Shown piece after piece: positions 1-41,195 of a DNA stretch of 41,195 nt. This DNA is from Candidatus Thorarchaeota archaeon (GTDB lineage Archaea; Asgardarchaeota; Thorarchaeia; Thorarchaeales; Thorarchaeaceae), in the NCBI GenBank assembly GCA_048882325.1, contig JBHLRS010000029.1:1-41195 (forward strand). Direction: 5' to 3'. Positions within the stretch are counted from its first letter, which is position 1, and each line of letters opens with the position of its first letter. Below the pieces are notes generated by a model. The model was not told where the DNA came from. It worked only from the letters and a program-made list of their open reading frames with translations, and made no database searches. A program made the translations under genes and the position numbers.

Positions 1-1310
1 TGATTATGCCTTCTACCCTGAATTGTAGCATAGTGAAGAAAATCGACCTTGAAGTAATCAAATCCCATCCCTTTCAGTCTGTCAAAGAGTTCTGTGACGT
101 GCTGAATAACTTGGGGGTGTGTGAGGTCAAATGCATAGAATTTGCCTAACCACAGTGGGTTCTCACCAGCGACAACTGGTTGATTATCATCATCTCTTAC
201 AAACCATTCCGGTCGATTCTTGAATACGTCCGAGTGTTGTGATGCGATGAAAGGTGCAGTCCAAATCCCTGCCTTGAATCCCATAGATTTGATTTTCTTG
301 ACAATAGAGGGGAGACCCTGTTGGAACCTGGAGTTCTCCTCCCAATCCCCAACAGTCTTTTGGAATCCATCGTCTATCTGAATCCATCTGATGTTATCCT
401 GAAATCGAGAGTTCAGGAACTTAGCATTCTCAAGTATGTCTTCTTCTTCAGGCCTGTTGAAGTAATAGTACCAACTGCACCACCCAACAGGAGGTTGAGC
501 AACTCGTGCCTGCATATTCTGTGACACATGGCGGATATAGTGCTTCAAACCTTCGTGTGGAGCACTATCAATGAGTATGTAGAGTTCCTCAGAGGCAATG
601 GCACCCTTTTCCCGTAGAGTGATAGCCTCAGCATCTGAGGATGCGACCACCTGTGCTAGTCTCTCTGCTTCGCTATCTCGTCCGTAAAATGAAACAGTTG
701 TGAATTGATCTGCGAGTGAAGCAAATCCAAGTATGATTGCAGTGTTTGCTTCTGTGTTTGTCAGTGCTGAGAATGAGTGACTCTTGTTCTCTCCAGATGC
801 CAGAGGTTGTGCCTGACTAAGTTCCCAAGAATGAAACCCGTTTTTGAAGTACCTAAGAGTTGCTCCATTCCATCCTGTTTGCACTCTCTCTCCTGTGTCC
901 ACATCAACCACTAGTGGTTCAAGCGAGTTTACAGTAAGTGCTTCGCCTTTATTTCTGAGCTGAACTATGCAGTTGTATCCGAGGTCTCCAATCACAAGAC
1001 TAAGTCTCACATTCATCTCGATACGTTTCTCCGGATCCCTTAGTCTGATTACAACAGCTTTGCCTTTTCCTCTCTCATCATTAAAATCCAGAGAGGTGAC
1101 CTCACGGTATGTCATATGTCGAGAGTCGTATGTCTTCTCACTAGTATGCACCTGTGTGTATCCACGAGAGAAATAGGTAGTCGACAAATCTGCAGATGAG
1201 AAATCAAAGGTACCAGTCAGCGTATTGAACCAGATAGCGACGACCCCGTTGCTGAGACGAATGATGTCCTCTCCGACATCTAGAGTGCACATCTCAAAAT
1301 GCTCAGACAA
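1..1310 (-). CDS. Glycoside hydrolase family 36 alpha-galactosidase (3' end outside window)
   Basis: Not in the ORF track; translated by hand. TTG at 1310 follows a GGAGG, and the frame stays open to position 1. GH36 motifs PVGWCSWYYYF, WIQIDDGFQ, GIWTAPF and GFDYFKVDF (nucleophile Asp). Confidence 0.9.
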   Translation of the reverse strand, partial: MSEHFEMCTLDVGEDIIRLSNGVVAIWFNTLTGTFDFSSADLSTTYFSRGYTQVHTSEKTYDSRHMTYREVTSLDFNDERGKGKAVVIRLRDPEKRIEMNVRLSLVIGDLGYNCIVQLRNKGEALTVNSLEPLVVDVDTGERVQTGWNGATLRYFKNGFHSWELSQAQPLASGENKSHSFSALTNTEANTAIILGFASLADQFTTVSFYGRDSEAERLAQVVASSDAEAITLREKGAIASEELYILIDSAPHEGLKHYIRHVSQNMQARVAQPPVGWCSWYYYFNRPEEEDILENAKFLNSRFQDNIRWIQIDDGFQKTVGDWEENSRFQQGLPSIVKKIKSMGFKAGIWTAPFIASQHSDVFKNRPEWFVRDDDNQPVVAGENPLWLGKFYAFDLTHPQVIQHVTELFDRLKGMGFDYFKVDFLHYATIQGRRHN

Positions 1311-1386
1311 CGATTTGCCTCCATTAGTGAAAACAGGACTGTGACTAATACTCTTATGGATATTTCCAGATAAAAGGGACTTATCT

Positions 1387-1929
1387 CTAGAGCTTGGTCG
1401 CTCTATCTAGGGCATCCTGTGCCTCTTCATATTCGAAGAGTTTTTTGTGAGCACGATTCAGCATCTCCCAGACCTCTCTGTCTTTTGGTTTCAGCTCGAG
1501 ATATGCCTTGCAATAATTCTTCATGTTCTCCCAGTCATTCATCTCCTCATAGCATCGCGCACCGTAGTATAATGCTCTCTTGTGGTTCAGCTTAGGTCCA
1601 GCCAAGACTTTGAAGATATTGAGAGCTTTCTCATACTCTCCATCATCAAAGTAGGATTTTGCCTTGTCAAATTGAATCTCCATCTCACTGTACTCTGGAA
1701 TCCTCTGGGAATACTGGGCAATCATCAGGGTTGCACTACAACATATCAGCATGACAACAAGCATGATTGACAGTCCCAAAGTCATGACTGGATCGACTGG
1801 AAGATATCCTTGCCCGGCAAGAAGTGAAATGACAATGCCTCCAATGAAGATGACAATCACAGCAATTCCGACAGTCTTTGGAGGAAGCATACTTATGCCC
1901 TCCTCTTCTTCAGCAAACTGAGGCATCAT
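1387..1929 (-). CDS. Membrane protein with two TM helices and C-terminal TPR repeats
   Basis: Two hydrophobic segments followed by TPR-like helices (AKSYFDDGEYEKAL, ALYYGARCYEEM, VWEMLNRAHKKL). Confidence 0.75.
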   Translation of the reverse strand: MMPQFAEEEEGISMLPPKTVGIAVIVIFIGGIVISLLAGQGYLPVDPVMTLGLSIMLVVMLICCSATLMIAQYSQRIPEYSEMEIQFDKAKSYFDDGEYEKALNIFKVLAGPKLNHKRALYYGARCYEEMNDWENMKNYCKAYLELKPKDREVWEMLNRAHKKLFEYEEAQDALDRATKL

Positions 1930-1968
1930 GGCCTGAGAAGTGTGTAAACTCCTTTTAGGTCTGGCGAA

Positions 1969-2616
1969 TCAATCAACAACTCCACGATTCTTCGAGGGCT
2001 CTTTTTCCATTTGTCTTCTCTTGTACTCCGCGTCCTCTCTTCGCGACGCCAGCCTATTCCTTGCTACATTGATCCATTGACTCACAAGCTTTTCGAGATT
2101 GGGATTCAGCTGCACGGCAAGCTCTGCATAAGCAATGGCCTTCTCATCTTGCTCCTCTATGAAATGCGCATTTGCTTTGTTGTAGAAGGCTTCAGCATAC
2201 TCCGGATTAAGTGCCACTGCTCTTGTGTACGCTTCTATTGCCGCCTCTCCATCAGCTAGGCGAGAGTGACAATTACCGATATTGTTCCAAGCTTCCGCAT
2301 CATCAGGATTGATCTCTAGAGCTTCTTCGTAACACTCTCTTGCTGCTTCAAAGTCCCTCATCGCATATAGTGCTGCACCCTTATTGAACCAGATCTCAAA
2401 GATGAAGTTGTCAATTGCCAGCGCTTCATCATAGGCTTTAACAGCCTCCTCCAACTCGCCAGCTTCTGCTAATGCATATCCTAAGTTATACCACCCTTCA
2501 ATGAGGTCTGGTTGCTCTTTCACTAACTCCCTCAAAACTTCTATTGCCTTCTCTATCAGTCCTTCATCCAAGAGTCCTAGTGCTTCTTGGAGTTTTCTAG
2601 TGTCTTCCTCGGGCAA
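1969..2616 (-). CDS. TPR repeat protein
   Basis: 34-aa repeats GWYNLGYAL, IWFNKGAAL, AWNNIGNCH, AFYNKANAH. Confidence 0.9.
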   Translation of the reverse strand: MPEEDTRKLQEALGLLDEGLIEKAIEVLRELVKEQPDLIEGWYNLGYALAEAGELEEAVKAYDEALAIDNFIFEIWFNKGAALYAMRDFEAARECYEEALEINPDDAEAWNNIGNCHSRLADGEAAIEAYTRAVALNPEYAEAFYNKANAHFIEEQDEKAIAYAELAVQLNPNLEKLVSQWINVARNRLASRREDAEYKRRQMEKEPSKNRGVVD

Positions 2617-2667
2617 TGTGACCGTGGAACTTGTTGTTACAGAGTGAATAAGGATTCCGTCTTGGAC

Positions 2668-3090
2668 CTAATCAGACTTTGCCATGCTTCGAGCTACTAT
2701 GGACATTATGACTCCAATCCATGCGATGGATTGTGATATCAGAGTAAGGATATCCGTCAGTGCTTCCAATCCACCTGCGAGATACCCCTCGACAAGCATA
2801 ATGATGAGTCCAATCAGGCCCACTCCTGCACCAATCCCAATTACAAACTTGCCTGTGCCAATTCTCGCCATTCCGATGAGTATCCCACCAATTATGACTG
2901 CTATACCACCGAGTGATGCGATGTATAGTAGGATTGTCAGAACTAGAGTGATCATATCTGCAGCTGCTGGGAAGTTCATAGCTGCATAAATTGCAATATC
3001 TCCAATGAAACTAATGCTTCCGACCCAACTTACTTGGAACAGCAGAAACCCTCCAATGAGGGCTAACGCAACTGCTAAACCATTTCTCAA
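2668..3090 (-). CDS. Hypothetical membrane protein (about 4 TM, Gly-rich)
   Basis: Almost entirely hydrophobic with GxxxG patterns; GGTGA upstream of the TTG start. Confidence 0.7.
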   Translation of the reverse strand: MRNGLAVALALIGGFLLFQVSWVGSISFIGDIAIYAAMNFPAAADMITLVLTILLYIASLGGIAVIIGGILIGMARIGTGKFVIGIGAGVGLIGLIIMLVEGYLAGGLEALTDILTLISQSIAWIGVIMSIVARSMAKSD

Positions 3091-3123
3091 AATATCACCA
3101 GAAGTAATTAAGAGTGAACTCGT

Positions 3124-3993
3124 TTAATTCTGTTTCTCAACATCGATTACGGACCACGGAACAATTGAGGACTTTCGTTTTGCATACGCAGATGGTCCAT
3201 CAAAACCCGCCTTTCGTATGACATCAAGTGCAACATTAATTCCCGTTCCTACTTCACTCGGTGTGTGAGCATCAGAACCAACCGTAACCGTCTGAATCCC
3301 TTCCTTTCGTAAGGCATGAACAATGGAATCCTCCGGCATCGACTGGTTCATCCCTCTTCTCAAGGGTGAGGTGTTGATTTCAAAACCCACTCCTTTTGCT
3401 AACATCCTATCCGCGAGGTCCTCAAGATGAGGTTTCCAGAGGTCATGAATCGCATTGCCGTAAAACATCTCGCCATACCTGCGGTACAGATCAATGTGCG
3501 CCAATACATCAAATATCCCAAATTCAACCGAGTCGACAAGGACTGAGAAGTACTTCTCTCCCAACTCGTCCATCGAGTATTTCCTGAAAGCTTCTTCTGC
3601 CCTTCCATTTGCAGAGATTGCAATATGGTCTATCAGATGAACTGAGCCTATGATAACATCAAAATCTGTTGAGAAGAATCTCTCAGGAAGGGCCTCCAGC
3701 ACTCCTGGAAAACAGTCTACCTCCACACCCAATAACACTTTGAGTCCCTGTGATCTGAACCGGTCTCCTGCATCTCTAATCGTTGCTTCATAGTCTTCCA
3801 ACCAAACACTTGACGCGATATCCACAATAGTTCCTTTCACATTCACATAACAGTCTTCAGCAATCCTGTCAGTATCGAGGTGGGTTGTGAATGCGAGTTC
3901 CTTGAGCCCCGACTTGATCGCTGCGTCACAAAACTCCTCAACTTCTCCTTCAGCATCAATTGAGTAGTTGGGATGTACATGGTAGTCAAACAT
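3124..3993 (-). CDS. PHP-family phosphatase (histidinol-phosphatase HisJ-like)
   Basis: Motifs DYHVH, TTHLD, GVEVD, GSVH, AHID, EINTS, GSDAH. Confidence 0.85.
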   Translation of the reverse strand: MFDYHVHPNYSIDAEGEVEEFCDAAIKSGLKELAFTTHLDTDRIAEDCYVNVKGTIVDIASSVWLEDYEATIRDAGDRFRSQGLKVLLGVEVDCFPGVLEALPERFFSTDFDVIIGSVHLIDHIAISANGRAEEAFRKYSMDELGEKYFSVLVDSVEFGIFDVLAHIDLYRRYGEMFYGNAIHDLWKPHLEDLADRMLAKGVGFEINTSPLRRGMNQSMPEDSIVHALRKEGIQTVTVGSDAHTPSEVGTGINVALDVIRKAGFDGPSAYAKRKSSIVPWSVIDVEKQN

Positions 3994-4054
3994 CAGGTCT
4001 CTTCCCGAATCCTTCGTATATCAGGCTACCTGATGATGAATAACTGTCCTATTC

Positions 4055-5290
4055 TCAAGTAGCAGGTGTATCCATGAAGACTGCTAGCTCACTGACAGCT
4101 CTTGATGATTTTTGGTCTTTCATCAGTAATGCAACAAGTGTTGCAAGTAACGTTGTCATGACTAGGAACACGATTGATGCTGCTAGTCCCCACAGGTCAC
4201 CAATCCAACCAAAAATGATAGGTGAAATAGCACCCGGAAGAGCTCCTACCGAGAAGAGTAGTCCAAAGGCAAGTCCCCTATTTGCTCGTGGACTAACCTC
4301 AGTCAAGTATGCAGTGTTAGCAGGAACTCCTAGATAGAAGAAGAATCCAATCACCACTAGCATCAGGATTAGGACTTCAAGACTCAGAGAATAGTTCAGT
4401 GCAAGGAGTGCTGGTGTAGCGAGTCCTGTTGAAATGACAAGGAAGACAACTCGCTTGTTCAACTTGTCCGAGAGCCAGCTAGCAACCATCTCTCCAACAA
4501 GGCCTGCGGTCAGCATGATAGTTGTGAGGTAGCCTGCTCCAATCAGATCCACTGGATAGGTTGCTTCTAGATAAAGAGGCATTAGCAAAGAGGTGCACCT
4601 GAAGGACATCCCTCTCAAGCCCATAAGAATCAGGCCGAGCCAATATCCTTTTGTCCACCCATCTGCGCCTTCGCACTCATCTGCCTCATCTATGAATCCT
4701 TCAACATATCCCGAACTTGAAAATCTCATCAGAATAATGAACGGAATGAAGATTATGAGTCCCATCACACCCAATGCAACAAGTGAGAGTCGCCATCCGC
4801 TGAGAAAAACAAGAAGGGTTACACCGAGGAATGGTATCACAGCCATACCAATGAGTCCACCCATTGCTTGAATTCCCGTTGCTTTGGCGAGGTCTCTTTG
4901 AGGGAATTTCTCAGCAAGGGCTGGAAACACGCTAGGATGATATCCTGATGCACCAATACCTAGAAAGAACTGGAATATTGCTAATATCAAAAAACTGCTT
5001 GAATAACTCACTAGGATCATAGCGAATGCACTGAGTAAAATGCTCGCTGAGATGAACCCATCACGCCACCGCGCCCCCTTGTCACCAAGGTATCCAACAA
5101 CGAAGTGGGAAAGAGTCATAGCTATAACAACAGCACTTGTAATGACTCCAACCTCGGTGTAAGTCAGACTCAGGTCATCCTTAATCAGAGGAAGGAAGGG
5201 AGACAGTGCTCCTGTATACACGTGGTTTAGAAAGTGTGCCATTGTCACTGCAGCAAGAACTGCATAGGCTGCTGTTGTGGATCTCGCCAA
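4055..5290 (-). CDS. MFS transporter
   Basis: About 12 TM; MFS loop motifs GYLGDKG and WLSDKLNKR. Confidence 0.9.
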   Translation of the reverse strand: MARSTTAAYAVLAAVTMAHFLNHVYTGALSPFLPLIKDDLSLTYTEVGVITSAVVIAMTLSHFVVGYLGDKGARWRDGFISASILLSAFAMILVSYSSSFLILAIFQFFLGIGASGYHPSVFPALAEKFPQRDLAKATGIQAMGGLIGMAVIPFLGVTLLVFLSGWRLSLVALGVMGLIIFIPFIILMRFSSSGYVEGFIDEADECEGADGWTKGYWLGLILMGLRGMSFRCTSLLMPLYLEATYPVDLIGAGYLTTIMLTAGLVGEMVASWLSDKLNKRVVFLVISTGLATPALLALNYSLSLEVLILMLVVIGFFFYLGVPANTAYLTEVSPRANRGLAFGLLFSVGALPGAISPIIFGWIGDLWGLAASIVFLVMTTLLATLVALLMKDQKSSRAVSELAVFMDTPAT

Positions 5291-5364
5291 TTCTCTGAAT
5301 CACGCCCAGAATTACGGATATCCCGACACACTCCTATGTTAAGCATGCTGGTATAGACAACTTG

Positions 5365-5450
5365 AGAAAAGAAAATAGTCGGTGAGCTGGCGACCTGAGA
5401 TAGTCCCATGTCACCAGCAGTTCCGACTTCGACTCGGAAAGGTTGTTAGT
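5365..5450 (-). ncRNA. Candidate small structured RNA or MFS leader (long hairpin plus U-tract)
   Basis: Minus-strand TTTAAATA at 5480-5473, a roughly 20-bp interrupted hairpin at 5428-5377 with two G-U pairs only on this strand, then TATTTTCTTTTCT. Confidence 0.4.
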
Positions 5451-5525
5451 AAATCAATCAAATCCCTTATCATATTTAAAGAACCAATTATCGGCAATCA
5501 TGGTGTTTCTAAATACACCTTGGCA

Positions 5526-7499
5526 TCAAACAAGTAGTCCAGCTGTCCAGAGTACTATCCGAAGTCCAATCAATGCATTGTCACCAGCACCATATTCTCC
5601 TAGCAACGCATAGTTATCAAGGAAGAAGTTAGTACCTGTCACGACTATTCTGCCGCCACCTACTCCTTCCTTGCATCCTAGTACCGGAGCTGTAGGGTGA
5701 TATTTTGCAAGTCTTGTACCATCTAAGGGAATGTTCACTACTGCTCCTGAGTAGTAGAATCCACTCACTCCTGATGTGATGATGTGTGTATCCAAGTCAT
5801 CGATGAATGCAGGCCCAGATATAGCTGAAACCTCCGTGGTGTCAAGCTGAAACCTTGAGAAGCTTAGGAAGTCGTTCACCTGCGATATGTTTGTGAAACT
5901 CTCACCTAGTGTTGCAAGAAAAATCCCTCCTCCAGCATCATAGTAGTCCTCGTAGGCTTGTTTCTCTGTTGCTGAGAAAGGCAAAGAGTACACTGTGGAG
6001 TCTGAGGGATCTGTTTCGTTGTAGTCATAGACGCACGGATCAAGGATGATGACTGAATCGAACTGCTGCAGGAGGGCTAGGGTTGTTTCAGAGCTGTTCC
6101 GCAGTTCAGTTACTGAAATATCATTGAAGGTGAGTTCCTTGTAGAACTCTCGGAACTGACCGTAAGAGGAATCGATGGACCAAGAAGTGTGACTGATGTC
6201 AAATGCGACCTTCGCAATTGCATTAGACAGTGTGAATGATAGATTCAAGCTTGTGTCACCAAACTCAGGTGATGAGAACTGAATGGTATTGGTTAGCGTT
6301 GACAGTCCTGATGAAGGCATATTGATGGTAAGCGGAATGATGCGACTCTGATTAACTTCAATTGTTGAAGGAAGGTCGACAATTCCAGGAGCGTTTCCTG
6401 TGACGCTCACTGTGAAGGTCGTAAAGCCAGCTGTTAGAAGTCTAATGTTGAACTCGTACGTGTCATTGTAGAAGAGTTGTTCATAATCGATTGGGAGCGT
6501 TCCTGGGAAAGCCAAGCTCATGGCTGGAAGTTCTCCCTCTTGCGCTGATGCATCAAGGAGCGCAATTGAATTCTGTACATTCAACTTACCTGTCCCGACT
6601 GCATAGCTTGGGTATCCTGTCATTGGGTCTGCTCCCATCATTAATGCAGTCATAATTGATCCTGGTGTGAACGTGAAATTGTTGTCTGTTGAATATCCTA
6701 TGAGCCGTGCTACTGCTCCAGCAACTCTGGGTGCTGCGAAACTTGTTCCATAGTATCTGGAAGAACCATGGGTAACCCAACCGTAGGCGCTGATATCTGG
6801 CTTCATATATCTGTCAAACGTAGGACCTGTCGAAGAGAACTCAGCCAATGTGCCATCTTCATATAGTGCAGCTACTGAAACACACTTCTCGAAGACACTT
6901 GGAGATGATATGCTGTTACCGGCAATTCCGCTATCACCTTCATTTCCTGCCGAGGAAATCACGACTGCACCTCGGGCGAATGCCCATTCTACAGCCGCCT
7001 CAATGGGATCTCCTAAGACTGGACTCCCACCAAGACTCATTGTGATTACACTGCAATTCTGTTCAATTGACCAGTAAATTGCAGCCGCAATGGCAATCGA
7101 TGTTGCTGATCCATTGTCACCCATAACCTTTGCATTCACAATCTCTGCATTGGGCGTTTCAGCAACTAGTGACGCCACAAGTGTGCCATGAGGAACGCCT
7201 TCAGGCCGTGAATCAGTAGTCGTTGTATCGGTTACACCATATCCATATTTTTGCAAAAGAAAACTTTTCTCAGCAACGACTCGTCCCTGAAGCGAAAAAT
7301 CAACGTCAATACCAGAATCCAGAACTGCTACCCTGACCTTCGTTTTTGGGCCAGAACCAAAATCAAAAGGTGCAAACCTGATCAAGACTGCTAATCCAGA
7401 CGAGATGACAATCATCAAAATGAAAATGACTGCAACAATCTTGGTTGTGTTAGATCTCGTTTCCCGTGGTGGAGGGGTTTGCCAGTAGTAGTCCATCAT
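5526..7499 (-). CDS. Membrane-anchored S8 subtilase with C-terminal alpha/beta domain, Site-1 protease (SKI-1/MBTPS1)-like
   Basis: Catalytic triad VLDSG, HGT, GTSFAAP; oxyanion SAGNEG; N-terminal TM. The track ORF starts at 7556, but ATG 7499 is more likely. Confidence 0.85.
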   Translation of the reverse strand: MMDYYWQTPPPRETRSNTTKIVAVIFILMIVISSGLAVLIRFAPFDFGSGPKTKVRVAVLDSGIDVDFSLQGRVVAEKSFLLQKYGYGVTDTTTTDSRPEGVPHGTLVASLVAETPNAEIVNAKVMGDNGSATSIAIAAAIYWSIEQNCSVITMSLGGSPVLGDPIEAAVEWAFARGAVVISSAGNEGDSGIAGNSISSPSVFEKCVSVAALYEDGTLAEFSSTGPTFDRYMKPDISAYGWVTHGSSRYYGTSFAAPRVAGAVARLIGYSTDNNFTFTPGSIMTALMMGADPMTGYPSYAVGTGKLNVQNSIALLDASAQEGELPAMSLAFPGTLPIDYEQLFYNDTYEFNIRLLTAGFTTFTVSVTGNAPGIVDLPSTIEVNQSRIIPLTINMPSSGLSTLTNTIQFSSPEFGDTSLNLSFTLSNAIAKVAFDISHTSWSIDSSYGQFREFYKELTFNDISVTELRNSSETTLALLQQFDSVIILDPCVYDYNETDPSDSTVYSLPFSATEKQAYEDYYDAGGGIFLATLGESFTNISQVNDFLSFSRFQLDTTEVSAISGPAFIDDLDTHIITSGVSGFYYSGAVVNIPLDGTRLAKYHPTAPVLGCKEGVGGGRIVVTGTNFFLDNYALLGEYGAGDNALIGLRIVLWTAGLLV

Positions 7500-7731
7500 T
7501 AGCACCGAGGTTGTTTTCATTGAATGCGGCATGTGAAACCGTACTTGAGCACACATGAACCTATCGACGATGGTAATGCTGCATCATATGCAAAACCATG
7601 TGAATTCTGAACCGGAAAGCTTCATTAGGTGCAGAAGAGAGTCAGCTAGTGTCGGACTTGAGGTAGGAACATTCGAGTTTGATTTATCTGTAGAAACACT
7701 ACATCAAGTATACCCCTAAGAGGTAGCAGCT

Positions 7732-10686
7732 TTGTCCAAAGAAGACGCCATCACAAGGGAGAACTCCAAGAGTTACTCCTTCCATTCTATGCCTCTTGAG
7801 GAGGTATATGAAACTCTTCAGGCTAATCCAGAACAGGGGTTATCTGATAAAGAGGTCAAAACAAGACTCCAAGAGTACGGTGAAAATGCGATTACAAAAG
7901 CCAGAGGTCCATTCTGGCAGGTATACATCGCCCCCATCATGAACTGGTTGATTACTATTTATATAATAAGCTCAGTTGCGCTCATTGTCATTGCTCAGTT
8001 ACTTGCTAGGCTTCCTGGTGCGCCTCCTGGTGAAAACGAGATGGGCCAGGCACTGGTGTGGCTAGGTATCGTTACTGTCAATGCTCTCGTAGCTATCTTT
8101 CAACAATACCGTGCTCAAAAGAAACTGGAAGCGCTTGAGAAGCTCACTGCAGGAGAAACTCGAGTCATCCGAGGGGGTTCAGAGAAAAGCATACCTCCCT
8201 TTGAGATAGTTCCTGGCGACGTAGTCAAGCTAGATCAGGGTGACAGAATTCCTGCTGATGCTAGGATCATATCTTGTTCAAATCTCACAACAAATGAAGC
8301 ATCATTGACCGGTGAAAGTGTTCCTGTTGCAAAGGATGATGAAAGCACAGTAGCAGCAGACGTTCCTCTCACAGATATGAGGAATATGGTCTTCTTTGGA
8401 ACATATATTTCAACGGGAATGGCCACTGTTGTCACCACTGCGACTGGCGGTAGTACTGAAATTGGAAAGATTCAGGGAACACTTGAGGAACTCAATACTG
8501 GTGATATCCCTCTAAGAAGAAAAGTTAATCTTCTAGCAAAGTATCTCGGTATTGCAGCTATCATCCTCATGTCTGTATCAGTATTGTGGACCGTTATTAT
8601 TCAGGACTGGCTTGCTGGAAGAACTGATTTGTTTGCTGAAAATCTCCAGTTAGTGAATGTACTAGTTCAGATGCAGAGAGCCATCACTCGTGCAATGACA
8701 ATTATGCCAATCAACATCCCATTACTCACAACCATAGTACTCCTCACAGGAGTCTTGGCTATGGCTAGGAAGGGAGTAATTATCAGGGACCTGTCTGCAG
8801 TTGAGAGTCTTGGTCGAGTCAGTGTCATCTGCAGTGATAAAACTGGGACCATGACTCGGAATCAGATGACTGTCAAGTACATCTGGGACACTCACAACCT
8901 GTACTCTGTCAAGGGTGATGGGTACGATCCAGTCGGCGGCATCTATCTCATGAAAGGGGCTGACGATATCGTTACACTTGAGGTCACTGAGGAAGAGGTC
9001 AAGGATGTCTTCAAATGGAAAGGTCTCTACCGCCTTGTAGTGTGCGGGGGCATCAACAATGACTCAGAGATCATCAAGGAAGAGCTTCCAGATCAGGGTG
9101 AAATATGGAAACCACTTGGAGACCCTACGGATGCAGCTCTTCTGACGATGTTCCGTAAGAGTGGCATAGATGAAGAAGCCATTACTAAGAAATACGAAGT
9201 AGTAGAAGAATTCCCATTCGAGTCTGAACTGAAACGTATGTCAAAAATCTGCAAGGATGGGAAGAAGTTTGTAGCATTCGTCAAGGGTGCAACAGAGGTC
9301 CTGCTACCGAAGTGTGATTTTGTTGATGGGAAGGACACACCCACCAAGATTACTCCTGACCTCGTTGATCATGTTAGAAGACTCACTACAGACTTTGCTG
9401 CAAAGGGATATCGTGTCATTTCTATAGCTTATCGACATCTGGACAAGATTCCAACAGGGAAGAATGCTCGAGATGAGACAGAGAGCAATCTCATCTATCT
9501 TGGATTTGCATGTATTGTTGATCCACCTCGAGAGGGTGTAAAAGAAGCTGTTGCTGCTTGCCACTCTGCAGGAATCAACGTCATCATGATTACAGGCGAT
9601 GCAGCTGCCACTGCACAGACAATTGCCACGGACTTGGGTATTTTTGACGCCAACTCAATTGTGGTGGAAGGCAGTCAGGTCAACAGTGTTACAGACGATG
9701 AGTTTGCACGCACAAATGTATTTGCAAGAGTTAATCCAGATCATAAACAGGTTATCGTTGAGCGCTACCAAGACCAACAGCGTGTCGTGGCAATGACCGG
9801 AGATGGTGTGAACGATGCCTTGGCACTTGCAATGAGTGATGCTGGAATCGCAATGGGAATCACTGGGACAGACGTAGCAAAAGAGGCTGCTGACCTAGTG
9901 ATCACAGATGATAGTTTTGCATCTATTGTTTCAGGAGTACATCAGGGAAGAGGTCTATTCAATAAGATTCGAATGATGATCTACTTCTACATTGCAATCA
10001 ACCTGTTTGAGAGTCTCATCTTCTTCGGAGCTTTGTTCCTGTTGCCTGATATTGAAGTCCTCTCTCTCTGGCAGAGTCTATACCTTGTTGTTACAACACA
10101 CTCGTTCCCAGGACTTGCCCTCGTCTTTGATCGAACATCACCTCGTGCGATGGAAGACAAACCACGTGACAGTCAGGCACTCATCACACGCAATCTTGGC
10201 AAGTTCATGGCTTTGAACGTCATACTCATGACAATCGGAGCTGCAGCTGTCTACATGCTGACACTGACTGGTTGGACCCCAGAAGGTTGGCCAGAGATAG
10301 TCGGAGTCTACACTGAGAATCATCAAGGCTTCTACGGTACAATTGATAGGCCTTACAAGGCCACGGTCATGCTTCTATCAGTTATTCTTCTGGTAGAGAG
10401 CACGATTGTTCTCAGCATTCGAAGAATCAACATGCCGATACAGCAAGGTCTTCGTGAACCTGGAACCTGGATCTTTGTGTTCCTACTTGGTCTGATTTAT
10501 CTCGCACACTATCTACTCATGTACGTTCCTTTGGCACAAGATATACTCGCTCCATATGGACTTCATTTCTACTTTGCACCACTTACTCGATACGACTGGT
10601 TTATTGTTCTACTTGGAGCACTCCCAGCAATAGTGGGGGTTGAACTTTACAAGTGGCGGTTCAGGAAGAGAGACATCGACCTATAG
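7732..10686 (+). CDS. P-type ATPase (P2-like scaffold, atypical transport site)
   Basis: LTGES, ICSDKTGTMT, KGA, DPPR, MITGD and MTGDGVND motifs; about 10 TM; TM4 reads IMPINIP instead of PEGL. Confidence 0.95.
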   Translation: MSKEDAITRENSKSYSFHSMPLEEVYETLQANPEQGLSDKEVKTRLQEYGENAITKARGPFWQVYIAPIMNWLITIYIISSVALIVIAQLLARLPGAPPGENEMGQALVWLGIVTVNALVAIFQQYRAQKKLEALEKLTAGETRVIRGGSEKSIPPFEIVPGDVVKLDQGDRIPADARIISCSNLTTNEASLTGESVPVAKDDESTVAADVPLTDMRNMVFFGTYISTGMATVVTTATGGSTEIGKIQGTLEELNTGDIPLRRKVNLLAKYLGIAAIILMSVSVLWTVIIQDWLAGRTDLFAENLQLVNVLVQMQRAITRAMTIMPINIPLLTTIVLLTGVLAMARKGVIIRDLSAVESLGRVSVICSDKTGTMTRNQMTVKYIWDTHNLYSVKGDGYDPVGGIYLMKGADDIVTLEVTEEEVKDVFKWKGLYRLVVCGGINNDSEIIKEELPDQGEIWKPLGDPTDAALLTMFRKSGIDEEAITKKYEVVEEFPFESELKRMSKICKDGKKFVAFVKGATEVLLPKCDFVDGKDTPTKITPDLVDHVRRLTTDFAAKGYRVISIAYRHLDKIPTGKNARDETESNLIYLGFACIVDPPREGVKEAVAACHSAGINVIMITGDAAATAQTIATDLGIFDANSIVVEGSQVNSVTDDEFARTNVFARVNPDHKQVIVERYQDQQRVVAMTGDGVNDALALAMSDAGIAMGITGTDVAKEAADLVITDDSFASIVSGVHQGRGLFNKIRMMIYFYIAINLFESLIFFGALFLLPDIEVLSLWQSLYLVVTTHSFPGLALVFDRTSPRAMEDKPRDSQALITRNLGKFMALNVILMTIGAAAVYMLTLTGWTPEGWPEIVGVYTENHQGFYGTIDRPYKATVMLLSVILLVESTIVLSIRRINMPIQQGLREPGTWIFVFLLGLIYLAHYLLMYVPLAQDILAPYGLHFYFAPLTRYDWFIVLLGALPAIVGVELYKWRFRKRDIDL

Positions 10687-10741
10687 TGCAAATCGAAAAG
10701 GAATATATCGCGGTTCATATCAGTCCACATGAAGCCGGAGT

Positions 10742-11377
10742 ATGTCAAAAATGGACCTGCAAGACATAACTGACATGATAATCGAACTTGATATCGACAA
10801 TGTTGCGACTGCAGTTCAGCAGAAGATTCACGATGGTGCTGACCCGCAAGATCTCCTGAAAGCACTCACCGCAGGAATGGATGAGGTTGGTCGTAGATAT
10901 GAAACTGATGAGTACTTCCTTGCAGAGCTCGTTCTAGCAGGAGATACAATGAAGGCTGCCTTTGAAGTCCTAAAACCACATCTCAAGTCTGATGAAGCTG
11001 GCGGTAAAACACCAATTGTAGCTGCTACTGTGAAAGGGGATAATCATGATATCGGAAAGAATATCCTTGTTTCCATGCTTGTTTCTGCCGGATTCGATGT
11101 AATTGACCTTGGGATGGACTGCCCTACAGAGAGGATTGTTGAGGCTGTTAAGGAATCTGGAGCCAAGGTTGTCGCCCTTAGTGCACTGCTCACAATGACA
11201 ATGAAGGAGATTCCAAACGTTGTGAAAGCACTTCAGGAGGCAGGTCTTCGGGATGGAGTCAAGATTATCGTGGGTGGAGCACCATTGAATACGGAACTCG
11301 CGAAGGAGTTAGGTGCTGATGATTATGGGCCTGACGCAATTGACGGTGTTAGACGAATTAAAGCTCTGCTTGAATGA
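10742..11377 (+). CDS. Corrinoid (B12-binding) protein, methyltransferase cognate type
   Basis: Cap domain (GMDEVGRRYE..YFLAEL), DxHxxG (GDNHDIGKN), SALLT, VGGAP. Confidence 0.9.
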   Translation: MSKMDLQDITDMIIELDIDNVATAVQQKIHDGADPQDLLKALTAGMDEVGRRYETDEYFLAELVLAGDTMKAAFEVLKPHLKSDEAGGKTPIVAATVKGDNHDIGKNILVSMLVSAGFDVIDLGMDCPTERIVEAVKESGAKVVALSALLTMTMKEIPNVVKALQEAGLRDGVKIIVGGAPLNTELAKELGADDYGPDAIDGVRRIKALLE

Positions 11378-11426
11378 TCCATGTCAGAAAATCAAATTGT
11401 ATATACATTATATATTCTGACATGGA
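11378..11426. promoter_or_regulatory. 12-bp perfect inverted repeat upstream of panB
   Basis: TCCATGTCAGAA (11378-11389) and TTCTGACATGGA (11415-11426) with a 25-nt AT-rich spacer, next to TATATAAAT. Confidence 0.55.
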
Positions 11427-11472
11427 ACTATATAAATGATGGATTTCTTACCAGTTGTGTGGAGATTACAAC

Positions 11473-12330
11473 TTGGCTCGCAAGACGACTCACAACATTC
11501 GCCTCATGAAGAAGAAAGGCAAGAAGATAGTCATGCTCACTGCTTATGATGCTCCAACCGCTGCAATTCTTAGTGAGATGGGCGTTGACATGATTCTTGT
11601 TGGGGACTCGGTAGGCAACTCACTTTTGGGATATGAGAGTACAATCCCCGTGACTCTAGAGGACGTTATCCATCATAGCGCTGCTGTGGCTCGAGCTAGA
11701 CCAAATTGCTTGATTGTGGGAGATATGCCCTTCATGTCCTACAAAGTCAGTGTCCAACAGGCGCTTGAGAATTGTGGTCTGATGCTTCAGGAAGGCGGGG
11801 CAGAGGCTGTGAAGATCGAGGGTGGATCTGAAGCAGTAGTTGAAATTGTTCGCTCAATAGTTGATGCGGGCATCCCTGTCATGGGTCATATCGGCCTCAC
11901 CCCCCAATCCATCTATCAACTTGGTGGCTATCGTATTCAGGGCCGCACTGCTGACATGGCTGAGGTGCTGGTACAACAGGCTGTGAAGCTCGAGGAGGCA
12001 GGTGCCTTCTCAATGGTGATTGAACTTGTTCCATCAGAAACCGCGAAGCTGATTACCGAAACTGTGGGAATTCCAACAATTGGTATTGGAGCTGGTCCTC
12101 ACTGTGATGGACAAGTGCTTGTACTTTGGGATATGCTAGGTCTTTTTGAGGACTTCAAACCAAAGTTCGTTAAGAAGTACGCGAATGTGCGTGAACTAAT
12201 CAAGACTGCAGTTGCTGAATATTCTCAGGAGGTTCGTGATGGTACGTTTCCTGATGCTGAACATAGCTTTGAGATGACTGAGGAAGAGACTGGACGACTC
12301 TATGGTCGTACTAAACCTAACAGTGAGTAG
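11473..12330 (+). CDS. panB: 3-methyl-2-oxobutanoate hydroxymethyltransferase
   Basis: MLTAYD, LVGDS, GDMPF, VKIEGG, GHIGLTPQS, IGIGAG, DGQVLV. TTG 11473 after GGAG is preferred over 11455. Confidence 0.95.
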   Translation: MARKTTHNIRLMKKKGKKIVMLTAYDAPTAAILSEMGVDMILVGDSVGNSLLGYESTIPVTLEDVIHHSAAVARARPNCLIVGDMPFMSYKVSVQQALENCGLMLQEGGAEAVKIEGGSEAVVEIVRSIVDAGIPVMGHIGLTPQSIYQLGGYRIQGRTADMAEVLVQQAVKLEEAGAFSMVIELVPSETAKLITETVGIPTIGIGAGPHCDGQVLVLWDMLGLFEDFKPKFVKKYANVRELIKTAVAEYSQEVRDGTFPDAEHSFEMTEEETGRLYGRTKPNSE

Positions 12331-12361
12331 GACAAGAACTCATACAAAAATAAAGTGATTA

Positions 12362-12380
12362 AGCCCTCTCAAAGAGGGCT
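12362..12380. terminator. Hairpin between convergent panB and DUF1858-type genes
   Basis: AGCCCTCT-CAA-AGAGGGCT, followed by a T-rich tract on the minus strand. Confidence 0.6.
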
Positions 12381-12391
12381 GGTCAAGGTCT

Positions 12392-12610
12392 TTACTCCTC
12401 TTTCTTTTCGATTTCTTCGTTTATCGCCTTGATGAGAGCATCTGGATCGATACCGTGAGCCTGTGCACCTTGCTCTATGGTTTCATACCTTGCAGCGGCG
12501 CATCCAAAGCAATGCAATCCATATGCCATGAATATTCCCGCTGACTCGGGGAACTTCATGACCACTTCACCAATGCTCATTTCTTTCGTTACTGCTGCCA
12601 TTGTGTTCAC
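12392..12610 (-). CDS. DUF1858-type small CxxC redox protein
   Basis: MSIGEVVMKFPE...GLHCFGCAAARYETIEQGAQAHGID pattern. Confidence 0.85.
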   Translation of the reverse strand: MNTMAAVTKEMSIGEVVMKFPESAGIFMAYGLHCFGCAAARYETIEQGAQAHGIDPDALIKAINEEIEKKEE

Positions 12611-12682
12611 CTTGTTAACAATAATTAATTGTCAGATACAAGCTTGCCTTGAACTCTGGGAATATATACTTTACTTTTGATA

Positions 12683-13105
12683 CTACAACACTAAATCAGT
12701 TAAACCCAGCTCTTTGAGGACTTCTGGGTATACAGCATAGAGTGGCTTTATTTTTGAGAGCAATCCGAGTGCTTTCGCAACTGAGCCGTTCAGCTTGACT
12801 TGACCTCTTGCCATCGCCACAGTTGTATTTAATTTTCCTTGCCAAAACTTGTTTGTAGTTTCTGATACAGACCATACTGAGATTTCCGGCTCAACATCAC
12901 TGTCAAAGGTCAAGGTCCCGATCTCGCCATCTGGCCCTGGGTCTCTGAAGTTGATTGTCATATGCACCTCGGGGTCTTCGATGTCGAAACGAACAACTAC
13001 TTGAGACTTGGCCAGCTTTTGCATTATCTCTTCATGAGTTGTGGCCTTTTCCCAGAACTTGTTGAATACTTCCTGAAACTGTTCCTTGCTTTCAAACTTG
13101 GCCAT
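12683..13105 (-). CDS. SCP2 sterol/lipid-binding domain protein
   Basis: SCP2 C-terminal signature KFWQGKLNTTVAMARGQVKLNGSVAKAL. Confidence 0.8.
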   Translation of the reverse strand: MAKFESKEQFQEVFNKFWEKATTHEEIMQKLAKSQVVVRFDIEDPEVHMTINFRDPGPDGEIGTLTFDSDVEPEISVWSVSETTNKFWQGKLNTTVAMARGQVKLNGSVAKALGLLSKIKPLYAVYPEVLKELGLTDLVL

Positions 13106-13172
13106 GAGTTCTGACCTCCGCTAGCAGATTTGTTAGCATTGTGCGATAGAAATCTTTTGGATTATCGGAGGT

Positions 13173-14474
13173 TTAGTTTGCATGCATATATCTCTCAATC
13201 TCCCAATCAGTAATCTCAGAACTTCCGGGGTTTCCAGTGGACTCAACATATTCCTTCCACTCACGCTTTCTCATAGTGATAAGCGCATCCACAGCAGATT
13301 CACCTAGGACATCCCTCATCATCGTGCTCTTGTCCAAACTGTCAAGTGCCCCCTCTAATGATCCTGGCAATGACCGTAGAGCAGCTCCTGATTCATAGAG
13401 GTCTTTGTCTGTCGGATGAGGTGGTTCAATTCTTTTCTTAATACCATCCAATCCTGCTGCTAGAATTGATGCAATGACCAAGTGAGGTGATGAAGTTGCG
13501 TCAGGACACCTCAATTCTATTCTCGCTGCAGTCTTTGATCCATTAAAATGTGGTACACGGACCATAGTGCTTCTGTTCCTATACCCCCATGCAACTCTGG
13601 TTGGGGCTTCGAAACCAGGGACTAATCTCTTGTATGAGTTCACAGTCGGAGCTAGAATCGCAGCTAAAGATTCAGCATGTTCCAAGAGTCCACCAATGTA
13701 GCTCATTGCGAGTTGCGAGATTAAACTGTCATTTGCGGCAGTAAACAGGTTCCTTGAGCCATCAAGACCCCAAAGGCTTTGGTGAAGATGCATCCCTGAA
13801 CCATTCTCGCCTGAGAATGGCTTTGGCATGAAGGTAGCAGTAATCCCACGAAGGTGCGCCATCTCAGAGATAACAAGGCGTGAGACCATTATGTTGTCAG
13901 CTGCAGTCTCAGCATCAATATATTGAAGTCCAATCTCCTGTTGCCCTCGGGCAACCTCGTGATGGTGCGATGTTGTAGCTATTCCCAGTTGTTGCAATGT
14001 CCTGATCACATCACGTCTGAACTCAAGAGCAAAGTCTTGAGGGTGAGATGAGAAATAACCACCAGAATCAAGTGGGACAATTGCGTCATCTGTTGTTCTC
14101 GCAACGACAAAGAACTCAAGTTCACATCCAACCATCAGTTTGCATCCCATTGTGCTAGCAGAAGTCACAATCTTTCTGAGAATGTTTCTAGGGTCTCTTG
14201 GATGAGGTTCTCCAGAAACCTCGTGAATGCGGCAAAGGAGGAAGGATGCTGCTGGATCCCAAGGTTGAGAGAGGGGGGTGGCGCGAGAAGGGAGGAGTAG
14301 AACATCGCTTTCGTTGACCGTTGCATATCCCGGAACAGAGGAACCATCGACCATGATTCCATGTTCGACCACCTCTTCCAACCTGTCGTATCCGACCTCG
14401 ATACTTCTTGTGCAACCAAGCAGGTCGGAGAAGATCAGTCTAAGGAATTCAGGGTGTTCATGTTCATTGCACAT
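13173..14474 (-). CDS. glnA: Type I glutamine synthetase
   Basis: DGSS, NESD, HHEVARGQQEI, TFMPKP, NGSGMHLHQSL, NSYKRLVPGFEAP, NRS, RIELRCPD. Confidence 0.88.
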   Translation of the reverse strand: MCNEHEHPEFLRLIFSDLLGCTRSIEVGYDRLEEVVEHGIMVDGSSVPGYATVNESDVLLLPSRATPLSQPWDPAASFLLCRIHEVSGEPHPRDPRNILRKIVTSASTMGCKLMVGCELEFFVVARTTDDAIVPLDSGGYFSSHPQDFALEFRRDVIRTLQQLGIATTSHHHEVARGQQEIGLQYIDAETAADNIMVSRLVISEMAHLRGITATFMPKPFSGENGSGMHLHQSLWGLDGSRNLFTAANDSLISQLAMSYIGGLLEHAESLAAILAPTVNSYKRLVPGFEAPTRVAWGYRNRSTMVRVPHFNGSKTAARIELRCPDATSSPHLVIASILAAGLDGIKKRIEPPHPTDKDLYESGAALRSLPGSLEGALDSLDKSTMMRDVLGESAVDALITMRKREWKEYVESTGNPGSSEITDWEIERYMHAN

Positions 14475-14873
14475 CAATGGTGCCCTCTGTCAAGCATATG
14501 TGATGATATGAGAGGTTGCATTGCCTCTGCGCGGATACCCTGGGGGTGATGAAACTCGAGTGGTTTCAATTCTTCAAAGTTTTGGACAATGCTAGCTCTC
14601 ACAAGTTCGTTATTAATAAATGGCTATAACATTTTCCTGCAAAACAGAGAATATTTTTCATTTCATTCGGTATACTAAAGATTGGATGATGAAATATTTT
14701 CAGAATTAGGAAATGAAACGAAATTTCTTCAATATTGCTACTCGTCAGCCAGTGATACATACACTCTCAATTTCTTTGATCTAGATTCAGGCGCCTTTCT
14801 GGATTGCAAAACTGTTCCAGTCGACCAGCGAGTTTATCTGACATTTTTGTGGTGATGGGTTGAGGGTCAATAG

Positions 14874-15242
14874 ATGGGAGGTTGTAGGAATTGCTACTAT
14901 TGCAATGATGATATCAAGATAGGAGGCTCTTGGTGGTGCGCCTGCTCAAATCCTGGAAGATCTCCTGAAGCCTCATACAAAGGTCATAACTGGGTGAGAA
15001 GTCGCTTGAACTTGGCCTGTTGGACAGAACCTATTCGGGTAGTGTATGAGTTTGAAAATCCACCTCCGAAAGTCTACGAACTCAAGAGGATTCGAAAGAA
15101 AACATTCCTTCACTCATATATCGACAAACCTAGAGATGTGAAAGTCCCATGGCATCTTCTGATTCGTTCAAGAGTCACTCAGTTGATTTCCAAAGTAAGT
15201 ACTAGACGAGATGGCTCAAGGTTATATACAGTCAAGAGATAA
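14874..15242 (+). CDS. Cys-rich hypothetical protein with basic C-terminus
   Basis: CxxCxxC...CxC...C in the N-terminal half; Lys/Arg-rich tail. Confidence 0.6.
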   Translation: MGGCRNCYYCNDDIKIGGSWWCACSNPGRSPEASYKGHNWVRSRLNLACWTEPIRVVYEFENPPPKVYELKRIRKKTFLHSYIDKPRDVKVPWHLLIRSRVTQLISKVSTRRDGSRLYTVKR

Positions 15243-15265
15243 ATATAAAATAATATATGCTATTA

Positions 15266-15338
15266 CTGTGCGTGGGACTCTGATTGTCACAACAAAGTAC
15301 ATGCTTTGCTTGGGGTTGCATGCACACTCCTTCTTTTG
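15266..15338 (+). ncRNA. Candidate small structured RNA (G-U-rich hairpin plus pyrimidine tract)
   Basis: AT-rich TATA-like stretch at 15240-15258, a long stem at 15267-15326 with several G-U pairs on the plus strand, then CTCCTTCTTTTG. Confidence 0.35.
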
Positions 15339-15442
15339 ATTGATGACCAACATTCATTACTTAATACTCTCTTCTAACAACCCTGCAAGAATACCAAAGA
15401 TTACATGGAGCTTGCATACAAGAAAATAGGAGGTCCTCAGTC

Positions 15443-15988
15443 GTGGCAACCAACCCAGGCGAAAAACAAGAAACATCTGCTAAAGAAGTACGGGTCAGGC
15501 TCGATGAAACGAACTTGAAGCTACTTCAACTTCTACAAAAGGATAGCAAGCAGAGCATAAAGAACCTCTCAGACGAACTAGGAATTGGGATTTCAGCTGT
15601 TCATGCCAGAATGAAGAGCTTGGAGAAGGCGAAGGTTATTGACAGGTACTCAGCAGTTGTAGATCCAGCAAAAATCGAGCGTGGGACACTTGCATTTATT
15701 CTTGTCACAGTCAGGTACCGTGTCCCTGGGAGAAAAGGTGTACTGTCACAAAGAGCCTTTTGCGAAGAGATTGCAAGCCATCCATTGGTTCAGGGAGTGC
15801 ATGTCCTGAGTGGTGAGTACGACGTCCTGTTGAAAGTACGTGCTGAAAACATTGGCGAGATGAACAAGTTCATTGTTGACTTCCTGAGAGAGCTACCAGA
15901 AGTCGATAAGACACTGACTATGTTTGCCATGGATAGTTATCTTGATACTCTCGAACTCAGAGATCTCTCCAATAATCATCGCCTTTAA
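15443..15988 (+). CDS. Lrp/AsnC family transcriptional regulator
   Basis: LDETNLKLLQLLQKDSKQS HTH, RAM-domain motif LSGEYDVLLKV; GGAGG upstream. Confidence 0.92.
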   Translation: MATNPGEKQETSAKEVRVRLDETNLKLLQLLQKDSKQSIKNLSDELGIGISAVHARMKSLEKAKVIDRYSAVVDPAKIERGTLAFILVTVRYRVPGRKGVLSQRAFCEEIASHPLVQGVHVLSGEYDVLLKVRAENIGEMNKFIVDFLRELPEVDKTLTMFAMDSYLDTLELRDLSNNHRL

Positions 15989-16019
15989 GGTTGAATGTTT
16001 CCGGGAAAATCACTGTTGA

Positions 16020-16820
16020 TTAATCATAAAATCCATATGAAAACTCTTTGACCTCCTCATAGGCTGTTGAATTCCGAGGCATTTTCAACAGAACCACAGC
16101 GGATTCTAATGCCTTAGTAAACTTCTTCCAGTTATTCTTCAGAAACAATGCAGCTACTGTTGTTCCATTGGCGTGTGCACCAAATACAAAGAAGAAAAAT
16201 CCATCTTTATCATGTGGATTCGGTGTACGAAGAATAACACTGTATTCTGTATCACCAACACTGTTGAACTCTGTTGGACTTTTCTTATCTTTAATCGTCA
16301 AAGCTGCATCATGCTCTGACGTTTCTTCGGTAATCTCAAATTCAAAATATGGCGGTGGATATTGTTTGAAGAATAATCTAGCACGTGAGTTGGCTATTGG
16401 TGATCCTAACATAATGACTGTTCTATTGGCGCAATCAAATTCTTTGTCGTTGTCCAAGCAGTATTCCACTGTTGCTTCTTGAAACTCAGCTATTACGTGT
16501 TCGATGTGCGTCCCAGCTTCATGATCTCCTAATGAAACCATATTATCTGGACCATGGTATTCTTCAATTATGCCATCAATCCGCTCTTTCTGGTATCTCT
16601 TTACCTCTCTCTTCTCAGGTTTTATTTTCCACAAGGGGATACAGATGTGAATATTCCCTTGATTTTCTGCAATCTTGCCAAAGACTTCCGTGTATTCACG
16701 AAACTCAAGAAACTTTCTCAAATTTCGATATAGAAAACCGAATGTAAATGATATACCTGACAGTAGTATACCGATTCCTATTTGATATAGTAGTCCCATC
16801 AAGCCTTGCAAAAGAACCAC
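16020..16820 (-). CDS. Single-TM protein with uncharacterised alpha/beta domain (low GC)
   Basis: N-terminal TM; motifs IMLGSPIAN and PNP...FGAHANGTTVAALFL; GGAGG overlapping the start. Confidence 0.7.
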   Translation of the reverse strand: MVLLQGLMGLLYQIGIGILLSGISFTFGFLYRNLRKFLEFREYTEVFGKIAENQGNIHICIPLWKIKPEKREVKRYQKERIDGIIEEYHGPDNMVSLGDHEAGTHIEHVIAEFQEATVEYCLDNDKEFDCANRTVIMLGSPIANSRARLFFKQYPPPYFEFEITEETSEHDAALTIKDKKSPTEFNSVGDTEYSVILRTPNPHDKDGFFFFVFGAHANGTTVAALFLKNNWKKFTKALESAVVLLKMPRNSTAYEEVKEFSYGFYD

Positions 16821-16894
16821 CTCCTTGGTCCCACGATAGAGATAGTTAATCCCTCATTCAATTATTTAACCTATAATATGAATCTTTGCTCTAA

Positions 16895-17794
16895 CTATAA
16901 TTTCCGGAATTGGATTATCAAATCACCGATTGGAGCTGTGCTATCTATAGTGTCTCGATGTATCGAATACAGCACAGCCTTCTCTACCTGAAACAACTCT
17001 TGCGTGACACTAGATATTGACTCTGGAATATCTTTCATTTCAAATGGAGTTGTGGCTATAGCGGGACTTGGGAACTCGTTTATCAAAAATGATCGAACCG
17101 GTAAGACGTTCTTCATTGGCTTATTAGCTACATTATCGTATTCTTCGAATGAAACATGAGTTCTAAAGCTTCCATTACTTGGTGACTGAGAAATATCTAC
17201 CAGATGAGTGAAATCACATGTGCCATCCCAATCTCCCGAACTCTCGTCATCTTTGAATGATGATCCGATAACCGGAATCAAAACCCCGCACCTGCCACTA
17301 GGTTTTAGAATTTTGCAGAAACCATTGAGTATTCTCTTCATTTGGTCTGTTGAAACATGTCCTAAAACCTGTGAACATAAAACTATATCAGCATCAAGAC
17401 CACTTGGCGCATTTTCTAAGAATCCAACATCTCCACAAATCACGTGGATTTTGATTCTTGTTGATAATCGTGTTGCACGTTCATGGGCAACTCTTGCGCG
17501 AACACAATCTGGATCAAGACCAATTAGAGTTGCTTCACTTTTGTCTTCTTTATTAAAAAATGCGAAGTTTGCACCTGTGCCGCAACCGAAATCGATTGCA
17601 ATTTCCCAATCCCAATTTAAAATCTCGGATATGAATGAATGTTCTTTCGTACTCTTTTCAGGGTCCTGTTTCTCTATTTTCAAGTCGGTATCATGGTCAG
17701 TGACAGGGTATGTATATTGTCCCTCATCGTTCCCTTTCTTTGATTGCAATTTTAGAATATAATTCTCCCATTCTTTTCTCCTCTGATTCGACAT
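16895..17794 (-). CDS. Class I SAM-dependent methyltransferase (low GC)
   Basis: Motif I IDFGCGTG, IGLDPD, GD, DIVLCSQVLGHV, LKPSG. Confidence 0.85.
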   Translation of the reverse strand: MSNQRRKEWENYILKLQSKKGNDEGQYTYPVTDHDTDLKIEKQDPEKSTKEHSFISEILNWDWEIAIDFGCGTGANFAFFNKEDKSEATLIGLDPDCVRARVAHERATRLSTRIKIHVICGDVGFLENAPSGLDADIVLCSQVLGHVSTDQMKRILNGFCKILKPSGRCGVLIPVIGSSFKDDESSGDWDGTCDFTHLVDISQSPSNGSFRTHVSFEEYDNVANKPMKNVLPVRSFLINEFPSPAIATTPFEMKDIPESISSVTQELFQVEKAVLYSIHRDTIDSTAPIGDLIIQFRKL

Positions 17795-18055
17795 CCTCAG
17801 TCACGTTTTGGATTTGAAGCCACTCCTTATGAGTTATTAGTTTAGATTTTCAAAAACTATTGCGGGATGAGAATGTCCTCAAGGGATCTATTTGGTTGAT
17901 TCCTCTAACTCCGAACTCGATGGTTATGTACAGGTTTGTTGAACTCGATACTCCTGATGATTCAGCCCTGTCATGCTTTCGTTATCTTCCCTTCCCGAAG
18001 GGAGATATACTTTGACATGCTTGAGCTCAGTGACCTTACAAACAATCAGAGCTGC

Positions 18056-18084
18056 AAAATGAAAACTCGAAAAATGAAAACTTG
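18056..18084. repeat. Short imperfect tandem repeat, possibly a T-rich terminator on the minus strand
   Basis: AAAATGAAAACTCG then AAAATGAAAACTTG with a 15-nt period, downstream of the small wHTH gene. Confidence 0.4.
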
Positions 18085-18146
18085 AGATTCTTGAATCTTT
18101 AGGCGCAGATGAGGAGATACTTGCAAAGTGGAAAGAGTAACTCAAA

Positions 18147-18446
18147 TTAAATAGCTCTCATCTGGAGTCCGACCATGATTCTAAGCCGCTCAATCTCAGC
18201 CTCCACTTCCCGGATCCTCTCAATATTAGCATGATACAGAGGTTTCCTCATGTCCATCAGATTCGGGACTCTACGAAGAAGCTTCTGGTTGACCAATTTC
18301 TTGAGAGCGAATGTTACCGTCCTCAGTGGTAGTTTCGACTCCATAGAGAGGTCTCTTGGAGCCATGGGGCCATGCTCAGTGAGATGATCAAGCACTATGA
18401 GCGCACTTTTTGGAAGGTCGTTCGGAGTGAACATCATTTCATTCAT
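18147..18446 (-). CDS. Small winged-HTH (MarR-like) regulator
   Basis: LPKSALIVLDHL..GPM..RDL..LPLRTVTFALKKL..PNLMDMRKPLY; ATG 18446 is preferred to TTG 18470. Confidence 0.85.
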   Translation of the reverse strand: MNEMMFTPNDLPKSALIVLDHLTEHGPMAPRDLSMESKLPLRTVTFALKKLVNQKLLRRVPNLMDMRKPLYHANIERIREVEAEIERLRIMVGLQMRAI

Positions 18447-18460
18447 CACAATCCATTGCT

Positions 18461-18530
18461 TTATCGGCAATTATTATTAAATAATTTTGCCGTTTCAACG
18501 GTATAACTATTATATCCGGCAATTAATAAA
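18461..18530. promoter_or_regulatory. Divergent promoter region with three CGGCAA half-sites
   Basis: CGGCAATTA at 18465 and 18517, inverted TTGCCG at 18487, and palindrome CCGTT-TC-AACGG. Confidence 0.5.
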
Positions 18531-18570
18531 GCTTAAGTTCACCGTAAGGGCGGAACGTGTAGACACACAA

Positions 18571-19692
18571 ATGGTCATGGTGGAAAGAAACGTGCCAAGG
18601 GGAAACCAAAGACTAACAGATGAAGTTCTTCTAGATGCCATCGTACGTCTTGGTGGAAAAGTCACTGCTACAGAATTAGGTGAGGTCCTTGGATACCCCG
18701 CTAGAACAATACGGTACCGGATCAAACGACTTAGGGAGAAGGGGTTCCTAGGTCGCCTCTGGTCGCAAACGCTTGATACCAAGTTGGGTCTTGGAGACTC
18801 AACTCTGGTATTGGACATTTCTGACAAATACAAGAATCTACCTCGAGGATTCCTAGACTGCTTTCCTAATTTCTACGCTCACTATGTCACCTACGGTCGT
18901 TACAACGGATACCAAGTAGCTGCGGGGTATCCAATCGGAACTCCGCAGATATTAGACCGAATTGTCCGTTCCATGAAACAGATGGGTCTTGTCAATGACG
19001 CCTTCATTCTGAAGACACTTGATTTCATTTCTATAGCTGGTGACCTCCGAAAATATAATCCTAAGACAGGTTGGAGCTGGGACTGGAACGAATGGGTGAC
19101 ACAGTCTATGAAGACACTCAAGGCTGGCGAACGGTTTCCACTTGAGTTCGATCAGAACCCAGCGGCTTTTGATTTTGACCATAAGGATGTGGCAATCGTT
19201 GCGGAGCTAAAGATGAATGCCACAATGACGCGCAAGCAACTTAGCGAGAAGGTCGATCTCTCAGAGACCCAGGTTGGAGTAAGGATTCGACGACTGAAAG
19301 AAGCCAATGTTCTTCGGGGGTTTGCATGGCTAACAGAAAGGACACCCTCGAACATTGTCTTGTACACTTACTTTGAACTTGAAGAGCCGCACCATCCAGT
19401 GTTGACATGTTTCCTTCACTTGCCGTTCAGAAAAGAGCTCATCATGGATTCATCAGATCGATTCTGTGTTCGTCTGACCATGAACTCAAGCGATGTGCTT
19501 GGATACCTGCGCGGTCTTGAAAAAATAAGGGCCCACTTCCTATCCTATTTCGTTCAGACATGTGTGGGCATTGGCATTGTCTCAAGACAGATGCATGGAT
19601 TCTACCATCTCCACAAGGAATCCACTGGTCGTTGGGAGATGCCCATAGAGGATTATATTCAGAACTTAGAGAGGTATCTCGAGAAGTATTAG
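18571..19692 (+). CDS. Double winged-HTH (Lrp/AsnC-like duplicated) regulator, paralog 1
   Basis: N-terminal HTH (PARTIRYRIKRL) and a second HTH (DHKDVAIVAELK..LSETQVGVRIRRL). ATG 18571 is likely; the track start at 18487 lies in the promoter. Confidence 0.85.
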   Translation: MVMVERNVPRGNQRLTDEVLLDAIVRLGGKVTATELGEVLGYPARTIRYRIKRLREKGFLGRLWSQTLDTKLGLGDSTLVLDISDKYKNLPRGFLDCFPNFYAHYVTYGRYNGYQVAAGYPIGTPQILDRIVRSMKQMGLVNDAFILKTLDFISIAGDLRKYNPKTGWSWDWNEWVTQSMKTLKAGERFPLEFDQNPAAFDFDHKDVAIVAELKMNATMTRKQLSEKVDLSETQVGVRIRRLKEANVLRGFAWLTERTPSNIVLYTYFELEEPHHPVLTCFLHLPFRKELIMDSSDRFCVRLTMNSSDVLGYLRGLEKIRAHFLSYFVQTCVGIGIVSRQMHGFYHLHKESTGRWEMPIEDYIQNLERYLEKY

Positions 19693-19698
19693 GACAAA

Positions 19699-20823
19699 TT
19701 GGGAGAATCAGAGAAAGTGCCAAAGCAAAAAAGGAAACTCACAGATAAGATGCTTCTGAAAGCTGTCACCGAGCTGGGTGGAGCTGACAAAGCACCCGAA
19801 CTGGGCGACATGCTTGGGTTTCCAGAGCGGACAATCAGATATAGGTTGCAGAGGCTCAAGGAGAAGGGATACCTTGATAGAATATGGCCCCAGACAATAG
19901 ATGCTAAACTGGGTCTTGGGGAGCTAGGTCTCTTCCTTGTGTTGACTGAGGAACATAGAAACATACCTCGGGAGTTTCTCTATTGCTTCAAGAATCTCAA
20001 CATTCTCTGGGCAACATTTGGCCGCTATAATGGCTATTTCTCTGCGGGTGGGTACCCTATAGATTCACCCGAGATTATTGATGACTTGATTCACTCGCTG
20101 AAACGAATGAATATCATCACTGATTGGTTCAGATTCAACACAGTAGATTTCATACCACTATCCGCGGATTTGTCGAGGTATAATCCCAAAACTGGATGGA
20201 CATGGGACTGGAAAGAATGGGTAGAGCAATCAGAAAATGCAATCAAGTCTGGGGAACCAGTCGGCTTTGATTTAGTGTTGGACCAGGGGTCAATGGACTA
20301 TGATCATAAGGATATAGCGATTCTTGCAGAGATAAAGGAGTATGGGCACATCTCCTCTAAGGAAATAAGTAGACGCGTAGGACTATCAGACACTCAGGTA
20401 AGAGCCCGGATTCGACGATTGAGGGATGAGAATGTACTCAAGGAATCTATTTGGTTAATTCCTCCAACCCCGAACTCCATGGTGATGTACACGTTTGTCG
20501 AACTAGATACTCCTGATGATCCCGCTCTGTCATGTTTTCGTTATCTCCCATTCCGGAAAGAGATATACTTTGACAAACCTAACAAATATGCAGTCAGGAT
20601 CAACATGAACTCAAGCGATCTAGTATACTATATGCTTGCATTCGAAAAGCTCCGGACTCACTTCAATACTTACTTCTTCCAAATAGTTGTCAATCCTACC
20701 TCAATTCCTGAAGGCAGGCATAGTCTTTACAAGCTCTATAACGAATCTACAGGACGGTGGGAAATGCCAATGGACGAATACATTAGAAATCTAGAGCGAT
20801 TCATAGAGCAACTTAAACTGTAG
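19699..20823 (+). CDS. Double winged-HTH regulator, paralog 2 (tandem duplicate)
   Basis: Colinear with the upstream gene (YNPKTGW.WDW.EWV, DHKD, LPFRKE, MNSSD, ESTGRWEMP). Confidence 0.88.
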   Translation: MGESEKVPKQKRKLTDKMLLKAVTELGGADKAPELGDMLGFPERTIRYRLQRLKEKGYLDRIWPQTIDAKLGLGELGLFLVLTEEHRNIPREFLYCFKNLNILWATFGRYNGYFSAGGYPIDSPEIIDDLIHSLKRMNIITDWFRFNTVDFIPLSADLSRYNPKTGWTWDWKEWVEQSENAIKSGEPVGFDLVLDQGSMDYDHKDIAILAEIKEYGHISSKEISRRVGLSDTQVRARIRRLRDENVLKESIWLIPPTPNSMVMYTFVELDTPDDPALSCFRYLPFRKEIYFDKPNKYAVRINMNSSDLVYYMLAFEKLRTHFNTYFFQIVVNPTSIPEGRHSLYKLYNESTGRWEMPMDEYIRNLERFIEQLKL

Positions 20824-20883
20824 AACGCTTACATTTATGGCATTGAATGCATCTTCCGTTTCTAGTACAAGGAGAAAATATCA

Positions 20884-23800
20884 GTGGATGCACGAGACCC
20901 ACAAAGACCAAACTTCAGCATTGAATCAGTGAGTGAAATTGCTAGGTCGCTCTACGGTCTTACAGGTGAATTTAGAGAGTTGCCAAGCGAGAGAGATCAG
21001 AATTTCCATCTCATGACTGAGTCTGGGGAAGAGTATGTCCTGAAAATCTCGGCAACCTCTGAGAAACGTGAGAATTTAGAATTCCAGAATAGTGCTATGC
21101 ATCACCTCACAGATAACTCCACTTCAATCATCTCTCCAAGAGTCCAGAAAACACTAGCTGGTCAAGAAATCGCAACTGTAGAAGCTTCAGATGGGACATC
21201 GCACTTTGTGAGGATGAATTCTTATATCAAAGGACGTGTCTTGTCATCGATAAATCCTCATTCTCCGGAGTTACTGGAGGAATTTGGAAGGTTTGTTGGT
21301 TTCATAAGCAGGGATCTTGCAGATTTTGATCATCCTGCCGCACACAGGGATTTCTACTGGGACTTGAAGAGAGCAAGTACAACAATCGAGAATTTCATGG
21401 AACATATCTCTAATCCCCAAAAACAGGAATTAGTTCATCATTTCCTGGATCTATTTGAAACGCTGGTCAAACCTAGGCTGGGGGAACTACGGACAAGTGT
21501 CATTCACAATGATGTCAATGATGATAATGTCATTGTGAATAGCCCTCATGATGAAAATCGTACTTTCGGAATCCTTGACTTTGGTGATATGGTCTATTCT
21601 CATACAATCAATGAACTAGCAATTGCGATAGCCTATGCAATACTCGACAAGCCTGACCCAATTTTGACGGCACAGCATATCATAGCAGGGTATCATTCAG
21701 TTTTCCCACTTACTGAGGTGGAGCTTGAGGTGCTTTTCCTCCTTACCTGCGCAAGACTTGCGACAAGTGTGTCTGTTTCTTCCTATCAAAAGAAACTAGA
21801 ACCTGATAATGAATACCTTGTCATCAGCGAAACTCGAGCATGGGCGATTCTTTCTCAACTAGCCGATGTCCACCCTAGGTACGCAACCTATTGTTTCCGA
21901 AACGCAGCTGGGTTAGAGCCTTGTCCCGACTCCATTGAGGTCCGAAAGTGGTTGAAGAGGAACTCTCGCGTTTCCTTCAGTCCAATTGGCACTTCCCTCA
22001 ATACCTCAAACTGTATCGTGATAGACATCAGTGTTGGAAGCATAGATATTGCCTCTCCTCATCAACTGGCAGACCACCAACAATTCGGAAACCTAGTAAA
22101 GAAGAAGCAGGATGCTGCTGGTGTCGATGTTGGTATAGGCCGATATAATGAGGCTCGATTGATCTACTCTGGAGAACAGTATCTGGAACCAGGCAATGAG
22201 AATCGGACCATCCATCTTGCCAATGATTTGTTTGTTGAGAGCGGGACTCCAGTCTACTCAATCTATGATGGAGTGATCCACAGTTTTCAGGACAATGCGA
22301 GACCTCTCGATAATGGACCAACTATCGTTGTAGAGTACAAGACCACGACTGATGGTCCATCATTCTATGTTCTGTATAGTCACATGACACGTGATTCACT
22401 CGATGGCCTCTTTGTTGGGAAACCGGTGAAGAAAGGCGAACAGATTGGGAATGTTGGACAATATCCTGATAATGGTGGATGGCCGCCTCATCTCCATTTC
22501 CAGCTAATCGTAGACATGTTGGGAAACGAGGGTGACCTCTTTGGAGTTGCGCCACCAAGTAAACGTGATGTCTGGTTGAGTATATGCCCTGACCCTAACT
22601 TGATCCTTCAGATTCCAGCCTCACTCTTTCCAAAGGCAGACATGTCAAAAGATGAAATTCTTGAACTCCGGAATGAGTTCATTGGCAGACCTCTGGGAGT
22701 TTCTTATGACAAGCCAGTGACTATTGTCAGAGGATTCATGCAGTATCTCTATGATGAGAACGGTCGAGAGTATCTAGACATGCGAAACAATGTGCCGCAC
22801 GTAGGTCACAGCAACCCCAGGATTGTCAAGGTGTTGAGTCAGCAAGCTGCCGTCTTGAACACGAACACCCGTTACCTACACCAGAACTTGGTCCAGTATG
22901 CTAAACGGCTGACTTCGAAGCTGCCCAAAGAGCTCAGCATCTGTTTCTTCGTCAACAGCGGGAGCGAGGCAAATGAACTTGCTTTGAGACTCGCAAAGGC
23001 TCACACCAAGAAGAAAGACATCATCGCAATTGATGGGGCTTATCATGGCAACACCTTCGAACTTGTGAATATCAGTTCATACAAACATGATGGCCCTGGA
23101 GGAGATGGAGCACCCTCGCACGTACATGTCGTGAGGAGGCCTGATACTTATCGAGGCGAGTACAAGGGATCTGATGCGTGGCGTAGATATGCCGAGGATG
23201 TCCTTGCAGCTATTCAAAAGTCTGAAGGTGTTGCTGCCTTTATCTTTGAACCGCTCATGGGGTGTGGAGGTCAAATCATCTTTCCCAATAGATATCTCAA
23301 AGAGGCGTTCAAACATGTAAGAAAGGATGGAGGAGTCTGCATCGCTGATGAGGTGCAGGTCGGATTTGGAAGGATGGGTGACAAGTTCTGGGGTTTTGAG
23401 ACTCAGGGTGTGATCCCAGATATTGTCACAATGGGAAAACCGATTGGCAATGGTCATCCCATTGGAGCTGTGGTTACGACAAAGGAGATAGCAGACTCGT
23501 TCACTACTGGTATGGAGTTCTTCAGTACCACTGGGGGGAACACGGTCTCTTGTGCAGTCGGAATGGCTGTTCTGGATGAGATTGAGAATCAGAAGCTTCA
23601 ACAGAATGCTAAGAAGGTCGGAGCCTATCTGCTCAAAAGACTAAAGGGATTGATGAAGACGCACTCTATCATGGGAGACGTGAGAGGTCGGGGTCTCTTC
23701 ATTGGCGTTGAGCTGGTCAGAGACCATGAAACTCTTGAGCCCGCAGATACAGAGACCAAGTATGTCGTTGAAAGGTTGCGTGACATTGGATTTCTGATCA

Positions 23801-23937
23801 GTCGTGATGGACCCTTCAACAATGTGCTCAAGATCAAACCTCCACTGGTCTTCACAGAGGAGAATGCTGATACATTTGTAGAGGCCCTAGACCTCGTCCT
23901 TCACGAAGATCCTGTAATTCTCCATAAGGAATCCTGA
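20884..23937 (+). CDS. Fusion of APH/hydroxylysine-kinase-like domain, M23-like domain and class III PLP aminotransferase/phospho-lyase
   Basis: [22 protein letters not shown]; HLAND, YSH, PPHLHFQ; [30 protein letters not shown]. Confidence 0.9.
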
Positions 23938-26112
23938 ACCATCATTACTGGCGCCAGGTGTTGGAGATGCAAACGTGGTCCATGTGGAACTCCCATCAGT
24001 CACTCGACCATAACTGACATCGTTGGCTGATGTGCTGTAGGTGTAGGAGTCCTGAACTGTAGTACCATCAGGCTTGATGAGGTTCACATTGTCCCCTGCA
24101 TTGTTGAGGGCGAGTCCAGTTGTACTCTGGTTGAAGAGGAGAAAGCCACCAGCTGGAATGATAGTTCCTGCGGGGATGGCATAGGGTGGTGTCCCGCCAC
24201 CAATGAGGTCATCCAGAATGTATCCCTCGAGATTGACTGCTTCTCCCGACGGATTGTAAAGTTCAATCCACTCCTCAGTGTACAACACATTTGGATCAGG
24301 TAGAAACTCATTGATCACAATCAGATCTGCAGCCAGAGCATCCAGAGTAGTGGCATTCACGAAGGCAGATTTATTGCCTTCATTGAGAAAGTAGTCCTCT
24401 GCTGAAACTTGATAGCTGTAGGTCGTACTTGGCGTGAGACTTGTATCATTATAGTATGTTGTGAAGACCTTCACTATCTCTGTGCCATTTCTGTAAATGA
24501 TGTACCTGAATAGGTCTGGTTCTGTGTTGGCATTCCAGGTCAGGTCAATCCTAGTGTGACTGACTACAGTCGCATTGAGACCTGTAACATTCGCTGGAGG
24601 TACCATATCAGCAGTCGTTGAGTTCCATCCGATGAAGACATCAACAGAGTAGTGGTCGGAACCTGTGTCAGCATGCGCTGTGTCGCCCGTTGTAGAGTTC
24701 AGGAGTTTACCGAGAAAGAAGTCGTTGACTATAATATAGTCAATACGAGAGGTGTAGACCGGATTCTGATGACCATAGGTGTATCCTGCATCTGTAGGAT
24801 TCAGAGTCCTAAAAACATCAGTGAAATTGTGTACATTTGAGGAGTATTGACCATATATGGGGTCATTGGGATTCAGCATCATGGTCAAGGGTCCATACCC
24901 TAGGTCTCCACTTGGAGCCATATCTCCAGTGTCAACAGTTGAGAATGAATTCAGGTCTCCCATATACATGATTGGGACATCACCAAGGTTGTCCAAATAG
25001 TTGATAATCCCCTCGGTCTCCCACTCTCGTCTGTTCTCGTTACTCTCCCCGCCTATCGCCTTTAGGTGTGCTCCAAACAGGTGGACATTGGTTCCATTTA
25101 TGTCAACGATTGCATGAATGAAGTCGTGGGTGACATCATAGTTTGATCCGTTATCTAGCGGGACAATTCCAATCTGAATGAAATCTAGAATTGGGAATCT
25201 GCTCAGTATTGCCTCACCACTTGTAGAGATTCCAATTCCCTGAGCGGTATAACCCTCATAGGGCGCCTCATTTGTGAAGTAGGTATTAAACTCAGTAATT
25301 GCTGAATTCAGTAGTAGGTTTCCACTGTCATCCCAGGTTCCCGTTTCAACCAATATCATGATGTCGGGATTCTCTTCCTTCACAACCTCCTTCCAGTCCG
25401 CGTTCACTCCACTTTGTTCAATGTTGTATGTCATTACCTTGAACTCACCGGTGAAGTTGTACACAACTGGAGGGGTGTTATCTACAATGATGAGAATCAC
25501 ATCCTCATCACTGAGCCCTCCACCATCAGTCACATTTGCGAGAATGGTGTGACCGCCATTGGATGCAGTTGTCGTATCCCAGAGGTAGGACAGGTCAGTT
25601 GCCATGTAGACATCGTCAATATAGATTGTTGGAGTCAGGGATTCCTCATCTGAAACTGAAACCTGGATAAGGATAGAGCCCGACACTATGGAACTCTCTG
25701 CTGGAGCGGTGATTGTGACCTCTGGTGGATTGTTGTGCACAACTGGATTATCCACCTCGACAGCAATTTCCGATTCTCCCCAATTTGTATAATTATCCTG
25801 CGCACGAAATGTCAGATTGTAGACCCTGTTGACCTCCGAATTTGTATCCCAGGTGTAAGTCTGTGAGTTTGCTCGAACAACACTATCGATGAGAATCTCA
25901 TATGCGACAATTGAATTCTGATCAGTTGCTGTGAAGTTTAGAATTACAACTCCAGAAACGACCTCATCTGCAGTAGGACTGATAATGGTAACCACTGGAG
26001 GGTCTGTGTCCTCAGTCACATTAGTTGGTCTTCTAAGATACAGTGAGATGACCACTACTGAAACAATGAGAAACGCCAGTAGTAGTACAGTGATTGTTCT
26101 CTTAGAACTCAT
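23887..26112 (-). CDS. Membrane-anchored extracellular EEP nuclease/phosphatase with Ig-like, FN3 and lamin-tail domains
   Basis: TM anchor; two Ig-like repeats (DTDPPVVTIISP, NNPPEVTITAP); EEP motifs MTYNI, MGDLNS, RIDYI, SDH; FN3; LTD (VINEFLP..EWIELYN..SPTPGASN). Start ATG 26112. Confidence 0.88.
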   Translation of the reverse strand: MSSKRTITVLLLAFLIVSVVVISLYLRRPTNVTEDTDPPVVTIISPTADEVVSGVVILNFTATDQNSIVAYEILIDSVVRANSQTYTWDTNSEVNRVYNLTFRAQDNYTNWGESEIAVEVDNPVVHNNPPEVTITAPAESSIVSGSILIQVSVSDEESLTPTIYIDDVYMATDLSYLWDTTTASNGGHTILANVTDGGGLSDEDVILIIVDNTPPVVYNFTGEFKVMTYNIEQSGVNADWKEVVKEENPDIMILVETGTWDDSGNLLLNSAITEFNTYFTNEAPYEGYTAQGIGISTSGEAILSRFPILDFIQIGIVPLDNGSNYDVTHDFIHAIVDINGTNVHLFGAHLKAIGGESNENRREWETEGIINYLDNLGDVPIMYMGDLNSFSTVDTGDMAPSGDLGYGPLTMMLNPNDPIYGQYSSNVHNFTDVFRTLNPTDAGYTYGHQNPVYTSRIDYIIVNDFFLGKLLNSTTGDTAHADTGSDHYSVDVFIGWNSTTADMVPPANVTGLNATVVSHTRIDLTWNANTEPDLFRYIIYRNGTEIVKVFTTYYNDTSLTPSTTYSYQVSAEDYFLNEGNKSAFVNATTLDALAADLIVINEFLPDPNVLYTEEWIELYNPSGEAVNLEGYILDDLIGGGTPPYAIPAGTIIPAGGFLLFNQSTTGLALNNAGDNVNLIKPDGTTVQDSYTYSTSANDVSYGRVTDGSSTWTTFASPTPGASNDGSGFLMENYRIFVKDEV

Positions 26113-26231
26113 CTGAGGATCAGAACTCCTGACATGTTTCCAATACCCCTGCAAAATAAGCCTTGGTTCGTGGCATATAGCTGTGACAATGTTCTTGAGT
26201 GTTTGCGACTGCATTGTTGAGAGTGAGTAAG

Positions 26232-26792
26232 GTGACTGGTCAAGTAGCGGACGAATTCAGATATAATGGTGAAGCATACGCATTGGTCGGTATCTCAGGT
26301 GAAGGTCTCTACACACCCGCTGATTTTGGGATGACGACAAGAATGGCTAGTACTGCCTGCTGGCGGGGTTATCAAATGTTCTATGACTGTGTAGATGGCG
26401 AACTCATTCTTGATACCATGCTCGCAAATCCTGAAGTTCCCAAGCCTGTGAATGGGATTGAACCGAGGAAACTTGAGAACAGCTTCATGTTCCCACTTGT
26501 CTATGAGAACCTGAGATTAAAGACAAAATTCACAGGTCGAATATTGCTCGGGAGGGACTTTATAGATGAGATGTACGTGCACATGGGGTTCCAGAGTGCT
26601 GAGTCCTTCAGAACAGTGATCGAGATTGAGATAAAGGACGGAGAGATTATCAAGGAGACTGACCTTTCTCAGAGCATGGCTGAGAGGCGCCTTGCTGGTC
26701 TAAACAAACCATCACAACCGCCATCCATGGAAGAAGATGAACTCAAGGGCTGGATAGAGGAAAGGTTCTCCCAAGACTACGATACGGACTGA
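26232..26792 (+). CDS. Conserved-looking hypothetical protein
   Basis: MTGQVADEF...STACWRGY...FTGRILLG..F...YVHMGF; GTG 26232 is the likely start. Confidence 0.7.
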   Translation: MTGQVADEFRYNGEAYALVGISGEGLYTPADFGMTTRMASTACWRGYQMFYDCVDGELILDTMLANPEVPKPVNGIEPRKLENSFMFPLVYENLRLKTKFTGRILLGRDFIDEMYVHMGFQSAESFRTVIEIEIKDGEIIKETDLSQSMAERRLAGLNKPSQPPSMEEDELKGWIEERFSQDYDTD

Positions 26793-26798
26793 CTAGAA

Positions 26799-27938
26799 AT
26801 GCCAACTAAGCCCAACTACCACAATAGCATCGTCAACCTCATGAGTTCCATCGGTGCCGCATCGGGAGTATCCAGTCCGTATTCTCCACTTGATTCATTG
26901 GACCTGACCGATTCAAAGAACATTGTACTCATGATAGTCGATGGTCTTGGTTACAACTATCTCAAGAAGTATGGTCGAGATACTGTTCTTGAAAAGAATC
27001 TGAAGGGGGTACTAACATCTGTATTTCCTCCATCGACAGGTTCTGCGATTACGACATTCCTTACAGGTCTGCCTCCTCAGCAGCATGGAGTGGTTGGATG
27101 GTATGTTCATCTGAAGGAGCTAGGTCTGGTAGCTCGTATCCTTCCATATACCAATGCTGTCGATGGTAATGTCATTGCGGTTCCAATATCCAAAGTAATC
27201 GACGTGAAGGGAATCTTTCGTGATATTCAACGCGAGTACTCAATGGTCTACTTCAATAAAATAGTGGATTCAGAGTATACGCGAAACCTCGCTGGAAGTG
27301 CTCGTAGACTGAGCTATACTGACATTGACTCTTTCTTTGGTCGAATCGAAGAAATAATCACGAGAGCACGAAGGCAGAGCTACATCTATTCATACTGGCC
27401 CACCCTAGATAGTATCAGTCACGTTCTGGGATGTGAGAGTGACGAAGCAAAAGAACATCTAAAGGACTTCGCTGAGCGGTTGCGCTTGTTTCTTGAAACC
27501 ATTGCCGGCTCAGATACAACCATCCTTGTGACTGCAGATCATGGATTTAGTGATGTGGCCCTAGATGATGTCATCTATACAAGAGACCATCCTAGGCTTA
27601 TGGACTGCCTGACTTTGCCAGTCTGCGGTGATACAAGGACTGGTTTCTGTTATGTAAGGCCCTCAAGAGTATCAGCATTTGAGAGATACATCGATGAGGA
27701 ACTAGATGGTTTCTGTAGTTGTCATAAGAGTGAGGATTTGATCAATGATGAGTGGTTTGGTCTTTTTGACCCGCATCCGCTCTTGGACGACCGTGTAGGC
27801 GATTACACACTCACATTCAATGATGGCCATGCCCTCCTGAATTGTTTCCCTGGTTTGGAACCACCAGAACTGAAAGGTCATCATGGGGGAACAAGTGCTG
27901 ATGAGATGAATGTACCACTGATTGTTATCGATGCGTAG
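26799..27938 (+). CDS. Alkaline phosphatase superfamily (nucleotide pyrophosphatase/phosphodiesterase-like) protein
   Basis: IVDGLG, SVFPPST, DSISH, VTADHG, GHHGG..EMNVPL. Confidence 0.88.
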   Translation: MPTKPNYHNSIVNLMSSIGAASGVSSPYSPLDSLDLTDSKNIVLMIVDGLGYNYLKKYGRDTVLEKNLKGVLTSVFPPSTGSAITTFLTGLPPQQHGVVGWYVHLKELGLVARILPYTNAVDGNVIAVPISKVIDVKGIFRDIQREYSMVYFNKIVDSEYTRNLAGSARRLSYTDIDSFFGRIEEIITRARRQSYIYSYWPTLDSISHVLGCESDEAKEHLKDFAERLRLFLETIAGSDTTILVTADHGFSDVALDDVIYTRDHPRLMDCLTLPVCGDTRTGFCYVRPSRVSAFERYIDEELDGFCSCHKSEDLINDEWFGLFDPHPLLDDRVGDYTLTFNDGHALLNCFPGLEPPELKGHHGGTSADEMNVPLIVIDA

Positions 27939-28058
27939 ATACGTTGTCTGTAAACCAGTCTTCCATTACTTATCGCGTTTCGCCATGTGTTGAACCTCTT
28001 CGGTCAGACACTTATACTAGAGTGATTAGAAGATGAACATCAATCGGGGGTTCTTCTT

Positions 28059-29030
28059 ATGGTTTCCATCGAAGAGATTGAAAAAGCTCGTAAACGCATC
28101 AAGGGCCATATCAAGACTACACCCTTGCATTATTCTCGTTTTCTCAGTGATCTAATCAAAGGTTCTGTGTTTCTCAAACTGGAAAGCGAGCAGATAACTG
28201 GGTCTTTCAAGGTCAGAGGTGCCTTGAACAGACTGATGACACTTACAAAAGAAGAGGCTAAGAGGGGAGTGATTACTGCATCTACTGGTAATCATGGGTT
28301 GGGCACTGCTTATGCCGCGAGAAAATTAGGAATATCTACAAAGGTTGTGTTTCCCAAGGATGCATCGCCAGTGAAAAAGGAAAAGATGAAGAAGGCTGGT
28401 GTCGAGATAATTCAGGATGTAGGTTACGCTGACATAGAGTCGTATGCTCGACGACTTGCCGATGAACGAGGGCTTACCTATGTGAGTCCCTACAATGATC
28501 CAATGATTGTCGCAGGGGCTGGTACTACTGGGATTGAGATAATCGAACAACAGGGTAACATCGATGCTGTGGTGGTTCCTATAGGGGGAGGTGGTCTCAT
28601 CTCAGGCATCGCTATTGTTGTAAAGTCCATGAGTCCACATACCCGGATGATAGGAATACAGTCAGAGGTTTCTCCAGAGGTCTATGAATCATGGAAAGCA
28701 GGTCATTGGGTGGATGCTGATGAGTCTGACTCTCTCGCGCAGGGTCTGATGGGTGGAGTTGAATCCGACTCGATAACACTAGATATCATCCGTGAGAACG
28801 TTGACCGGGTCGCTCTTGTGAAAGAACGGTCGATCTTGGAAGCCATGAGGCTTCTGTACGAGAGTGAAGAGCTGGTAATTGAAGGGGCAGGGGCTGCTTC
28901 CGTAGCCTATATCTTGGAACATAAGGAAGAGCTTGTTGGAACGCATATTGTTGCAGTCGTGAGTGGAGGCAACATCTCTGAGGATGAACTCATCTCGGTT
29001 CTGAACGAAGATTTGCGAAAAGAACAGTAA
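28059..29030 (+). CDS. Threonine/serine dehydratase family PLP enzyme (no regulatory domain)
   Basis: KLESEQITGSFKVRGA, ASTGNHG, PIGGGGLISG, VSGGN. Confidence 0.9.
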   Translation: MVSIEEIEKARKRIKGHIKTTPLHYSRFLSDLIKGSVFLKLESEQITGSFKVRGALNRLMTLTKEEAKRGVITASTGNHGLGTAYAARKLGISTKVVFPKDASPVKKEKMKKAGVEIIQDVGYADIESYARRLADERGLTYVSPYNDPMIVAGAGTTGIEIIEQQGNIDAVVVPIGGGGLISGIAIVVKSMSPHTRMIGIQSEVSPEVYESWKAGHWVDADESDSLAQGLMGGVESDSITLDIIRENVDRVALVKERSILEAMRLLYESEELVIEGAGAASVAYILEHKEELVGTHIVAVVSGGNISEDELISVLNEDLRKEQ

Positions 29031-29073
29031 TGGAACCTACTGTTTTATAACGTGATACAATTCTGGACTCCGT

Positions 29074-31164
29074 ATGAGGAGACGGACAAAAGGCCTTGTT
29101 GTCGTTGCCATAATTCTTGTCATTACAATTCCCACTGTGTTCTTCATAATGAACATTCTTTATCCTCCACCACCAGAACCCTTTGATTTGGATGATGCTC
29201 CAGCAGAGATCCTATTGATTAGGGATGATTTGAAGACCAAGCTGACTGAGGGAACGTTCACTTGGAGTGACATACCTGACTTCATAACAATATCTCAGTA
29301 CATTGCTAACCACTCACCTCTAGTCAAGGAAAAAATCCAAGGATGGGACAAGACAACTGTGTTCAATGTTGTCGGATCTGGATACATCTGGTTCATTACA
29401 CAAGATGGTGCACTCACAATTTTCACAGGTCCAACTCCTCCTACTGAGTACGATGTCCAAATAACACTCAGCTTGGAAACAATTGTTCAGATTCTTACGC
29501 AGGAAGAGACCGCAGTGTCGTCCTTCCAGAAAGGCAACCTTGATTTCACTGGTCCTTTGGGCGATGCTATCAAGATAGACCGCCTTACGCAAATTATCGC
29601 AGCAACCCTCATGGATACGAGCATTGACATCATTGAAACATCGCTCGAATTCGTCATCACACATGACGAATCGGAGCTTTATGAGCGGGGTCTTACACTG
29701 ATGCCCTGTGTTGAGATGGTTATTGACAATGGATCTTCTACATTTGGTGTGGGTCATCTGGTTGTCTATGATCATGCGGGGAGAGTAATCGCACAACTTG
29801 ATGACACCCTACACTGGACGCACAAGTTCATCAATTCTACGACTGTTTTGATGGGTGGGGCGCAAGGTAATGCGGAACTGTGGAACTACAAGACTGGCGT
29901 CGTTGAAACTTTGTCTGTACCTGGCGGTCATCATGAACTGGACTACAATCCAGTTACTGACACGTATCTTGTCTTAGAGGAGGACTATTCAGCAGAGATA
30001 TGGGATGGTCGTCCAGTCCTCTACGATATTTTGTCAGAATATGATAGTGATGGCACTCTATTGTGGCAATGGGACGGACGTGATGAATTTCCGTTCAACG
30101 CGACTATGCACACCAGTCTTGGGCTTAATGAAACCTTCAGAGCTGGTGCAGACTGGATGCACTCCAACAGCTTTACCTGGGACAAAGAGAATGACATGAT
30201 CTACCTCAATGTAAGAAACCTTGACACAATCCTCAAGATTGACAAAAGCACCAAAGACATCGTATGGTCTGCTGGTCGGTGGGGCGAGTTCACTGTATTG
30301 AACAGCACAGGTCATGAGGTGGACACGATCTTTCACCATCCACATAGTCTTGAAATGATTGGACCAAACCACTTCATGATCTATGACAACAACTTCTACA
30401 ATCCAAATGAACCATCTACCATGACACCCGGTAGTACCGAAGGATATTCCCGTCTTGTTGAGTTCATTGTTAACGAAACCAGTCAGACCATGGAGGAGGT
30501 CTGGTTCTGGAAGCCTCAGAACATGACCTATTACTTCCAAGACTCGGGTGGAGACGCCGATAGGTTACCAAATGGAAACACGATAGGTATCTTCGCAGGC
30601 AAGGCTCTGACGGCTGGAGTACCTGATCCCGTGATCATAACTGAGGTCACTGAAAGCGGGTCGATTGCTTGGGAGCTTCAGGCACCAGGTGAGAACAACA
30701 CCTACTACTGGACGCATAGAGTCGAGCGATTCTACGAGGCTCCACTCATTCATGTGGACAACAGTTCAATGGATATCGACCTGGAAGCTGGAACACTGAA
30801 TCTCGAATTGACAACATGGAACAGCTACAAAGTCGATGCGACAACCAATGGGACTCTTAAGGTTCTTGTCAATGGGAATGAGCGGTATTCAGAGTTGTTT
30901 CAATTTCTGCCACATTGGCTCCCGAACAACTTCGAGATCTCTCTGTCCAACTTACCTACTAATGTGAACTATATCCAGATTACTGTGACAAATGATGATG
31001 GGTCAGTTGGTTCACTTGTGGTGTATGGTGAGCTTCCAACTCCTATGCAGTTTGGTCTTGCTCTACCCCTTACGATTACCATTGCTGTAGCAATACCAGT
31101 TGTAATAGTGGTTCTTAACAAGACTGGTAGGTTGAATCTTAGAAGATCTGGGTCTGTTGAGTGA
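29074..31164 (+). CDS. SCP2 domain fused to arylsulfate sulfotransferase (ASST)-like beta-propeller, TM at both ends
   Basis: SCP2-like segment DVQITLSLETIVQILTQEETAVSSFQKGNLDFTG; ASST-like HHELD, DWMHSNS, HHPHS, IYDNN, DRLPNGNT. Confidence 0.75.
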   Translation: MRRRTKGLVVVAIILVITIPTVFFIMNILYPPPPEPFDLDDAPAEILLIRDDLKTKLTEGTFTWSDIPDFITISQYIANHSPLVKEKIQGWDKTTVFNVVGSGYIWFITQDGALTIFTGPTPPTEYDVQITLSLETIVQILTQEETAVSSFQKGNLDFTGPLGDAIKIDRLTQIIAATLMDTSIDIIETSLEFVITHDESELYERGLTLMPCVEMVIDNGSSTFGVGHLVVYDHAGRVIAQLDDTLHWTHKFINSTTVLMGGAQGNAELWNYKTGVVETLSVPGGHHELDYNPVTDTYLVLEEDYSAEIWDGRPVLYDILSEYDSDGTLLWQWDGRDEFPFNATMHTSLGLNETFRAGADWMHSNSFTWDKENDMIYLNVRNLDTILKIDKSTKDIVWSAGRWGEFTVLNSTGHEVDTIFHHPHSLEMIGPNHFMIYDNNFYNPNEPSTMTPGSTEGYSRLVEFIVNETSQTMEEVWFWKPQNMTYYFQDSGGDADRLPNGNTIGIFAGKALTAGVPDPVIITEVTESGSIAWELQAPGENNTYYWTHRVERFYEAPLIHVDNSSMDIDLEAGTLNLELTTWNSYKVDATTNGTLKVLVNGNERYSELFQFLPHWLPNNFEISLSNLPTNVNYIQITVTNDDGSVGSLVVYGELPTPMQFGLALPLTITIAVAIPVVIVVLNKTGRLNLRRSGSVE

Positions 31165-31174
31165 CAGTCGAGGT

Positions 31175-31672
31175 CTAACGAGCACCTTCCTCGACAATCC
31201 TGATAGTTGCCCCAATTCTGGACATGAATTGGCTCTCGTTAGGAACCATGCCAACAAAAGAGAGTCTGTTATTGATGGACACTATGGGTGCAGATGCTCC
31301 GATGAACGCTGAGAACCCTGGACTGTCTAGGTTTGTTGTGTCCCCGCTTCCACGAAGTGCCGCGTTGAGCCACTCCCTGGCTTCACTAAGTTGCTCTTTC
31401 GTGTCATATTTCGCCCACCGAATGCAGATACTGTCTCCGTATTTGACCTGAGCCTTCTCTAACAGATTACTGATCTTCTCCATAGGATTGTCAGAAACTA
31501 GTTTTACAACAACTGTGTCTGCCTTGGACACATCAACAGCAACTCCCGAAGTTGATGAATCCCCACATGCATCTTCGTCTTCTACGATGGGGTCAGCTTC
31601 TACAATGCCTATTCCAGTCATTGGTGGAAAGACAGTGATTGTGACTTTTTCTATGCACTCATCATCCTTCAT
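31175..31672 (-). CDS. Hypothetical protein, possibly thioredoxin-like fold
   Basis: C-terminal APIVSINNRLSFVGMVP resembles thioredoxin-like cis-Pro/beta-hairpin ends; no CxxC. Confidence 0.55.
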   Translation of the reverse strand: MKDDECIEKVTITVFPPMTGIGIVEADPIVEDEDACGDSSTSGVAVDVSKADTVVVKLVSDNPMEKISNLLEKAQVKYGDSICIRWAKYDTKEQLSEAREWLNAALRGSGDTTNLDSPGFSAFIGASAPIVSINNRLSFVGMVPNESQFMSRIGATIRIVEEGAR

Positions 31673-31721
31673 GGTCTACTTGTGATTCTGTTTTGGCTAT
31701 ATCTGTATGGTTGTCGCAAAC

Positions 31722-32084
31722 TCAGACATAGGTGACTGTCCATCTCGTCTCAGATTGAGCGAGGTCAACCTCATAATCTGGATGATTGACTCTGATGACA
31801 ATGATTTCCCATCTTCCCCTTGCAATGCGTTTTAACTCGAAAATGGCAATTCCTTCTGCATCGGTTGGTTGTGAGATTGAGAAGCTAAAACCACCTGGAG
31901 AACTCACGATGACATCCACCTCACACATTGAAACTGATTCCCCGCATGGATTCAACACAGACACTGCCAATATCAGATCTTGATGATCTGTTGAATACGA
32001 CTTGACCACGTCAAAAGATCGGATGGATAGCTGCCGTTTATTTTCAGAGAGACAATCATTTGATAGACGGTGTTCGCTAAACAT
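31722..32084 (-). CDS. Hypothetical Ig-like beta-sandwich protein
   Basis: Beta-strand pattern with TDAEGIAIFEL and GRWEI. Confidence 0.55.
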   Translation of the reverse strand: MFSEHRLSNDCLSENKRQLSIRSFDVVKSYSTDHQDLILAVSVLNPCGESVSMCEVDVIVSSPGGFSFSISQPTDAEGIAIFELKRIARGRWEIIVIRVNHPDYEVDLAQSETRWTVTYV

Positions 32085-32195
32085 AAACCGTTACCAATGA
32101 TATATAAGTAAAGTTGATATATAAGGTTTATTTACAAAAGTACCAATATATTTCCGTAAACAATATCTATTAGGAAATTTACAAAGTTACTATCT

Positions 32196-32696
32196 GTGAT
32201 TCATATGAGGCCAACAAAGAGACTCGTGTTGCTCGTCACCGTTACGCTCATGATGCTGTCTCTCTTCGCAGGACCAGTTCATGCTCATGGTGATGATAAT
32301 GATGATGCCTCACTTATGGTGTCAATTGAATCTGCGGACTATCTGGCTCTGGATGCAGACCAGATTGAAAATGACATAATAACTGAGTTTACAATAACAC
32401 TACCTGATGGGGAATGGAGTTTTGGGATGACATACATCTATTGCGAAATTGAGCTCCCTTCAGGTCTCACATTCTACTGTGAGATTGTCGCGATAGGATC
32501 ATACAATACTCTAGGACTCGTTCTTGGATGGCACAACACAGCGATTGAAACAGGATGGTACACTTTCAGGGTGTTCGCCCGCGTCTATGGAAATCATGTA
32601 CCCGATTCTGGATACGATAGTTTCGCGTTTGACCCACCCACAGATGGAGACCCTGCCCCACCAGTAATAGAGATTATTGAGGTAATCATTGAGTAG
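32196..32696 (+). CDS. Secreted acidic beta-rich protein
   Basis: Signal peptide ending VHA; acidic, beta-rich mature part. Confidence 0.7.
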   Translation: MIHMRPTKRLVLLVTVTLMMLSLFAGPVHAHGDDNDDASLMVSIESADYLALDADQIENDIITEFTITLPDGEWSFGMTYIYCEIELPSGLTFYCEIVAIGSYNTLGLVLGWHNTAIETGWYTFRVFARVYGNHVPDSGYDSFAFDPPTDGDPAPPVIEIIEVIIE

Positions 32697-32725
32697 CAAA
32701 GAACATAGAACGAGGCGAATAAGAC

Positions 32726-33814
32726 GTGAGTGGTCTTACCGGGCCATATCTAGCCCTGCTTATGGCAATACAGGAGAACCCATTGTCCACAGTTTCAGCG
32801 CTAGTTGACAAGGTTGATGGTTCAAAGCCTACGGTCATTAAGCGTCTCAAGTATTTGAGGGACAATCGGTACTTCCAAGTCAAAGGGCTGTTAGACTATC
32901 ACAAGATGGGCTTGGAGTCTGTTGATCTCATACTTGAAACAAGCACACTCAAAAACGTCGAACGTCTGGAACAAGTTGCCACTAACCATCCATACACCGT
33001 CTATAGAAGTCGCTGTTTTGGCTCACATAACGGGCTGTTTCTCCAGTTTCGCACACCTATCGGAACACGACCATTGATTGAGGAACTCATCAAGATTCTA
33101 GGTGAACGAGACTTAGCAAAAAATGGACAGATATTCTCAATGGGGGAAGTGCCTGTCATCAGCTCGTCTATGAAGCTTGAAGTATGGGACCCGCAGACCA
33201 TGACATGGAGGTTCAATCTGGACAAATGGTTTAGTTCAGATGCGGACCTGGTCAAGATTGAAAAACCCTCTGGCAAACCTGAAAGTACATTACAATGGTT
33301 GACAAAGAATGACATGCACATTCTACAGCAACTCACCCTGGACGCAAAGAGAAGCCATGCCGCCATGATTCGTGCAATCAAGAAGAATGGGGTCTCCATA
33401 ACTCCTCAGACCTTTGGACGTCGACTCCGAATGATTGATGAGGGTTGCATCGACAGATACCGAGTTTCTTTTGACCCCGCTGCTTTTGACATCATCACAA
33501 ATATTCTGATCCGAGGAAATGCAACAAGGAAGTTTCTCAGTAAACTCTACGCTAGGATGAGCAGTAATCCTATTCCTTTCGAGTCTACATTCAAAGTGTC
33601 AGACAGGGAGCTGTTCTGGTTTGTTAGAATGCCCCCTAGCCACCTCTCAGCTCTCTTATCGAATCTTCACGCAAATCTTGACAACATGACGGTGACACTG
33701 ATTGACTATTCGAAGTCCTTCTTGTATTCCATCTGGCCCGAAACTTTGGATGAGACTGGTCATGCCTGGAGAAAAGACCACGAGTTCATGATTGATTTCG
33801 CTTTGAAAAGATAG
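32726..33814 (+). CDS. Double winged-HTH regulator (distant paralog of 18571/19699)
   Basis: SKPTVIKRLKYL, FGSHNG, WDPQTMTWRF, second HTH TPQTFGRRLR, terminal W motif. Confidence 0.8.
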   Translation: MSGLTGPYLALLMAIQENPLSTVSALVDKVDGSKPTVIKRLKYLRDNRYFQVKGLLDYHKMGLESVDLILETSTLKNVERLEQVATNHPYTVYRSRCFGSHNGLFLQFRTPIGTRPLIEELIKILGERDLAKNGQIFSMGEVPVISSSMKLEVWDPQTMTWRFNLDKWFSSDADLVKIEKPSGKPESTLQWLTKNDMHILQQLTLDAKRSHAAMIRAIKKNGVSITPQTFGRRLRMIDEGCIDRYRVSFDPAAFDIITNILIRGNATRKFLSKLYARMSSNPIPFESTFKVSDRELFWFVRMPPSHLSALLSNLHANLDNMTVTLIDYSKSFLYSIWPETLDETGHAWRKDHEFMIDFALKR

Positions 33815-33836
33815 ATGTATGTACATAGGTTTCAAT

Positions 33837-34196
33837 CTAATACTCTACATCCCAGATCTCATTCTCATGAGCATACTCATGAGCTTGCTGCACTGTGTCG
33901 AAGCACTTCAGCACATCGTAGGTGAAGTACTGCTGGTCCTCTCTCTCTGGCAGCTCGATTATCGGTCTGGGCTCTTCACTTGCCTTTTTGTAGATTCGTA
34001 TCAGACAGAGCCTGTTCTGAATTCCTGCTTCCTGACATTTCTTGCATCCCTTGGGACCCTTGGCGCAATGGACCCCTTCGATGACCCTAATGATGTCCTC
34101 ATGTTCCTCTGCAGCAATGGTCATGTGAAAAATGAGCATTTTCTCATCTAATAATGTTCGTTGGATGTTTATTGTGTCAATTTTCATCATTTCCAA
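33837..34196 (-). CDS. Hypothetical protein with HC-x6-CxxC motif
   Basis: HCAKGPKGCKKC; lies 16 bp downstream of the membrane receptor gene. Confidence 0.65.
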   Translation of the reverse strand: MEMMKIDTINIQRTLLDEKMLIFHMTIAAEEHEDIIRVIEGVHCAKGPKGCKKCQEAGIQNRLCLIRIYKKASEEPRPIIELPEREDQQYFTYDVLKCFDTVQQAHEYAHENEIWDVEY

Positions 34197-34212
34197 GACA
34201 GTTCTCGTTCAA

Positions 34213-36447
34213 TTATCGCACTCCTCGGGGAAGACCAACTATCATAGTGATTAGGATACTCTCCTTCGAAGCCACTTCTGTCTTCCATTCTATGGACCCC
34301 TCAAAAAGTTCGACTAAGCGTTTCATGTAAGCAAACTCGATTACATCTAGTGGTGAATGGGTCATATACCGTTTCAGGAGACCAAGTACTTGATCTATGT
34401 CATCGACCCTGACTATCATATCCAATACTACTTCACAGAGTCTATCAGAATTATCTGCATCATCCCTGAAATCAACCTCTGCCAACTCAAGTGAACCTAT
34501 GCGCTTTGTTATTCCCTGGAATATATTATAGAACAGGTCGACAAGGAGGTTGTTTGCATTTACAATACAAGTCTGAACATCCTTGCCCTCATTTTCCTTC
34601 CACCTGACTGTTTCGGGGATATTCGAACGACTTAGGGCTAGGTCAATAGCGTCCCGGAGGTCCATTGGCTCCAAGCTGTCTGAATCAAACTTTTCTCCTG
34701 AAATCACTGATTCCAGAAACTTTGCGTGCTCATTTGCCCTAGAGATATTGGTGAGAATTACAGCAATTGCATCCAACTTCGCCTCATCTGCATCTTCAGT
34801 AAACCGACTGAGGGTATCGATGGCAGTCTTTTGATGTGCCACTATGGTTTCTGACAATAATTGTGAATATGCGGCAACTCTCGGAACTAGATTCTCTGTC
34901 TTGTCCGATTCTATCTGATACAGAACTAGGAGTATAACCATGAACAATGCCGTGGATATCAACATGATTGCTTCTGCCACCCACCATCCAGGTGTCGCAT
35001 AGGCAAAGTTCGCCTTCAGGATGACCACTATAACCCAGATTGCGGCGAGTCCAGCTCCGATTGAGTCAATTGAGAACTCTCCACCGGAGGCCCCAGCTTT
35101 CAGCGTGATATACATTAGGAGAGCATAGAGTGAGAGATAGCTCAAAGCAAGCATCATGGCTGGTCCAATGACGTCCTCCGGGAAACTTAACATTAGGTAG
35201 ACTTCCCTTCTAACATACTCCGCCGCCAGAATGAATACAGGTGCAAGAATAATTCCGATGGCATATATCCTCGCGATTGTATGGAACATTCTCTTCCTTG
35301 GATTAAGGATTCTACGAACTGCAACAAACAGAGTAATTGTGGCTACTATTCCTCCAGCGATATACGGGACCATGGACTCAGACTCGAAACCATAGACTGG
35401 TGAGAAGTGAGACGCGATGAGTGCAATCTCACATATCATCCAGAATATGAGCATAAAGACGATGGCTAACTGATCTGGAGCAGAACGTTCTCTAGCTTTA
35501 ATGAAGAGCGCAACGGCAGAAACACCAGCAAGTGTTGCACCTCCAAAGTGAATTATCAAGGTGGCCCCAATGTCTACCATTGGGGCTGCTGTCAAAACAC
35601 TGTTGACTAAGTGTGCGATAGCAAACGGCACTAGTGCCAGTACACTTGTTGTAATGGTCATGAGATAGGCAATTGTATCACTTATTCCCATCTCTCTCAG
35701 GAATGTGTAGCTTATTGCGACATTAGCAAGAAGCAATGCCAATCCCATCAAGCCAATGGACACTATCCATAGCGCTGAAGGATTTGGCAGGATTATAATA
35801 TGATTGACAGAAGCTGCTGCTAAGAGTAGGAATGCAAAAGACAGCCGGATTGGATCATTGGAGTACAGTGACTCTCTTTGTCTGAGAGTGAATATCGCCG
35901 CCAAGACAAATGTTACCACTGCAATTCCGCCAAAAATGTACCCTGCAACCAAGAAAGCTTCGGTGGCAAAAGGTAGTCTAGCAACAATCATTGATACGAT
36001 AAAAATGATGATCGAAATTGTAACAAGGAAGTATGGTGTGAATCTACGGTACCAGAGTGACTCCTCTTTCTTTACATACCCATCCAATGTACTATAGAGC
36101 AGCATCATGATTCCTGCAGTTGCCAAAGCAACCAGATTCAGAAACGCTCCTGACGTCTGGACATGGATTGGGGTGTCTGCAGATACAATATAGAATATTG
36201 CAGCACCTGAGAATACTATCGAAGCATAGGTCGTTACAGTGAAGAGCATGTTGTTTGAAGGCGAGGGATCAAGTCTGGTCTTGTTGGCTACACTCACTGT
36301 CATTGTAACACAGAGAAAGGCTAAGACAGAGTAGTATGCTATCGCAGATGAGGCTGTGTCCCACGCAGGGTCACTCAGCCAGAGCATGTAGATTAGTGGC
36401 AGTAAGATGACTAGACCAATGCCTATTCTCTCAGGGTGATATTTCAT
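34213..36447 (-). CDS. Multi-TM receptor with degenerate histidine-kinase-like C-terminus
   Basis: About 14 TM, then a DHp-like helix (YSQLLSETI), an N-box-like LVDLFYNIF and KRLVELFEGSI; no G boxes. Confidence 0.7.
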   Translation of the reverse strand: MKYHPERIGIGLVILLPLIYMLWLSDPAWDTASSAIAYYSVLAFLCVTMTVSVANKTRLDPSPSNNMLFTVTTYASIVFSGAAIFYIVSADTPIHVQTSGAFLNLVALATAGIMMLLYSTLDGYVKKEESLWYRRFTPYFLVTISIIIFIVSMIVARLPFATEAFLVAGYIFGGIAVVTFVLAAIFTLRQRESLYSNDPIRLSFAFLLLAAASVNHIIILPNPSALWIVSIGLMGLALLLANVAISYTFLREMGISDTIAYLMTITTSVLALVPFAIAHLVNSVLTAAPMVDIGATLIIHFGGATLAGVSAVALFIKARERSAPDQLAIVFMLIFWMICEIALIASHFSPVYGFESESMVPYIAGGIVATITLFVAVRRILNPRKRMFHTIARIYAIGIILAPVFILAAEYVRREVYLMLSFPEDVIGPAMMLALSYLSLYALLMYITLKAGASGGEFSIDSIGAGLAAIWVIVVILKANFAYATPGWWVAEAIMLISTALFMVILLVLYQIESDKTENLVPRVAAYSQLLSETIVAHQKTAIDTLSRFTEDADEAKLDAIAVILTNISRANEHAKFLESVISGEKFDSDSLEPMDLRDAIDLALSRSNIPETVRWKENEGKDVQTCIVNANNLLVDLFYNIFQGITKRIGSLELAEVDFRDDADNSDRLCEVVLDMIVRVDDIDQVLGLLKRYMTHSPLDVIEFAYMKRLVELFEGSIEWKTEVASKESILITMIVGLPRGVR

Positions 36448-36673
36448 ATTCCTTCTCTCCTCCCGAGCACTCTGGTAGAAAAAGCAACAATCAGCTTCTC
36501 ACTCTTGCTACTCGTACCAAGAGCGCCTTAATATAAGGAATCTCGAAGAAGTGTTCGACTAAGTTCTAGACTCGAACTCTCCTCCATTTGTTTGTTTCTT
36601 TTCCTTGATTAAAGCAAAAAAGGTGATATTTGAAAGGAGTGCTCAGCTGAGCCCACTACCCTCATTGTAGAAA

Positions 36674-36814
36674 TTAGAGGTCTGCACCACACTTCTGATA
36701 TCTGGCAAGAACCTGCTCAGTTTCATCGCCGCAGTGGGAGCAAATGACCAGGACTTTTGCTTCTGGAGCAACTGCGGCAGCTAGTCCGGTTCTTCGGAAT
36801 GTGTTTCAGTCCAT
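36674..36814 (-). pseudogene. Remnant of a C-terminal zinc-ribbon protein
   Basis: Hand translation MD*NTFRRTGLAAAVAPEAKVLVICSHCGDETEQVLARYQKCGADL; TGA at codon 3, and the second CxxC reads YxxC. Confidence 0.5.
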
Positions 36815-36853
36815 CACTATTGCTTGGAATCAGAATTAGTATGACTAGTCGCT

Positions 36854-37024
36854 TTACTTAATGTCGCTATCTTTCACGAATTGATACACGTCATATTTCA
36901 AATGATTGCTATCATTTGGAACTCGACTGGTGACCACAAATACCTTCTTCTCTCTTTCAGAGTTTTGCTTTAGATATGCATGAACTTCGCATTCGCTTGA
37001 TGTTGATATTAAATGGCGTAGCAT
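36854..37024 (-). CDS. Small hypothetical protein (56 aa, below track cutoff)
   Basis: ATG 37024 to TAA; MLRHLISTSSECEVHAYLKQNSEREKKVFVVTSRVPNDSNHLKYDVYQFVKDSDIK; co-oriented with its neighbours. Confidence 0.45.
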   Translation of the reverse strand: MLRHLISTSSECEVHAYLKQNSEREKKVFVVTSRVPNDSNHLKYDVYQFVKDSDIK

Positions 37025-37063
37025 AATAATCGCACTCGATGGATCATAAAGTGGTCTAATAGT

Positions 37064-37447
37064 TCACTTGTCATATTCTTCCCATTCTTCCTCATAGATT
37101 ACATCCTTTCGAAATTGGATTAACCTGTTTTTCGTATCCTCAAATGATTCTGGCTGCAACTTCGTAGCAACGAGTGCCAAACTTCTTATGAAGTCAAAAA
37201 CTTCGTTCTCGTCTACGCTAGCAAACCATTTTTCGTCTTCTAGTAATTCATCCTCAATGGTTAGGGACTCTGATTGATCGAGTTCTGCAAGAACCCTGAC
37301 TACATCTCTTCTCAGGAACCTTAGCATCTGATCTAGAGATGGGGGCATAGAATCATTCTTCGCTATCATCTTGTTCGTCTTCTTACTTTCAAGGTGTTCA
37401 AACAATTTTCTGTGAGTTCTCTCACAGATAACGGAACTTACAGACAC
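37064..37447 (-). CDS. Hypothetical acidic helical protein
   Basis: AGGTGA before GTG; protein-like composition. Confidence 0.6.
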   Translation of the reverse strand: MSVSSVICERTHRKLFEHLESKKTNKMIAKNDSMPPSLDQMLRFLRRDVVRVLAELDQSESLTIEDELLEDEKWFASVDENEVFDFIRSLALVATKLQPESFEDTKNRLIQFRKDVIYEEEWEEYDK

Positions 37448-37794
37448 ATCACCTACAACACAAATCAGTCAGTTTGTAAGACCAATGACGGGAGAACAGA
37501 TGTTCGCAACTCATGTCTGATTTTTTGAGAGAACAGCTTTGGTCTTATTCATGACATACTCATAATTAATGGGTCTTTGTTCTAGGTGGCGTCTGTGTTC
37601 CTAATAATTATGATATCATTATGATTATAAATTTATCTAAAAGATTAAACAATTGTTATATAAATATACATTGTCAGAAATTGCAAGCTCTATTGATTGG
37701 AGTGGTACTTCTTTTATCGTGCTAGCTCAGTCTAGCAGGGACATCGCTTGGTTTCGATTCAGCCAACTAGGTGTTCTTCAAGTCTTGTCAAGCC

Positions 37795-40700
37795 CTACCA
37801 CTCGTACCCGACATTGTCCACAGATTGAGGACCGTTTCGTTTTTGCAATATCAGACCCACAACTATAATGATGACAGCAATACTGCCGATTGAAATGCTA
37901 ATTACGAGGTAGTCGCCACTCGCAACTGTACCAATATTCACCAAGACAGTATCAGAGTTGTAATTCCCTGAGGTGTCCCACACAATAACTGTGTAGTTGT
38001 AAGTTCCAGTCGACAAGCCTTCGGGAAGTGCATATGTCAGGTTCTCTCCACTTGCCCATGTCCCACCTGCAACCAATGTTCCATTCTGATATATCTCATA
38101 GTTGAATGGTAGTAGGTCTGTTGGTCGCCATGTGATTTGGATGTTTTCCATATCAAGATCAATAACGATATCTGTTGGATGATCAATAATCGGTGATGTG
38201 GTGTCAACAACAGTCACAATAACAGAATCCATAGCAAAGTTACCTGAAGAATCAACAACCAGAATGCTGAAGTTATATTCTCCAAGATCCAGACCATCTA
38301 TATCCAATGCAATTGTTCCAGACGTCCAGAGATTGATTTCAATGGGCATCTCATCCAAGGAGATAATGTAAGACCCTGGATACAAGTCTGCGACTGACCA
38401 GACGACAGAGTGTCCACCTGTACCAAATTCATAGTTCACATTTGGGGGATGACCTAGGCTTGGACTTGTAGTATCGACAACTGCGACAATTACTGTGTCT
38501 GATACCTCAACTGAACCATCTCCATAGATGACGACTAAATACTCGTATTCTCCAGGTGCGAGATTATCAATGTCAACTACAAGCTGATTACCACCCGGCC
38601 AGGCTCCTGATGAGATTAATCCACCGTTTCTGAATAGCTCGTAGGAGGTCGGAGCGAAATTCGCAATGTTCCACACTATCGCATTGTCTGATGTCCCAGC
38701 TTCGTATCCGAAATCTTCGACATCATCAATGAATGGTTGTATTGATTCACTGGTAATCTCATGATTGAGATAAATCTCATCAACAAGTAGTGGGAACATG
38801 GGGTCTGATCCAAACCGTGAGCTTGCAAGTGCGACGTATTTGATCTCTCTATTGAGGTCGGCTTCTGAAAGCCCCGAAAGCACCTGTTGTCCAACACCTT
38901 CCACGTAAGCCATCAAACCTGACTCCGAGTAGCTGACATTCATCTCTCCGTTGTACGATGTCCAAGTAACCGGATAGCCAGAACCATAACCAACTCGGGA
39001 ACCATTCGCATAGACGTAGCTTATTCCGTATGCCCCCTGTGTATAATCACTCCATCCATCTCCAAAACTGAAGGACAGAACAGGGTTTCTATTGGCATCA
39101 CCCAGCATGACGACCTGATATCCCAAATATGAAGAGAGGGAGTTATCCGCATTCATAATCGCTGAGAATGTGTTGATGTTTCGGACTAGTAGGCTTTGAG
39201 GCAATTCATACTCATAGACTGGTCCGTGATATCCGGATCCTGTGGCGATTCCAGAAATTGTAAGACTTGTTCCGTTAGATGTCAATGAACCCGGCTGAAT
39301 GTCCCATGTCATCCAGTTGATGTTCCACGAATCGTTATAGACAAAGCCTGAAGTGTCTGAACAGTCATGATGCCAAGATGCAGTTGTTGGTGTCCATGTC
39401 AAACTGATGTCATGCACCCTGACAATATCGGTGAGCGGATAGGGAGGGGATGAGGCTTCTTTGGAGCCAGCAATCCAAATTGAAACATGACTGACCTGAC
39501 GATTCTCAAGACTATTAGGGTCAAGGATGAACCTTTCCCCAACCCCAGGAAGATTTGCATAAAGTCCGGTTGCATTTCGTTCTATGGATAATGTTTGAAT
39601 ATATGGGGATGGGACTAAAACACCCACACCAGAAGTCACTATAGTACCATTGGCAAAATGATACGCTGCCCCCGGCATTGCATCTGTTGTATATCCATAA
39701 GGGTCCCTGACTTGAAGACGTAGTATTGGTTTTCCAGTTTCATCATGGATTAATACAAAGGCGCCCCCAATATCACCTGCTACACCATTAGGGTCGATTT
39801 CAAACTCAACGTCCAGCTTTCGGAATCCATCGAATTGGAATGGGTTGCTGAGGGTATGATACCTCAATGGTCCGAACCAACACTTCTCCGCTGGTGGTGT
39901 GCCTAGGTCTGAAGCATAGATGAATTGGCCTGAAGAGTTCAGAGTTCCCGATGCAGTCCGTATACCAAACGCGGAGTGTTCCCATAGCCACTCATCATTC
40001 CCAACACCATCAAATGCTGTCATGTTTGAGCAATCATGGTGCCATCTTAGTGTAGCAGATTCTCCCCAATCGCCATGAGTTGGTTCTGCTGATACGAACT
40101 TGCGCACATACATGTCATCAGTCCACCACGTATTGGCGCCATGTCGAAGCCCGTATCGAGTACAGGTAGTTCGTGTGTCGTTTATTGTTGAGAAGCAATA
40201 TCCTCCAATGCCCATTATATCGTTATCACGATCAAGCACTGTCATTTCATCTTCAAAGAATCTGTACTCCCAAGAATACCACTCATCAGTGACAGTAACG
40301 AAAGCGGGAGTATAATCGAAATAATCCGATACAGCATCATACCACTGATGATTATTCACTCCCAGATATTCCAGCTGTTCAATGAAGATAAACGTTTGAG
40401 ATGCGTCCTTCGTTGTGTAATAACCCTTGTAATCCAAATCATATCTGAATTTATGACCGATTGCGATATTTCCAACAGGTCCCCAATCATTCGCCCATGC
40501 AACATTAGCTACGCTGTCTCCGGTTTCTGAAGCCTCTGCGACTTGATTATCTCCACCTGCCGGGTCCAGTGCTATCCGGACATAGTCATCTGGGTCCTGA
40601 GCTGATTCGAGCCACCATTTATTTGGGTCTGGGTCTGAGCCAAGTGAAGTGCTTTCAAAGTCATCGAAGAAGATGAATGTCGCTGCACCATTACTCCTCG

Positions 40701-41178
40701 TAGTTACACCGGAGTTTCCATAATACATGTAGATGGTTGTGTTGAAATTAAGATCCTCTGACACCTCCACCCAAAATGTAGAGACATTATAATCGTCAAC
40801 ATTCTCTGTCCAGTAGTCGAGAAGTGAATAGCCATCATCTTCTGTGAACCTGATATCATCAAAGTCTGGCTGACACCATCCGTTGCAATACACATCTTGA
40901 CCGAAACTCGTCCCATAGCCATAATGTACGATTATCTCTATCTGATAGTTCTCTCCAGCTCCTGTTGCCCCAATGATTTGGTGAGACCGTCTATAGTTCC
41001 ATCCAGCCAACCAATCTGATGCAGGTACGCTTGTCTTCCTAACACTCTCAGTATGGTCGGTTTCCGCTATGTTATTGTTACTATCCAAGCCAGTTGAAGT
41101 GGAAATTGGGATGATGAGCATGGCTAGAATCACTATTGAGTATAGAAATTGACAAACATGCCTCTTCATGTTACACAC
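37795..41178 (-). CDS. Large cell-surface protein: DUF2341-like domain, two WHHDCS repeats, three Ig-like repeats, C-terminal TM
   Basis: Signal peptide; DFDDIRFT..LLDYW..FWVEV..IYMYYGN..TFIFFDDFE; VDTTSP-bounded repeats; TM and short tail. Confidence 0.85.
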   Translation of the reverse strand: MCNMKRHVCQFLYSIVILAMLIIPISTSTGLDSNNNIAETDHTESVRKTSVPASDWLAGWNYRRSHQIIGATGAGENYQIEIIVHYGYGTSFGQDVYCNGWCQPDFDDIRFTEDDGYSLLDYWTENVDDYNVSTFWVEVSEDLNFNTTIYMYYGNSGVTTRSNGAATFIFFDDFESTSLGSDPDPNKWWLESAQDPDDYVRIALDPAGGDNQVAEASETGDSVANVAWANDWGPVGNIAIGHKFRYDLDYKGYYTTKDASQTFIFIEQLEYLGVNNHQWYDAVSDYFDYTPAFVTVTDEWYSWEYRFFEDEMTVLDRDNDIMGIGGYCFSTINDTRTTCTRYGLRHGANTWWTDDMYVRKFVSAEPTHGDWGESATLRWHHDCSNMTAFDGVGNDEWLWEHSAFGIRTASGTLNSSGQFIYASDLGTPPAEKCWFGPLRYHTLSNPFQFDGFRKLDVEFEIDPNGVAGDIGGAFVLIHDETGKPILRLQVRDPYGYTTDAMPGAAYHFANGTIVTSGVGVLVPSPYIQTLSIERNATGLYANLPGVGERFILDPNSLENRQVSHVSIWIAGSKEASSPPYPLTDIVRVHDISLTWTPTTASWHHDCSDTSGFVYNDSWNINWMTWDIQPGSLTSNGTSLTISGIATGSGYHGPVYEYELPQSLLVRNINTFSAIMNADNSLSSYLGYQVVMLGDANRNPVLSFSFGDGWSDYTQGAYGISYVYANGSRVGYGSGYPVTWTSYNGEMNVSYSESGLMAYVEGVGQQVLSGLSEADLNREIKYVALASSRFGSDPMFPLLVDEIYLNHEITSESIQPFIDDVEDFGYEAGTSDNAIVWNIANFAPTSYELFRNGGLISSGAWPGGNQLVVDIDNLAPGEYEYLVVIYGDGSVEVSDTVIVAVVDTTSPSLGHPPNVNYEFGTGGHSVVWSVADLYPGSYIISLDEMPIEINLWTSGTIALDIDGLDLGEYNFSILVVDSSGNFAMDSVIVTVVDTTSPIIDHPTDIVIDLDMENIQITWRPTDLLPFNYEIYQNGTLVAGGTWASGENLTYALPEGLSTGTYNYTVIVWDTSGNYNSDTVLVNIGTVASGDYLVISISIGSIAVIIIVVGLILQKRNGPQSVDNVGYEW

Positions 41179-41195
41179 CCACTGAGTATAAACCA

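What the first reader, a model, noticed from the sequence alone, without database searches (positions are those of the whole stretch)
7732..10686. P2-scaffold ATPase with a flippase-like TM4 (PINI) and a lost Ca2+ site II
Seen: TM4 reads IMPINIP (8701-8721) and TM6 reads QSLYLVVTTHSFPGLAL. TM5 INLFES and A-domain TGES are retained. Established: SERCA uses PEGL E309, N796 and D800 for site II, whereas P4 lipid flippases have PISL with Ile at the Glu position and DGET. By-eye alignment gives E309I, N796V and D800H, with N768, E771 and T799 kept. Inference: this is not a normal Ca pump. It may be a pump of novel specificity or an intermediate toward lipid-flipping P4 ATPases, a class generally regarded as eukaryotic.
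Basis: partly seen in the sequence, partly recalled or inferred. Interest (0 to 1): 0.8.

Follow-up and report, generated by a model that had tools for sequence, protein, structure and literature searches.

The report
Asgard P2-type pump, rebuilt ion site
This gene encodes an intact ATP-driven membrane pump from an old, uncharacterised, Asgard-archaeal branch of the calcium-pump family; one calcium site is erased and the other is rebuilt around a glutamate-histidine pair, so it probably pumps a small cation other than calcium, and nothing marks it as a lipid flippase.

Summary
ORF 7732-10686 (984 aa, TTG start) has the P2 domain set and intact TGES, DKTGT and GDGVND. HMMER alignments to SPCA1 and SERCA1 give E309->I, G310->N, N796->V and D800->H, with N768, E771, T799 and E908 kept.

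It is not a one-off. About 45 clusters at 50% identity share M4 P-x-N-x-P, M5 N..E, an invariant M6 His and an M8 Glu. All named members are Asgard, apart from one doubtful Korarchaeota label. About 90 of 151 sampled Asgard genomes carry it, some as tandem paralogs.

The Ile that looked flippase-like is not conserved (I/V/L/F/W/M). The Asn next to it and the His are.

The family is monophyletic. It groups with canonical PEGLP P2 pumps and excludes P3A and P1B. The P4 profile scores 103 bits against a cut-off of 431, much as ordinary Ca2+ pumps score. There are no PhoLip_ATPase domains. Asgard P3A proton pumps also carry a hydrophobic residue at the E309 position.

The flippase and P4-ancestry reading is therefore not supported. 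The best reading is a single-site cation pump of unknown specificity.

The scan has found and followed up this same family in other genomes, with the same verdict.

The parts
7732..10686 (+). P2-type P-type ATPase gene, 984 aa, TTG start
   Evidence: ORF. Pfam finds Cation_ATPase_N, E1-E2_ATPase, Cation_ATPase, Hydrolase and Cation_ATPase_C. The TTG start and the N-terminus (M)S-x-x-D/E-A-I-T are conserved in Thor orthologs. The stored database copy, P0002, is 965 aa and matches 98% of the query.
8308..8319 (+). A-domain TGES (aa 193-196)
   Evidence: G194 and E195 are invariant and T193 is at least 90% conserved in the family. P4 pumps have DGET (my knowledge).
8701..8721 (+). M4 IMPINIP (aa 324-330); I327 sits at the SERCA E309 position and N328 at the G310 position
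   Evidence: Aligned on SPCA1 IPEGLP. P326 is invariant, N328 is 93% conserved, and canonical pumps have Gly there in 95% of cases. The helix is unwound at 325-328 in the model.
8836..8850 (+). DKTGT phosphorylation motif (aa 369-373)
9994..10014 (+). M5 AINLFES (aa 755-761); N757 corresponds to N768 and E760 to E771
   Evidence: Aligned on SERCA1 SSNVGEV. E760 is invariant and N757 is at least 90% conserved. E760 falls in the same column as the M5 Arg of Asgard P3A pumps.
10072..10122 (+). M6 QSLYLVVTTHSFPGLAL (aa 781-797); V786 corresponds to N796, T789 to T799 and H790 to D800
   Evidence: Aligned on SERCA1. H790 is invariant in the family and absent from 110 canonical relatives. M6 is unwound at 789-791 in the model.
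10396..10398 (+). M8 Glu889, equivalent to SERCA E908
7675..7690 (+). BRE/TATA-like promoter box GAGTTTGATTTATCTG
   Evidence: It lies 42-57 nt upstream of the start. The consensus in Thor orthologs is ACAAGTTCATTTATCTG. That it is a promoter is inferred.
7720..7724 (+). Shine-Dalgarno-like GAGGT, 7 nt before the TTG
   Evidence: GAGG(T/G) recurs at this place in the orthologs.

Best explanation
This is a working P-type ATPase of a distinct, Asgard-specific family on the P2 (Ca2+-pump-like) scaffold.

Shown: all catalytic motifs are intact, so the normal E1/E2 phosphoenzyme cycle is expected. Ca2+ site II is erased (E309->hydrophobic, N796->V). The acidic entry funnel is neutralised (SERCA E109->Q; the M1 Gln->Pro). 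The family keeps five polar residues: N328 (M4), N757 and E760 (M5), H790 (M6, in place of D800) and E889 (M8). These are the SERCA site I positions plus a new M4 Asn.

Inferred: these residues form a single site I-like site. The pump moves one small cation per cycle out of the cytoplasm, and that cation is not Ca2+. E760 and E889 act as carboxylate ligands, N328 and N757 as amide ligands, and H790 either as a ligand or, once protonated, as a built-in counter-ion paired with E760 in E2. This would parallel the M5 Arg / M6 Asp pair of P3A pumps and the M6 His of P1B-4 pumps.

Substrate identity is a guess: a borderline divalent metal (Mn2+, Fe2+, Co2+, Ni2+ or Zn2+) about 0.35; H+ or another monovalent cation about 0.30; Ca2+ or Mg2+ about 0.10. 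It acts alone, with no beta subunit or other conserved partner. It is not a lipid flippase.
For: - P2 architecture. The best solved relatives are LMCA1, SPCA1 and SERCA.
- Residue mapping.
- Family-wide conservation of P-x-N-x-P, N..E, His and Glu in 30 representatives at 50% identity or less.
- Discriminating positions against 110 canonical pumps: P68, Q125, N328, H790 and others.
- Family monophyletic (SH-aLRT 100). Family plus canonical P2 joined at 98, excluding P3A and P1B.
- The model has pLDDT 81.6, with M4 and M6 unwound exactly at PINI and at His790. All 50 top fold matches are P2 pumps.
- The own genome also holds two canonical PEGL pumps and two CPC-type P1B pumps, and no SPC/HEGxT P1B-4 pump.
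- About 90 of 151 Asgard genomes carry a family member, and tandem paralogs keep the signature.
- In alignment, P3A M5 Arg and M6 Asp fall in the columns of E760 and H790.
- Precedent for an M6 His as ligand or counter-ion in P1B-4 pumps: PMC8880997.
- Neighbours differ between lineages.
Against: - No biochemical data exist for any member.
- The model's coordinates could not be read, so the clustering of the five residues into one site is inferred from homology to SERCA site I, not measured.
- In SERCA, ions reach site I through site II and the E309 gate. No site-I-only P2 pump is known to me.
- No metal-binding tails, chaperones or metal regulators lie nearby, and two P1B pumps already exist in the genome. 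Both points argue against a metal substrate.
- True P3A pumps co-occur with the family in at least 19 genomes. This argues against a simple H+ pump role.
- The aromatic Phe or Trp at the E309 position in the basal subclades would also fit an organic cation.
Confidence: 0.7

Rival explanations
1. It is a proton pump, or another monovalent-cation pump. H790 and E760 would act as the protonatable centre, as a charge-swapped version of the P3A Asp684/Arg655 pair, and the pump would energise or pH-regulate the Asgard membrane.
For: - A hydrophobic residue at the E309 position, as in Asgard P3A pumps (IPVALP).
- Three acidic groups of the ion path are lost (E109Q, E309I, D800H), which lowers the charge to suit a monovalent ion.
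- The P3A Arg and Asp columns coincide with E760 and H790.
- A wide, housekeeping-like distribution with paralogs.
Against: - It scores only 310-346 bits on the P3A model, against a cut-off of 615, and is separate from P3A in the tree.
- True P3A pumps co-occur with it in at least 19 of the sampled genomes, so the two are not complementary.
- His is not a Na+ or K+ ligand.
Confidence: 0.3
2. It is a lipid flippase, or an evolutionary intermediate toward eukaryotic P4 ATPases. This is the first reader's idea: the M4 Ile would be a hydrophobic gate and the substrate would be a lipid head group.
For: - P-I-N-I resembles P-I-S-L.
- Ca2+ ligands are lost.
- Some family members score slightly higher on the P4 model (123-147 bits) than canonical pumps do (75-105 bits).
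- The host is an Asgard archaeon.
Against: - The A-domain motif is TGES, not DGET.
- No PhoLip_ATPase_N/C domains.
- P4 model scores are far below the cut-off of 431, and the matches lie in the P and N domains.
- The Ile is not conserved.
- The cation ligands N..E and the M8 Glu are invariant or nearly so.
- The family groups with P2 pumps, and all fold matches are P2.
- No CDC50-like or other conserved partner.
Confidence: 0.04
3. It is still a Ca2+ (or Mg2+) pump. It would use a single site I-like site, with His replacing Asp, and might supply divalent cation to the cell surface, for example to the Ca2+-dependent subtilase encoded next to it.
For: - N768, E771, T799 and E908 equivalents are kept in this protein.
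- The S8 subtilase is the divergent neighbour in 26 of 28 genomes of the Thor family.
- S8 proteases commonly need Ca2+ (my knowledge).
Against: - D800 bridges both Ca2+ sites in SERCA and is invariantly His here.
- The entry-path acids are lost.
- The genome already has two canonical PEGL pumps.
- The subtilase pairing is absent outside the Thor family.
- His is a poor ligand for Ca2+ and Mg2+.
Confidence: 0.1
4. It pumps an organic cation such as a polyamine or another non-metal substrate, in the way P5B pumps do. The hydrophobic or aromatic M4 residue and the Glu/His pair would bind an amine.
For: - The basal family branches have Phe or Trp at the E309 position (PFNFP, PWNFP).
- The site charge is reduced.
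Against: - The P5 model scores only 205-238 bits, against a cut-off of 618, no higher than the 248-275 bits of canonical pumps.
- There is no P5-type PP(x)LP motif.
- No polyamine genes lie nearby.
Confidence: 0.08

Closest known systems
P2A Ca2+-ATPases: Listeria LMCA1 (6zhf/6zhh), human SPCA1 (8iwp and related entries), SERCA1/2
   Same: - Same domain set, including Cation_ATPase_N and Cation_ATPase_C.
- Intact TGES, DKTGT and GDGVND.
- Best sequence matches, at E 1e-117 to 1e-101, and best fold matches, at TM 0.70-0.77.
- M5 N..E and the M8 Glu are kept.
- Sister group in the tree.
   Different: - PEGLP becomes PINIP, NLVTD becomes VVTTH, and E109 becomes Q.
- It scores 415-451 bits, against equivalog cut-offs of 703-798.
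- LMCA1 and SPCA keep only site II (my knowledge). This family has erased site II and kept the site I positions.
P3A plasma-membrane-type H+-ATPases (TIGR01647), including the Asgard copies L090-L095
   Same: - A hydrophobic residue at the E309 position (IPVALP).
- A single ionisable M5/M6 pair in the same alignment columns.
- Probably no counter-transported ion (inferred).
   Different: - P3A has M5 Arg plus M6 Asp; here it is M5 Glu plus M6 His.
- It scores 319 bits, against a cut-off of 615.5.
- It forms a separate clade.
- P3A pumps are about 815 aa and have no match in the alignment to the N-terminal segment that precedes M1 here.
P1B-4 transition-metal pumps (sCoaT, CtpD; SPC / HEGxT)
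   Same: An invariant M6 His, proposed as a metal ligand and built-in counter-ion (PMC8880997).
   Different: - A different subclass, with 8 TM helices, an SPC motif in M4 and no Cation_ATPase_N/C (my knowledge).
- This protein scores only 238 bits on the P1B model and lies far from the genome's P1B pumps in the tree.
P4 lipid flippases (ATP8A1, Drs2; TIGR01652)
   Same: A hydrophobic residue after the M4 Pro, and loss of the acidic M4 and M6 ion ligands.
   Different: - TGES rather than DGET.
- No PhoLip_ATPase_N/C domains.
- 103 bits, against a cut-off of 431.
- M5 N..E and the M8 Glu are retained.
- No partner subunit.

Membership tests
P-type ATPase superfamily | DKTGT phosphorylation site, TGES-type A-domain motif, GDGxND hinge, and HAD-like P domain | tested here: met
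   D369, K370, G372, T373 and the G690-D695 hinge are invariant. One oddity: the hinge reads GDGVNDALAL, whereas 96% of canonical pumps have Pro at the Leu position.
P2 subfamily (broad sense) | Cation_ATPase_N and Cation_ATPase_C domains, 10 TM helices, and grouping with P2 pumps | tested here: met
   Pfam. Joined to canonical P2 at 98, excluding P3A and P1B. All 50 best fold matches are P2 pumps.
P2A Ca2+-ATPase (SERCA / PMR1 / LMCA1 type) | Score above the equivalog cut-off of TIGR01116 or TIGR01522 | tested here: not met
   414.9 against 703.4, and 451.5 against 798.3. Canonical neighbours score 670-823.
P2A Ca2+-ATPase (SERCA / PMR1 / LMCA1 type) | Ca2+ site II ligands: M4 PEGL Glu, M6 Asn and M6 Asp | tested here: not met
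   E309I, N796V and D800H by HMMER alignment. The changes are conserved across the family.
P4 lipid flippase | Profile membership: TIGR01652 and the Pfam families PhoLip_ATPase_N/C | tested here: not met
   103.3 bits against 431.25. No PhoLip hit at E<=10.
P4 lipid flippase | DGET in the A domain | tested here: not met
   TGES at aa 193-196, conserved in the family. The P4 motif itself is from my knowledge.
P4 lipid flippase | Conserved M4 P-I-S-L with the gate Ile | tested here: inconclusive
   This protein has P-I-N-I. In the family, however, that position is I, V, L, F, W or M, and the conserved residue is the following Asn.
P4 lipid flippase | CDC50-type beta subunit (P4A) | tested here: inconclusive
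   No PF03381 match in the own genome, but the search had no positive control. No conserved neighbour across lineages.
P4 lipid flippase | Phylogenetic grouping with P4 reference sequences | not testable with these tools
   No P4 or P5 reference sequence could be fetched as a usable record. Only profile scores and fold ranks are available.
P3A H+-ATPase | TIGR01647 cut-off; M6 Asp with M5 Arg | tested here: not met
   319.1 against 615.5. E760 and H790 occupy the Arg and Asp columns. Separate clade.
P1B-4 metal pump | SPC in M4, HEGxT in M6, and P1B architecture | tested here: not met
   M4 is PINIP, M6 is TTHSFP, and the domains are P2-type.

The most novel reading that the evidence does not exclude
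The family would be the first P2-scaffold pump built around a site I-only, Glu/His-centred binding site. It would be either a dedicated transition-metal (Mn2+/Fe2+-type) exporter or a His-based proton pump with a built-in counter-ion. It would be an ancient, nearly Asgard-wide invention, and a new P-type subfamily with a new ion specificity in the closest prokaryotic relatives of eukaryotes.
Probability: 0.35. Interest if true: 0.65.

Novelty: new variant of a known kind. Interest (0 to 1): 0.45.

Why it matters
P-type ATPase subfamilies are defined by their ion-site chemistry, and new chemistries are rare. This one is conserved, has expanded into paralogs, and is present in most sampled Asgard genomes. 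Databases nevertheless label it 'Ca2+-transporting ATPase', and Asgard transportome work reads such genes as evidence for Ca2+ signalling (PMC7997004). That annotation is very likely wrong for this family.

Working out its substrate would do three things. It would correct reconstructions of Asgard ion homeostasis. It would test whether a P2 pump can run on site I alone. It would show how an Asp-to-His swap at the central M6 position changes selectivity.

It does not bear on the origin of eukaryotic flippases.

Tried and rejected
- The genome-contig scan with the family alignment used only the generic DKTGT and GDGVND patterns. It returned 80 ordinary PEGLP pumps and no family member, so it is useless for taxonomy.
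- Literature searches found no description of this family. These covered Asgard plus flippase, P-type evolution, FUPA and 'PINIP'. The 2023 review PMC10654040 does not mention Asgard pumps. The TCDB/FUPA paper (Chan 2010) is not in the library, so overlap with a FUPA family could not be checked.
- An Rfam scan of 5000-13000 found no riboswitch or leader.
- A protein-atlas look-up of the C-terminal half returned only generic Cation_ATPase_C clusters.
- The CDC50 search found nothing but had no positive control.
- The downstream B12-binding gene was considered as an operon partner and rejected. It lies elsewhere in other Thor genomes.
- The subtilase was considered as a functional partner. It is conserved as a neighbour only within the Thor family.
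- Complementary distribution with P3A pumps was considered and rejected, because the two co-occur in at least 19 genomes.
- No complex prediction was run, because no candidate partner emerged.
Full report
**1. The observation**

The window holds one long ORF at 7732-10686 (+), 984 aa, starting with TTG.
- IMPINIP at aa 324-330 (nt 8701-8721)
- TGES at aa 193-196
- DKTGT at aa 369-373
- AINLFES at aa 755-761
- QSLYLVVTTHSFPGLAL at aa 781-797

Pfam finds the full P2-type domain set: Cation_ATPase_N, E1-E2_ATPase, Cation_ATPase, Hydrolase and Cation_ATPase_C. The best solved relatives are Listeria LMCA1 (E 3.6e-117), human SPCA1 and SERCA1/2.

HMMER alignments confirm the by-eye residue mapping:
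- PINI lies on the PEGL of SPCA1.
- AINLFES lies on SERCA1 SSNVGEV.
- YLVVTTHSFP lies on WVNLVTDGLP.
- LLVES lies on VTIEM.

So E309->I, G310->N, N796->V and D800->H, while N768, E771, T799 and E908 are kept.

**2. A family, not an accident**

More than 120 clusters at 65-100% identity exist. Sources name them Thorarchaeota or Promethearchaeota 'cation-translocating P-type ATPase' or 'Ca2+-transporting ATPase'.

An exhaustive search of 1.84 billion representatives at 50% identity gives a graded series down to about 34% identity that aligns over the whole length. A plateau of ordinary pumps follows.

A motif table of the best 150 representatives splits them cleanly.
- About 45 carry M4 P-x-N-x-(P/V), M5 N-x-x-E, M6 x-H-x-x-P and an M8 Glu.
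- All the others carry PEGLP, N..E and NLxTDxxP.

In an alignment of 30 full-length members (A1), P326, E760 and H790 are invariant. N328, N757 and E889 are at least 90% conserved.

Compared with 110 canonical relatives, the discriminating positions are:
- Y65 and P68 in M1 (canonical Phe and Gln)
- Q125, the SERCA E109 position (canonical Glu in 95%)
- N328 (Gly in 95%)
- L331 and L332
- L697 (Pro in 96%, in GDGVNDAPAL)
- H790 (Asp in 90%; His in none)
- R898

The residue at the E309 position is merely hydrophobic (I, V, L, F, W or M), so the 'flippase-like Ile' is not the conserved feature. T799 is not conserved in the family either.

**3. Distribution**

Named members are Thor-, Odin-, Hel- and Promethearchaeota. 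There is one 'Korarchaeota' label, on a contig that also carries an Arf/Roc-type GTPase gene.

With the A1 profile, full-length family members score at least 1015 bits and canonical pumps at most 907. By that measure about 90 of 151 sampled Asgard genomes hold a member, including 23 of the 27 genomes of the window's own family (f1, counting G000) (my count of rows with E=0).

One lineage (f9) carries tandem pairs. Both copies keep the signature.

The window's own genome is 93% complete and holds five P-type ATPases:
- two CPC-type P1B pumps
- two canonical PEGL pumps (AIPEGLP/NLATDGFP and AIPEGLI/NLVTDGML)
- this one

The cell therefore has ordinary Ca2+-type pumps beside it.

**4. Relationships**

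In an IQ-TREE tree of 75 rows (LG+G4, quick search) the family is one clade (SH-aLRT 100). It joins the sampled canonical P2 pumps (98), to the exclusion of six genuine Asgard P3A pumps and the two P1B pumps.

The basal family branches are the AIP(F/W)NFP types. They still carry the 'AIP' prefix of AIPEGLP.

NCBIfam ranks the subfamilies the same way for family members and for canonical pumps: P2A > P2D > P2B/C > P3 > P5 > P1B > P4.
- The P4 model gives 89-147 bits to family members and 75-105 to canonical pumps, against a cut-off of 431.
- The family is below every equivalog cut-off.
- Pfam shows no PhoLip_ATPase_N/C even at E<=10.

The AlphaFold2 model was built on alignment A1 (pLDDT 81.6, pTM 0.72). 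It shows M4 unwound at 325-328 and M6 unwound at 789-791, that is, exactly at PINI and at His790. Its 50 best PDB matches are all P2 pumps: SPCA1, SERCA, LMCA1 and Na,K-/H,K-ATPases.

Asgard P3A proton pumps read IPVALP in M4. A hydrophobic residue at the E309 position is therefore normal for a non-flippase pump in this same phylum.

I could not put P4 or P5 references in the tree, because no such sequence was retrievable as a record.

**5. Context**

The gene appears to be a stand-alone gene rather than part of an operon, judging from its own promoter elements and its changing neighbours. The upstream region carries a BRE/TATA-like box (7675-7690) and a GAGGT (7720-7724). The TTG start and the N-terminus (M)S-x-x-D/E-A-I-T are conserved in Thor orthologs.

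Neighbours in Hel, 'Kor' and other lineages are unrelated housekeeping genes. The downstream B12-binding gene lies elsewhere in other Thor genomes. No riboswitch was found.

One conserved neighbour exists. The S8 subtilase at 5526-7556 (-) is the divergent upstream gene in 26 of 28 loci from genomes of the Thor family (42-61% identity). It is absent upstream of the pump in 13 genomes of other Asgard families.

No subunit, chaperone or regulator travels with the family.

**6. Mechanism**

Shown:
- an intact catalytic apparatus
- loss of site II ligands and of two further polar entry-path residues (SERCA E109 and the M1 Gln)
- an invariant Glu (M5) and His (M6), with conserved Asn (M4), Asn (M5) and Glu (M8)
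- unwound M4 and M6 at these residues

Inferred:
- These five residues form one site, equivalent to SERCA site I plus the new M4 Asn.
- The net charge (-1 to -2, against about -3 to -4 in SERCA) suits one divalent ion or one monovalent ion.
[quoted passage not shown] In the alignment, the P3A M5 Arg and M6 Asp fall in the very columns of E760 and H790. In P1B-4 pumps an invariant M6 His is proposed to play both roles (PMC8880997).

For a borderline divalent metal: the O/N ligand set, and the absence of a P1B-4 pump in this genome. Against it: no metal-binding tails and no metal-linked neighbours.

For H+ or another monovalent ion: the lost acidic charges and the P3A-like M4. Against it: co-occurrence with true P3A pumps in at least 19 genomes.

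My estimates: cation pump with a rebuilt single site, not Ca2+ and not a flippase, 0.7. Within the whole space: transition metal about 0.35, H+ or monovalent about 0.30, Ca2+ or Mg2+ about 0.10, organic cation about 0.08, lipid about 0.04.

**7. Comparison and novelty**

It works like a P2/P3-type cation pump. It is a member of the P2 group in the broad sense, but of no defined subfamily. The defining features of P2A, P3A, P4 and P1B-4 were each tested and not met (see the membership table).

I found no paper that describes it. Overlap with a TCDB 'FUPA' family could not be checked.

This scan has already met orthologs in other genomes. Three follow-ups reached the same verdict (e1-5518259, e1-5383781, e1-5448297).

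- the tie to P3A columns
- the phyletic comparison with P3A
- the paralog pairs
- the promoter and start-codon conservation
- the Thor-specific subtilase pairing

**8. Verdict**

'Not a normal Ca pump' is supported. 'Flippase-like / intermediate toward P4' is not supported. This is a new variant of a known kind, of moderate interest (0.45).

Noticed in passing
window 5526-7556 (-) with 7557-7731: The S8 subtilase is the divergent upstream neighbour of the pump in 26 of 28 loci from genomes of the Thor family (tblastn 42-61% identity). It is not upstream of the pump in 13 genomes of other Asgard families. The pairing is lineage-specific, and co-regulation is possible but unproven.
   Followed up: partly
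window 7612-7629: A second conserved intergenic box lies about 115 nt upstream of the pump start. Its consensus in Thor orthologs is GAAAAGCTTCAAAAGG; here it reads CCGGAAAGCTTCATTAGG. It could be the subtilase promoter or a shared regulator site.
   Followed up: no
window 7732: The TTG start is supported by a GAGGT 7 nt upstream and by an N-terminus conserved in orthologs. The stored database protein P0002 is only 965 aa, presumably called from the internal Met20, so public annotation probably truncates the N-terminus.
   Followed up: partly
L125-L129 (for example G141:C50 1812-4670 and 5692-8511): One Asgard lineage (family code f9) carries tandem pairs of family paralogs. One copy is of the CINLFEG/FLSITLHTFP type and the other of the CLNIMEA/YIFGIVHSLP type. 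Both keep the P-x-N-x-P, N..E and His signature.
   Followed up: partly
G000 contigs C5, C7, C14, C1: The own genome holds four further P-type ATPases. Two are CPC-type P1B pumps; the C5 copy has a Cys-rich C-terminal tail (CKMEVD...YYFCNPNC), possibly a YHS/TRASH-like metal-binding domain. Two are canonical PEGL P2 pumps.
   Followed up: partly
L090-L095: Genuine P3A-type H+-ATPase homologs, scoring above the TIGR01647 cut-off at up to 1077 bits, occur in 26 of 151 sampled Asgard genomes. None was found in the window's own family among those searched.
   Followed up: partly
L086: The family member labelled 'Korarchaeota' (P0127) sits on a 156-kb contig next to an Arf/Ras/Roc small-GTPase gene and two C25 peptidase genes. 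The taxonomic label may be a mis-binning of an Asgard contig.
   Followed up: no
window aa 690-699 of the pump (nt about 9799-9828): The hinge reads GDGVNDALAL. 96% of canonical relatives have Pro where 87% of the family has Leu (GDGVNDAPAL). This is a family-specific change in the P domain and its meaning is unknown.
   Followed up: no
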